This document shows positions 1 through 64,000 of a stretch of 64,000 bases of DNA, piece after piece (position 1 is the first letter of the stretch; each line of letters begins with the position of its first letter). The notes beneath the pieces are model-generated. The model made no database searches and was not told the origin of the DNA. It saw only the letters and a list, made by a program, of their open reading frames with translations. The position numbers and the translations under genes are program-made. Origin of the DNA: Oopsacas minuta (lineage: Eukaryota > Animalia > Porifera). The stretch is taken from NCBI GenBank assembly GCA_024704765.1, contig JAKMXF010000088.1, forward strand, positions 801,029 to 865,028, read 5' to 3'.

Positions 1-2351
<2,351 letters not shown>

Positions 2352-2743
2352 TTGTAGCTAATTTGAGACAAAACTATAGTACAGTGTAAGCTAATAAATA
2401 TAGAGAATTCCTAGTAACAATGAACCTACACAAACCGGGTAGCATTTATCGGAGTTTACACTGTACACAGATTCTAAACAGCAGAGGTTAGTCAGTAATA
2501 AATACTTCATAATATCTACCTATTCCAGATTATTGTGATGAATTATGCACCTGATTAACACTGTAATATGAGATTGATACGCAATCAAGCTGCATGATTT
2601 ATATATCCAATTAGAATAGATTAACCCTCCCTTATAATTATATAAGAGTTCCTATAATTAGAATAAATCTAACTACGAACCTATTAGCTATATATGTACT
2701 AATCTATAACGATACTACTACAGTCTACTATCAAACATTGTAG

Positions 2744-3070
2744 CTACTTTATGGATAGTAGCTCTACGTCAAATATCAGAACAGCATTAGCAGGGATTGT
2801 TCCTGGTACTCCAGAAGCACCATACCCGTAATCCGGTGAGATTGTCAGGATAGCTTTCGATCCGACAGACATCTGAGGAACTCCCTCGTCCCAGCCTTTT
2901 ATGACTTGTCCCACACCGATCTTAGTTTCGAATGGCTTCCCTCGGTCTCTGGAGGAATCAAACTTCTTTCCGTCTTTTAGAGTTCCTGTATAATGCATAA
3001 CAACAGTCTGTCCTTTCTTGGGATAAGTCTTACCATCTCCTTCCTTAGTTATCTGTACTTCTACTCCCAT
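2744..3070 (-). CDS. FKBP1A: FKBP12 peptidyl-prolyl isomerase
   Basis: 108 aa single exon [47 protein letters not shown]...[11 protein letters not shown]...LIFDVELL with Y26, F36, D37, W59, Y82 and F99 equivalents intact. Confidence 0.97.
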
Positions 3071-3139
3071 TCTGTTATTGTTAACTATATTACTTGTTAA
3101 GATTAAAAGGTTCCCTATACGATACTATTAGGGGTTAAA

Positions 3140-3228
3140 CCATGGATGGTAGATTTAGTTAATCTACTCTGGATTAGTGGCTATGCCTGCTTGGAGGGGA
3201 ATTTCTATAACGAATCCATCATCCATGG
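3140..3228. mobile_element. Short inverted-repeat (MITE-like) element with CCATGGATGG ends, copy 1
   Basis: ttaaa-CCATGGATGGTAGATT...ttggaggggaattt...AATCCATCATCCATGG-ttac. Homologous to 5559..5677. Confidence 0.55.
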
Positions 3229-3449
3229 TTACATATCTTATAAGCATTAAGGGAGCAGACTCACAATAAAAATGGCAGTATAGAGCATGTTTTGAGTATA
3301 TCCACTTATATAAGATAGCTACCATTAAGTTTTGGGATACACATATAAATGTATAGGATTACAATTAGATCAGGATAGCAACCATATATAGACAAAGGAA
3401 TGTATCATTACAATAAATCGTATGTAAAATCATAAAATAATTGAATTAT

Positions 3450-5462
3450 TCATAATTCAACTTGACTATCAAGTTGGTCAGATGGAATGTCATCATCTGA
3501 TTCATATATGTCATCCTGTTTATTATAAATACCTTCCATCCTAATTACGTATATCAATGGCATATACGGAGGGACACTATCAGGAACACCTCTACTCCCG
3601 TAGGCGGTTATAGAAGGACACACAATTATTCGGATCTCCCCCAGCTTCATGTCGGAGATACCCTTGGTCCCGTGGTCCCATGCGGGTACTACTTCTCCTA
3701 GACCGTATCGGAACTTCATGGGACGAGGTTGGGGAGTAGGACGACACATTCCGTGATCAGCTAGTGTCGATGAGAACAGAGAAAAGGCCTCGTCGAATCG
3801 AGCAATGACATTTGAGAGTTTCACCTTTTGGTACTCCATTCCTGGGGGTCCCATCCGTAACACGGATATCGTATCCTCGCTAGGGACAGCCCTGAGAGGA
3901 GGCCAGTATCCCTCATGGAGGACTAGTTTATTCTGTATGGGAGGGTAGCGGAGATATATGTTAAGGTCATCAACTGAGAAGGGGGAATCTACTTTCTCTC
4001 TGGAGTATTCTAGGATATCTTGTAGCTGTTTCTGCGTAATTTTATGCTTTTCAGAATTAGTCTCATCTTTCACTAATTTATCTACTTCACATAGCAGCTG
4101 TTGTGCTTTTTGCTTAACACGTTTCTTAACACATTCTACCCTCTGTTTAATAATATTTAACTTCTCATCTTCCTCCTGAACCTTTTCAATATTAATAGCT
4201 CGCAATCTTTCCGTAATATTTTGAATAATTCTAATCTTATCAGGAGTGTCCTTTGACATTATTTCATCTTTATATTTATCCCATGTTATGTCGTCAGGAT
4301 TATTATCATCGAATATTGTCTTAATTTCGGTTTTAAGTTGATCAAAAAAATATTTGAATAACGGGGCCAAGTCATTCATAAGATCTCTGAAATCTGGGTA
4401 ATCAATCTCTTGCCTGGGTCCTGCAAAGAGGAATGCTCCATCGGTTTTGAGACAGTAATTTCTAAGTCTATTTATTTCGTTTTGATCTTTTGAGATATCT
4501 TTAATCTTCTCCAATTTGTTTAGAACTTTAACAAGAGTATTCTCCTTTTTTTGATTCTGATTATTTTGATCCTGTATTTCTTTTAACCCGAGGTATGTCT
4601 TGATGTCTTCAATCTCAGATAGTCTGACCTCAAATCTCATTCTATATGCATACAGCCCTCTCACTACCCTATCTACCTCTTTATCGTATTCCACCCTTCG
4701 CTCCAGAACAGATCTAAACTCTGTGGAATCAGGAGTTAATATACTATCTATTCTTCTGTGAATCTCTCTTATCAATACTTCCTCTTGCTTCCAACGATAT
4801 CTATTAATTTTGTCTAATAATTGGTTTATTTCGTCAGAAGGCAACTGATGTTTGTAATTATCCAAGGACTTATTGAATTCAAATTCTGTCAGCTTGTTAA
4901 GTAGTGGAGGAATGTCCTTATTCTTATTTTTATTCTTATTTTTATTGTAGTTGTGTATAATATCATTGAATTCAGTCTTAATCTCAACAAAATGATCCTC
5001 ATTCATAGTGGGGGGAGATAGCTCATCATTATCATTAGAAGCAAACTTCATCCAGGTATCTACATAATGTGCATACTCCTTCTTCCATTCCAAGTAGTGA
5101 TATGTGTTGTCAGGTTTGTTATAGTATTGGAATTCATGGGAACGATTTAGGAACTTGTCTCCTTCGCCCATTCCTTTCATGACAACATCACCGGGTAATT
5201 CTGACTGTTCGAGTGTTTTCCTCAGCTCTGTTCTAAGTGTGGGAGACCATTTTTCTCTGAAATAGCACCATGGAGGCAGGTAATATCCAGCATAGTTAAC
5301 AGCTACTAGTGTACCTACTCTAATAGGATTATACTTAGGGATATCTCTACTGTTAATCTGTGCATTTGATTCTATTAATCCGGGTAGCTCGTGTGTAGGT
5401 TTAGAACTTGTGGGAGAGATTGGAGATGATATGCTTATGACGTCAGGAGATGTTACTGACAT
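3450..5462 (-). CDS. Divergent FKBP-fold protein (670 aa) with a ~500 aa charged/helical insertion inside the FKBP domain
   Basis: N-part RVGTLVAVNYAGYY matches [15 protein letters not shown]-part LFSST...PMKFRYGLGEVVPAWDHG..DMKLGEIRIIVCPSITAYGSRGVPDSVPPYMPLIYVIRMEGI matches the rest of the fold. Single exon. Confidence 0.75.
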   Translation of the reverse strand: MSVTSPDVISISSPISPTSSKPTHELPGLIESNAQINSRDIPKYNPIRVGTLVAVNYAGYYLPPWCYFREKWSPTLRTELRKTLEQSELPGDVVMKGMGEGDKFLNRSHEFQYYNKPDNTYHYLEWKKEYAHYVDTWMKFASNDNDELSPPTMNEDHFVEIKTEFNDIIHNYNKNKNKNKNKDIPPLLNKLTEFEFNKSLDNYKHQLPSDEINQLLDKINRYRWKQEEVLIREIHRRIDSILTPDSTEFRSVLERRVEYDKEVDRVVRGLYAYRMRFEVRLSEIEDIKTYLGLKEIQDQNNQNQKKENTLVKVLNKLEKIKDISKDQNEINRLRNYCLKTDGAFLFAGPRQEIDYPDFRDLMNDLAPLFKYFFDQLKTEIKTIFDDNNPDDITWDKYKDEIMSKDTPDKIRIIQNITERLRAINIEKVQEEDEKLNIIKQRVECVKKRVKQKAQQLLCEVDKLVKDETNSEKHKITQKQLQDILEYSREKVDSPFSVDDLNIYLRYPPIQNKLVLHEGYWPPLRAVPSEDTISVLRMGPPGMEYQKVKLSNVIARFDEAFSLFSSTLADHGMCRPTPQPRPMKFRYGLGEVVPAWDHGTKGISDMKLGEIRIIVCPSITAYGSRGVPDSVPPYMPLIYVIRMEGIYNKQDDIYESDDDIPSDQLDSQVEL

Positions 5463-5558
5463 TGAATATCTAATTACAATGCTACATGGATCATTAACTG
5501 TTGGAATAAAGATAGAAAGAGTCCCGCCGCCTGCCTCTTATTTAGTACAGTTATTTAA

Positions 5559-5677
5559 CCATGGATGGCGGATTTAGTATATTTGCTTGGATGTTTTTCT
5601 AAGCTAAGGCACTTCTCTCTTGGTTGGAGGGGAATTTGTATCAAAAAAGCATAAATAAACGAATCCACTATCCATGA
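5559..5677. mobile_element. Short inverted-repeat (MITE-like) element with CCATGGATGG ends, copy 2, TTAA on both sides
   Basis: TTAA(5555-5558)-CCATGGATGGCGGATTT...ttggaggggaattt...GAATCCACTATCCATGA-TTAA(5678-5681). Confidence 0.55.
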
Positions 5678-5775
5678 TTAATAACATTTCCATTCTACAC
5701 TATCAATAACCAGCTATATAAGGTGTCAAATATGTATAATTCATCAGAAATACGAATAATATTGAAATGATACCT

Positions 5776-7365
5776 CTAAGCGGTCTTAGCATCTGATTTA
5801 ATTTTCTCTTCCGTCAATTTCTGTTCGTGTTTTTCGTGTTTATACTTTCTATTAGTTTTCCTGTATTTTAATTCCTGTTTCGTTAACTCCTCAAAATGTG
5901 TTAGAATATCATCTGATTGACTCTCCTCAATCTTATCAACTTGTATAATATATATAATGCCCTTTAATCCTTCGTAGAAATTCTCATCTCTGATATACCC
6001 ACTGAATCCGGATATGTTCTTGAGTATAGGGAAGTAGTGATTTACTTGATCATTACGATCAGTTTCTAAGAATAATATATAACTACTGTCTGTATATTGA
6101 TATAGTGAAACTTCGTTAATACGAATTTCCGGTTGAGACAAACAGAAATTCACACAATTGTAATTCAATTGTTTTTACTCCGGATAATGAGTACAAATCT
6201 AGACGGTCCTTTGGTGTACGTATTAACGAGGTTTTACTATATATTTATATTTTCACACCTTTAACCGGAGTAATATCCTTGTCCTTCTTCCTCTCTTCTC
6301 TGTATAATCTTTTTCTTTCACTCATCAACCACTTATCTTCTATCCAAATAGTCTCAACATTATCATTACCAGTGATCTGTTTATATACGTCATCATTAAT
6401 TGATTTAGCCAGTTGACGAGCTCCAGGGGCTCTACACCAAGGCATACCCCCAGTAAATGCCTCCTCAAAGCCTCTTATCTCGTCTCTATCCCTCCTCTTG
6501 TATACAGGTTTATTAGGATGTAGCTGTAGAGTTAGTTCTCTAGATTTACGATACTCCATATCAACTGATAGAAGCTGTTCTCTATGAGGATAGTATACAT
6601 TGATATTTTCACACCTGACACACATAACTACAACTTACTTTGGTACAAAAGCTATCCTGATCTCCTTCTCTCCTTCCATATCCCATAAGGCTTCTACTAG
6701 AGATGCTACAAGGTGGTGATCTCTACGTCCAAACATAATCCTGAAGCCTCGTTCTAACTCCCTCTCTACTCTCCTATTAATCTCTGCCTCCAATTTATCA
6801 CCGGGGATATTGTCAGGAGGGGGTGCGTCACGAGCTAGTATATTCTCAACAGAAGTGTAGTATTCATCTCTGTACTCAGATATATCCTTATCCCATAGAG
6901 AAGCATAACGCGTATACTCACTAATAATATCCTTCCTACATTTCTCCTCATAGAACTCTTTCTTACTGTCCCTGTCAAACAGCTCATAACTTCCTATTAC
7001 TTCAGTAAACTTATCAAATCCTTGTAGATTATCAAACTCTTTAATTATCTCTTTAAACTTCTCTCTATCCTGAGGGCCTGTTAGAATTTGGGTTATCCTT
7101 TCTTTTTTCATAAAATGATCAATTTTGTCTTCCCAGTCTTCCCTTATGAGATAACCTAAGGACACATCGTAACATTCATAAACGGAGAAACATTGCAATA
7201 AGTACCTGCAAAGTTAAGAGAGAGGAATTGGTGATGGAATTGATGATTCCAAGAAATTTCTCTCTTCTTCTTTGTTTCAGGAGGAGTACTGTTAGATGGG
7301 ATAGAGGGAAGAACAGGAGGAGAAGTCACAGGAGCTATCTCAGGTGTACTAATGTTAGTTGCCAT
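5776..7365 (-). CDS. Divergent multi-exon FKBP-fold protein with two large insertions (joins track ORFs 7156-7365, 6635-7198, 6245-6625 and 5776-6168)
   Basis: A 50-nt intron gtactt..ccttag gives LSLNFAG|YLIREDW. Then LVASLVEALWDMEGEKEIRIAFVPK; a 57-nt intron to EQLLSVDM; PWCRAPG (neighbour has PWCDAPG); and GLKGIIYIIQV (neighbour has GLAGIIYVVQL). The last junction (~6260 to ~6150) is not resolved. Confidence 0.62.
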
Positions 7366-7407
7366 GCTATAATAATATTAATATTTTGACACCTAATAAC
7401 TACACTC

Positions 7408-7488
7408 AACTCCCGTGACGTATATCTAAGCTCAAGGGACCGTGATAATTACTTAGGTATAAGCGGGTATTTGGATCTAACGGGAGTT
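7408..7488. mobile_element. MITE-like element with AACTCCCGTTAC-type inverted ends, copy 1
   Basis: aactcccgtgac..atctaagctcaagggacc..ggtataagcgggtattt..taacgggagtt. Homologous to 10474..10573. Confidence 0.6.
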
Positions 7489-7545
7489 GCTTGTATTGAA
7501 TTAATTAAAATATACTATAAACAACTTAACATTCCAATCTACCAT

Positions 7546-8589
7546 TTACTTATCCTTGTTTCCAACATCTGATTTATCAGTCTTCTTATCAGTCTCCAGT
7601 GGCTTTTTAACATGAATAATCTCTCTATCAGGTTGGGACTCCCCTAATGCCAGCAGTTGTACTACATATATGATACCTGCTAGTCCTCTGTGTACTTCTA
7701 GATTATCTGCTGTCGGTTGTTGACTGTGTGGATTAGCTGATCGAAAGAATGTGGCTCTGTCTCCTTTGGTCCCGGGGGCGTCACACCAGGGCTCTGAGAA
7801 CTCCTCATCAGGATCATAATCCTCCTCAGAGGAACTGGAGTAGTATATGTCCTGTTTGTCACCTTTCACATGTGTACCCCTCTCCCCTATGCCACCCCTT
7901 GTCTCCTGCTCATTCACACCCTTTGTCTTCTCTTCTTTCTTGTCAGGAACTACTCTCTGTTTGACAGGTGACATGTCTAGCCCGTATACCTCTGCCGGTG
8001 GAACATGCACAACTTTAATCTCCCCTATACGCATCCTCTTAACAGCTACTATCAGAGAGGGTACAAGGGGAGCGGTCTCTCCCCCCAGTGTAAATGTAAC
8101 AGGTCCTGGTAACACCTTGTCACCATGCTCGGGCCAGGTCGAGCAGAAGAGGATCATACGGTGTTCCTTCTCCAGGAGGGAGATCACAGAATCTGCCCTC
8201 CAGAGGGGAATGGGATCTCCATCGGGGTCCTCTTGATCTGCTCTAGGTCTATATTTCCTTGGAGATACGCTAGGTGAATTGGTATGTGTTTTATTAGGTG
8301 AATTTTTTTGGGATTCTGTAGCAGTTTTATCTTCAAAAGTATATTTTTTACAACTTTCAAAAATATCAATATATTCACCCTCAGTCTTCAGGAAATAACC
8401 TGCATAGTGTATTGTTACTGAATTCCTTATTCGCACTCCGGTAACCAGGTTCTTGAATTGGTACCTGTCTATTTCTATACCACATCTCTCCTCCAAATCT
8501 ATAACGTCAATATTTTCATTGCCCCCTGTCTCATTGGACTGACCCTCAGGGCTTCTAGTTGATTGGCTATGAGTTCCTTGTATAGACAT
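7546..8589 (-). CDS. Divergent FKBP-fold protein (347 aa) with two low-complexity insertions
   Basis: VTIHYAGYF ... LFCSTWPEHG ... PVTFTLGG..PLVPSLIVAVKRMRIGEIKVVHVPPAEVYG ... GIIYVVQLLAL follows the FKBP strand order. D37 and W59 equivalents are replaced. Confidence 0.78.
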   Translation of the reverse strand: MSIQGTHSQSTRSPEGQSNETGGNENIDVIDLEERCGIEIDRYQFKNLVTGVRIRNSVTIHYAGYFLKTEGEYIDIFESCKKYTFEDKTATESQKNSPNKTHTNSPSVSPRKYRPRADQEDPDGDPIPLWRADSVISLLEKEHRMILFCSTWPEHGDKVLPGPVTFTLGGETAPLVPSLIVAVKRMRIGEIKVVHVPPAEVYGLDMSPVKQRVVPDKKEEKTKGVNEQETRGGIGERGTHVKGDKQDIYYSSSSEEDYDPDEEFSEPWCDAPGTKGDRATFFRSANPHSQQPTADNLEVHRGLAGIIYVVQLLALGESQPDREIIHVKKPLETDKKTDKSDVGNKDK

Positions 8590-9064
8590 GAACTAAATAT
8601 ATTACACATCAGTACAGAGCAGTAATTATATTAGAGAGCCTTATAAATATGACGTCATATTTATGGCTTACACACCATGATAAAGATATGTTGCAATTAA
8701 TCTGATGCAATATTGAATTATATTTTGTTGATGTTGATTTTACTAGATAGATAGCAAATATTAGTGTTTCCAGCAGCTGAATATTCCACATAAAAGAAGC
8801 TACCAAAATGGTCCATCCATTGAACACATTATGTGGCAATAATTATTAACCAATACACATGTGGCTTGATTGCATATCATAGCAACCAGAGGGTATCTCA
8901 GAAATGCAATACCCTACAACACTAAGAAGCCTGTAGTGTAAAGAATCTGTATGCCGTTATTATAATTGAGTTATTTATAAGTTCGAATTCAAATCTATTT
9001 TTAAACAGAAGAGATTTTGCTATTTATAAGAAGTTTTGAATAATTGATAGTAAAAAAGTGAAGT

Positions 9065-9774
9065 ATGCAGTCGATAAAGTGTGTAGTCGTTGGAGATGGG
9101 TAAGTTCTAGATCTCCAGGGGGTTAATTACCTCCCCCTGTTACTATAGTTATCTTACATACCATTCCTCCAGGGCTGTTGGCAAGACCTGTCTACTAATA
9201 AGCTACACAACTAATGCATTTCCAGGAGAGTACATACCTACTGTTTTCGATAACTACTCAGCTAATGTAATGGTAGATGGACGCCCTATCAACCTTGGTC
9301 TCTGGGATACAGCTGGACAGGAGGACTACGACAGACTAAGACCTCTGTCCTATCCTCAGACCGATGTATTCCTCATCTGTTTCTCACTGGTGTCACCTGC
9401 TTCCTATGAGAATATCAGAGCTAAGGTGAGAATTATTAATATAGAATATTACCAGCTGTATAACTAATTGATCCCTCTAGTGGTATCCAGAGGTGTCGCA
9501 TCATAACCCCAACACCCCTAGCATCCTGGTGGGTACCAAACTGGACCTCAGAGACGATGGAGAGACGATCGATAAACTGAAGGAGAAGAGACTATCCCCC
9601 ATAAGCTACACACAGGGACTACAGATGATGAAAGAGATAGGAGCTGTTAAGTATATGGAGTGCTCAGCTCTCACTCAGAAGGGACTAAAGACTGTATTCG
9701 ATGAGGCGATACGGGCAGTGCTTAATCCCAGCAAAATGCCGAGCAAGAGGAGTGGGGGGTGTATAGTATTATAG
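9065..9774 (+). CDS. RAC1: Rac-family Rho GTPase; exons 9065-9099, 9173-9425, 9481-9774
   Basis: [75 protein letters not shown]-terminal CAAX CIVL. Canonical GT-AG introns. Confidence 0.97.
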
Positions 9775-10018
9775 TTATTATTATTATTTGTATTTATCTT
9801 ATATATTATCTGTATTTATTTGAGATTAAAATGTTAATTCCTGAGTTAAACCTCCATGAACAAGACCTGTGGAAACAGAAAAAATAAATAGAGCGATTTC
9901 CTAGTCACACACAAATGAATCTCTACAAACGGGGAATTTGGCATTTGCATATCTTCGTGTGGTAAGAAAGTATCCATCTTATTCATAGTAACGTGAATGT
10001 ATGATAGGAATGTACAAA

Positions 10019-10782
10019 TCACTGTATTGGAGCATACAATAAAGGAGGGAAGGGTAACAAACTAAACAATTTGTTCTTCGGAGTTGTTTTAATATTAATT
10101 TCTCTTTTCAGAATTTCTCTGAATTCATCAGCTGTGTCTCTGACCCAATCCTGCTCCTCTCTAGATGGGAGGGGCTTAGAGAGAGCGTCCCCTATGCTGG
10201 GGGGTCCTGTTAATTTTACCCGGGGTATAACTAGAGTTTTAATCCTATCCCGTCGGGTTGTAGGGCTGGTTTCATCACCTACGGATTTCCTGGTTGAGTT
10301 AGGACTATGGCTGTGTGGTATCATTGCATGTCTGTCTAGGATAGATATGTCTAGCGTTCTAGCCTCAAGTCTGCTCTCTATTTTACGTAAGGCTACCACT
10401 GGGTCCCAGCCTGGAGATTCCTATAGTAGATAGCGGTAACGTAGATACAAGAGGTCAAACATTATACCTTTAACTCCTGTTACATCTAAGCTCAGGGACC
10501 ATATCTGTACACTTTAACACGCCGGTATAAGCGGGTATTTCCATATATCCGTGTTAGATGTACGTAACGGGAGTTAACTGTAAATAAAGCATTTATTGGC
10601 TCTAATACCTGTTTAGTGTCCCTCTGTAAAGCGAGGTCATTTGTATCCTGTTGGTACATATTCCCCTCAGTTGGGTACCTCTCGTTAGAGGACTGGTACT
10701 CAGAGGAGGCCGTCTGTCCCAACAGAGGGCGGGTAGCATCCCCCTCTGTCTCCACAGACTTCGCACTCTGACAACACCCCAT
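10019..10782 (-). CDS. LAMTOR1: Probable Ragulator subunit LAMTOR1/p18-like protein; exons 10782-10609 and 10420-10019
   Basis: N-terminal MGCC lipidation motif, acidic dileucine EGDATRPLL, TLDISILDRHAM resembling IIDVSAADSQGM, and a C-terminal LSKPLPSREEQDWVRDTA helix. Phase-0 intron restores the frame. Symbol assigned by recognition only. Confidence 0.6.
10474..10573. mobile_element. MITE-like element with AACTCCCGTTAC-type ends, copy 2, TTAA on both sides, in the LAMTOR1-like intron
   Basis: TTAA(10470-10473)-CTCCTGTTAC...GTAACGGGAG-TTAA(10574-10577). Confidence 0.62.
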
Positions 10783-10955
10783 ATAAGCTAGTAATTCTAT
10801 TAGTTAATGAATATAAAGCCCCGTATCCATAGTAACGGAAGTGTTAAACCATTGATAATATAATAAATCACAATTGACAGCTGTTTAAAGGCCTAATATA
10901 ACTCTGAGACAATATACAAATACTGTGACAACCACGAGGGTAGCTTGGAATGTGA

Positions 10956-13900
10956 TTAGGAGTCTGTCATTAGATTATCGATTTCTAAATTTAGATTAGC
11001 GAGCATTTGATCAATGTCATTCAGGACTTCGTGAGATTGTGTAGGTCTATAGGATAATAAAAATAGTTATTAATATTATAACACCTCTGGGGTATATGTA
11101 TACACCTACTTCTGCTGATGGGGAGGGGAGGGGAGGTGAGAGGGAGACGTGACGTCATCAGAGCTCATGGAGGAGAGGATATCGTCTAGATCTGCTAGAC
11201 CTGATAATCTACGTTGTTTATCATCTTTACTAGGAAACTAGTAAACACAAAAATAAATATTTGCTTACTAGTTGTAAGTAAACAAACAAACCTGTAGATG
11301 GGTGTGGGGAGGTGGGGGGGGGAGGGAGTCTAGAGGATCACTCATGTCCATAGGGGGAGGGGGTAGGTCCTCTTGGAAATCAGAGAAGAATGAATCTCTA
11401 ACCTATAAAAATAGTAAATACCATGGTAGTTGGCAAGCAAGGGAAAGGAATGTATACTCACAGCTGGGGGAGGTGGAGGGAAGTCTGTGTCTAGTTTGAG
11501 AGGAGAGGGGAACTCCTGAGGGTCTGGCACCCTCTGGGGGGACGGATAGTCCGGGAGACTGTCATGAGAAGGTTTTGAATTCCTTCTCTCCACAGGCGGT
11601 TTCTTAGATACGGGCGGAGGAATGCCAGGTTTCTTAGCCACAACAGGAACATTCTTCCTTAGCTGTTGTTTAGGAGTGGTAGGGGTGGGAGGGAGGACCT
11701 CTCTAGTAGGTGTTAAACTGTCCTCAGGGGGACGGGGAGGAGGGGAATTAATCTCAGGAGGAATATATTTGGAATCAGCTGGTGGTGTATTATGATGTAC
11801 ATTATCTGTATTATTATTCGTATTATTGTAGTGATTAGAGTTGTGTGGAGATGGTTTGTGATTACTGTCACATTCCTTAAGTTTAGATGGTTGCTGGGGA
11901 GTAAGGATAGGTTTCTGAGGAGAGTTGTGAGCTGAGCCACTCAGAACTATAAAATAAACAAGTAACATTTGTAAACAAGTAAACAACAATAAACACCTAC
12001 CCATACTCCTATGAGACTGTATACACTCATGTAGATGAGAGAGAGCAAGGGAGAACCTCTTTACGATAGGTTTCTTATTAATCCCTAATTCCATCAATTC
12101 TTCTACTGTCATATCAGCTATAAACTCCAGGTCATCATACCCAGACTCTATTAGTGTACTCTGATAAGAGAGTAAATTCCATTGTGACAGCCATGTCTCT
12201 ATGCTAGTCTATAGAGATATAACAATAAATTATTATCAGTATCTATATATATATATATATATATTAATGCTTACGGGTATATGCTGGTAACCAGTATGCT
12301 TAGCAGATAGAGACTGTAAGCTGGTTAGTAGTTTCTTTTTATGTCCTGCCTTGCTGACTCCAGCTTCTGACACCTCGTCAGCTGATATTCCTACAAAATC
12401 AGCACTCTCTGAGTAGCCTGCATCTGTCAGAACTGTCAAATAATCTGACAATTTAAGAGCTGATAGGAATTTGTCTAACGGCCATGATTCAATACTAGAA
12501 ATCTAAAAATAGAATATTTACTGTTAATAATATGAATATTTATTTGTTTATTGTTCTCACCTTTGATACAAGGGTACCAGACCTCATAGGTCCTTTTTGT
12601 ACCCTAGATACGTCATTGATCCCCTCAGGAGAGGTGTTAGATCCAATACCAACATCACTAACTCGTGTATTCATAACAGCAACAGTAGAACTACGTTGCT
12701 ATAGGAAGGATATAATATAATAAAGGGTATAGTATTCTTGTGTAGTTGCTAGGATACTTACCTGGTAAGTAGGAATGTTATTGGGTAGATCAGGGGAAGG
12801 GTCACGAGCAAGTGAATCCATAATTCCAGATAACGGTTTAGGAGGATTAGGAGTACGAAAAGGGGTCTCCTCATCGACAGGGGGTGGGGACCAAGGTTGT
12901 ACCGTATTGGACCGTTTGAGAGACCCCTTCTTGGCTCTGAGTGCCTCCAGGAATTCGCTGTCCCCCTCAGGAGAAGGAGACCTCTCCTCTGTAAGAGGAA
13001 CAGTTGGCTTATAAGAGGGCTGTGTATCTCTAGGGGGCTTCTTAGGGGGTATGAGAGAGGTTATGGGAGGAGGAGCGGTAGTGGGAGGAGGAGGAGGTTG
13101 TGATCCGACACTTCTTGTCCCTATCCCTGTCTCAGAAGCTATCTTCCTCATGACAAGTTTCTTCTGTAACTCAGAGAGATGCTCTCTATTAATAAAAGAA
13201 TTCGGTCTCATTAGAATACATACAATTATCTTTTAAGCTATTTATATGCAAATACATGAATTAGTGGCAAGTCATAACAAATTCTTAAGCTATTGTTTAC
13301 TCACTTATCTCCAGATACTACAGCTGGAGGGACTAATGATTTAGGCGCCACTTTAGGCTTGTTCATAGGTCTAGGCGGTGCTGTCTCCATGGTTACAGGT
13401 TGGAATGCAGGAGCTCTATGGTGTGACTCAGATTCAACTTCTTGCAGTAGAGCTAATAGAAAATATCGTTAGGGGAGTTATATGGATATCTACATAACAT
13501 ATACTCACTCTGGTTGTCATAGACTGGCATATTGTTAGGTGTTGTTACATCATGGAAGCCAGCTGGTAGAGAACTTAACTTCTTAAGAACAACAGAGGAC
13601 TCTGGCTTGCTCTTGACTACATCACCTGATTTCTGTCTATCAGGTCGGTATCCAGGGGGACCTCTCTCTCCTAGACAACCATTGATACAGATAAGAATGT
13701 TATTATAACGCCTAATATATGTATATACCTCTCTGCAACTTTGCTTGTTTAGCAATTCTTATTTTACGTAACACAATCTCTGCGGAGGAATACTCAATCA
13801 TTTAACTAGTACTATTCTAATACGAACGAATATATATAGCGATTATATGAGATGTTATAAGTATTCTAATTAGTAATAACTTAAAAGGAAAATATACAAT

Positions 13901-16276
13901 TCAAGACTATAAAAGGGTTAGTTAGAGCTAATGGATTAGTGTCGTTATTAAATAAATCGGTACACTAAGATCACTGGTATTTATAGGTAACGAGTGAACA
14001 CCTGGAGAGTGTTAAGCCTGAGTTAATACTAATTTGATTGGATAATCGCAGAGAAGCTCTTTAATGCGATTAGATAATGGTATTATCTAGGTACGATATA
14101 CTAACCTTGGTATGCTGTATCCGTGTCTGGGTATGTCTCCACTGCCTGGACGTTGGGAGAGGGAGTATCGTATAGGTCATGTGATAGATTGGTTGCCATG
14201 GAGACGGGGTGAGGTATTGGGATATCATCAGGAACGTCATAAGCGTCGTTGCTAGGGTAATCGGGATGGTATGTAGATCTGGAATATTGAGTAGGATAGG
14301 TTGTTTGTAGATTTGCTGGAGATGGAGATTGGTATCGGTCTGGTGTGGATACGCCTATTTACTTAACACTGTAATAGTTCTAGCTTACAGTTTCAATTAA
14401 CACATGTTAACTGCAACTATACAATAGGGAATATCCATGGTCCAAGTACAACTCACCAGTAGAAAATCCTGAATTAGAAATAGTACTGAATGATGTGTCA
14501 GTGCTTGAGTTAGAGAATGATTCTCTCTTTGTTGATTTAAAGTATGCCAATCTCTCTACTGGGTCGCTAGGACAGTGCTGGTGGTTATTAGAGACCTTAC
14601 GTGATGACGTCAGAGTGCTTTTGCGCACTGTAGCGGCTTGTGCTATCATAGAAGCGAAGTTGCTAGTATCAACAGCACCTGTAAACAGAGGGATTATTAA
14701 ATGCACGATATGGGTTGTTAATAATAGCTAACCTTGATACTCATTGTATTTTGGTAGAGGTGACATAATTAATTCAGGCTCAGGTTCTGTCTGCATTCCA
14801 TTGAGGTTAATTCCTCTCACAGGCGTATCCAAGGACTCAGTATCTGGAATGTGTGTATTGTCAGGAGAAGGGGAGGGGATAGGAGGATAGTTTAGAGTAG
14901 TGCTAGACTGTGAGGTTGATGGGGGACGAGGAATAGCTACAGGTCTTGCCTGACCTATAAATATCACAAATAATAACACAAATAATATAATAACTTCCAA
15001 TTCCAGATAACTAACTGAGAGCCTGCAGTATCTGTCTAGATGTATAAGCTCTGGGATTAGTAAACTTGTGAACCAAATCCATTGCTGTCTGACTCTGTGA
15101 ATTCTTCAAATTCTGATTACACCTCAGCTATAAGAGTGACGTCATAACAAAGCATATAAATGTGTAAATATTCACATACCTGAACCAATAACTTAACAAC
15201 ATCAACACGTCCGTATAGAGCAGCCTCGTGTAGCGGAGTCCCGTTAGGTCCCATCTCATCTACAGAGTATCCGCACTCTATCAACATCTTTAATATCTCA
15301 GTATGACCCTGCTTAGCACACATATGTATAGGAGATTGTATAAGAGATTGTCCGGGTGCATATCTGCAGGGAAAGCAGCCTGTATCCAATAGGACTCTAA
15401 CAGCCTAGAACAGCTGATTAAAACTATGGTAATTAATAACATTCGTAACCGTTGCTACCTTTGTATGTCCCATGAAACAAGCTACGTCTAGAGGAGTCTG
15501 TTTAGATTCGTTGTAGATGAGAGGGTTAGCTTGAAAATCAATAAGCACTGACATCTGTAAATAAACAAGTAAACAATAATACAAATAATGAGTAACTTGT
15601 TTCAGCTACACATGATCTCCATCTAAGCATACAGCAGTTCATATCTCATATTTATGACGTTATCATAATACAAAGTGACCAATTCATGGAAATATTTCAA
15701 TGACTCTACTTCGATGCGGTCGGTAGAGCTAAAGCTAGTTTCCAACTAACAATAGGCTAATACTCACTACACTAGAGTGTCCGTATTGAGCTGCTACGTG
15801 TAACGGAGTCTCTTTACTGTTAGCTACAGAGCAAGGACTAGCATTGAATTCTAACAGAGCATGAGCTGCCTCTAGATTGCCTCTAAAGGCTGCGTAGTGT
15901 AGAGGAGTTAACCCTCTATTATCTTTAAGATCTACTGAGGCTTTTAACTCTAACAGATCATTGAGTAGATCCAGCTGATTCTGCATAGAGCACAGGTGTA
16001 CAGCTGATAACCTGTAGACAGAGGTATTTATATGTTATACTAAAGATCAATCATATTAAAAATAGACACTATTAAAATATGAACTTACCCCTCCTCATTC
16101 TGATAATTAATAGTAGAAAGCTTCTTAGCAGGACCTAAACAATATCAATATTTATCTCACATTCCTTCACGCTATATCCGTAACTAACCTGATTTCCTTA
16201 GCTTAGCCAGAAATTTCCTGACACCCTCTGGAGTACCAGACTTTATCAGCGTTATTAGCTCTGTATCTCTACCCAT
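10956..16276 (-). CDS. CASKIN: Caskin-like scaffold: ankyrin repeats, long Pro/Tyr-rich linker, tandem SAM domains, Pro-rich region, Caskin C-terminal helix; many exons
   Basis: Start MGRDTELITLIKSG (compare MGKEQEL). ANK motifs GLTPLHYAAFRG, ETPLHVAAQYGH, GTPLHEAALYGR and SQTAMDLVHKFT. Two SAMs (DYLTVLTDAGY..GVSKAGHKKKLL; YQSTLIESGYDDLEFIADMTVEELMELGINK). Last exon EVLNDIDQMLANLNLEIDNLMTDS* resembles the Caskin C-terminal domain. Confidence 0.8.
15594..15760. mobile_element. MITE-like element with AACTTGTTTCAGCT-type ends, copy 2 (Caskin-like intron)
   Basis: aacttgtttcagctacac (15594) ... ggtagagctaaagctagtt (to 15740). Internal homology to 897..1160. Confidence 0.6.
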
Positions 16277-16600
16277 TAAGCTAATATTCACACAAATATT
16301 AGTCACATATATTATAAGGCGTAATCTCCAAAATGGGGCTTCTGGAAACGTAGTAATTATCAGCACCAGTTTATGGGAGGTTACACCGTATACTGCATGA
16401 ATATATACAAATATTCAGTTTCTAGAGAATTACAATATTTCAATTATTCTATACACACAGTAAACCTATAATTCAGTATTACTGAATAGAATTGAATTTA
16501 TATTATCAGTGTACCTACTTAGCTGCAATCCCTCATGTAAGGACTCGAGAGTAAATATTCCGGAAAATTGATATAACGTATGGATTCAAGCATTATTTAA

Positions 16601-16614
16601 GTTGCTATAGCAAC
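16601..16614. promoter_or_regulatory. Perfect palindromic RFX X-box-like site upstream of the Caskin-like gene
   Basis: GTTGCTATAGCAAC, 325 bp upstream of the ATG, fits the X-box consensus GTTNCYATRGNAAC. A related GTTACATGGCAAC lies at 16958. Confidence 0.45.
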
Positions 16615-17051
16615 CAAACTATGCTAGGAATGTGGTTAATACAATGTAACGTGTCTAATAAGCATACTAAGAGTTGAGTGCGCTAATATAAAATGTGGTT
16701 TCTCTTAATAAAGGACAAGTGTTATACAATTGTATGGCAGTATAAAGTAGGACTTCTGTGTAGTAGATTATATGGAAGAAGCCCCTCTATTAATTAGTGA
16801 TATAATTCTGTACAGGCAGTAGCTCTGCACATCTGTTATATTACACGTCCTGTACATATTACGGGAGATTAATATTAGACACTAGATCAGTTCAAGTGAT
16901 TAGACTAATTAATATGAGATAAGGCAATTCATACAGGTGTTAAAATTAGGATTGTGTGTTACATGGCAACGGTACAGATGGATAGGAATCAGTATCATAA
17001 CAATTACATCCAAATAGAAAATAAAGTATATACAATAATAAAATAGAGATA

Positions 17052-18568
17052 TTAGTTAAGTAGTCGTGATCCCTCGTCACTATATGTTAGAGAGAAAGGA
17101 TGACTCACAGCTAGTATGTGCTTATCAGCTGTGTGATAATACAGCTGGTATAGCCCCCCGTCAGGGTGTCTAGGGAGGGTCTTGGACTTAATGATGAATG
17201 AGTAGGTGTTGTCTGACTTAGGGTCTGCACTCTTAGCCCTCAGGGGAGACCAAGTGTAACAGAGGTAGTCAGATGACGTCATGCATCCAAACCTAGTAGA
17301 ATACAGTAGGCTATAAGAACATACCGAATATAAGAACCGGTATAATAATACATACCTGTGTAACCCTATCCAGTCCCATGATGAGAATAATGGGGGCTTA
17401 GCTATAGTAGGTATCCTCTCATGCATATTGTGCAGTAGCTCTATCTTAACAGGTAAATCTGAGGTGACAGGCCAGCTGACGTCTGGTAATACAAACTCTA
17501 AAGGTGGTGAGTACTCCAGCCAATCAGAATATATATCAAAGTATGCATATACTACCTTATGGTCCGAGCAGTCCGGGAGGTCTAGACAGCTGTACTCTAC
17601 AGGGTCTACTCTCACGGGTATCTTCGGTCCGTTAGGGTAGGAGGGAGTAGGCCTGTCACTTGTCATGAAGAGGATTCTGTCACACCAGGCAGGGGTCCGT
17701 TGCTTAGAATTATTATAGTTATTAGTTGAATAAGGAACTAGTTTATAAGAAGGAGGGAATAATATTTCAGCCTCGTTAAAACGAGGGATCTGATCGGTTA
17801 ATATTTGCATCCTCAGCTGATCACACTGTAACAGTTTCTTAGTCTCTTTATTAGCCATTAGTTCTATTGCTTCCTGGAATGTTATGATCTCTAATCTGTA
17901 GTTTAGATCTCCGTACAATATCGAGTAGTTAGACAAATTGAACCATGGATATGATGTGAGTATCTCAAATATTTCTTCGTTACGTCTTTTAATGTTTGAT
18001 TCTACCGAGCACAAGTGAGCACACACACAGCTAACTGTCACAGATCCTAGCTGGAATGTCGTACATACCGCTCCCTTGTTCCCCACCCACCCGGAGTACC
18101 CAGTACGTATCGTATCGGACCCCATCTCCTTGTAGAAGGGGACCAGAGAGCTCCTGACGTATACAACCTATAAAACAGCTGATTAGTACAGCAGGGATAT
18201 TATGATATGATTCTTACCTGTATTATGCCTAGGAGATAGCTGTTATGAACCTGTATCAGATCCTCTCCGTTGAAAGCCTCCTGTAGCTGTCGTAGTATAG
18301 GATCTTCTATAAGGGACCATGGACTGCCTGGCTTTATAAAGTTCTCCTGTAAACCGAACACAAGCACGTCTATACCTACGGAATGTGGTAATATGAAACG
18401 TATCAGAATTAACGTTAATTCTGTTTATAGCTTACCTTCATTCAGTACTTTACTACGAATATGTGTAATATGTGAGTATAGAGGAGTACTGTTCGCAGAA
18501 TTCCATGTGAATACAGCTAGCTGTAGCTTAGTGAAGGTGTGTGGATGAGGTGGTGATCTTGTAGCCAT
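17052..18568 (-). CDS. INPP5K: Inositol polyphosphate 5-phosphatase with C-terminal SKICH-like domain (INPP5K/J-like)
   Basis: ATG at 18568 gives MATRSPP..LAVFTWNS. Catalytic motifs YGDLNYR and RTPAWCDRIL. SKICH-like SSWDWIGL..DYLCYTW. Confidence 0.85.
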
Positions 18569-18720
18569 TACACAATTACATAAGCTGACGTATATACGTA
18601 TCAGCTATTATAGTAATTAGAGCTAATAGCCTATAACACAAACGTAAGGATATTTATAGCTATAAAGTGTTATAATAATATATTACACATATACTAAGGT
18701 TTGCTACAGATATATTATTA

Positions 18721-18852
18721 TTGCTTTTACACGAGTATGTGTATGACGATATACAGGCTGTTACAAGACCTGAGTACATAGATATGCAGCCTGTTATTAA
18801 TATAGAATATGAGGATATACAGCAGACAGGATACAAGAGTATAGGACCTGAA
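18721..18852 (+). pseudogene. Orphan exon-like fragment encoding a receptor tail with three tyrosines at 11-residue spacing
   Basis: YDDI(18742)-x7-YIDM(18775)-x7-YEDI(18808), followed by a gtaagt donor at 18853. Resembles the DDR-A tail (YVDMQP). No upstream ectodomain exons fit before the INPP5K start. Confidence 0.45.
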
Positions 18853-19185
18853 GTAAGTCAATTTAGCATATATCTGTCAAGTATTCAGGACGTACGGAAG
18901 CGAGGGAGGATACTTCCATAGATTCCGAAGGTCCTATGGATATTTATAATTGCATATAGTAGAATTCAGATAAGACGTAATTCGGTTAATACGCGCTATA
19001 TTTTGTCTTAATCCGAATTCTAATGTATAATTATTATTATAGGAAGTGATAGAGCAGGTTAACAACACTCAAGGACAGAGTTATTATGAGATAAACTAAA
19101 AAGAAAGGAAATATTAGTAATACTTTAGAAATAATATTAACATTATATTCTGTAGTGTATATTAGTAATAATTATATTGATTAGC

Positions 19186-19223
<38 letters not shown>

Positions 19224-19237
19224 GTAATAATAATAAT
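19186..19237. repeat. (AAT)n microsatellite
   Basis: Run of taataataa with one agt interruption. Confidence 0.9.
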
Positions 19238-19415
19238 ATGATACAAGTAATTCATCTTGTTTTGGTTAGAATAAACAGAGAATAGTCTCAAAGTATTACT
19301 TTAGTAGTACCCAGATCCTATTACCACTGGTAGTACCCCTCAGTATACTTAAATGTACAGAGGACATAGTTAGGTACAAATATATTGAATAGTATAGAAA
19401 AGATAGCTATTGAGG

Positions 19416-21197
19416 ATGCAGCTGTTAGAAATACAGCGATTATTGTTACTGTTGTTGTTATCAGGATTTGTGACGTCATCTTCACAACAATGTAACACTC
19501 CTATCCTAAGAGATATTATAGACGGGGGTTCTGGAGAAGGAGACTTCATCAACAGTCTAGGATCCAATAGAGTGGTACCAGTTCTCAACCAATCAGAAGC
19601 TTTGGAGATAAGAGTCAGTGGGTTTAATTTTCCAATATTCAGACTAAACACAAACTATGACATTAATGCTATAGATATACAGTTTGGAAGTGAAGGAACA
19701 TCGTGTAGTGACAATGGTATAGCTATAGAAATGGAGACAATTACGATAGGGAATAGTGATCCTGTTGATTCTCCGGGTACAGCAGTACAAATAGGCTATG
19801 ATGATAATGATATAATGAACTTAATAGAGTTAGGAGATCCTAATGAAGGAAGAATAATAAGATTAAGATTTAATGCAGCTAGAGGGAGGTATATCAAATA
19901 TGGAGTAAGTTGATTAAATAGCTATGACGTAGTATTGCATTCTAATAAACAATTTATAGATAACAACAACAAATCCGCCAGGTAATGATAGCAATGTAGT
20001 TGAACTCTGTCTACGTACAGAATTCTACGGCTGTACAAGCGGAGGAATAACAGGATTAACATTCCTACAATACAACCTGATAGAACCTACAGTATATACA
20101 GACTCTATATACACAGGAATAACCTCTAAGGGATATATGTCAGGAGGAGAGGGACTACTGAATGATGGATCTATAGGTCAGTAACACATACAGATTATAT
20201 AACTGTATTAACTATTATGTTACAGGTACAAGCCCTATAGCAGACAATACTCAATGGATAGGATGGGATAATCCTGATATGGAAAATCCTGAAGTTCTGT
20301 TTCTGTTCAGTAGAGATGTGAATATTCGTAACATAAGTATATTCTACTGGGGAGAGACTAGTAGTGATATTACAGTACAGATTAGCAGTGTTAGAGGGAT
20401 AGAGACTGTGGTAGATGAGATTACACAAAATGAAGGATCTGTATACAGGAGGATATATGTATTTGATGGAGTTACTACTGGATTGATAAAACTAAACTTT
20501 ATAGGAATAAGCACAGTGCTGCTGACTGAAATAGAGATTATAGAACCTTTGGAGGGAATGAATCTATTGGGACCTACTCTAGATACCAGTAGGTTCATTG
20601 ATACTACTACAGCAGCAACAGGTTAGTTGTATATAATAATTTAGAGAGAAGTTATGTATTCATGGTATGTATACAGCAGGAATAACGACACCACAACCAC
20701 CAACACCAACAACACCAACAACACCAACAACATCAACAACAGGAATAATATCAACATCAAGTATAGCAACAACAAAATCAAATTCTAACAACCAGACTAT
20801 CTCTCAACCAGTAACAAAAATTCCAACAATAACAACAACAACAACACCAGTTAACACAAACTCATATAGTATATATATTATAATATTAGTAGTTATATGT
20901 ATACTGATATCTGTTGGTATAATACCTGTAGTTATAGTATGTGCATTCCTTTGCTATAAGGCTGGATACAAGGTAGGACAGAGAGACAAGAGTGATTATG
21001 TGGATATGCAACCAGATCCTAAACACGATTACGAACAAATCAAACCAGAAACAGAGCCTCAGTACCAGAATTTATCTAGTAGTGTAAGTTAAGAATTACA
21101 GTATAATCTATGTTCTGTATAATAATATACTTATATTAATTAGGTGAGAGAACATACAGATAACATACAGGACGGTAGTTATTATGTACTCAAGTAA
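19416..21197 (+). CDS. DDR-like receptor A: signal peptide, discoidin/DS-like ectodomain, Thr-rich stalk, TM, short ITAM-like tail; no kinase
   Basis: Spliced exons give [34 protein letters not shown] and [14 protein letters not shown] (DDR has CLRVELYGC, YGGLGQLADG, YVGW..VEMEFEFDR). TM IYIIILVVICILISVGIIPVVIVCAFLC. Tail YVDM-x7-YEQI-x7-YQNL. Stop at 21092 if unspliced or 21197 if spliced. Confidence 0.82.
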
Positions 21198-21654
21198 CAA
21201 ATACGATTATATCTGTAAATATGATTAACAGTGATGTAACGTGATATTTCTCTATAATTTGAGGTTTGAATTATGTGTAAAGCATTAGCTAATATTAAGT
21301 CATCTCTTAGAAGTAATTTTTCCAATTTTGGTTAGAATATACAGAGAGTAGTCCCTGGTTTGTTAAGGTATAAATCTAGCAGTACTCAGGAGTAATTTGC
21401 TATATTTCTATAATAGTTATATACTCTATAGACACTGTCATATACGTGTCATAAACAGAGGTTAGCGGGGGTGTTATAGCCATGAATCCATCTACTAAAA
21501 GATTATAGTCAGAATATTAATATCTCTCCTGTAAGGATAATAGTGTTAAATGGCTGCTTGAAATCTTATCTTCTGTCTGTAATATATGCAGAGTAGTGTA
21601 TAAGATATTGAATAGAATAACAAATATATTAATATTTATATCTAGCGATTAGTT

Positions 21655-24600
21655 ATGCAGCTGTTTGGAATAGAAATACTGTTGTTGTTAACATTGGCTG
21701 TGACGTCATCTTCACAACAATGTAACACTCCTATCCTAAGAGATATTATAGACGGGGGTTCTGGAGAAGGAGACTTCATCAACAGTCTAGGATCCAATAG
21801 AGTGGTACCAGTTCTCAACCAATCAGAAGCTTTGGAGATAAGAGTCAATGGGTTTAATTTTCCAATATTCAGACTAAACACAAACTATGACATTAATGCT
21901 ATAGATATACAGTTTGGAAGTGAAGGAACATCGTGTAGTGACAATGGTATAGCTATAGAAATGGAGACAATTACGATAGGGAATAGTGATCCTGTTGATT
22001 CTCCGGGTACAGCAGTACAAATAGGCTATGATGATAATGATATAATGAACTTAATAGAGTTAGGAGATCCTAATGAAGGAAGAATAATAAGATTAAGATT
22101 TAATGCAGCTAGAGGGAGGTATATCAAATATGGAGTAAGTTGATTAAATAGCTATGACGTAGTATTGCATTCTAATAAACAATTTATAGATAACAACAAC
22201 AAATCCGCCAGGTAATGATAGCAATGTAGTTGAACTCTGTCTACGTACAGAATTCTACGGCTGTACAAGCGGAGGAATAACAGGATTAACATTCCTACAA
22301 TACAACCTGATAGAACCTACAGTATATACAGACTCTATATACACAGGAATAACCTCTAAGGGATATATGTCAGGAGGAGAGGGACTACTGAATGATGGAT
22401 CTATAGGTCAGTAACACATACAGATTATATAACTGTATTAACTATTATGTTACAGGTACAAGCCCTATAGCAGACAATACTCAATGGATAGGATGGGATA
22501 ATCCTGATATGGAAAATCCTGAAGTTCTGTTTCTGTTCAGTAGAGATGTGAATATTCGTAACATAAGTATATTCTACTGGGGAGAGACTAGTAGTGATAT
22601 TACAGTACAGATTAGCAGTGTTAGAGGGATAGAGACTGTGGTAGATGAGATTACACAAAATGAAGGATCTGTATACAGGAGGATATATGTATTTGATGGA
22701 ATTACTACTGGATTGATAAAACTAAACTTTATAGGAATAAGCACAGTGCTGCTGACTGAAATAGAGATTATAGAACCTTTGGAGGGAATGAATCTATTGG
22801 GACCTACTCTAGATACCAGTAGGTTCATTGATACTACTACAGCAGCAACAGGTTAGTTGTATATAATAATTTAGAGAGAAGTTATGTATTCATGGTATGT
22901 ATACAGCAGGAATAACGACACCACAACCACCAACACCAACAACACCAACAACACTAACAACAGGAATAATATCAACATCAAGTATAGCAACAACAAAATC
23001 AAATTCTAACAACCAGACTATCTCTCAACCAGTAACAACAATTCCAACAATAACAACAACAACAATGCCTCCAGGATCTAGCTCTATAATAATAGGAGTA
23101 GTGATAGCATTAGTACTAATCGTATTTCTGATACTACTACTGGTAGTATTAATAGTAGTGTTTCTACTAGTCAGGAGGAGAAGGAATAACAGAGAGAAGG
23201 AGGGATATGTACCCACTAAGAAGAACTCTGGGTCAGCTGTCCGGCAGAACAGTAAGAGCAATGAGATGGGATTATATGAACCTATAGCTAAAGAGAATAT
23301 CAGTGAGCCTTACTATGAAGATCCTGATAAAGTAGTGAAGACTAGAGAAGAGAAAGGTTACTCTAACCTTATAGAGGAGGATATCAACACCTCTACATCT
23401 AAGAATAACGGAGCTGTTAGTACGGCTAATCAGTGGTACGAGGGAGGTGATAATTATGATATATACGCTAAACCCGAGGTAAGCATTATCGGATATAAGC
23501 ACCATCCTCTATACACACGATTCTCATGTATTCCTGTATATAGGATGTGGCAATCTACGCAAAAATAGACAAGCAGAAGTCCGTTAAGAAGCATCCGGAT
23601 AAGATATACGAAGAGCCTCAATATGATTTATCTATTGTACAGGATATAGATCCTGTTCCTTATAGAGATTCATTTGATTCCATCAGCAGCTTCCTGCCCC
23701 CCTCTAGCATATACGAGGCTCCTGCTCAGCTGTTAGAGGAAGAGGGACCCAGACACTTCTCAGCTGGTGACGTCAGAGAGGAGAGCTTCCTTGGCAACGG
23801 ACAGTTCGGTGAAGTTATGCTAGCTACTCTCCTTACAGTATCACCTCGGGAAATGGGGTTAGGACCCTCTGATAAGAAGGGAGTGAAAGTAGCGATCAAG
23901 AAATTAATGTCAGATCCATCTCCTCAGACGAAACAGGATTTCGGTAAGGAAATAAAGTTCATGGCTCGACTGAATCATCCTAATGTAGTCCGACTGCTGG
24001 GGGTTAGTCTGGAAACTCCTAGCCAATCATTCCTAGTAATGGAATACGTAGAGAACACAGATATGGCAAAGTTTCTGAAGGAATGTATATACGTGGATAC
24101 TAAGGGTAGTAACCTTAGAGGCAGACAGGTATGTGTACAATAATTATCTAGAGAGTTATGTGTAGTGACGTCATTATACTGTAGGTTAACCAGGACTGTA
24201 TGGTATACATGGGTCAGCAGATAGCCTCAGGAATGGAGTATCTATCTAATAGGAATTACATACACAGAGATCTGTCAGCTAGGAATTGTCTGGTGGGAAG
24301 TAACTATACTGTTAAGGTGTCAGACTTTGGAATGAGTCAGAATTTGTATTCTAGCGAATACTTCAAGATTACTGGTAAAGCTACACTACCCATAAGGTAA
24401 GTGGATCAGCTGATTATTCCTACTGTAGATAATACATGTGCTGTTAGATGGATGGCTAATGAGACGTTCTACGGACGATTCACTGTAAAATCTGATGTCT
24501 ATGCATTCGGAGTAACTCTATGGGAAATAATGGGTAAGGGAGAGACAAGGCCTTATGACGAGATGACTGACCAGGAGTTGATACGTGACGTAATCGGTAA

Positions 24601-24769
24601 CAAGACAAATAGAGTAAAGCTACAGAGACCTACTTTCGCTAGCCACAGCATATGGACAATAATATCTGCTTGTCTGGTGGTGGAGCCTTCCTTCAGGCCA
24701 AGTTTTATTGATCTGACTCAGCAACTGAGAAGAGAGACTAATTTCTCTATCGAGGAGGTTGCAATCTGA
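21655..24769 (+). CDS. DDR: DDR-like receptor tyrosine kinase B (full length)
   Basis: Ectodomain near-identical to [32 protein letters not shown] followed by RRRR. Kinase motifs [48 protein letters not shown] and [14 protein letters not shown]. Confidence 0.92.
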
Positions 24770-24960
24770 TAGAGGATGTATCTGTTTGTGTGAACTTTTT
24801 AACTTTAAAGTTTTGAGTTGTTTATTAGTGTAATTGTTTGTATATTAAATTGTGTAAATAGCATTATTAATATTACCATAATGCAAACAAAAATGTAAAT
24901 AACAACAACAAATAAAATAAGATACAGAAAAGCAAATAAAATATAACTAAGGATAAATAT

Positions 24961-26893
24961 ATGAAAGCATTCTTATTGTCTATAATGGTTGCTATGTGTA
25001 TAGCAGAGGAGTGCACTACTCCTCTATTTCGTGACGTAATATCACCGGATGCATCAAAGACTCGCTTTACACTAGATAACATTGGAGATATAGGATTTGT
25101 AACAGGACTACCTGTGATTAACAGTACTCACCCGTTAGTTATACGTATACGAGAGTTTACTACAGCTATATTGCTGCTTGCTGGGAGAGATAACTACTCT
25201 CCTCATTACTGGATAACAGCTGTAGATCTACAGCAGGGAGCTGCTGGGGTTAACTGTGATAGTAGTGGAGTAATAGAGGAAATGAGTTTAGAGTTTAAAG
25301 AGGCTTATGGGTACACAGCTCTGGACACACCCTTTAGAGAGGGGATAGACGCTACGAACAGTAATCCTACTCTTAACCTCAAGAAGATAGGGGGTTACTC
25401 AGGGGGGAGAGTAGTTAGACTCAGATTCCAACCCGTGGGAATAGACGGAATACGAATTAAGGTAACTTATAACTTATCCATGGTTCTAATAATATAATAA
25501 TATGTCTGCAGGTTCTGAGTATCGACCCACTGACTAGCAGTATAACTACAGAAGTATGTCTGAGAATAGAGGTGTACGGATGTGAGAAGACTAGTAACAG
25601 TCCTCCTGCAATATACAGCAGTCCCTTGTACCAATATAACTTGATAGAACCATCAGCTAACTCATATACAGATCCAACTTATACAGGAATAAGGTCAGGA
25701 GGATATCTGTCAGGGGGAGAGGGGATATTAACTGATGACGTAATAGGTATGCTGTATTAAATACCTGTGTGTATATATGGTTACTATGGTGTGTTAGGTA
25801 GGAATGCAGAGGATTATCCAAGGGAATGGCTGGGGTGGCAGAGAGAATATAGCAGTGAGATAGACGTGTTGTTTCTGTTTAGGAAAACACAACAAATAAA
25901 CAGAATTAATATATACTATTGGGAAGATAGCACAGCTGATATAGGAACAGCTGAGTACAGAGATCAAGACAATAATATTATTAATTTCGATAACACAAAC
26001 AAGTCAACAATAACAAATCATATAAGACTACTGAGTTGTTACAGAGATACGGAAACGTTAGTTAGTTATGTAAAACTGATGATATCCTATGCTACGGACA
26101 AGAATACAGTGATAATCACAGAAGTACAAATTGTGCGAGAGAGAGATGGATACTCTAGCAACGTAATTACAGGAAGGAATGTGATAGAGCTGAATTACAC
26201 ACAAACAACCGTATCCAATTATAACACAACAAAATCACCAAATAGGACAACAGAGATTGCAACAATACCAAAGAATACTACCATATTTATGTCAACAAAT
26301 AGAACAACAAATAGAACAACAAATAGGACAACAAATACAACAACAAATAGGACAACAAATACAACAACAAATAGGACAACAAATACAACAAGTAAGACAA
26401 CAACAACAATATTTAACACTTCATATTCTACTGATATAACCACCTCCATTACGTCATCACATACTACAGCTAGTCCATCTCCTACACAACTCAGTAATCT
26501 TATATTAGTTACAGCTATATCCAGCTGTTTGGTACTCTCTGTATGTACTAATGGTATTTTACTGGTACTGCTAGGGGTATGTTGCTGGAGGTATTTGAGT
26601 AGGAGAGGGTCCCTGATCGTACAGGGGAGAGAGTACATACCTGAGGACGAGGGTACCTACCTACCTATGAGCTCATTGGAGCTACCCAGCTATCTTAATA
26701 TACTAGACACAGATAAACAACAACAAACACCTGACACACCGGATAACCACTACTACTCAAGGCTAGATGTAAGTTCTGTACATTCCTTATACAGTATGTG
26801 GTTGCTAGGGATATTATCTATTTATTCATGTAGGCTTTCAAGGAGAAAGATAGTCCTGGAGATTTCAGGAAATATTACCAATTCAGGAGCTAG
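24961..26893 (+). CDS. DDR-like receptor C: ectodomain, N-glycan sequon stalk, TM, Tyr-motif tail; no kinase
   Basis: Signal peptide; [10 protein letters not shown]; EWLGW..EIDVLFLFRK; (NRTT/NTTT)n stalk; TM; YLPM-x7-YLNI; last exon AFKEKDSPGDFRKYYQFRS* ending at 26893. Confidence 0.8.
26290..26400 (+). repeat. Coding 12/24-bp tandem repeat encoding NRTT/NTTT
   Basis: aataggacaacaaatacaacaaca units inside DDR-C. Confidence 0.85.
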
Positions 26894-27244
26894 TCAGCTG
26901 ATTGTATTTTACGTTAATTATGCAATAACCATAATATTATGTGCTATAAAGGCTCTACAAATACCTGAAGCTTTATGTAATCAATATTGCGAAATAATCA
27001 ATAAATATACAATAAATATTAAGTAATATTATAGCAATCAGCAATTATAAATATCAAAATAATAATTATGGAGAATAATTATGGAGAATAATCCCAGAGA
27101 CCAGTAGCTCCACCTATGGGGTGGCATATGTAGACCTGGCTCGTGTATCTCTCTGTGTATATATAAGAGTATTCATGATATACATACGTAGTATAGAGTT
27201 AATTTATGCATCATAACTAATAAGTAAATTTGCATTAATTAGAT

Positions 27245-28711
27245 ATGAAAATGAACATTATATGCGTGTTGATATTCTTGGTGATGAGCATAGCAACCAG
27301 CAGAGCTCAGGAATGCAACACTCCGCTATTAAGAAACGAGGTGAGTGCAGACAGCGGTAGGACGAATACCTTGTTGAGTGGCCTAGGAGACAGCAGCGGT
27401 TTTGTAACAGGATTACCCCTGTTGGACAGCGTGGACCCTTTGACAATCAGGACAACTGGTGATATATTCACAGCCCCGCATTTTATAATAATTCCTAAAG
27501 ACAATTTCTCTCCTCACTACTGGATTACTGCAGTAGAGATACAGCAAGGACCTGCAGGAGTATACTGCACTAGTTCAGCTGTTATAACGGATATTGTGTT
27601 TGAAGTTAAGGAAGCTACTGGCTACACAGCTGTAAGTACTTCCTTTAATGCAGGGATACAAGCAAGGAATAGCGCACCGTATTATAACTGGCAGAGGTTT
27701 GGAGCAAATAACGGGGATGGACAGACCCTGAGATTCAACTTTAATCCAATCGGAGGAGACGGATTGAGATTTGAAGTGAGTTATTTATAATACATATGTG
27801 ACATTCCATATTAATTAACCTGTTGTTAGGTTCTGAGTATCGACCCACTGACTAGCAGTATAACTACGGAAGTATGTCTGAGAATAGAGGTGTACGGATG
27901 TGAGAAGACTAGTAACAGTCCTCCTGCAATATATAGCAGTCCCTTGTACCAATATAACCTGATAGAACCATCAGCTGACTCACATACAGATCCTACTTAC
28001 ACAGGAATAAGGTCAGGAGGATATCTGTCAGGGGGAGAGGGGATATTAACTGATGGGACTGTTGGTAAGTAATTGTAATCATGAGTTGTATAACTATTCT
28101 ATTAACTATCCTATCTACAGGAGGAGATACAGGTAATGCACCGACAGAATGGGTAGGTTGGAATAAATCGAGTACTCCTCAGATAGAAGTATTAATGCTG
28201 CTAATTAATCCGCATCAATACAAGCGTATAAACGTGTTATACTGGCTAGACAGTGCTAACGGTATAGGAGCACCTGCTGACATAGTGTTACTGGATCATA
28301 AAGACATTACACTAGACTTTACACCGGAAGACATCAGTATTAGCGCTAATGTAAAATCCAAAAGCTTTATCCGAACAAACACAGTGCTCACTAGCTATGT
28401 GAAGATACTACTAGAGTATGAAACTGGTGTAAATACTATCTTATTGACTGAGATAGAGATTGTAACAGAGGAGGGGGTTAACGTGCTTACAGGTCTTAAT
28501 GCTAGTATTATTACTTCACCTACTCGACCTCCTACTACGACAACACCTATACTGACAACAACAACAACAAATACTCCTACAACACCTGTAACCTCAACCA
28601 CTACACAAACAACAACAACAGTATCGCCAACTACAACTTCAAGCTCTACTAACACGCCTGCTGTAACAACACCAACACCATCAACATCAACATCAACATC
28701 AACATCAACAT

Positions 28712-28755
<44 letters not shown>

Positions 28756-30823
28756 CCTACAATCGCTACTACAATGACAGATACAACCATATTTAGCCAA
28801 ACTACTAATGAATCAATAGCTAGTACATTTACTAGTGACGTCACAGGATCAGCACCATCCGATGGAGGAATAAAACAAGAGTTAATAATAGGACTAATAT
28901 TCGTGATAATAATAATAATAATAATCGTCATAATAGTTATCATACTGGTGTCAGTATTTTACTACATGAAGAGCAAGAGCAAGGGACTAGGAGATCTCAA
29001 TTGTACCAGCACAGGAGGATTGTTTAAGAAGGATGTAGAGAGAGGTAGTGGAGGAATAAAGAGTAAATTCCAGAAATATAACTTTATAAAAGCACGGAGG
29101 ACAGAGTACGAGCCTGTTCCTGAAAAGTTAGACATATCACCACCATTCCATAAGTTCGAACTTACAGAAGAGATGTCCTCTGCTGATAAAGATAGCTTCA
29201 CTGACGCTAATGAAGATCTCAACATATACGCACCTGTATCCGTTAGTTAATTAATTACTTATCATAGCAGATAATATTTTCGTTATTTCTATAGGAAATA
29301 AGTGGCATATATGCTACTGTGAATAAAGGGAAGAAGGATAAGATATACGAAGAACCTCTATTCGACCTCTCCCTCCCCTCAACCCCCCTGGACGGCGACC
29401 AGTCAGAGGGACATGGGCTACAACCCCTGAGTAGCATTTACGAGGTGCCGGATCTCCTGTCTAAGGAGGAGGGACCTATCACTCTCACATGGAAGGACAT
29501 AGAAGAGGTAATATTAACGCGAGTGATTATTAATTATAAAGTAATTTGATAGATTAAAAGTCCAAGTAATCTTACAATAAGTATTAGGCGGGCATACGCA
29601 TGCACGAGACAATTACAGAGTTCATTAAAGGCAGACTTAAGTAATTTGAGAGTATCTTTAAAGTTATGCACCTGGTGTTATATTAAATTTTAATAGCCTA
29701 ATTAGGAATATGTAATTATTCAGTTTCAATAATAGATAATAACTTGTGACAAATATATTGCTTGTATACACAAATAATAATTAATAATAAGAATAACCTT
29801 AGTAGAATTTGATACATGTGGGGTGTACTCTTGTAGAGAGATAAACTTGGCAACGGACAGTTCGGAGAGGTATGTCTGGCATCACTCATCAATTACTCAG
29901 CCAAAGAGCTAGGGTTAGGAGCATCGGAGAAGAAAGGAGTAGAGATAGCGGTCAAGAAACTGCCCGCTAATTCTACCCAGCAAAGCAAGGACAACTTCAG
30001 TAACGAGATAAAATTCATGGCTCGATTGAACCATCCTAACGTTATAAAGCTGATAGGTGTGTGTCTTAATGATTTAGCACTAGGAAGGTGTATAGCTATG
30101 GAGTACATGATTAACGGAGACCTGGCTCAGTTCCTGAAAGAATCTGACTATGTAGACAGCATAGGAGCTAATCTAAGAATACAAGAGGTATGCTACTCTA
30201 TTTGTTGTATAGTGTAGTGACATCATTATACTGTAGGTTAACCAAGACTGTATGGTATACATGGGTCAGCAGATAGCCTCAGGAATGGAGTATCTATCTA
30301 ATAGGAATTACATACACAGAGATCTGTCAGCTAGGAATTGTCTGGTGGGAAGTAACTATACTGTTAAGGTAGCAGACTTTGGAATGAGTCAGAATTTGTA
30401 TTCTGGCGAATACTTTAAGATTACTGGCAGAGCTACACTACCCATAAGGTAACTATACCATCGTGTTAATGGCATGTGATAATTATCATTGTATTGTATA
30501 GGTGGATGTCTAATGAAAGTTTCTACGGTAAGTTCACTATAAAGACAGATGTGTGGGCGTTTGGAGTTACACTTTGGGAAATATTCACTAAGTGCGAGAA
30601 GAAGCCTTATGAAGGTATGTCCGACCACGAGCTGATTCAAGACGTACTAGCTAATAAGCTGAATAGGATCAAATTAGATAGGCCTGACTATGCGTCGGAG
30701 GAGGGATGGGAACTAATCACCCGCTGTACTCAGATGGACCCAGACAACAGACCAACATTTGATGTTATTAGAAGGGAGTTGGAGGATATGTGCAAGTTCC
30801 AGATCGAAGAGATCAAAATTTGA
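27245..30823 (+). CDS. DDR: DDR-like receptor tyrosine kinase D (full length)
   Basis: Signal peptide; [10 protein letters not shown]; EWVGW; long Thr/Ser stalk; [32 protein letters not shown]. Kinase motifs [33 protein letters not shown] and [15 protein letters not shown]. Confidence 0.92.
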
Positions 30824-31206
30824 ATTCTATTTTAATCTTACAATGTAAATATATGTAGTATAGTGTATATCTTGTAAATCATACTATTCCCTACATGATA
30901 TGATATACAGAAGGTTATAGAAATGAAAGTATAATATTAATTATAAAACTACTGACAAAACAGTCGCATGTAATTCATGGAAACAGGATTTGCCATGAAG
31001 GAGAGAATTTAATATTATCATATTGGAAGGATAGCTATAATAAAACGTGTAAGGAAGTTAGATTAAAAATAGCAACGTAAGAATATTCGTTATAAATTTA
31101 CCTGAATACTGAGAGGAGATTGTGTGTGTTGATTGAGATAACACTGGTATATGTTGGAGGCATAAGGATGAGGGTATAAATAGTCAAGTTTGTAAGTTAT
31201 GAGCAA

Positions 31207-33290
31207 ATGATGCGAATAATATGTTTATTACTGATCTCTGTTGTATCTGTGTACACACAGAACAACATCAGAATACTTAGAGACGTTATTGCTCCTGATG
31301 ACGTAAGGACTGCTAACCTTTTTAGTATGCTAGGCATTAACGCTAGTCAGTCAGAGCTAGAAGGTATACCTTATATTAACAGCGATATACAATGGTTGGT
31401 ACATCTTGAAGAAACTGGGATAGGTTTTAATCCTAGATTCGTGTTGGAACTGTTTAATACTGAAGAATCTCCACATTACCAAATAATAGCGATAGAAATT
31501 ATGAGTAGCATTTATGACGGTGCGTGCGGACTGGAGGAAGACGATCTAGCTATGATATCTAGGCTAGAAGTACAGATAGGATATGATGACGTATTCAGGT
31601 GAATAATATATAAACATAACATATTATGAATTGAGTAATTGAATTAGTTTATGTATTTTAGTGACGTCAATACTACGAGCTACCTAACAGAAGGATTCTT
31701 GGATATGGAGCTCCTGGGTCTGACTGATACAAACAATTATATAAGATTTAGGATACCACCGATGAATGGAGATGAAATCAGATTTGTAGTAAGCTTTCAT
31801 TAATATTTTGCATAACAATACTGTGTTATCGTTGCTATGTAGCTAGAGGATACTAATCCCAGTTTCCAGGCAGGCTCCACCAACCTCTGTTTGCAATTTG
31901 AATTTATAGGCCTAGATTTGAATGCCGGGACTGAGCTACCCCCGGGACCTCTCAGTCTCTTGCAATACAATATGCAGGAGCCTACGTTCTCATACACGAT
32001 GATAGATCCGTATGATGACGTCATGTATAACGGAGCTAGAGAGATGCTGTATACTGGAGCAAGAGGCAAACTGACTGACGGAATAATCGGTAAGTACACT
32101 GGAATATTTTTAGATAAGATAATTTAAATCTTGTACAATCAGGCACAGATCCAGATGTAGTGGAAGAATGGGTAGGATTTGATGATTTGGCTGGCCTGCA
32201 GTTATTCTTCGATGAGATTTATTCTGTGAAGGAAATCAGAGTATACTACTGGAGCGATGAAGTGAACGGAGCAGCAGAGCCCATGGGAGATGCTAGAAAC
32301 AGGGATGGAAATAGGATAATGAGGTTTCAATTCACTACGTATGTGTACGATGCTAGTGTACCACAATTAATGGTTTATGCTGGAGAAGCGGATAGCCCGG
32401 TAGATTTGGATTATGTTCTGCTGCGGTTACGAACACCTGAAGCTTCTGTGTTAATCTCAGAAGTATCAGTTCTACGGGAGGATGCTGCAGGTAGGCTAGT
32501 TGATGTTTCTACTGGATTTACACAGAGTCGAATCTCTTTTGTACCCGAAATATCAGCTGATTCGGCAACTACGATGACTAGTACTAACACAAGGTTACCC
32601 CCTAGTCCACAAGTTACTCTTATATCCTCTGCGGTAATATATGGAGCTATAGGGATTGTCAGCTGTTTGTTCTTAGTGATTGCATCAATGTGCATAATAT
32701 TCGTAATTATATTTTGTGTAATTAGAACACGCGTTAAGAAGGAAATTATCCGTATACAGGTACAGCACTCTCCGGTTAGAAGAAAATCCTCTAGCAGATA
32801 CGAAGGGTTGACACTGAATGGAGAGGGTAACTACGCTGAGGTTGAGAATGTGTACGCACAGGTAGACAGGACTCTACCCCTCCCTCCCATACCAGGAGAG
32901 GAGACCAAATCCAAACAACTGGTAAAGGATGACTCTTATATTGAGATGGAAAGATCGCCATCTTACAAAACTAATGCAAACGGACTGAAGATAGACACCC
33001 GTCAGACTAGCAAGCTAGTCACTATGAGAACTCTATCAGAGGACGATTACGCACCAGTAACACCCCCCTCTGCCTCTATCGATGCGAAAGGACCCCCTAA
33101 GAGAGTGCTCTCCGACCCATACGTAGTAGTTACCCCTCCTCCAGCTTCTAATGAATTCAAACTAACTGGAATAGAGGAGAACCAGGAACCTGTGGATGCT
33201 GACAGGCAGAATCCTTCCCTAGCGCATGGAATTCCATCAATATCGAATGAGTATACACCCATGGGAACTAAAGATTCTCCAGTTATGTAA
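31207..33290 (+). CDS. DDR-like receptor E: ectodomain, TM, long Tyr-motif tail; no kinase
   Basis: Signal peptide; LCLQFEFIG; YNGAREMLYTGARGKLTDGIIG; EEWVGF; TM; tail SRYEGL-x7-YAEV, YAQV, YIEM, YAPV, YVVV, YTPM. The ORF stops at 33290 and the next gene is convergent. Confidence 0.78.
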
Positions 33291-33467
33291 ATACATGAAT
33301 TATAACATTAGTAAGAGAATGTATTAGAAACAAACATACACACAAAGTCAATAATAATAAAAGCTAACTGAATGAGAATATACAAAGAACAAAACTATAG
33401 ATATTTACTAGCTAAAACGCTAGTGAATAGCTCTACTATAGAGAAATATCCTTACAGACTAAATATG

Positions 33468-34685
33468 TTACAACAGAGCATTAATAAGCTCAGTGAATGA
33501 CGTCACATACCATGGAGATAAGTCCTTAACCTTCTGTCTCATCACGTTACCTCCAAAGCCTATGAACACGTCAGCTGGGGGGAACGCCTCGTAGTCAGTG
33601 TACCCGTCTCCTATCATGGTTAGAGTATTGTATTGCCCTTCTGTCTTTATGCGTTGTATTACTAGTCCCTTACCGCCTGTCTGACTGGTAGGCTGATTAA
33701 AATCGAAGGTATTATAATCACCTAAATGATTAAGTCATTATTATCCGTAGTACTAATGAGTATTGTTAGTATTCATGGTATGGTAGCTAACCTGTATCAT
33801 CGAATAGTATAGAGTTTGCAAACACTCGATCAGCAGGGATTGACAGCTGATCAGCCGCGGGACCTATTATCTCTCTGAAGCCTCCAGACACTAGATACAC
33901 GTCTGTACCTCTGGAATGCAGACAGGCGACCAGCTCACGGATCCCCGGGGTGAGGCGGACTGGGTGAATAGAGATGAACTCCTCTAGCGATTTCTTGGAA
34001 GGACGAACCATCTGGAGACGAGTGCTCAAACTCTCTCTGAACCCAATTGTACCAACCATACCTAAATAGAATATTTTAGAACAAAGCGTGTGGGCTTGCG
34101 ACTAAGATTACTATTGAGTGATAGCCACGTCATATTGTAACATTATATGTTATTTTATTAGTGAAATACTTCAAAGTCATATATGTTGTGTAGTAACTAA
34201 TGCGCAATACAGTGTATACCTCCCTTGCTGAAAGTGTCCAGCTTAGGTAGTAGATAAGAGAATATACATCATAGTAATATTACGTAAATACAATGAACTT
34301 TCTACATAAAAAACAAAAGAATTCACGATTAAATGCCTTATGACCTTCTCAGTTGCTAGGGTAAAGTACTTATTCCAGGGATAATACCCTAATTAAGGTT
34401 GTATATTACACAATAAATAAAGCTACAATTAATAGGTTTACTTGTGAGATTGCTTGCTAATATGTCGTCATTAGTATGCGTATTATAAAATAGAAATATA
34501 CCTTTCTTGGTCCACCTCTTGACTTTGTCCCCCACGCCACAGAAGTCTGCAAGCTCGTCCAGTCCCTCGTCCTGACAGACCGTAGAGTCCACGTCGAAGC
34601 AAACACAGTCCGATACCGCCCACAGCTGTCGGGCCTCTTTTTCGCTCATATTTTGTTTTGAATTTTCTGTCGGAGTGGTGGCCAT
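33468..34685 (-). CDS. PSPH: Phosphoserine phosphatase (HAD family), 3 exons
   Basis: VCFDVDSTV, LTPGIRELV, LVSGGF, MIGDGYTD, FIGFGGNV and WYVTSFTELINALL*. Confidence 0.95.
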
Positions 34686-34932
34686 TTGGAAAAGATAGTA
34701 TTGAAATTAGCTAGAAAGTCTACACAGGAATTGTTCATTAGTTTTATAGTATCTGGTAGAAGACACACATGAGGATATCATGTCATAGCGTGATCAGTTA
34801 ATCATTATAGAATGTAATAATAGAACAGATAAAGTCATCAAATCATTAGTTGCATGACCTATTATGTAATTATCGTGTTTAATTAAGGAGATGATATTCT
34901 ACATTCAAAGTTTCCCAATTTAAATATTACAG

Positions 34933-36149
34933 TCATATTATCCCCCGGGATAACTTCTGGAGATGAGTCCCTGAACTGACGAGATAATACAATCCCTCGG
35001 TTCCTCAGAATATCAGATTTCTGTTCGTTAACTTCACGGAGGTAATGCCAGGCACTGGCTGTATCCTCTTCATCAATAATATATAACTAGAGGTTAATAT
35101 TGATATAAAGGTGTTAAAATATGATTAATCATAAATACCTGAGTACTGAAAGTTGATACCAACATAGGAATATATCCCGTAACAGAGCTCCAGTCTTCAT
35201 GGAAGAAATAAATCGGTTTTATATCAGTAGCAACAATCAATTGATTTGTATTAATTCTTTTGAATAAATCTTTTTGGAAACTAAATGAAAGATAAAACCA
35301 GAGATACTGCTTGCCTAGGGCTTCCTCCTCCTCTCCCGTTAGGGTACCGTCGTATAGCGCTAGCCACAGACTGGGAACATCTCCGTATTTGTTGTGATGT
35401 GTATGACAACTCTAGAGAAGAAGAGTAAATAAAAACAACAACAAATATATATATAATGCTTATACCTTGTATATGACTCTAGCAACGACAGAACATGTGA
35501 ACTCGCTGGGGGTTGGAGATAGAGATATTCTGCTGAGGGTCACAGGGAAGAATTCAAAATCCAAGAATTCTTTGATAAATAATTTTATTTTAATATTACC
35601 AGGCATAAAGTTCCATAAACTGGATATATCAAAACATTCTACTCGCGACGTCACGTGTGCTATAACCTCTGCTGGGGAGAGATGATGAGGATCAGAATTA
35701 TATTTGTCCTGTTGGTATACATCTTTAACTCTATAGCCCTTAATTACTAACAGTCTGCCCTCTTGCAGCCTGCTGTAGTTCCTTTTAATCACGGAGGATC
35801 CCCAGAAACTAACCCTAACCAAGTCAGAGGCATCCTTGACCCAAATGGCGAAGAAGCAAAAGTCAGAACTATTTCTCTTCTTGGTGAAGAATATCGGATG
35901 GAACTTCCGTGTTATAACACCTATTAGGAGGGCATCGGGCCGATAGGGCAGCGTAGTACCCAGCTGGGATCTGAGTATAGATATATTCTCCCGAGGAGAG
36001 GGACTGCTATTAATTAACTCAAAGCAAGTGATCGGGTCTGATACCGCCAGAGCGTCCGCACTTAATTTACTTTGCTGAGACATGAACTCATTCCAGGGCT
36101 CCAGGGGTCTAGGGGGAGGGGGGAAATGATTCTCGGTTTGGGTTGCCAT
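34933..36149 (-). CDS. OB-fold ssDNA-binding protein, RADX/RPA1-like, short form
   Basis: IWVKDASDLVRVSFWGSSVIKRNYSRLQEGRLLVIKGYRVKD fits an RPA1/RADX-type OB fold. A later exon reads SLWLALYDGT. One probable GC-AG donor near 35318. Downstream exons were read by eye. Confidence 0.55.
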
Positions 36150-37909
36150 TAACTAGTAACGAACTTAGAGTAATGGAATGTATAAACACAGGCCTATCAG
36201 GATAAATACTAATGAGTAGGTCTACGTAAATTAACACAATAAATGTTATCTAACAAATCAATAAACACTAAAAATAAGTTTTCATAATGCTGAGTATAAA
36301 TCCTCATTTACTAAGCAGGATATTACTATGACCATAATCCTGTATAATACGAGAAGAGGAAGCGGGACTAGTTGCCACTGGACAAGCACAATTGTAATTG
36401 AAAGGAAGTTAGAATGTGAATTAATAGAAAGTTAGACAATCAAATTACAATCTGTTAATGAATTGGGCAATTCTATATTCATTGTTTCGACTGCAAAACT
36501 ACTGAATCATACAATTAGCACCCACACTTTCATAGAACAAATATTGCAACAAAATATTTATTATGATAAACAAAATACCAAACAATAACAACAACAAGCA
36601 CTCTGGTAAATAATCTTATCCGTCAAATTGCTCTAATTAAATATTTTGAATAATAACAAATTAATAAATAAAAACATTTCGCTGATTAAGCAATTATTAA
36701 GACAAACATTTCTCTATTGGACGATAAATTAATTACTATTCACATTCCTTAACACGTTGCCATGGAGATTAATAAAAATCTTATTAGAGCTAGGGAGCCT
36801 GAAGTCATATCTAAAAGTGCTGGACGCCAGGAAGTAAGCAGATATTTGTGGTAGTGAGAGCCTCGGAATTGCTATATATAAGGAATATACTTTGTACATA
36901 CATGGCATTATTGATGGCAGTAAGTACATTTTAGTGAAATATATTTGTGAGTTTTACAGATAATGAATTATTTAACAGAGGATTAACATCGATGGTATAT
37001 TTGTAGAGACAATGTATTTGTCCACATTCCTAAGGAAGTACTTAGCAACTCATATTACAGAAATTTAGATGTTGCATATTCTAAAGGACGAAAGTTGCAA
37101 ATAATAATTGCAACAAGAACTGTACATTCCATTCCCTATCATCAATAGTTGTAGAATGGAATGTAGGGCACACTAAGCCATCTATACAAATAATCGATCA
37201 TGCAATCATCACTACATCTCCTTATTCTCTGATAATCCACGTAGCAGCGATTTGATATAATCTACTGAGATATTAGTAACAGTTACCAGGCAACAGAGCA
37301 AGAATGTAATTATTCATATTCATATCATTTAGGTGATTATATTTATGGAATTTAGTGACAAGTCACATTATAATGAAAAGTTAATAAATGCTATGAATAT
37401 ACACAGAATTAACCAAATTCGCTGGAAACATTTTTCCAATTCAGGAGTAAGGCAGTGTATAAAATCACAATACAGCTGGTAAAAAATATAAGGAAGTGAT
37501 CGTTATAATAAAGAATTGACTGTGAAATGAAGAATAACCAAATTAGCTACGCTCATAGCTCAGCTGCTGAATAGTATAATCATATTGCTACCAGCGGGGT
37601 GTAAGACCATTAGTATAACAGCTGATTAGAGCTGAATATTAGATTGTTAGGGGTATTAACCATTAACATAACCAGGCTATAGTCAGGAGGATTATGACAA
37701 TATCCAGCAAGGCATAGACACTTGTTACTAAGAATACTGAATACAGCTGTATATAGTAAGAAATAGCTGTACAGTATCCTACGTAACGAGCTAACCCTTA
37801 CCGTCCTGCTCAATAAAATACATACTCAATATACTCCAGTATTGTAAACAACTTGTTAGCGTTAGAGGAGTTCTTATATGACAAATAAACTTAAAATGAA
37901 TAACTGATA

Positions 37910-38863
37910 TTACACTCTTAACTCCAATTTACGTTTCTGCATAATCTCGTAATTCTTTTTATACTCGTCTCTCTCGCGACGGAGCTTTTCTACGTCTAAC
38001 TTCAAATCATTGATTTCAGATTCCAAAACCTGCTTCTGAACTTTCATAGTATTTTTCTTATCAACTTTCTTCTGCCGACAGGTATGTGCATATCTCCTAT
38101 TCTTGTGCTGTCGACGGATTTTCTTAACCAGATTCTGGTCATCACGTGAGAGGCCGAGATCACGAAGCTTCTTATTGAGGTCGGGGATTTTGAGGGTAGC
38201 TAGATCCCCCTCAGTAACGCCGGGAGGTAACTCCAGGTCTTCCAAGTCTAAACCCAGATCGTCTAACTCGTTAATGTCCTGAAGCTCCTCATCGAAAGAG
38301 GGTTTAGCAAGAGAGGACTGAGGACTGGAGTCAGCGAAATCGTGTCCAGACATATTGTAAGGAGAGGGAGCAGTGCTGGCTAGGTTTGAATTGTTCATGT
38401 CATACATAGGGCCCTGAGGGTGAGCGTAGAAGTTGTCTGCAGGCATGTTATAATCCCCCAACAGCTCCAGCAATTCTTGTTGCACTCTTTGGTCGTCATC
38501 CTGAAGTCCTTGCGGAACGGGAGGAGCTGACACAGGTGGAAAGTATGAAGGGGGTAGCAGAGAGGCATGAGGGGGAGAACTAGTCCAGGGGTTGGAGCCG
38601 TTAGAAGGATACTCAGAGATCGAAGGCGGATACATTTGTCCCTGAGCTGAGGAGACAGACATATGGGGGTGTGCAGGAGCTGGAGGATAGACCTGAGGAT
38701 ATCCTGTGAATATATCGGATGGAGCAGGTGGGAGATGTTCATTCATAAGATTAGGATAACTCGTTAGATCAAAGTTGAATTCTGAGCTGTAAGGAAAATA
38801 GTTATCCTCTGTCGGTGGAGGGCCCAGGTACTGATTCATTCCAAAGTCAAAGTTATTATTCAT
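37910..38863 (-). CDS. MAF: Maf-like bZIP transcription factor 1 (intronless)
   Basis: Extended homology region LKIPDLNKKLRDLGLS, basic region KIRRQHKNRRYAHTCR with the Maf-specific Tyr, leucine zipper, Pro/acidic N-terminus. First ATG is 38863 (the track starts at a TTG, 38908). Confidence 0.88.
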   Translation of the reverse strand: MNNNFDFGMNQYLGPPPTEDNYFPYSSEFNFDLTSYPNLMNEHLPPAPSDIFTGYPQVYPPAPAHPHMSVSSAQGQMYPPSISEYPSNGSNPWTSSPPHASLLPPSYFPPVSAPPVPQGLQDDDQRVQQELLELLGDYNMPADNFYAHPQGPMYDMNNSNLASTAPSPYNMSGHDFADSSPQSSLAKPSFDEELQDINELDDLGLDLEDLELPPGVTEGDLATLKIPDLNKKLRDLGLSRDDQNLVKKIRRQHKNRRYAHTCRQKKVDKKNTMKVQKQVLESEINDLKLDVEKLRRERDEYKKNYEIMQKRKLELRV

Positions 38864-38917
38864 GCTTGGCTGTGTAATAGGTTGAATACTTTTGTTATTT
38901 GCTTGCAATATTGGAAG

Positions 38918-38925
38918 TATTTATA
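38918..38925 (-). promoter_or_regulatory. TATA box of Maf-1
   Basis: TATAAATA on the minus strand, 55 nt before the ATG. Confidence 0.6.
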
Positions 38926-39842
38926 AGGTATATGTTTGAGTTTGATGTAATCCTATACATTGAGGTCTCTGTGGCTGTGATGCCTAGGCCAGCTGACTAA
39001 TTAACCTACCAGTAGAGCACCGTACTTCCTATTGACGAAATTAATAATTTCAGTTTCTAATTCCATAAAAAGTTATAATTAGTTAAGTTTCACTGAATTT
39101 ATTTCTGGGAAACTACTTTTACTTTCTAGTTACACAACTTTCACTTTTTATCATTTTTCCAATAATTCTGATATTATTGTTGTTGTTGTTTTGTTGTTTA
39201 CAATTACCTAATGTTTATTAGTTCATATTTCAATTTATATATGTCCCCTGTTCATTCTTGCACAATAGACAAGTCAATTATAACTTATCTCACTACCTCT
39301 TTGCTATCATATTTATTAGCAAATTTGCCATAAATTTACCTTTTCTTATTTGCAACTTTACAATAAATTTGGAAATAAACTAAAAGCAGTTTTACTGTCA
39401 CTTCAAACTAGACCTAAAACCAACTTCTATATTTCCGAGTTGATACTAATTTAGTGCAATTTGTTGTTGTTTGTTTTATGAACTAAAACTATTACGCTGT
39501 TGTTCTACTTACCAGTTTTGTAAACTAGGTTTGGAATTTAATTCAGTAAGACATTCCTATGAATCTTCTGATTGCTTACGTAATTCAGAGAAAGCATCTG
39601 TGCCATGTGGTATGTACTGGAATAATTATCAATTAATTTATCCTTAAACTATTGCAATAATTATGCGTGCCTTATCGAGAAGTCTCTTAAACCTACTATC
39701 CTCATAGCAACGCTTTGCTCTGCAGGAATGCGCAACTGTCTCTACCTCCCTAATCCTCGTATCTGATGTGTCTCTTAGATGGCGCAAATCCTAGACCTCC
39801 TGCAGCTGTCTACTTTCATTACGACACAGCATAGGCTCAGTG

Positions 39843-39850
39843 TATAAATA
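39843..39850 (+). promoter_or_regulatory. TATA box of Maf-2
   Basis: TATAAATA, 61 nt before the ATG. Confidence 0.6.
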
Positions 39851-39910
39851 TCTGTGTATAGAGTAGAATATGAATACCCAATTAATATCCGTTAACAGAG
39901 ATCGACAGAA

Positions 39911-40843
39911 ATGAACTTTGACTACCCAGCCCCTCAATATCCCGGTCAGGTCGGAGAGTTCTACAATCAGGGATTCAACTTTCCATTAGAATCTTACCCC
40001 AATCTGTCTAATGAGCCTCATCTCCCTCCAGCTCCATCTGACATATTCACAGGATATCCTCAGGTCTATCCTCCAGCTCCTGCACACCCCCATATGTCTA
40101 TCTCCTCAGCTCAGAGACAAATGTATCCGCCTTCAATCTCCGAGTATCCTTCTAACGGCTCCAACCCCTGGATGAGTTCCCCCTCTCCTGGCTCACTGCT
40201 GCCCCCCACCTCTCTTCCACCTGTAGTAACTCCCCAAGTCAATCACGAACTTCCTACAGTTGACGACCAAACCGTGCAACAGGAATTTCTAAGCCTGCTA
40301 GACGAGTATCACCCAGTAGACAACTTCTACATGCATCCTATGTACCAACACCCGGAGGGCAGTCAAATGTTTGACAACCTGTCCCTCCCATCCCCTTACA
40401 GAGGTGCCAATGAACCAGGAGAGTTCAGTCCTCCGAATACTCTATTGAAACCTCCGCTAGATGACACAAGCTTTACAGATTATTTGCAGGAGGACACTAA
40501 AAGCAACTCTGATTTAAAAGAGGATGCTGTAGCTGGGGCAGAGAACGAAGATTTGTCCGAGATAAACATCAGAGATCTTAACAAGGCTCTGAGAGACCAG
40601 GGCTACTCCCAAGAGGAGCAAATGGAGGTTAAGCAGATCCGAAGGAAGCAGAAGAACCGCGTTTATGCTAAGAACTGCCGCAAGAATAAGGAAGAGAAAA
40701 AGACAACAATGAAGGTCCAAAAAGAACAACTGGAAAGTGAGATTACTGATCTCAAATCCGATGTAGATCGCCTCAGGGCTCAGAGGAATCAGTACAAAAT
40801 GAGTTATGACATGATGCAGCAAAGGAAACAACAGAATAGCTAA
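39911..40843 (+). CDS. MAF: Maf-like bZIP transcription factor 2 (intronless)
   Basis: INIRDLNKALRDQGYSQEEQMEVKQIRRKQKNRVYAKNCR plus zipper. Confidence 0.88.
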   Translation: MNFDYPAPQYPGQVGEFYNQGFNFPLESYPNLSNEPHLPPAPSDIFTGYPQVYPPAPAHPHMSISSAQRQMYPPSISEYPSNGSNPWMSSPSPGSLLPPTSLPPVVTPQVNHELPTVDDQTVQQEFLSLLDEYHPVDNFYMHPMYQHPEGSQMFDNLSLPSPYRGANEPGEFSPPNTLLKPPLDDTSFTDYLQEDTKSNSDLKEDAVAGAENEDLSEINIRDLNKALRDQGYSQEEQMEVKQIRRKQKNRVYAKNCRKNKEEKKTTMKVQKEQLESEITDLKSDVDRLRAQRNQYKMSYDMMQQRKQQNS

Positions 40844-41107
40844 CTAGTAAACTGACCAAACTTTTGAATTAAAAAATAGCTCTAAATAATGGTAGATAGC
40901 GCCAGGATAAATCTTTGTACATAAATGTAAAAATATTCTGTAAACTTGTTGTTATTTTCAGTTACAATGTTATGCTCAAATGAACTATATCCGTGGTAAA
41001 GAGCTGTTTATTGCCAGTTATATTGAAGCTTAAAGGACAGAGCTAATTAATTGAAATAACCAATGAATATTCGTTACTTTGACAGTTTGGGAACATACTT
41101 GTGACAA

Positions 41108-41148
41108 TTTAACACTTCGATATATCCGTGTTAGGTGTAACGAGAGTT
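41108..41148. mobile_element. Partial third copy of the AACTCCCGTTAC-type element
   Basis: tttaacac..atatatccgtgttaggtgtaacgagagtt matches the right end of 10474..10573. Confidence 0.45.
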
Positions 41149-41653
41149 GATTAGTTAAAAATGTAGTGAAGAGTTACAAAAATAACGAAAATCAATTTTC
41201 GAATATATAAATGTGTACGCGATAGATTTAATTAAAAGGAATATTTCCAAAAAATCCTGGAAATACATTTTGTATAAAATTCTCATAAACATCCGTAAAC
41301 AAAAATAAATAAAAATATGAGAAAATCAAGAAATGCAATATTTTATTGAATTCCAAATATCTTAAATCAGGGATACTGCAATATACGTATAGAGTTAATC
41401 AAAAAGGATATGGAATATCGCACAAATTTGTATTAAATGATAGCCAAATAAATAAATAATTACGGGAAAATACAGCGCAATAAAACACGAATTTGATAAG
41501 AAGACAGGGCCGCCTCATGTTAGATGTGATGTAAGATATTTATCTGAGTTCAGTACAGAGTACATAAGCAAGGGATAGCTCAGTGGTAGATTACTGTCCC
41601 TATTGCATAAGAATTGTTCAATAGGATACAGCCCTAGAGAGGGTCTAATGTAA

Positions 41654-41661
41654 TATAAATA
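41654..41661 (+). promoter_or_regulatory. TATA box of Maf-3
   Basis: TATAAATA, 56 nt before the ATG. Confidence 0.6.
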
Positions 41662-41716
41662 TCGCTAAGGCCTAAAGATATAAACTAACAATCCTTCACA
41701 AACATCCAGTCAAGAA

Positions 41717-42679
41717 ATGGACTTTGACTACTCAGTTCCTCAATATCTCGGTCAGGTCGGAGAGTTCTACAATCAGGGATTCAACTTTCCATTAGAATCT
41801 TATCCCAATCTGTCTAATGAGTCTCATCTCCCTCCAGCTCCATCTGACATATTCACAGGATATCCTCAGGTCTATCCTCCAGCTCCTGCATACCCCCATA
41901 TGTCTGTCTCCTCAGCTCAGGGACAAATGTATCCACACTCAATCTCTGAGTATCCTTCTAATGGTTCCTATCCCTGGACTAGTTCTCCACCTCATGCCTC
42001 TCTGCAACCCCCTACATACTTTCCACCTGTGTCAGCTCCTCCCGTTCCGCAAGGACTTCAGGATGACGACCAGAAATTGCCAGAGATGTACAGCTTATTC
42101 GATCCCTGCGAGGGCTACGGAGGCTATGAAGGATTCTATGGAGACCCGCAGGCTCCTGCTTATGTCAATAACTCCAACCTTGGGGGCTCATCCTCTCCCT
42201 ACAATTGGCCAGGACAAGATTTCAACGATGCCAGCCCCCCTGCCTCTCTGGTAAAGCCTCCCCCAGAGCTCGAGGATAATTACAATCAAGATGATACGAT
42301 AAGTGATTTTAGAGATGATGAAGAAATAAATATGGAAGATTTGCAGAATCAATTACCTGACGGAATCACAGAGAGACATTTGCTAACTCTGAAAATTCCA
42401 GATTTGAATAAACTCCTTAAAGACTTGGGACTGGACAAAGAGGATCAGAACCTGGTTAAGAGGATCAGACGGCAGTACAAGAACAGGGGATACGCTAACA
42501 CCTGCAGGAAGAAGAAGGAGGAGAGGAAGAGTTCAATGAAAGAGCAGAAACAAACTCTGCAGGTTGAGATTAATGAACTGAAAGATGACGTAGAGAAACT
42601 CAGGCTAGAGAGGGACAGGTACAAACGTAATTACGAGATTATGCAACAGACTAAGAAAGCTACTGCGGCGATGCACTGA
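41717..42679 (+). CDS. MAF: Maf-like bZIP transcription factor 3 (intronless)
   Basis: LKIPDLNKLLKDLGLDKEDQNLVKRIRRQYKNRGYANTCR plus zipper. Confidence 0.88.
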   Translation: MDFDYSVPQYLGQVGEFYNQGFNFPLESYPNLSNESHLPPAPSDIFTGYPQVYPPAPAYPHMSVSSAQGQMYPHSISEYPSNGSYPWTSSPPHASLQPPTYFPPVSAPPVPQGLQDDDQKLPEMYSLFDPCEGYGGYEGFYGDPQAPAYVNNSNLGGSSSPYNWPGQDFNDASPPASLVKPPPELEDNYNQDDTISDFRDDEEINMEDLQNQLPDGITERHLLTLKIPDLNKLLKDLGLDKEDQNLVKRIRRQYKNRGYANTCRKKKEERKSSMKEQKQTLQVEINELKDDVEKLRLERDRYKRNYEIMQQTKKATAAMH

Positions 42680-44501
42680 GAATATAGGATAGAATTATCT
42701 AGATTAAGCTATCTATCTGCTGTATGTGTGCTAGAATGCCTGTTATGTAATTTGTTTGTACAAAATGTTTTAAAAGAATAATAGAAAGCAAATATGAAAA
42801 GTTTGTTAAGTAATGTTAATTAGAACATTTAAAACACGCATAATATTTGGGTTATTAAGTGACTGAGTGAACTGACTTAAGATTTTTAAGCGAAAAATTG
42901 GAAATTTATGTGACATATACAGCGGGACAGCCCGACAGCCCGACAGCTTTAGAGAATAGAATAAAATAAGAATTAAAGCTAACATTAAGCAAATTGAAAG
43001 GAAATCATGAACTCTCGATGTGTTAAATAAGTATTGTGCAATCAGAAATCAGGGAAATATGCTTCTCATAGAAAATTGAGCAATAATATAGAATCATTAT
43101 GTGTAGTCTAGTGTACTAGCGTGAAAACGTAATATGTTCTGACACCACCACACACCGACGCTACTACACAGACAATGAATAATTAATTCATTAATTTAGT
43201 TAATAGAAGATTTGCGTCACAAAATTAATGCAAGGCAAGTAGTGCTGCAATCAGTCAATATAAGGACACATCACCAGCAAGGAATTCACTGGTTTCATTA
43301 ATGAAATCGGCATTCCTGGCGAAAACACAAATCTGTCAGTAGTTCACTTTCATAAATATGCGAATATGCAATTAGGAAGGATTTCAAAGGTAAGCAAACT
43401 GAAATATTAGAGTAGCACCTCCAGAAGATAACAAATATTTGTCTTGGTATCCATAGTAACGAGCTTATTCTAAAATTAGATATAATGTGTATTAACAAAC
43501 TCGAGGATATATTGAGTGTATTTAAGGTAGGTTTAAGAGGCGTAATATTTGGAGTAAGGACACTGGTATTTTCCGAAATATAGAGTGCTGATCGAAGTTA
43601 CGAAATTATACAGGGTGAGGGTATCAGGGGCAAATATCCTTATTTGTAATTATATCAAGTAATTGCAAGAGATCTCCTGATTATTTAAGAATGAAGAGAA
43701 TGTAATCCACGAATAGAGTAGGTATACGCAATCATAGGTGATTACAGAAAATGCAAAAATACCTAAAATTAGCTACTGAATTCAAACAAATGTTAGATTA
43801 ATTTGCAAACAATCTAAAACAGTTGAGTGACGCAGATTATAAGTCAAACAATTGAATGCAGTTGTCTGCTCTCTGCCTATTTTAAAGGAAAGTAGTATCA
43901 TAAGCAGTTTGGTAGAGATAGCGACAAAATAGATAAATTCGCTGATCAGAAAAACAGTCAGCACTTTCCCGTTCAGATTTTGTATAAAACACAGAAAGAT
44001 TTGCATGAATCAAATCAAATATTTGAGAAGAATACTATACTACCTTTCTCTGAGTCTAGAAATGTAACCAGCTTCTAACCGATCCAACAAATCTATGGGT
44101 TTATTATCGTTAGCAGAGGACAGACACAAGAATTAGAGATTACATAATCTCTAATTCATAGATCAGTAGTATGCAAGAACTGTAAAGTCCCTACTTCTAA
44201 AAATAGAATTCTAGAACATTCCAGTATTATTATTCAAAATTCTAACATATTTGAACTTCTCCAGATACAAATAGTTCACTGAGGCGATAGATTAATCAAA
44301 GTTTTCTTCAAGTAATCCTGCAATTAATCAGTTCGGTTATTGCATGCCGCAATACCGCAAGTGAAAGTGCCAGCTAATACTTTCTGGAAACATCCGAAAT
44401 TAAATTTAGTGCCAGCGCGGTCAAGTTGAAAGCAGCGATTCAAAGAATCAGAAATATACAAATAAGGTTATTAGCTATACACAATATAAGTATGTGTGTT
44501 G

Positions 44502-44509
44502 TATAAATA
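44502..44509 (+). promoter_or_regulatory. TATA box of Maf-4
   Basis: TATAAATA, 39 nt before the ATG. Confidence 0.55.
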
Positions 44510-44547
44510 GACAGGTCGCTGGGTAGTTTCATTCTAAATCGTAACAA

Positions 44548-45318
44548 ATGAGTTATAACGAACTTCCTCCGAACTTTGAGTTCCCTCTACTTCCTTACAT
44601 GCCTGGCGGGGAATTTACTTTCAATCCACTAAACTATCCGCACCTGCTGCCTCAGGGGGCCGTGGACTTCCAAATGCTGTCAGCGGAGTTCCCACTCCCT
44701 CACCCAGCGATTCAGATACCCACCACCGCTACAGCTCAGCAGTGGTCTGCTAACAGAGACCAAATGGTCGTTGGACAGGACATGCCAAACTATACAGAAT
44801 TCGAGGGCTGGACTAGTCCAGAGATTTTCTACAACAACCAGCAGGAAGGAGGGTGTGCTGACGAGAACAGAAGCTCCTTCTCTTACGCTGGGAATAGTCC
44901 CTACTCCCGCGGGGATAATGATGACAAGTACCCGGACCCGGACTCTTCTCTTGAGGACGATGATATGAAAGATATCGACCTAAAACTACCAGAAGGGATT
45001 TCAAAAGAAGATCTAACTAATCTAGGAATTCCTGATTTGAACAAAAAGCTGAAAGAAATCGGTGTGAATAAAATGAATGAGAAAGAACTGAAGAGACTCA
45101 GACGACAATTCAAGAACAGAGGCTATGCACAGGTCTGTCGTGAGAAGAAAAATAAGAAAAAGAATACTATGAGAGAGCAGAAAGAAGACCTAGAGAGAGA
45201 GATAGAACAACTGAGAATAGATGTAGAGAATCTGAAGAAGGAGAGGAACCGCTACAAGAACCAGTACGACAAGATTCACCGGCATAAACTAGCCGGATTC
45301 CCACAGGGGACTCATTAA
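44548..45318 (+). CDS. MAF: Maf-like bZIP transcription factor 4 (intronless)
   Basis: LGIPDLNKKLKEIGVNKMNEKELKRLRRQFKNRGYAQVCR plus zipper. Confidence 0.88.
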   Translation: MSYNELPPNFEFPLLPYMPGGEFTFNPLNYPHLLPQGAVDFQMLSAEFPLPHPAIQIPTTATAQQWSANRDQMVVGQDMPNYTEFEGWTSPEIFYNNQQEGGCADENRSSFSYAGNSPYSRGDNDDKYPDPDSSLEDDDMKDIDLKLPEGISKEDLTNLGIPDLNKKLKEIGVNKMNEKELKRLRRQFKNRGYAQVCREKKNKKKNTMREQKEDLEREIEQLRIDVENLKKERNRYKNQYDKIHRHKLAGFPQGTH

Positions 45319-45827
45319 GTTTGTGTATATTTACCTGCGCGTTTAAATAAATCGCTCTGCTGCTGTCTATTCGAGTGCGGGTATTTCTTTAACTGAAAAT
45401 ATGAATTCAATTAGTAAATCTTACGCCATAAATCTTACATTATGTAAGGAGTAATTTAGTGAGGGCGCGTGAGCAGAGGGAAGTCCGTGATTTGCAAATA
45501 GGTCATTCTATGAACCTGCAAGCATTGAGTAATTGTTGATCATAAAGTAATGGCAAATATTGTGCTAAATATGTAAGTATATTCATCATAGACAAAACAT
45601 AATTTCTTCATAGGCAGTGAGTGCTAATGTATAAATTTATAATTGTAATAGGAGAATAATAAATGACTAAAATTAGAAAAGTTACTGGAAGAATTCTTAG
45701 AATTTCAATCCTGGACTCATCCCATAGGATTATTCAATAAATGACGTGTGCAATTCTATTATTATAAAAATTCTGAAAAGCATTTGTTTTTCTAAATAAC
45801 TACAAATCAATTCTATCATAATTAGAT

Positions 45828-46268
45828 ATGGAACCTGCATTCCTAAAGGGTGTCGTTGTCAAGGGGTTCGGGAGGGGCAGCAGACAGCTGGGAGTACCTA
45901 CAGCAAACTTTCCGGAGGAAGTAGTCGCCCAGCTTCCCCCTATGAGAGAAGGGGTCTACTTCGGATGGGCCCAAGTAGCAGAGGATGAGGTGAGGGGTAT
46001 GGTTATGAGTTTAGGATTCAATCCCTACTACAAGAACACACACAAGTCCGTAGAGACTCACGTACTGCACAAATACGAGCAAGATTTCTACGGAGAGCAG
46101 TTGGCAATATGCGTGCTGGGATTCATACGAGAAATGACAGATTTCAAATCTCTGGAGTCACTGGTGGAAGCTATACATGGAGATATAAAGACTACAAAGG
46201 AATGTTTGGACTCTGGAGAGTATGAGAAATACAAACACGAGCTAGTGAAATATTCTCTAGCTCATTAA
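45828..46268 (+). CDS. RFK: Riboflavin kinase
   Basis: GVVVKGFGRGSRQLGVPTANF, GVYFGWA, MVMSLGFNPYYKN, ETHVLH and LGFIREM. Confidence 0.96.
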   Translation: MEPAFLKGVVVKGFGRGSRQLGVPTANFPEEVVAQLPPMREGVYFGWAQVAEDEVRGMVMSLGFNPYYKNTHKSVETHVLHKYEQDFYGEQLAICVLGFIREMTDFKSLESLVEAIHGDIKTTKECLDSGEYEKYKHELVKYSLAH

Positions 46269-46429
46269 ATATTGTAATGTATAGTACACACATCAGTATT
46301 AGTTGCATTTATTATTAGAAAGTATTATTCATAGCAACAGGTGTTGTCCACAATAATGTAAATATTATACATATAGAAATTACAGAATATTAATAAGCAG
46401 TTGCTCAATACTGTAACTAACCACACAAA

Positions 46430-46910
46430 TTAGTATCTGTATTTTGTAGAATAGTCCTTAGGGGAGACAACTAGACCCCTGCCCTTCCTGGACCCTCTGT
46501 AAACAGTCTCTATAATATCAATCATCTCCTGCTCGTCCTCAAGAGCCCAGTTTATCTTGTTATTATTACCAGTCCCTAGATCTATCATAATGTGTTTGTT
46601 CCTGAAGAAGAACATCACTGTACATGGATCATATAGCTCGTACATCTTATTAAACTCTGGTACCTATATATGACGTAAATATAGCTAGCATATCTATAAT
46701 GTATTATTATTATACCTCTGTTATATCCACTACATATAGGACTGCGAAGTTCTTTACTTTTTCAGCTATTTTGTAAAGAACTTCATCCATCTTCATACAG
46801 GTAGGGTCCCAGTCATGTCCCCACCTGACAAGCACTACTCTCTCCTCCTCATTCACTATAGCCTGGTCAACTTGCCAGCAGTTATTCAAATGTTGTAGCA
46901 TATAAGACAT
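46430..46910 (-). CDS. TXNL4A: Spliceosomal U5 protein Dim1, 2 exons
   Basis: MSYMLQHL..WQVDQAI..GHDWDPTCMKMDEVL, MYELYDPCTVMFFFRNKHIMIDLGTGNNNKINW and SPKDYSTKYRY. Confidence 0.97.
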
Positions 46911-47061
46911 GACGTCACTAAGTATAAGCTAGAATACAAATAATTAACTTTCTAGCCTGCTATGCTCTCCCACACGACCATAGGAATGTAATAATAACAG
47001 ATAATATTATGCAATTATTTCCCAGCTGTTTAGGGTTAATAATTATTCTACAAAACATAAT

Positions 47062-47283
47062 TCAGCTGTAATACAATTCAAAGTTGAATCCATCATGTAC
47101 TTCATAATCCTCTAGCGTTATGTGGTCCTTGTATATTTTGTACCATTTCTTGAGGACTATCTTAGAGTGATGAGTCCCTGTCTGTGCTGCTACCAGCTTC
47201 TTCAGATCTCCGATGGTATCGTCCTCATTGCATTTAACTCTAACTTTCTTGCCCAGTCTGTCGTTACAAGTAACTTCTATCAT
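47062..47283 (-). CDS. UBL5: Ubiquitin-like protein 5 (Hub1)
   Basis: [37 protein letters not shown]...ELYYS, 73 aa. Confidence 0.97.
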
Positions 47284-47380
47284 TCTAATTATTTTATTTA
47301 ATTATTAAATAATTATAAGAGAATAAGGGAGAAGTAATTAATCGAATAATTGCATAGCAACGGATATAATAAAAGGAATG

Positions 47381-48003
47381 TTATTGTCTATTCTTCCATT
47401 CCTGGTATTCTATCTCCCTCTGTGCATTTATTTCCTTCATCTCTACATCTCTGTATTCCTTCCTTTTAGTTAGCATATAAGTTTTGGGCTGTTCCTCAGG
47501 CATCACCGGTAGATAGCTTCCGTGGAATAGTTTGAATACTGACGTCATCGTAGCCATCAGTATTCCTATCCCTGTTGTAGTCCAGGCTACGGAGTGAGTA
47601 GCTCTATACCTGATACCGAATATTACACCCCCTAGGACACCCCCCACTAAACAGCTGGACACTCCCTCCTTGTTTCTATACTTAGCTGTCAGACAGGCAC
47701 CAGCTGCGAACGCAGCAGCAGCAAGACCTAAGGATGTTGATAAATAAATAAATAAATAAATAAATAATTCATACCCCAAGTGATAGAGTGTCTTCCCATC
47801 AGATAGAATGTCATCATAATTTTAGGACCACGGATAGATACTTTAGGCCAAAACTGTGGATAAGCTCCTTGTGTCGCTCCAGCAATTAGTCCTGCCGCGG
47901 CGAAGCAACCGCCCGCATAAACCACTTTATCTCCGCACTGGTTACCGTCCTCAACTTGGAAACCTTCAACCGTTTTTAACTTTACTTCACTAACCGACTT
48001 CAT
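47381..48003 (-). CDS. NDUFA11: Tim17-family membrane protein, NDUFA11-like, 2 exons
   Basis: DGNQCGDK near the N-terminus; GLAAAAFAAGACLTAKYRNKEG..CLVGGVLGGVIFGIRYR glycine-zipper TM helices; short AT-rich intron at ~47730-47785. Confidence 0.68.
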
Positions 48004-48049
48004 CGCTAATTACCATAAATATAACTAAGGGTTCACAGTAATAATAAAT

Positions 48050-49468
48050 TTAATACAAACACCCAGATACATTAGCAGAATGCTCCAGGCCTGTTAACCA
48101 ATGACTAGCCTCTGATAGCATTCTATCAGTCCTCAGAGGAAACTCGGTAGATATATCTGTAGTCTCTGCTGGATCTGAGGATAAGTTGAATAGATAGGAT
48201 CGTGTACTATCCCGATTATTGAATAGGAATACTGCTTTCATGTTATCCTCTAGCCAGGTAACCTTGAATCTTCCTGAGAAATCTCCTCTTACATTGTGAG
48301 CCCATCCTGTACCCCCTCGTGTCAGAATATCCCCTCTGATTAGTGGTAACACGGATACACCATCCACCTCTCTAACGAGATCAGCTGTTGAGTTTATAAC
48401 TTCTAAAATAGTGGGTAATATATCCGACGTCATAACTGGCTGTGTAATTTCGCGATTCTGTGTTATGACACGAGGCCACTCCAGCAGACCCGGGACTCTA
48501 ATCCCGCCCTCCCAGAGCTCACCCTTGTGTCCCTTCAAACCTCCAGCACTTCCAGGGGTCCCTTTAGCTGGCCCGTTGTCCGAAAGGAACCATAATATCG
48601 TGTCTGTCTCCATTCTCATCCGTCTGAGCAGTGACCGGATTAGTCCTACAGTTCTATCAAGAGTAGAAATAGCTCCGTAGTAGTCAGCCTCCTCAGGACT
48701 GTACCCCTGAGATTGGTACAGTTTCCGGAGAGTGTCAGATGCCACGTAGCGGGTATGTACGGCATGGAGAGGAACATATGCAAAGAAAGGACGCCGGGTT
48801 AGTCGAGCGGATAGAATAAACCGTTTGAGTTGATGGTATAAAAAGAGAGAGTCATCACTGGGAATAGGCCGGGGCCACGGGATAATAGTCCGGTTTATCC
48901 CGGCACTGGTCCAATAGTTTATGCAACTAGGGTCAGAATTATAATGTCCGTTATGACACAGAGCTTCAGGGAAACATCCGCAGTTGGGAGAGAGGGTGGG
49001 AGCAGACCGAGCTGTACACAGCCAGTCTCCAAACCCGCGGTGATCCGGGGGAGCTGCTCGGTCGCCGGAAAAGTCTCCGAGATGCCACTTTCCGAACACC
49101 GCGGTCCGGTAGCCTCTAGCCTGTAGAATGGAAGGTAGGATCGGCTCAGAGGCAGGGAGGGGGAGTAGCTGAGGGAGGGTCAGGTCTGGATTATTCCAAC
49201 CGGTATTAGCACCCCACATACAGAATCTATTAGGGTTCCTGCCTGTGAGCAGAGCTGCTCGGGACGGCGAGCAAACGGGAGACATAGCATACATGCGTGT
49301 GAGTTGGAGAGTCGTGTTAGCGCGGGACATTGCGTCTAAATGGGGAGTGTAAGCAGTACCCCCTTGGTACCCAGTGTCCCCCCAGCCTAGATCGTCCGCT
49401 AGCAGAACCAATATATTCGGTAGACATATTACAGCTGGCAGCAAACTAAATAGAATAATTATACACAT
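48050..49468 (-). CDS. Secreted formylglycine-dependent sulfatase (arylsulfatase family), intronless
   Basis: Signal peptide; LLADDLGWGD; CSPSRAALLTGR; GYRTAVFGKWHLG; LSDNG; KGELWEGGIRVP. Confidence 0.93.
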   Translation of the reverse strand: MCIIILFSLLPAVICLPNILVLLADDLGWGDTGYQGGTAYTPHLDAMSRANTTLQLTRMYAMSPVCSPSRAALLTGRNPNRFCMWGANTGWNNPDLTLPQLLPLPASEPILPSILQARGYRTAVFGKWHLGDFSGDRAAPPDHRGFGDWLCTARSAPTLSPNCGCFPEALCHNGHYNSDPSCINYWTSAGINRTIIPWPRPIPSDDSLFLYHQLKRFILSARLTRRPFFAYVPLHAVHTRYVASDTLRKLYQSQGYSPEEADYYGAISTLDRTVGLIRSLLRRMRMETDTILWFLSDNGPAKGTPGSAGGLKGHKGELWEGGIRVPGLLEWPRVITQNREITQPVMTSDILPTILEVINSTADLVREVDGVSVLPLIRGDILTRGGTGWAHNVRGDFSGRFKVTWLEDNMKAVFLFNNRDSTRSYLFNLSSDPAETTDISTEFPLRTDRMLSEASHWLTGLEHSANVSGCLY

Positions 49469-49709
49469 TTGATTGGTAGTTACTAGCTACTATTACTATA
49501 TATAGAACAGGCGGGCTTCTGAAGCCTGGGTGCACATATACTTCTCTATAGATTGGGTTGCTAGGACTGAATATAGTGCAAAACTATTGAGTATTGAATT
49601 TATTAGAAAACACAGTAAGTTACGTTTCCACACTTTTAATAAATATATTTTAGCGGCTAAAATATTTAAAATACACAATAATATAAAATTTGATTTGTAA
49701 CGAATAAGA

Positions 49710-51045
49710 CTATGCGAAGCTCATAGATTTGAGATGTTCCTGGATTAGCATGTCAGCAACAACCTATAACAACAACAAATAAACACAGCTGATCATATAA
49801 ACAACAAGACAAATACCCTTAGAATAAACTTCATCTGTTCAGTAGAGGTAGCAGTAGTCCTGTGGTAGAATAGGTCCCTCTCTCTAGAGTAGCGGACAGA
49901 GTCAAAGAGAGATACGATAAATACCTGAACCGCATTCAGGTCGTGAGGGTCATCTTCGAAGTTAGGAAAATAATCCGTAATTAGAGTAGTCTTTATCTTT
50001 TCCTATAAATTTGAATGAATTAGTTGTAAATAAATAAATAACAACCAAGAATTTACCTCTAATAAATCAGTTTTGTTGAGGAATAGAATAATAGAAACAT
50101 TTTTGAAACATCGATTGTTGACAATTGTTTCAAATATATTCACAGATTCTACCAATCTGTTAGTTACTCTATCCTCTAACAGATTCTGATCAAATGCTGA
50201 GGAGGCTACCAAATACAAAATAGCGTCCACATTATCGAAACATTGAAACCATTTCTGTCTCTGAGACCGTTGACCCCCCACGTCTACGATCCTGAAGCTC
50301 TGCTCCTTCACTGCCATGTTATACTCCACGATTCCCCGGGTAGCTTTACGAGCGTGTACGATGTCATCATTAGACGGCAAATAATCCTAAACAAATAATA
50401 ATAATATTTTGCGATACAATCGTATTAAAACTCACCAAAACCCCAACATCTGTCAGTCTGTCACAGAAGTATTGCACTGAGTCTCCCTAAACAATAATAA
50501 TAATAATAATAATAAATCCTAATACAAATAGATGTAGTATAACTCACAATCTGAAACTCCCTGCGTCTGGCAAATGTTCCTTGAATAGCATCGTCCTCCC
50601 AAAGAGAAATGAGAGGAGTGACGTAATGCAAGAACTGCTCGGGCTCCATGTCATTAGCTCTGTAACCAGATATCATCTGAGCATTGCGCTCGTTCTCTGG
50701 GTTTTCCAATTCTAGTCCCATTCTTCTCCTCGCCTCAATCAGGATCTTCATTCCCTATACATAAGATATAAACATAATCTGATACCATATATGGATATAA
50801 CATACCTTTAGAATATTGTGATAAACCACAGGTCTGAAGTCTTGCTTGTCAGAAGTGGAATAGCCACCTCCGTGCAGGATCCGCATCTGTTTGAGTACTG
50901 TACTCTTGCCAGACTCTCCAGCTCCGAGTAACAGAATCTTGATACTGTTCTGCACCAGCTGTTTCTCTCTACGCAGGTTCCGGTCAATAGCCTTGCTGTG
51001 GGCCCGAGCCTCTCTCTCCTCAGCAGACAGGAAACATAGCGCCAT
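49710..51045 (-). CDS. GNA12/13: Heterotrimeric G protein alpha, G12/13 class; multi-exon
   Basis: [41 protein letters not shown] and ILFLNKTD. Last exon [17 protein letters not shown] ending at 49710. Confidence 0.9.
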
Positions 51046-51143
51046 AACTTACTAGCTAGCAAATAATCGTAAGCAATAAATCATTTAATCGCAAGAAATA
51101 CTTTAGTAAGAAACACAAATGATAAATGTAATAATTGGAAATT

Positions 51144-54100
51144 TCAAAGCTTTCTGCGCTTAGAACTGAATTCACTGTTTCCTGATTGGTTGAATGTGGT
51201 TTTGAAAGGAGGTGTTTCCTTGGTTACGGAGGGGCAAGATCGGAATGGTGAAAATTTGGAAGTAGTTCCATTACTGATCTGAGCACCGGAAGTAACACCT
51301 AAAGTTCATGAGGTATAAAGTAGTAAATATAAAAAAGAATATTTTAGCTCACCAGTCGTGACCTCTGAACTTCCCTGCGGTTCCTCTGGAGCTTTACAGT
51401 AGTTGAATTTGAGGTCTGAGTTCATTCTACAGAACCAGAATTTCGGGATTGGTTTGTTATGGTCCCAGGATTTGACTCTGCGCCACTTCTGGCAGTGATT
51501 GCATTGTAGCCAGAATGATTCGTCATCAGTCCTTACTCGTGTGGGCAGAGGAGTAACCTATTTACACAAATAAGAACCGTAACCAATTACATACATTATA
51601 GCACCCACTTTAACGTCAGGATTAACAAAATTCCAATAATAGTGCTCCACTATTTCAGCTAGATGTCTCTCTAAAGTCACAAAGTGTTGAGAATTCTGGT
51701 TGAAGTCTTGCTTGGTGTTAAGTACTGGCAGACTTTTGGAGTCTATGACACCCACGACTCCATTAGCTAGATCTAAATTCTTTGTTTGTATTCCCACACG
51801 ATGATAAGACAGTATCAGTCTATACAAACGTGATTACGTCATCAGGAATATTTGTTATAACATACATACTACCTATTTCTGTAGTATAGCAGGAACCCGC
51901 CAAGAGCTCGATCTTTGTCTTCCTTACTGAACCCCACATATGCCACATACTTCTCTACTTCAGGTGGCTTGTCAGCTGGAGCGGAATGACTACCGAAAGG
52001 ATCGCTGCGACCTGGCGACTCGATTGAGAAAGTCTTCCTTTTCTGATTTTGCATTCTCTCCAGTACTGACCTGTAAGGAAAAGTACAACAAAACTGTAAA
52101 GTATTTCTTATCTTAAATACTCACGTATCACTAACTGCGCATCCTCTGATTACTATCTTGAGGGGAGGATTGAGGAATAACATCGAGCAGTATGTCTTGA
52201 GGGAGTAGTCAGGGGGGATGTCAGTAGCTATGTGACGTCTGGAATTCCTGAGGAAGGGGGCGGGAGGGACAGAACGAATGGGACCTGTCTGAGGAGCGGA
52301 TATACGAATGTCGTCCTGGTCTGTAGTGAAGTCGAGTTGCTGATCGTCCCGATGTAAATCGAAGATGAGAACAATCGTCCCTGAGGGGCTGAGTGACTTC
52401 AGAAGTTGGAACTCAGAACCAATCGCAATCGGATTGATTCCTGCAAATAAACATAAATACCTACACATTAGTGAGAAGAAGTTACAGACCTGTGTGTATC
52501 GTGACGTCATGGAGAGCATTCTCTACGTCTTGTGGAGAATTATAGAGAGGATGGAAAGACTCTGAGTGAAAGGACAGAACGGGTACGGACACAGAGTTCC
52601 TCCCCCTGTTATAAGGGAGGGACAAGAAACCGAGGGAGAAGGTTTGCTCCTTACGACTGTGTGAGAGCACCAAAGCACTCTGACCTGAAAGGTAATAAAT
52701 CAATCCTAACTACAAAGTACAAACATACGAACTAACCAAGTCTCATGACAGAGCTTTTAAACCCAACACCATACTGTCCAATGCGTTGTGTGGCATTCTG
52801 TGGAACTTCAGTGAAATCGTGACCGAACTCCATCATAGCTTGCATCTCGTTATGAGTCATCCCCTAAACTCAAAACTGGTAATAAAACTTATCGGAAGAC
52901 AGGAAGACAGCATTGCTAACCTGTCCGTTATCCTGAATGAACAGAGCAGGGCCAGGGTGAGCCTCAGAACAGAAATGATGTGTAATTCCTATTTCCACAT
53001 TGGAAGCTGCGGCGTCCACAGAATTGTCAATAAGTTCTGCAATCGCACCAAATACCCAAGCCGAATGCCGATCAGCCATCGACACTAAAAGAGAGTATTT
53101 GAACGCTGGTCTGTCGAACTGGTCAATGGCCCGATGCTCTCGAGCAGTGTCCGGCGTCAGAGGGGAGGCAGGGGGTGTGGTCAGCATATCTAGAGCTTAA
53201 GAAGGATTTGGAATAAATCTAGATTGGGAGACAGCGAGTATGTACTATGTACCTGTGTTCTTTGAGGGCAAAAGTGATGTCTTCAAGTCTACAATACAAG
53301 ATCCAGCGGTAACTTTAGAAATAGTCCAATCTCCTCCTGGACTAGTAGGTTCAGGCAGCAGGGACTTAGCTAGAGAAGAAATGTGAGAACCGTTCTGAGC
53401 GATGCTATCCAGTGGTCCAGTAGGATTCTATAAAATCTCAGATAATTCTGTGACATATAAAACAATAATAATGGCTCACATTTGACACAGAGCTTCTCAC
53501 TGTAGATCCATTCTCACTGACTGAATTATGCTAAATAGAGCAATCGAATAAAGTTTCAATAAACTCATTGTTTGTGTTCTAACCTGGGAATGGGTTGTAG
53601 TGGAATCAGAATTTCGTCTTTTTGCATCGGAATCTGACGAGTGGCGCTGCAAAACAAATTTCAATGAACACTTAGATCAATCAATTCCAGAGAAATGACA
53701 TTCCAATACCTTAGAAGAAAGCTGACGCATGGGTCTATCTAGGAAAGAAGGCACTTTACGGAATTTTAGTTTCAATATTGTAAACCCGCTATCGTCTGTT
53801 GCGTCAGAAGGACTCAAATAAACACTTTTGGATTCCATTTGACTACGTCCTGCCTAACAAATCAATCATATAAGAACAAGTTCTTACAACCAGGAGATTC
53901 AATCTCAGAAATCTAATAGTTTGTAGAGATAGAATATAAGACTCACGTATCCTTTATTCCTTAGAAATGTAACCATCTTTCTGAAATCATCGACATCACG
54001 CGATTGCATGGAATGGTTCGATAGGATTACGGGCATAACTCCTTCCCAATGTCCATTGAGTTCTCTCACACGCACATATTGTGATAATTCTAGCTCTACC

Positions 54101-54454
54101 GGAGATATCCTATGGAAATAATTGGATATCCACAAGCCAAAGGCAAACTCCTACAATCTCCTATCTTTTGTCTGCAAACAATCCAATTACATATAACTCA
54201 TACTGATTATTGAGTTGTACATAATTCCATTCATTATTCCTCTTGAAATATTAAAACTTACCTGAATGGACCTGAGAACGATTTACTGGCAGAATTGGTA
54301 GTAACAGATAAAGTTAGAACTTTGTTTTGGAGATATAATTTCAATTAACTTACCTCTCTTCTATTGTTCCGCGTGAAACGAGAGTGAAAGAGAGTTCTTC
54401 ATGCTCTGCGGGGTTCAAACTCTTAGCGTGAATCCTAACAACAACACGGTCCAT
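51144..54454 (-). CDS. MORC: MORC-family GHKL ATPase with S5 domain and CW zinc finger, plus an N-terminal extension of roughly 300 aa
   Basis: FGAIAELIDNSVDA, IQDNG, IGQYGVGFKSSVMRLG, GVVGVID..NTKQDF, and CW finger WLQCNHCQKWR..WFCRMNSD..CKAPEE. The upstream exon (~53427-53253) splices in frame to the track ORF at 53187. Exons further 5' are only partly resolved. Confidence 0.85.
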
Positions 54455-54684
54455 AAATATGTGAGGAAATGCCAATAATGTAGTAGGAAGATTCAGTTTC
54501 ATCTAGTTCAATAGGCAAATAAAGATCAGATTGTGGTTGGACAAGAAATGGAATAGTCTATCGTATTTGTTTCCTGAATTTCTATGTATTTACATTTCTT
54601 CTGTGATTATAAACACACCATAATAACATTACTATTATTCGCAGTATGAACAATTCTACGTAATCGCCGCGTGAACATGACCAA

Positions 54685-55575
54685 ATGAATTCTATTCTCC
54701 GATTCATTATCAACGCAACTTTCTTGCTTTTGAGTTTTCTTCTAATAATATTGGGCATTGCCTCACTAGGCGTAGCAGCGTGGCAGTGGGCCTCGGTTGT
54801 ATCAGATGACGTTACAGTGGGTAATCTATTAGCTAACCATGCTCGTTACACACGGACTTTAATAGCTCTCTTTCTTATATTTGGTGGATGTCTGGCGCTT
54901 GTGGGGTTAGCTGGGGTAGTGGTAGGATCTCTGTTGTTAGCTAACAGACTAAAAGGCACAGCTGGTGAGTAATATAATCTATATTATCATCAAGCACTAA
55001 TTATTTGTGTTATTTGTTAGTGTTATTCCTGGCTGTATTCTGTCTGTCCAGCTGTTTCATGGTGACAGCGTATATCATCATGACAACATTCCTTTGGAGC
55101 GATTATACTCTGGTAACACCTCTTGTATTCGATGAGTTGATGACTAGACTGTCAGGAACAGTATATTTTGATAACAGCTTTCAGGTTAGTTACACAATTC
55201 AATCCAGGAATTCGTTAGATTCAAATAATTCTCATTTAGTTTGGTTCTTATTGGGACGCATGGCAGCTGGAGAATCGTTGCTGTGGAATAAACAATTCAA
55301 CAGAGTTTAATAACTCTTTAGCTGCTATAAACTCAAACTCTCCTGTCAATTGGCTGCCCAACAGCTGTTGCTGGAACCAAACGCTAGCCCTAGGCTCATG
55401 TAAGTGGACAGATCCCTCCTACTTTGCTACTCCCTGTCGTTTCTCTCTTTACACAGCTCTCACTGATTTCTACTGGTCACAGCTGGGGGTAATGATAGCT
55501 ATTTGGGGCACTTATTTTATCCTCTTGCCTGTGACTTTAGCTGCCTGGCGTCTCGTTTGGATTCCCCGCGAGTAA
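54685..55575 (+). CDS. Tetraspanin 1 of cluster
   Basis: Four TM segments; large loop NRCCG..WLPNSCC..C..C; stop at 55575. Confidence 0.88.
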
Positions 55576-55662
55576 CTAACTTTATCACTCTTTTTATTTC
55601 ATATTTCATATTTTATTTATTTGTATAATATCTCTTCACTCATTTAACGATATAAATTAGCA

Positions 55663-56580
55663 ATGAAAGTACGGAGGTCTGATGTACTCAAATACACACT
55701 AGCCTCGCTACTGATTGGAATATACGGGCTGGGATTTCTGCTCGGAATTACTCTCGTCTCTCTGTCCTCATGGCAATACGCTGGTTATGCTAACAACCCT
55801 AATTTCTACGTAACTGTTTACGGACCTGACATACAGTTAGTACTAATCCTGCTGCTTACTAGTGGAGTACTGCTGACAGTTATTTCAGTGCTCGGGATTC
55901 TAACGGGCGTTCTTTTCCTATTCGTACAACCAAGAAGAGGCAAACTACTACTGACTCTACTAGCCACTAGCCTAGTGCTGTGCCTTACTATGGAGGTTAT
56001 AGCTGTTACTGTACAGGTTGAGCAGTGGGAGGAACAATCTGTAGTGCTTGCAGGTATACTGGAGACTATGACTAAGAGCTCTAACTTCGCTACAAATGAT
56101 TGGGTGAGTTTACTTATACAAATATTACATGTTTTATTTAGTCAATAATCTTACAAATGTATTCAGTTTGGAGATCAGCTGACTTGGTTCCAGGACACGT
56201 TTGGGTGTTGTGGCTATATTAATGGAGCTGATTATTTCAATGGAACAGCTGCTATATACGCTAGAGAGCTCGCTTTTAACAAATCAATAACCCCTCTACC
56301 CTCTTTATCAACTTGGCGGCCTCGTAGTTGTTGTGACGATTTCACTGTCCGATTCTACGAGTGTACAGAGTTTGTAGCTTCTTATAATGGGAGGGATATT
56401 ATCCCAGAGGAGGGATGCGGAACTTTATGGTACAATTATCTTGCCAATGTCCAGTGGGCTTTGGTAGGCGTATCTGTATCAGCTGGGATATATCAGATAG
56501 TTGCTGCACAGATTCCTATCTGGGTGATATTAGCTCAGCTGTACTATTCTATGAAAGAGAAAAATTTTGAGAAAGAATAG
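55663..56580 (+). CDS. Tetraspanin 2 of cluster
   Basis: TM segments; last exon FGCCG..WRPRSCC..C..GC; stop at 56580. Confidence 0.88.
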
Positions 56581-56715
56581 ACAATCAATTACTTATCAAT
56601 TTATTTATTTTCTATTTTCTAATCTTTTCGCTTATTTACTTTTATTTTATTATTTATTATTAAACCTTTTAATATTTATTAATTTAATTATTCGCTTAAT
56701 TAGTTTTGTAAATAA

Positions 56716-59075
56716 ATGGCGACTGAATCGCCCGATCAAGAGATTCCTATAATGCCACGTCGTAGCTCTTTGCCTGATTCAGAAATTCAGAATTCTCCAG
56801 AGACTGTTTCTGATAACAATAGATTAGATGTACGATTAAATTCTGCTACAATTACTCGTCCTGAAAAACCTACATTATCAATTCCCAGTAAGTCATAGCT
56901 GTTTTGTTAATACAATGATTTGTATCTTTTGATGAATTGTGTAGGAAAAAGATTTTGGTCATTTCGTAGACCAGCAACTCTTCGACCAGAATTTAACCCC
57001 AAGACCCTAGCGGACTTCCGAGTGACGGATTGGGACCCTACAAGCCTTCTAATGGAACTCTACAAAACTCAGAACTCTCACTTCCATAGGCCTCGCCTTA
57101 GAAAGGAAGGAATGCTCGAAACGCTCAATCTCGGACAGACCCGTCCCGGATTCTTCCGTCGCTACAAAACCAAATATTTGTTCGTATGCGACAGTACTCT
57201 TACTTGCTTCCAAGCTCAGCCAGTCAATGTCAACTATTCTAAGCCTAAGATTAAGGTTATTAATAGTTATTCCTCAAATTAGCTAACAAATAAATTCGAT
57301 TTTGCTTAGGTTTTACTGCCAGCTAAAGACTCAGAGGCAGATACTGGGGCCGGTGAGACTGAAAACGATCCCTCAAATGATTTGATGAATAGTGTCAGGT
57401 GGCAGGAAGGCAGTTCTGTAGTTAAGGTGAGTTTAAGTTTTAGCACCTAACATATGTTATTTATATTATTATTTCATGATTAGGTAAGGGATAGACAGTC
57501 TAACAAATGGTTTACTTGTCGTGCTACTAGTGACGAAGAAGCTGGAGAGTGGTTCGACACTATTCGACAAGAAATATATAATCCTAGTTTTGTCAAAAAC
57601 CAAATGACTCTCCACTTCGAGACTCATCCAGAAGAGATGGCAGATCTAGTAATGATTGTAGGATCAAGCTCAGTCCGTGCAGGTTTACCATTTAATTAAT
57701 TAATTCTCCTCCGAATAAGTTTAATAATTTGCTTTAGGATTCTCACAACATCAAGAGGGTGGTCCTCTGATTTATTTCCCCTCTGTTGTCTTACACACGG
57801 AAGAGGCTGAGGTCAGTAATGAATTTTCTTGGGGGTTTGAGGCCGTACATCCGTCTGCTCGCAATAAAGCCAGATCTCTCCTCAAAGAGGGTTTTCGCTA
57901 CTCACAGGATCTGCAGCAGAACGTATTCAGACCTCTTCACCTCAGCTCCTTGCTATACTATGTGCTGTGTGACTTAATGAGGCTTAGAGATATGCACAGA
58001 ATAAGGTTATAACACTATATGCTGTGTACTATACTATTATGCTATGTAATTGTATTAGATTATTGTTATCACTGCCTCATGTATGGAAGGGTTACACAGA
58101 AGATGTATGTCACGTTATCCTGGGAGAACTTAACTTGGGAGCTCTAGCACTTGTGCCCGGCAATATTCTATCTCTCTACCACGATTCTACATCTTTAACA
58201 GGTAACCAAATCTCTAGCTAGTTAGACGTATTTATACTACATTCCTCCTGTAGCGCTGGTTGTTAGGCTGGGTGGAGGAATGGAGATAATCCCGATTGTA
58301 GACGGAGTTGTGCTCGAATCAGCGGCTCAGAGGAACCCAGAATTAGGAGGCCATCTGATAGACACAATGCTAAGAGATTTGCTAGCTAAACTCAATATAC
58401 GGACCTCTTCTACTGTCGAATCGTTCTTGTGGCGTTTAGTAAAGGAGAGATATGCCTTTGTATCCCTGGATCCAGAACAGGACCTTATCAGAGCTGAGCA
58501 AGAGCCTGAAAGGTTTGTGCTGTGTTTATTTTGATGGTATTTCTTATTGTTTTGTTTATAGTTTGGAAAGATTCGTCGATTTATCAGAGTTTAATCCTCC
58601 AAATAATTTACACAGCAAATTCTGCTTGGTTGCGGAGCGTTTCCAGTGCGCTGAAGCACTCTTCAACCCCGGACTATGTGGCAAAGATTTCCCTTCTGTC
58701 CCGCAGTACATTGCACAAGTCCTGGACAGAGTAGACATAGATCTGAGAAGAGATCTTGCCAAGAGGATATTGTTAGTAGGAGGAACATCTCTGCTACCCC
58801 AGCTCCCGGAGAGACTGCACAAAGAAGTATCACTTATACTCTCACAACAGGGGTAATAAGTATTAATATACTTATCATTGATTTAGTTATTAAATATATT
58901 TATTTTTAGAGAACGGCGAGGCTTCCAGTTAAGTATCAACACCATGACAGACAGAGAGCACGCAGCATACCTCGGAGGTTGTCAGCTGCTCCGAGATGAA
59001 ACCTACGAACCAATTCTGAGCAAAGAATGGATTCATCTGTCAGAATGGCAGAGGGACCAGGAAATACACGTTTGA
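56716..59075 (+). CDS. PH domain fused to a divergent actin-fold domain; multi-exon
   Basis: PH start RKEGMLE..FRRYKTKYLFVCDSTLTCF and end WFTCRATSDEEAGEWFDTIRQE. Actin motifs LVMIVGSSSVRAGF..YFPSVV, IIPIVDG, GGHLIDTML, VKERYAFV, ERFQCAEALFNP, DIDLRRDLAKRILLVGGTSLLP and REHAAYLGG. Confidence 0.85.
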
Positions 59076-59214
59076 TATTCAAATACGTTTATGTTTTATG
59101 TAGTGTAAATAGATAACAATTTTAGTAACACAAGTCGTATGTATTATTTTATTGATATAAATAGAAAACAAAGAATAAATAGTTTTTGAGTAAAATCTAA
59201 GTAATTATTGGTTT

Positions 59215-60119
59215 CTACTCCTTTTCGGATTTGGGGCCGGAGCAATGAACTAGTCCGATCAGGGAGAAGGAGATTATGAGCACCACACCCTCGATTAGGG
59301 CGGCGGAAATTGATATTCCGATATAGGTCCAAGAGTACCGACTGTAGGAAGCCAGGAAACTATCATCACATCCGACCAAATAGTAGGAACTATGACCTGC
59401 ACTGCAAGTCTCATTACCAACCAGATTTCCGCAACAACTCATGGGCCTCCAACTAGAGTCGCCTAGCCTCACAGCCATAGTACTCGTGTTATAAGCACTA
59501 CCATCCGTCCATCCGCAGCATTCGTTATCGTTTTGCCATTGGAAGAAGAACTCTATTCTCTAAATAAGCATAGTAAATAAATGAATATATCAAATAGATA
59601 TAATGACTGTAACTCACAGACATATTCAGGTACATGTCAGAAATAAGAAGAGAATTGAATTCTGCTTCAATAGTAGCATTGACATCATCCTTAATAGCAA
59701 AGAATTGCGAGAAATCGAGACTTACTGCAATCACTTCCAGAGTATACAAGGCGAATATGATAGCAGCGTAGAGCAGGAGGAGAGCAGCTAAATAAGAAAT
59801 AAATAAGAAATATATAATAATGTTTATTAGTAATATGTTTACCTGCTAAGCATCTGAGACGGTTAATAAGGGAAAACACTCCAGCGAGGATACCAAGGAT
59901 GGAGAGGAGTATCAGAGCAGCACCAGAAGCCATGAAGAAGATGAGCACTTCGTAAATGTCACGTCCATAGATAACTTCGTATAGACCTGGGGTTCTAACG
60001 TACTGGGCAAACGCCGCAGCTCCAAGGGACATCAGGACAGCTCCTACTGCGAATCCTAGCGCGTTGAGCACGATGAGCAGAATGCTCAGAAAATATCTCA
60101 GGGTATCATTCAAACCCAT
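59215..60119 (-). CDS. Tetraspanin 3 (convergent)
   Basis: TM1-2 in ORF 59691-60119; loop NECCG..WRPMSCC..C..GC; TM4. Confidence 0.86.
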
Positions 60120-61289
60120 CGTAAGTTAGAATCAGAAATGAGAATTAGGAAAGGAAAGTTTATGCATATTGTATACTGTATTCGCATTAAATAAACACAG
60201 AATCTTCATGTGTGGTATATCGCCCTGAACATTTGTAAATGTAAGTTCACATTCCATAAAGTGTTAGGGAATGAGTGAAGTCAGCTTCTAGAATATTCTA
60301 AATATAAATGAGAATCATAATTCTGTTAAAGAGATTAATGAGGTGCGATTTTCATGTGTTACAAAATTTTCAATTATCGAATGCTTTCACATAGAAATTG
60401 TATAACAGTCAACTGCGCTTATTCAGGAAACAAGTTAAAGGCATTATTATTCAATAGTAGAAATTGAGAGAACTAATATAGGACGAAAGGACAATGATGC
60501 TTAGAACTAACTAGCATCAGCGCCGAACCTTTGAAAGATCTTATAATTATAAGAAAATGTTCATTAAATTTTGAAATATTCTCAGAATTAGAAAGAGAAG
60601 TTCATATTTCATTTCTCAATACAGCCGATCTGTGTTTTCAAGTTTGTTGGAAGAACTTTGTGGACAAAAGTATGCGATATACCCTGATGATATACCTCCC
60701 CGCTACAATCATACTAAGATATCGTAAGAAGATATATTATGTAATTTCGTAATAATTATTACAAGGATAAATATTGCAAATAATTGCATAAATATATGAA
60801 TAACTCTATACTAGTCGCTCAGGTCGGCAGCTTAGTACCTTGGTTGTAAGTGGACACGCATGGCACGCATCGCAATTGCCACGAACAGTCTCAAACTAAA
60901 GAGGAAGAATATGAGAGAAAAGGAAAAGAGAAGAGAAAATTTGAATATTATGTTCAATTCTGATGGTATAAATACTTGTTGGTGAATTGCAGGTGTCACA
61001 ACATGTTTAGTAATAAATCATAGTATTCCGTAGTTTCCACGTGCAACAACTGAAATGTTTGTAACGCTTGGAACACCTACAACACCTGCAACACCTACAA
61101 CACCTGCAATACTAGTAACAACTGCACCGCCTGCAACAACTACACTAGTGAAAAGAGTATAAATAGGAGCAATAGTTTCATCTGTAATATCTCTTCTACT
61201 TCTCTCTAAGATGTCTCATCTCTTCACTCTCTTTCTACCTCCACGCTCGTATTCTCTCTATCCATTACAGTGCTACAGTCATACTCTCT

Positions 61290-61640
61290 ATTCTACACTC
61301 ATCTCTGCCCAATTTGCTGACAGAATTCTCTCAATTCGTCACTCACCTCTGCTCAATTTCCTACAGAATTCTCTCAATTCTTCACTCACCTCTACACAAT
61401 TTTCTAACACCATTCTGTCAGTTCTTCCCTCACTCTGCTCAATTTTCTAACAGAAGTCTCTCATTTCTTCCCTCACCTCTGCTCAATATTTAACAGAATT
61501 CTCTCATTTCTTCGCTCACCTCTGCTCAATTTTCGAACAGAATTCTCTCATTTCTTCCCTCACCCCTGCTCAATTTTCGTACAGAATTCTCTCATTTCTT
61601 CCCTCACCTCTGCTCAATTTTTTAACAGAATTCTCTCGAT
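61290..61640. repeat. 43-44 bp minisatellite, about 8 degenerate units
   Basis: acagaa anchors at 61320, 61363, 61450, 61493, 61537, 61581 and 61625. Unit acagaattctctcatttcttccctcacctctgctcaattttc.. Confidence 0.88.
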
Positions 61641-61944
61641 AGGTCAATCACCTCCGACTTTCCAATATAAATTCCTATCTAACTGAAATTAGAAACATTG
61701 GAGATGCTAAAGGAGTGATTGGAAATACAATTATTGTGTATGTTAATTGATTCTTAGAATTATAAAGAGCTTAGAATTATGATTTGAACATTTGAAATAT
61801 TATGGAGCTTATAATGGATAGGATAGTGGAATAGTTATACAACAAAACAATCATCAAATAGATTAAACAAGTGATACAGTCAATGCAGGTTATAAGAACA
61901 TCGTCAAGAACTGGACATAGTGTTCATATATCCGGCATATCATA

Positions 61945-62190
61945 TACAAGAACATGCTCTTATAACCAGCATGTCATATATGAACAAATTCATATACCAG
62001 CATATCTTACAAGGACATATTCTTATAACTAGCATGTCTTATATAATAACATGCTCTCAATAATCAGCATTTCTTATATAAGAACAAGTTCTTAAAACCA
62101 ACATGTCTTAAATAAGAACATATTCTTAGAATCAGGATGTCTTATAGCCAAACATGTTCTTATAACCAGCATGTCATATATAAGAACACC
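61945..62190. repeat. 34-bp degenerate minisatellite with palindromic core, about 7 units
   Basis: agaaca anchors at 62081, 62115 and 62183. Consensus TATAAGAACATGTTCTTATA followed by ACCAGCATGTC.. Confidence 0.8.
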
Positions 62191-62512
62191 AACGATGGGT
62201 AATGTTTGCTGATGTTATGATAGTGAAGGCAAAATGGATAGGAGTGAACGATTTTGATGTGATTGTAGAAGAATAGAAGAATCTGAGGGGTGTGAGTGGA
62301 TGAGTGTATTCACGCCGAGAGACTAAAGGGATAGCAGTGAAGGATGGATTTTTTTTGATTCAAAGCTGGGTTATGGAGTGTCTTCCTAGTATTAGAGATA
62401 AATAGATAATGGATAATGTGTATGAATGTTGAATTATTGTTGCAGATAATGGATAATGTATGCTGATGTTGTTAGAGTGAAGGCCCTGATGGATACTGTA
62501 ACCAAATGCATG

Positions 62513-64000
62513 GCAGTGAAGTTTTGATGTGATTGTAGAAGAATCTGGATAGCAGTGAAGGATTGATGCGTTTTGATTCAAAGCTAGGTTATGGAGTGTC
62601 TTCTGCGTATTATAGAAGTAACCAAATGATTCAAATGGATAGCAGTGAAGGATTTTGATTTGATTGTACTATTTTTGGATCTGTATAAAGCTGTGGGTGG
62701 ATGAGAGTATATAGAACTGGCTAAGAAGATGTTAAGATGTTAGACTATGGGCTTTGCCATGATTATCTAGCCTCGGTTTGCTCAAGGGGGGGAAACAGTG
62801 TATTTGAGTAGACTTTGTGGATAGCAGTGAAGGATTTTGATGTGATTGTAGAAGAATCTGGATAGCAGTGAAGGATTGATGCGTTTTGATTCAAAGCTAG
62901 GTTATGGAGTGTCTTCTGCGTATTATAGAAGTAACCAAATGATTCAAATGGATAGCAGTGAAGGATTTTGATTTGATTGTACTATTTTTGGATCTGTATA
63001 AAGCTGTGGGTGGATGAGAGTATATAGAACTGGCTAAGAAGATGTTAAGATGTTAGACTATGGGCTTTGCCATGATTATCTAGCCTCGGTTTGCTCAAGG
63101 GGGGAAACAGTGTATTTGAGTAGACTTTGTGGATAGCAGTGAAGGATTTTGATGTGATTGTAGAAGAATCTGGATAGCAGTGAAGGATTGATGCGTTTTG
63201 ATTCAAAGCTAGGTTATGGAGTGTCTTCTGCGTATTATAGAAGTAACCAAATGATTCAAATGGATAGCAGTGAAGGATTTTGATTTGATTGTACTATTTT
63301 TGGATCTGTATAAAGCTGTGGGTGGATGAGAGTATATAGAACTGGCTAAGAAGATGTTAAGATGTTAGACTATGGGCTTTGCCATGATTATCTAGCCTCG
63401 GTTTGCTCAAGGGGGGAAACAGTGTATTTGAGTAGACTTTGTGGATAGCAGTGAAGGATTTTGATGTGATTGTAGAAGAATCTGGATAGCAGTGAAGGAT
63501 TGATGCGTTTTGATTCAAAGCTAGGTTATGGAGTGTCTTCTGCGTATTATAGAAGTAACCAAATGATTCAAATGGATAGCAGTGAAGGATTTTGATTTGA
63601 TTGTACTATTTTTGGATCTGTATAAAGCTGTGGGTGGATGAGAGTATATAGAACTGGCTAAGAAGATGTTAAGATGTTAGACTATGGGCTTTGCCATGAT
63701 TATCTAGCCTCGGTTTGCTCAAGGGGGGGAAACAGTGTATTTGAGTAGACTTTGTGGATAGCAGTGAAGGATTTTGATGTGATTGTAGAAGAATCTGGAT
63801 AGCAGTGAAGGATTGATGCGTTTTGATTCAAAGCTAGGTTATGGAGTGTCTTCTGCGTATTATAGAAGTAACCAAATGATTCAAATGGATAGCAGTGAAG
63901 GATTTTGATTTGATTGTACTATTTTTGGATCTGTATAAAGCTGTGGGTGGATGAGAGTATATAGAACTGGCTAAGAAGATGTTAAGATGTTAGACTATGG
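62513..64000. repeat. 312-313 bp satellite, about 4.7 near-identical copies, continuing past the window end
   Basis: Anchor G of aagctagg at 62583, 62896, 63208, 63520 and 63833. Copies differ by a G6/G7 run. A diverged partial unit lies at ~62215-62512. Confidence 0.95.

Follow-up and report, generated by a model that had tools for sequence, protein, structure and literature searches.

A conserved array of DDR-family receptor genes, with and without kinase domains, in the glass sponge Oopsacas minuta

The window analyzed here is a stretch of 64,000 nucleotides from Oopsacas minuta (Hexactinellida), and all positions are counted from its first base. Between 19416, the ATG of the first gene, and 33290, where the stop codon of the last one ends, lie five co-oriented spliced genes on the forward (+) strand, designated A to E, which apparently correspond to LOD99_15422 to LOD99_15426. 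Each of the five encodes a signal peptide, a discoidin (DS) domain, a DS-like domain, a stalk rich in Ser, Thr, and Pro, and one transmembrane (TM) segment; a tyrosine kinase (K) is found only in B and D, so that the array reads A(-) B(K) C(-) D(K) E(-). Introns in the gene models are canonical (GT..AG) and, with one exception, 49–81 nt long, and the reading frames are intact. The genes are closely spaced, with gaps of 458 nt between A and B and of 219–476 nt between C and D. The upstream neighbor, on the reverse (-) strand at 17055..18125, encodes an inositol-polyphosphate-phosphatase-like protein (Exo_endo_phos2 and SKICH domains).

Searches of the whole 64 kb by tblastn with the B and D kinase regions recovered two kinase loci only (B, 23754–24766; D, 29478–30820), and ectodomain queries recovered five copies. 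No kinase pseudo-exon was found 3' of A, C, or E at E <= 1 in the window. The order of kinase-less and kinase-bearing genes proposed in the initial annotation is therefore borne out by both the spliced models and the tblastn searches. Public models exist for A (KAI6658624, LOD99_15422, 520 aa) and E (KAI6658628, LOD99_15426, 637 aa), both annotated as hypothetical proteins and both ending without a kinase; the locus-tag numbers leave exactly three genes between them.

Gene A (19416..21197, +) is documented by our model, the public model, and a match to Pfam PF21114. Its exons lie at about 19416–19908, 19982–20176, 20226–20621, 20677–21083, and 21144–21197, the last being a small extra 3' exon and not a kinase exon. 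The DS domain and its DS-like companion are followed by a Thr/Pro stalk, a TM segment (~20877–20960), and a 59-aa tail with the motifs SDYVDM-x7-YEQI, QYQNL, and GSYYVLK. Gene B (21655..24769, +; 921 aa in our own model, with tblastn and kinase searches in agreement) has an ectodomain 99% identical to that of A, a TM segment at ~23098–23172, a cytosolic juxtamembrane region of 185 aa, and a tyrosine kinase of discoidin domain receptor (DDR) type (23793–24766) with a short, Tyr-free C-terminus. Gene C (24961..26768, +), modeled here and matched by orthologous tails, has a stalk of NRTT repeats, a TM segment at ~26523–26590, and a tail containing GTYLPM-x7-YLNI and HYYSRLD. Exactly where it ends 3' is uncertain: at 26769, after ...HYYSRLD, stands a perfect GTAAGT donor, and a terminal exon, if any, would lie before 27245. 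No kinase exon was found between this donor and the ATG of D at 27245.

Gene D (27245..30823, +; 994 aa in our own model, with tblastn and the kinase tree as further evidence) has a long Thr-rich stalk, a TM segment at ~28885–28968, a juxtamembrane region of 166 aa, and a DDR-type kinase (29849–30820); it contains the sole long intron of the array (29508–29836), and its C-terminus, like that of B, is short and Tyr-free. Gene E (31207..33290, +), known from our model and the public one, carries the most divergent DS and DS-like ectodomain of the five. Its TM segment (~32661–32723) is followed by a tail of 188 aa with eight tyrosines, which includes YEGL-x7-YAEV-x3-YAQV, PLPLPPIPG, DSYIEM, DDYAPVTPP, DPYVVVTPP, and NEYTPM.

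Homology of the ectodomains to those of the DDRs surfaced only through the spliced full-length protein, a profile of exon 2, and structure prediction. The first match of the exon-2 profile was the DDR1 ectodomain (4ag4_A, E = 1.1e-5), over the segment CLRVELYGC...GGLGQLADGVV at the DS/DS-like junction, and the motif that ends the DS domain, CLRxEΦYGC, aligns to DDR1 and DDR2. Pfam PF21114 (DDR1-2_DS-like) matched the A protein with E = 5.8e-6 and 26.6 bits against a cutoff of 27, that is, 0.4 bit under the gathering threshold. The structure models are of low confidence (mean pLDDT 61–63), too low for mapping individual residues; with them, the top Foldseek match of the AF2 ectodomain model was again 4ag4_A (E = 3.8e-5). 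VIA-align of the N-terminal domain (AF2 residues 2–172) returned a top 50 made up nearly entirely of F5/8C modules, CBM32 modules, or relatives of discoidin fold; Z reached 9.5, the DDR2 DS domain scored Z 8.7 over 133 residues, and in a wide structure search with the second domain the DDR1 DS-like domain ranked third to fourth (Z 7.9, 122–124 residues).

Less sensitive searches returned little. Pfam F5_F8_type_C matched the N-terminal domain neither in single exons nor in the spliced protein, and no ectodomain exon taken singly had any Pfam match. Against the PDB, phmmer with the DS exon and the DS-like exon of D found nothing relevant, and a five-sequence profile of the DS-like exon gave noise only; among 1.84 billion representative sequences the DS-like exon profile found only 16 sponge relatives. 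A protein-homolog search with residues 1–140 of D exon 3 returned no match, probably because D itself (~995 aa) lies beyond the lengths covered and its paralogs have too few 5-mers in common, so this result does not bear on absence. Bacterial matches in the representative search (P0013, P0018) were rejected as low-complexity artefacts.

Several structural features point the same way. The DS domain of DDRs is closed by a disulphide from N-terminus to C-terminus and another of the Cys73–Cys177 type (PMC4332414); A to D have four DS cysteines at the expected places, and in three species the E-type genes keep the middle pair but have lost precisely the outer two, the N- and C-terminal ones, together. 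Ser, Thr, and Pro make up 0.52–0.69 of the stalk in A to D, and all five proteins have a stalk of O-glycosylation type. The juxtamembrane regions of B and D compare with 142–170 aa in human DDRs. The kinase core exon is closest to DDR2/DDR1 (92.5 bits, 5.7e-26, versus 77 bits and 5e-21 for TrkB, the next family), with a 24-residue stretch of the catalytic/activation loop aligning to the corresponding 24 residues of DDR2; the kinase N-lobe is also closest to DDR2/DDR1, and the C-lobe exon does not discriminate. DDR homology of the array is thus supported by sequence and by predicted fold, as the initial annotation had proposed from the letters of the DNA, and the comparison of the ectodomains with discoidin and DS-like domains by HMM and structure places DDR1 and DDR2 among the best matches, with the Pfam DS-like model just under its cutoff.

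B and D appear to be full DDRs, with ectodomain, long juxtamembrane region, and DDR-type kinase. They share with DDR1 and DDR2 a DS domain plus a DS-like one, a glycosylated stalk, a single TM segment, the unusually long juxtamembrane region, a close catalytic/activation-loop segment, and a short, Tyr-free C-terminus, but their ectodomains have diverged beyond the reach of Pfam F5_F8_type_C and single-sequence searches. A further difference is that the kinase-less forms here are conserved genes of their own, whereas DDR1d/e are splice isoforms.

The array is not confined to O. minuta. The same five genes, in the same order and below the same upstream neighbor, are found in a second sponge assembly (L005), and the order recurs with extra duplicates in a third (L003/L001/L002). 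The initial annotation regarded the receptors as lineage-specific; a species-specific array is contradicted by this order, common to at least two other sponge assemblies. The tyrosine motifs of the kinase-less tails are also conserved between species. Since the order recurs and the tail motifs are kept, A, C, and E are separate, intact, and conserved genes and not debris, and the array as a whole is best explained as an old, syntenically conserved tandem array of the DDR family in glass sponges. The earlier claim that kinase-less receptors with tyrosine-motif tails exist here holds, on the intact frames, the public models of A and E, and the conserved tails.

Gene conversion has left traces within the array. 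A tract of A (19447..20844, +) and its partner tract in B (21677..23065, +) share 98.6% identity over 1398 nt, a length that takes in three introns. The tract begins just past the part for the signal peptide and stops in the stalk, shortly before the TM segment, and its flanks are unrelated. Two smaller patches were found: exon 2 of C (25510..25737, +), in which DS finishes and DS-like begins, matches exon 2 of D (27828–28055) at 97% identity, with adjoining exons ~70–76% identical; and the catalytic/activation-loop exon of B together with 25 nt of the preceding intron (24160..24400, +) is 97% identical to D 30212–30452, compared with 74% identity over the B and D kinase regions as a whole. 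In the O. minuta ectodomains, homogenization is seen only in A/B and in this single exon of C/D.

In a tree of DS domains, the A and B copies of one species cluster together in two of the species (support 99/96), and the kinase tree separates B-type from D-type kinases across species (support 100/100). Kinase types and tail types thus follow orthology between species, and the A/B ectodomain identity therefore reflects gene conversion. Two other sources of the identity were considered and rejected: a haplotype or assembly duplicate, since A and B differ in their flanks, signal peptides, TM segments, and tails, and a very recent duplication, since the B kinase and the A tail have orthologs in other species. 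In species 3, amino acid identity between the ectodomains of A and B is 82–94%, and the A tail stayed in frame after conversion had replaced the TM segment of A. A gene at L004 combines a D ectodomain with an A tail. In species 2 the A/B ectodomains are not homogenized (41–46% identity), yet two kinase-bearing genes are, so conversion is not specific to pairs of a kinase-less and a kinase-bearing gene.

Through this exchange of ectodomain DNA by conversion, kinase-less A and kinase-bearing B have one and the same ligand-binding surface, both in O. minuta and in another species. Evidence for ligand sharing is limited to A/B, because the ectodomains of C and D are ~50% identical and follow orthology and E is without a kinase-bearing twin.

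The canonical ITAM has the form YxxL/I-x6-8-YxxL/I. A similar spacing occurs in every kinase-less tail of the array (A, YVDM-x7-YEQI; C, YLPM-x7-YLNI; E, YEGL-x7-YAEV), with departures from the consensus: Met closes the first motif of A and of C, and Val closes the second motif of E. No charged residue (K, R, D, or E) was found in the TM segments of A, C, and E, and no ITIM/ITAM dichotomy was recognized among the tails. The initial annotation had likened the locus to paired receptors, and this analogy is partly supported. Near-identical ectodomains joined to different TM segments and tails, the hallmark by which paired receptors are defined, are found in A/B of O. minuta and species 3, through conversion; C/D (~50% identity) and E are unpaired by this measure, and the charged TM residue is missing. 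Among vertebrate immune receptors, the Siglec-5/14, Siglec-11/16, and CEACAM pairs are likewise neighbors whose ectodomains are kept near-identical by gene conversion and whose TM segments and tails are unrelated (PMC4042635, PMC5701461, PMC2832619). Unlike these, the sponge receptors have a discoidin and not an Ig fold, one partner is a receptor tyrosine kinase (RTK) and not an ITIM receptor, and the kinase-less partner has tyrosine motifs of its own in place of a charged TM segment recruiting DAP12.

We present as a hypothesis, to which we would give about an even chance, that the locus is an ancient array of the DDR family whose kinase-less members are docking-type receptors with the same ligand specificity as their kinase-bearing neighbors. 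The kinase-less members would act as docking or co-receptor subunits, each binding the same class of ligand as its kinase-bearing neighbor, possibly a collagen-like matrix; known DDRs bind collagen by trench residues of the Trp52/Arg105/Glu113 type and are activated by it. Ligand-driven clustering would lead to phosphorylation of the tail tyrosines (in A and C, those of Yx[DP]M-x7-Yxx[ILV] ... YY; in E, those of the proline-rich, multi-tyrosine tail). The enzyme would be either the DDR kinase next door, acting within mixed oligomers, or a cytosolic tyrosine kinase, and the phosphorylated motifs may then recruit SH2 effectors of p85, Grb2, or tandem-SH2 type. One ligand would in this way be read through two kinds of signaling tail.

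Kinase-less, single-pass proteins with discoidin-fold ectodomains, as in A, C, and E, are known in the neuropilins (with VEGFR) and DCBLD1/2, which work alongside RTKs or serve as tyrosine-phosphorylated docking sites. These are not DDR paralogs, however; they contain CUB, MAM, or LCCL domains and are not known to be clustered or converted with RTK partners. In DDR1d/e, TrkB.T1, ErbB3, and EphB6/EphA10, an inactive member of an RTK family modulates or diversifies the signaling of its active relatives, but these are splice forms or pseudokinases, whereas the sponge genes lack the whole kinase and have conserved tail motifs of their own.

Unlikely, though the best placed of the alternatives, is that A, C, and E signal by themselves by way of cytosolic kinases of Src or Syk type, as immunoreceptors or scaffold receptors of DCBLD2 type do, with no functional tie to B and D and with the alternation a relic of an ancestral two-gene duplication. 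The ITAM-like spacing YxxM/L-x7-YxxI/V in all kinase-less tails, the divergence of the C and D ectodomains, and a kinase-less family member that stands by itself on another contig of species 2 (L008) are consistent with such autonomy; it is opposed by the retention of gene order over the divergence of three species and by recurrent homogenization between kinase-less and kinase-bearing ectodomains (A/B in both O. minuta and species 3, and the L004 gene).

Somewhat more doubtful is a role as decoys or dominant negatives, in which the kinase-less proteins, their tails non-signaling, do no more than sequester ligand or spoil DDR dimers, a role proposed for truncated isoforms of RTKs (DDR1d/e, for example). 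The kinase-lacking DDR1 d and e isoforms are predicted to be inactive (PMC4332414), and A has the ectodomain of B, as a competitor would need. Against this, the tyrosine motifs of the tails and their fixed spacing, needless in a pure decoy, are kept across species while the ectodomains fall to 45–52% identity, and the tail of A in species 3 has stayed in frame despite the replacement of its TM segment.

The immune or allorecognition-like function suggested in the initial annotation is not supported, and we consider improbable a polymorphic array with activating and inhibitory members sensing self, non-self, or microbes. A clustered family with gene conversion, domain shuffling, and ITAM-like tyrosine spacing would suit such a role, as would ectodomains that evolve much faster than the kinases (45–59% versus 75–81% identity between O. 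minuta and species 3). Against this, where allorecognition loci are marked by extreme allelic polymorphism in the ectodomain, two haplotypes of one related species differ by 0–1.6%: two species 3 samples are identical over the whole D ectodomain and differ in E by 1.2–1.6% of nucleotides, with one or two amino acid changes per exon. Gene content and order are moreover stable between species, and neither the ITIM/ITAM dichotomy nor the charged TM residue was seen.

It is very improbable that the separate genes are an artefact of annotation, A–B and C–D each being a single complex transcription unit in which the upstream "gene" supplies an alternative 5' cassette or a read-through product. The gaps are indeed short, but each unit has its own signal peptide, TM segment, and stop codon, B and D already have complete ectodomains, other species conserve the tails of A, C, and E as coding sequence, and the public annotation calls the genes separately.

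Returning to the docking-type reading, a bolder form of it can be stated, which we regard as speculative and rather unlikely: a glass-sponge paired-receptor system built on RTKs, in which a DDR kinase and an ITAM-like/YxxM partner are ligand-matched by conversion and turn one cue into two outputs. If true, paired-receptor logic would have arisen independently of, and far earlier than, that of vertebrate immune receptors, and its use to a syncytial animal might lie in fusing tissues, recognizing self, or sensing the matrix.

DDRs have been regarded as collagen-activated kinases that act alone, and what they do in invertebrates is unknown (PMC4332414). We found no published description of the array, and the Oopsacas genome paper mentions neither DDRs nor RTKs. 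Domain-based RTK censuses of sponges may undercount DDRs, because the Pfam discoidin model and single-exon searches do not recognize the sponge forms. The locus defines reagents for the study of sponge DDR ligands and signaling, namely the ectodomains of A and B, tail peptides from A, C, and E, and the kinases of B and D. It reveals in an early-branching animal a DDR family whose kinase-less members are separate genes, conserved through the divergence of the sampled glass sponges, with conserved candidate phosphotyrosine docking motifs and ectodomain exchange with kinase-bearing neighbors, and it offers a testable case of receptor/co-receptor pairs, or paired receptors, arising from an RTK.

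The 64,000-nt window from Oopsacas minuta, a hexactinellid glass sponge, is eukaryotic in character, with approximately 38% G+C and introns mostly of about 50 nt. Spliced models bear out, coordinates included, the five co-oriented genes (A to E, 19416-33290) of the initial annotation; all introns are canonical GT..AG and the frames are intact. The five products share one layout: signal peptide, N-terminal domain (~165 amino acids, aa), second domain (~180 aa), Ser/Thr/Pro-rich stalk, and single transmembrane segment (TM). In B (21655-24769) and D (27245-30823) the TM is followed by a juxtamembrane region, of 185 and 166 aa respectively, and a tyrosine kinase; the cytoplasmic tails of A, C, and E are 59, ~60, and 188 residues long. 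A and E correspond to the public O. minuta proteins KAI6658624 (LOD99_15422) and KAI6658628 (LOD99_15426). Searches of the whole 64 kb by tblastn found exactly five ectodomain copies and, with both kinases as queries, kinase loci at B and D only, with no kinase remnant 3' of A, C, or E. The stalk of C contains a 12-nt tandem repeat (26269-26412), likely a site of length variation, whose encoded NRTT/NTTT units include many N-glycosylation sequons (16 NxS/T sites in C versus 2-4 in each other gene). D has a 329-nt intron in the kinase N-lobe (29508-29836), a position at which B has none; all other introns of the array are 49-81 nt.

Assignment of these genes to the discoidin domain receptor (DDR) family, as first proposed, was upheld by profile and structure comparisons. 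Single exons had no match in Pfam or PDB. A profile of exon 2, which covers the end of domain 1 (DS) and the start of domain 2 (DS-like), had as its best PDB sequence the human DDR1 ectodomain (4ag4_A, E 1.1e-5), the alignment running from CLRVELYGC through DSTYDG...GGLGQLADGVV, with DDR2 DS domains ranking next. The spliced A protein matched the DDR-specific Pfam family PF21114 (DDR1-2_DS-like; E 5.8e-6, 26.6 bits, 0.4 bit below the gathering cutoff). When the A ectodomain was modelled by AF2 (mean pLDDT 61, strands 70-80), Foldseek placed 4ag4_A first among 350,542 chains (E 3.8e-5), followed by two-discoidin proteins. The domain 1 model matched almost exclusively F5/8C, CBM32, or related discoidin-fold modules (Z <=9.5; DDR2 DS, Z 8.7); for domain 2, modelled alone, DDR1 DS-like shared a Z of 7.9 with CBM32 modules and took ranks 3-4 among the 48,161 representative chains. 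In line with published descriptions of DDRs (PMC4332414), the cysteine pattern is consistent with both DS disulphides, the juxtamembrane regions are long, and the C-termini are short and lack Tyr. In E-type genes of three species the first and last cysteines are missing together and the middle pair is retained. The kinase catalytic/activation-loop exon matches DDR2/DDR1 best (5.7e-26, versus 5e-21 for Trk), as does the N-lobe; the C-lobe is not informative on family. On these seven agreeing lines of sequence and model evidence, we accept the array genes as very divergent DDR family members, with putative ligand binding. Among 1.84 billion representatives, a DS-like exon profile retrieved 18 proteins, 16 of them sponge-like; the two bacterial matches were rejected as low-complexity artefacts.

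The array had also been proposed to be lineage-specific. It is stable, is not confined to O. minuta, and recurs in two further sponges, which we assume to be hexactinellids. In species 3 (ENA ERZ23487945, scaffold L005), five genes lie in the same order and kinase-bearing pattern as in O. minuta. An inositol-polyphosphate-phosphatase-like gene (Exo_endo_phos2 plus SKICH; 17055-18125, minus strand) lies directly upstream of A in the window and upstream of the L005 array, which confirms that the two arrays are orthologous. Downstream, L005 has a bZIP_Maf gene, unlike the window, where two minus-strand features follow E: a HAD-type hydrolase exon (33790-34059; HAD only in Pfam, and at a guess a phosphoserine phosphatase) and an OB-fold protein (35463-36149; weak DUF5088 and MEIOB-N matches). 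The array is expanded in species 2 (long-read assembly ENA ERZ20067936, ptg000022l; loci L003, L001, and L002), in the order A fragment, A, B, a D-ectodomain/B-kinase chimera, C, D, E, and E2, with kinases in B, D, and the chimera. Off the array, species 2 carries a lone kinase-less member among NHL-repeat genes (L008 9264-10993, ptg000091l); its ectodomain is of the A/B class and its tail of the C type.

The kinase-less tails are conserved across species at the motif level, and this conservation, with that of the gene order, shows that A, C, and E are real genes. A/C-type tails (SDYVDMQPDPKHDYEQI, NSYLDMKPAPQHDYETI, GTYLPMSSLELPSYLNI, GTYVPMKSVELRNYHIL, GYYVPMAPVETKNYENV) carry Y-x-[DP]-M-x7-Y-x-x-[ILV] and then a YY motif close to the C-terminus. 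E-type tails carry Yxx[FL]-x6-7-Yxx[ILMVA]-x3-Y[QA]x[VI], then PLPLPPxPG, EDSYIEM, SEDDYxPVTPP, and SDxYVxVTPP. YxxM is a p85-SH2 motif and YxN a Grb2 motif; an 11-residue Tyr-Tyr spacing occurs in ITAMs and in the PDGFR p85 site.

From just past the signal-peptide region to the stalk just ahead of the TM, A (19447-20844) and B (21677-23065) are 98.6% identical, across a tract that includes three introns and has unrelated flanks. Recent duplication as the source of this identity is ruled out by the split of B-type from D-type kinases in a three-species tree (support 100/100) and by the orthology of A-type tails, which several species share. In the DS-domain tree, A pairs with B within O. minuta and likewise within species 3 (support 99/96). 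This disagreement between trees, of the kind that conversion would produce, and the shared A-type tail mark the identity as post-speciation homogenisation. The tract in species 3 reaches further 3' and has replaced the TM of A with that of B: the A-type tail follows in frame on a TM and the first ~20 juxtamembrane residues of B type (L005 2791-3258). A and B are not homogenised in species 2 (41-46% identity).

There are also two smaller patches, each 97% identical: one joins C and D at exon 2, the other the B and D kinases at the catalytic-loop exon. Exon-2 patch aside, C and D track orthology (DS exon: C versus C' 75%, C versus D ~50%). Exchange is not restricted to kinase-less/kinase pairs. 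In species 2, two kinase genes of different kinase type share a D-type ectodomain. In the chimera there (L001 4600-8520), the ectodomain is 94-99% identical to that of D, and the B-type kinase, apparently without introns, is almost identical to that of B. In ENA ERZ26869290, ctg334436 (L004 1357-3092) fuses a D-type ectodomain to an A-type kinase-less tail. In this rearranged paralogous copy the ectodomain has ~94% nucleotide identity to the main array, and the flanks of the copy hold a deleted C-like gene and an exon-1 fragment of A/B type. The copy could be a segmental duplicate or divergent haplotype, or possibly a metagenome mis-assembly.

The paired-receptor reading of the initial annotation is partly supported, in that conversion keeps the A and B ectodomains nearly identical; the immune or allorecognition role that it proposed finds no support, as two haplotypes of species 3 are nearly alike and the array is stable. 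The species 3 array in a second sample (L006, ENA ERZ26869290) is 99.3% identical to L005, the two differing by 0-1.6%: the stretch that begins with the C tail and ends with the D juxtamembrane region shows no difference, and the E ectodomain differs at 1.2-1.6% of nucleotides, with 1-2 amino-acid changes per exon. None of the TMs contains a charged residue. The O. minuta genome paper (PMC10280926) mentions neither DDRs nor receptor tyrosine kinases, and literature searches on hexactinellid DDRs and on paired receptors, Syk, or ITAM in sponges gave no description of this locus.

The classes defined by the ectodomains (AB, CD, E) are incongruent with those defined by the tails (A with C, B with D, E). 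The AB and CD classes each comprise one kinase-less and one kinase-bearing gene, which fits an ancestral kinase-less/kinase pair that would have been duplicated and then undergone ectodomain exchange within pairs. The array also agrees with the logic of paired receptors in vertebrates, such as Siglec-5/14, Siglec-11/16, and the CEACAMs, in which gene conversion maintains the similarity of the ectodomains (PMC4042635, PMC5701461, PMC2832619). DDR function in invertebrates is unknown, and the kinase-less DDR1d/e are splice isoforms (PMC4332414). We interpret the locus as DDR receptor tyrosine kinases combined with paired-receptor-like genomic logic; the kinase-less members may bind the same ligand class as the kinase-bearing ones and would serve as putative phosphotyrosine docking subunits.

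Follow-up and report, generated by a model that had tools for sequence, protein, structure and literature searches.

The kinase-less members of a small receptor gene cluster in the glass sponge Oopsacas minuta, genes A, C and E, carry tyrosine motifs in their cytoplasmic tails that are real and conserved, with transcription shown for the tail exon of A. Our preferred reading, to which we assign a probability of roughly 0.55, is that these tails are conserved SH2-docking sites, borne by receptors that have no kinase and partner DDR-like kinases. An earlier note on the same DNA had drawn attention to an 11-residue, ITAM-type spacing of the tyrosines; below we lay out the gene context, the conservation of the motifs and the candidate readers in the genome that bear on both interpretations.

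Genomic context and identity of the receptor family

The window, by which we mean the whole stretch of 64,000 nucleotides analysed here, derives from O. minuta, as the last-exon ORF of gene E is 100% identical to the NCBI protein LOD99_15426 (P0001, 637 aa) of this species. Between 19.4 and 33.3 kb its + strand codes for five same-direction genes of a single family in the order A-B-C-D-E. A kinase exon (Pfam PK_Tyr_Ser-Thr) is carried by B and D only, and A, C and E have no kinase exons ahead of the next gene in the window; in all three of these the tail motifs lie downstream of a hydrophobic transmembrane stretch. A profile search with the first exon across the whole 61-Mb assembly recovered the five window genes and only one more (F, on contig C22, locus L039), and with the same profile no more than 15 cluster representatives came out of 1.84 billion proteins, indicating that the ectodomain family is very narrow. 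Member F is also kinase-less, and its tail reads YNNN-x6-YGLK, with no YxxL/I pair and no YxxM. Thus, the earlier statement that every kinase-less member shows the spaced tyrosines holds for A, C and E in the window and fails for F.

The description of these proteins as discoidin-type receptors is reasonably supported, and we consider "DDR-like" to be a fair label for the family. In comparisons with solved structures the kinase exon of B matches DDR1/DDR2 first (1e-13), with PTK7/ROS at 1e-10. The full-length A protein (P0008) scores 26.6 bits against the Pfam DDR1-2 DS-like domain, which is borderline and below the cut-off of 27, and when the N-terminal domain was modelled with AlphaFold (pLDDT 67, medium confidence), its matches were all to CBM32, discoidin and factor V/VIII C-type domains, albeit weak (E 4e-3 to 0.1). 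The sponge proteins nevertheless differ from DDR1 and DDR2: a Pfam scan of the N-terminal domain gave no discoidin match, exon-level Pfam scans of the ectodomain gave none above threshold, and the ectodomain family is tiny. DDR1 also has kinase-less versions, the splice forms DDR1d/e, whereas in the sponge the kinase-less forms come from separate genes and each has its own tail.

Starting from the E ORF we recovered six exon-level proteins of 37-43% identity (P0002-P0007), and through these the syntenic clusters in four ENA assemblies, namely ERZ25072730 (S2), ERZ25071281 (S3), ERZ20067936 (S4) and ERZ25069837 (S5). The orthologue sample hence consists of O. minuta and four other assemblies, with S3 and S5 being close to each other. 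The same phosphatase gene lies upstream of the cluster in each of S2-S5, and a HAD-like gene downstream of E is common to S3 and the window.

The ectodomain block of A (19447..20844, + strand) shows 98.7% DNA identity, introns included, to positions 21677-23065 of B, and this identity stops in the stalk, just ahead of the transmembrane segment. The A-type and B-type genes of S3 are likewise 96.4% identical over 1313 bp with the same boundary; between species, ectodomain identity is roughly half, a value judged by eye and not computed. Such near-identity within a species, combined with an A-type tail that is orthologous across species (see below), indicates that the ectodomain evolves in concert while the distinct tails are maintained. 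On the sequence evidence, this homogenised ectodomain constitutes the strongest indirect argument that the A tail would have a function distinct from that of B and that the two proteins would share a ligand. The arrangement is reminiscent of paired receptors such as KIR, Ly49 and SIRP, which are also encoded by neighbouring genes with near-identical ectodomains, differing cytoplasmic parts and homogenisation within a species; it departs from them in that one sponge partner bears a full tyrosine kinase and no ITIM partner is seen.

The tail of gene A and an upstream relic

The three tyrosine codons (TAT/TAC) previously placed at 20997, 21030 and 21063 are confirmed and begin YVDM, YEQI and YQNL respectively; neighbouring tyrosines are 11 residues apart, with the x7 spacer occurring twice (YVDM-x7-YEQI-x7-YQNL, 20997..21074, + strand). 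The motif is encoded by the penultimate coding exon (20677..21083, + strand), which covers stalk, transmembrane segment and tail, and whose 5' border comes from the sequence together with P0008, while its donor GT is at 21084. The transmembrane segment (20865..20954, + strand) is seen as a hydrophobic stretch both in the ORF 20667-21092 and in P0008. We rejected the TAA at 21090 as the end of A, because it falls inside a GTAAGT donor and RNA contigs join 21083 to 21144 (GT..AG). The apparent stop is therefore intronic and the protein continues for 17 residues beyond it: the corrected C-terminus is ...YQNLSSS|VREHTDNIQDGSYYVLK, the part after the junction being encoded, with the stop, by a last coding exon at 21144..21197 (+ strand), and it is identical in the annotated P0008. 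RNA-derived contigs cover the tail exon with the same splicing as P0008. No run is recorded as RNA; we treated run X2 as RNA-derived on the grounds that its exons are far deeper than its introns and that its GT..AG joints match the annotated protein. The RNA-contig check spanned 5,901 nucleotides and covered genes A and B only.

A fourth copy of the pattern, missed in the earlier note, is found upstream of A at 18742-18819 and reads YDDI-x7-YIDM-x7-YEDI. The exon containing it (18697..18852, + strand) is transcribed and spliced to a mini-exon (19043..19099, + strand) that codes for EVIEQVNNTQGQSYYEIN followed by a stop, ends in ...SYYEIN-stop and is homologous to the last exon of A; the two together mirror the last two exons of A. 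This relic has stops upstream and no ATG, and is probably the remnant of a tail, serving today as the 5' leader of A. The A tail and the relic can both be read as 11-residue repeats of the form (D/E)Y-x-x-(M/I)-(Q/K)-P, and such an internal repeat would readily account for the 11-residue period of the A tail.

Conservation of the tail motifs

Two A-type genes each were found in S3 and S5, which with O. minuta brings the total to five copies in three assemblies. S2 and S4 showed no A-type tail at the corresponding syntenic position; the S2 cluster opens with a kinase-less gene that has a B-type juxtamembrane region with YNPI-x8-YYDL and YANV. The A-type tails of S3 and S5 read NSYVDMKP..RHDYET[VA]D.VTDSQYH[NAT]L followed by a stop. 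Comparison with the O. minuta tail shows that all three tyrosines are invariant, as are VDM.P, HDYE and the last +3 leucine (YVDM.P...HDYE......QY..L), resulting in the consensus YVDM-x7-YE(Q/T)(I/V/A)-x7-Y(Q/H)xL, in which the middle +3 residue is I, V or A. Across the five copies the motif block contains zero indels, and about half of the other positions differ.

In gene C the tyrosine codons at 26658 and 26691 were likewise found where described, beginning YLPM and YLNI at a distance of 11 residues (26658..26702, + strand). The register is kept in all five assemblies, the block being YLPM-x7-YLNI in O. minuta, YVPM-x7-YHNI in S2, YVPM-x7-YHIL in S4, YTPM-x7-FDNV in S3 and YTPM-x7-HHVL in S5. 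Two elements are invariant throughout, G.Y.PM and a distal HYY..[LI][DE]VS (HYYSRLDVSS in O. minuta, 26748..26777, + strand). The position of the second tyrosine is occupied by F in S3 and by H in S5, and on this comparison that residue appears to be dispensable in one lineage (S3 + S5). The seven-residue spacer is itself conserved as S-[SP]-[LI]-x-[LV]-P-[ST], and the block may be a longer single motif of another kind. A word-based protein search with the last-exon ORF of C gave no match and missed even gene C itself, for which the threonine-rich stalk is probably to blame.

In gene E the codons at 32799 and 32832 (YEGL and YAEV, 11 residues apart) are also confirmed, and belong to the array YEGL-x7-YAEV-x3-YAQV (32799..32864, + strand). 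The tyrosines are conserved in P0002-P0007, such that seven sequences, about 40% identical, all keep three tyrosines before a PLPLPPxP element. The first two of these are 10 or 11 residues apart (x6 or x7 spacer), every orthologue has F as its first +3 residue where O. minuta alone has L, and the second half-site of the orthologues is YxEM or YxEI. The earlier suggestion that SRYEGL is an ITIM ([S/I/V/L]xYxx[I/V/L]) was rejected on this basis: it fits in O. minuta only, the +3 position being F in six of six orthologue sequences and the -2 position P, T or A in the majority.

Among orthologues, the spacing is kept in all five copies of A without an indel, the register of C persists with the second tyrosine replaced in two assemblies, and the gap of E is 10 or 11. 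Indels do occur elsewhere in the same tails, and none falls inside the A and C motif blocks. The kinase members had been described as lacking the spacing in their juxtamembrane regions. The gaps there are x8 and x6, and the regions are not empty: B has YEPI-x8-YYED (23275..23322, + strand), of which YEPI is conserved in S2 and S3, and D has YNFI-x6-YEPV (29077..29118, + strand), a pair whose YNFI is not conserved in the S3 orthologue. Neither region contains a YxxM.

A candidate PI3K-type docking motif

The tails of A, C and E all contain YxxM, in the form of YVDM in A (YIDM in the relic), Y[LVT]PM in C, and both YIEM (32937..32948, + strand) and the C-terminal YTPM (33252..33263, + strand) in E; the motif is missing in B, D and F. 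Comparison of the orthologues of E shows the former site as YIEM in P0001, P0002 and P0004-P0007, YMEM in P0003 and YTEM in the second S4 copy, and the latter as Y[VT][SPT]M, including YVSM and YVTM. As judged from these alignments, YxxM is the most conserved feature common to the three tails. In vertebrates pYxxM is the preference of the SH2 domains of PI3K p85 and is not an ITAM half-site, with the proviso that the SH2 specificities used here are those of vertebrates and may differ in sponges. Together with a p85-type subunit encoded in the genome (see below), this suggests a candidate PI3K-type docking site in all three tails. We also considered a Grb2-type YxN reading of the third motif of A and rejected it: orthologues have YHAL and YHTL, and with only the +3 leucine invariant the motif is best described as a putative YxxL site.

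A precedent for such an arrangement is the kinase insert of PDGFR-beta, where Y740MDM-x7-Y751VPM has an 11-residue spacing and is bound by p85. The sponge tails share with it the tyrosine spacing and the YxxM motif, with orthologues of C even having YVPM, and the sponge p85-like protein has two SH2 domains; they differ in that the pairs have methionine at +3 on one tyrosine only and in that the site resides on a kinase-less protein.

Taken together, we propose that the tails of A, C and E would be disordered docking platforms with conserved, mostly acid-flanked YxxPhi motifs, which upon phosphorylation would become SH2-binding sites. The likeliest kinase would be the kinase-bearing paralogue next door. 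Given their near-identical ectodomains, A and B should meet the same ligand and could pair, and in such a pair B could phosphorylate A in trans. The 11-residue register may additionally allow a tandem-SH2 protein (p85-like, Syk-like or SHP2-like) to bind two neighbouring phosphotyrosines. This proposal parallels ErbB3, which has an impaired kinase and multiple YxxM sites and is phosphorylated by its partner ErbB2: in both cases a YxxM signalling tail sits on a receptor unable to phosphorylate itself, and a kinase-active paralogue lies beside A as its putative partner. As points of difference, A, C and E are without any kinase domain, and the ectodomains of A and B are near-identical by concerted evolution.

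Candidate SH2 readers in the genome

A census of SH2 domains in the genome yielded 65 matches, among which three tandem-SH2 genes stand out. Two of these are the Syk-like and SHP2-like genes for which the earlier note had suggested a search, and the third is a p85-like ORF (contig C343, L034:2549-3781) with two SH2 domains and a match of 1.7e-40 to the nSH2-iSH2 region of human p85 alpha. The SHP2-like gene (contig C309) codes for tandem SH2 domains followed by a PTP domain. The SH2 domains of the Syk/ZAP-70-like gene (contig C133) match Syk first, at 6e-25 and 1.4e-23, with the next family at about 1e-11; its kinase pieces, including a Syk-like kinase C-lobe, are spread over about 10 kb, and the gene looks intact. 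Searches with the Syk-like and SHP2-like genes used single exons, and full-length proteins were used for P0001 and P0008 only. A further locus on contig C33 was tried as a Syk candidate and rejected, its SH2 domain being Src/Frk-like. A complex prediction for the p85-like ORF with residues 458-520 of the A tail scored 0.02, which is no verdict and counts neither way.

Alternative explanations

Shuffles of each tail that keep its tyrosine content show that the 11-residue spacing emphasised in the earlier note is not above the background rate: for the bare Y-x10-Y the shuffle P is 0.10 in A, 0.35 in C and 0.25 in E, and we rejected it as a statistical signal. Requiring both tyrosines to have a hydrophobic +3 residue lowers P to 1e-4, 0.018 and 0.012 respectively, but this pattern was picked after looking and partly measures a general enrichment of YxxPhi (P 0.006 in A and below 1e-4 in E). 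The count of YxxM gives P 0.11, 0.09 and 0.009 for A, C and E, or about 0.005 when the three are combined by hand with Fisher's method, and the position Y+3 holds 4/6 of the methionines in the three tails. Spacing alone proves nothing, and the weight is carried by conservation. The bare-spacing values, nine additional occurrences of the loose pattern on the + strand of the window in other reading frames, and the repeat-like look of the A and relic tails all agree with a neutral by-product, in which tyrosine-rich tails built of short repeats would yield Y-x10-Y without any function of spacing or motifs. We hold this to be improbable, since tyrosines and +3 residues are conserved among tails that are otherwise about half substituted, and since the motif blocks are free of indels that do occur elsewhere in the tails. 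We judge it similarly improbable that the YxxPhi motifs direct the endocytosis of decoy receptors as sorting signals for the clathrin adaptor (AP-2 mu2) and are not phosphotyrosine sites. YxxPhi in the short tails of single-pass proteins is a classic sorting signal, its enrichment in A and E is strong, and kinase-less copies with the ectodomain of a kinase receptor could be ligand sinks; yet the conservation exceeds what AP-2 needs, with methionine at +3 in one motif, leucine in another and acidic residues before the tyrosine, several motifs per tail are conserved together, and E retains PLPLPPxP, which is typical of SH3 ligands.

A true ITAM-Syk module, in which the 11-residue-spaced tyrosines would be doubly phosphorylated and bound by a Syk-like tandem SH2, with the kinase-less receptors as activating partners, appears unlikely to us, though less so than the two preceding explanations. 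In its favour, YEQI-x7-YQNL of A is an exact YxxI-x7-YxxL with D/E upstream, the three-tyrosine spacing and the last +3 leucine of A are invariant in the five copies, the register of C is kept in 5/5 assemblies, the spacers (x7 twice in A and once each in C and E, x6 or x7 in the orthologues of E) fall within the 6-8 residues of an ITAM, and the motifs lie in a cytoplasmic tail after a transmembrane stretch on proteins lacking their own kinase. The Syk/ZAP-70-like gene of the genome, which looks intact, codes for several SH2 domains together with a Syk-like kinase, Syk-like proteins were already reported from sponges (PMC9486129), and ITAMs have been predicted in the Alr receptors of a cnidarian (PMC9546547). 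Against it, the first motif of A and that of C have methionine at +3, so that the YLPM half-site of C fails the ITAM consensus; A orthologues have YETV or YETA with YH[NAT]L, such that the middle +3 position varies between I, V and A; both tyrosines are kept in A and E but not in C, where the second is F or H in 2/5 assemblies; the orthologues of E have YxxF, their tyrosines lying 10 or 11 residues apart; no pair is present in member F; the bare spacing is within chance; and the internal repeat can explain the period. The ITAM-like signalling that had been suggested for A, C and E in common is not supported as a property of C and E; a conserved spacing with a consensus fit is seen in A alone, and a Syk link is, on the sequences, a doubtful possibility for A only. 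The same low expectation applies to the fuller version of this idea, a paired system in which gene conversion would keep one ectodomain common to a DDR-like kinase receptor and its kinase-less twin, and the three-tyrosine array of the twin would be an ITAM-type module read by the Syk-like kinase.

The known ITAM systems underline both sides of this comparison. Like the ITAM chains (FcR gamma, Ig-alpha/beta, DAP12, CD3) and Drosophila Draper, gene A codes for a kinase-less single-pass protein with YxxI-x7-YxxL and upstream acidic residues in the tail, in a genome with a Syk-family gene. Unlike them, its array has three tyrosines with YVDM as the first, the residue at +3 of the middle one varies, C and E are off consensus across species, the receptor is DDR-like and not of the Ig or EGF-repeat type, and the likely kinase would be a receptor paralogue and not a Src-family member. 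A further parallel is provided by the Alr proteins of Hydractinia, for which both ITAMs and ITIMs were predicted (PMC9546547): these are again clustered receptor genes of a non-bilaterian with ITAM-like tails and Syk and SHP homologues, but their ectodomains are Ig/Fn3, and their tails were scanned in one species whereas the sponge motifs were followed across assemblies. Our literature search turned up no publication that describes tails of this kind in DDR-like receptors of sponges. Across these comparisons, the reading of the tails as SH2-docking sites on kinase-less partners of the DDR-like kinases is the one that we retain.

Significance

Phosphotyrosine signalling, with its kinases, phosphatases and SH2 domains, expanded at the origin of animals, and to our knowledge very few links from a receptor to an SH2 protein are known in sponges. 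The present cluster, small and restricted to glass sponges, with conserved tail motifs, a kinase twin that has the same ectodomain and three candidate tandem-SH2 readers, offers a concrete test case for two questions: whether tandem SH2 domains of early-branching animals already "read" the spacing of motifs, and whether receptor paralogues devoid of a kinase serve as docking partners in the manner of ErbB3. The PI3K reading, if true, would be the more ordinary outcome and still a useful annotation. The Syk reading, if true, would bear on the origin of ITAM signalling, as it would place ITAM-Syk coupling on a matrix-type receptor at the base of animals.

Findings

In the window, the interval separating gene A (one of the kinase-less DDR-like receptor genes of the cluster) from the phosphatase gene contains a relic of an A-type cytoplasmic tyrosine tail, which is split over two exons (18697-18852 and 19043-19099) and displays the motifs YDDI-x7-YIDM-x7-YEDI and, further on, SYYEIN followed directly by a stop codon. 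RNA contigs containing the joint 18852>19043 revealed that these exons are transcribed and spliced. Beyond this joint the RNA contigs extend until just short of the start of gene A; accordingly, the relic tail exons probably form the 5' leader of this gene. The reading frame of the relic is still open, yet it lacks both a start codon and a transmembrane exon.

DNA contigs from the same sample depart from the reference at 20885, the end of the gene A stalk, and rejoin it at 22839, with the departing and rejoining contigs each containing 255 unrelated letters. These breaks could represent another haplotype or structural variation at the repeat shared by gene A and its kinase-bearing paralog B; alternatively, they could be an assembly effect arising from the threonine-rich stalk. 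The stalk of gene C, another kinase-less member, contains a 12-bp tandem repeat coding for TNRT units (26269-26412). In the C-type gene of the assembly ERZ25069837 (L047:3075-4420) the stalk is enlarged by many longer repeat units, and the length of the C-type stalk is thus highly variable.

Examination of the Syk-like gene, a candidate tandem-SH2 reader, uncovered an 830-residue ORF with Spondin_N and TIL repeats (L033:5819-8311; G000:C133:536818-539310), which has the orientation of the Syk-like gene and is situated after its first kinase exon and before the later ones, and an additional minus-strand gene ahead of the kinase C-lobe. Both look like genes nested in large introns, which is unusual given the compact O. 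minuta genome. Elsewhere, a single 632-residue ORF (L035:1580-3478; G000:C151) combines a caspase domain (Peptidase_C14) with three SH2 matches and DUF7145; to find caspase and SH2 domains fused in this way would be architecturally unusual.

A sixth family member lies outside the cluster on the minus strand (L039:5888-8354; G000:C22), adjoining a gene with many FN3-like repeats. It lacks a kinase, and its short tail is devoid of YxxL/I or YxxM motifs. Within the syntenic cluster of ERZ25071281, the duplication giving rise to the second A-type gene carried along a fragment of the neighboring Exo_endo_phos2 phosphatase gene (L044:7363-7842). In ERZ25072730, the first gene of the cluster (L041:6895-8594) lacks a kinase and is an incomplete copy of the adjoining B-type kinase gene, with 92% DNA identity to it; this copy retains transmembrane and juxtamembrane parts of the B type and terminates shortly past a YANV motif. 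Therefore, kinase-less copies arise repeatedly within the receptor cluster.
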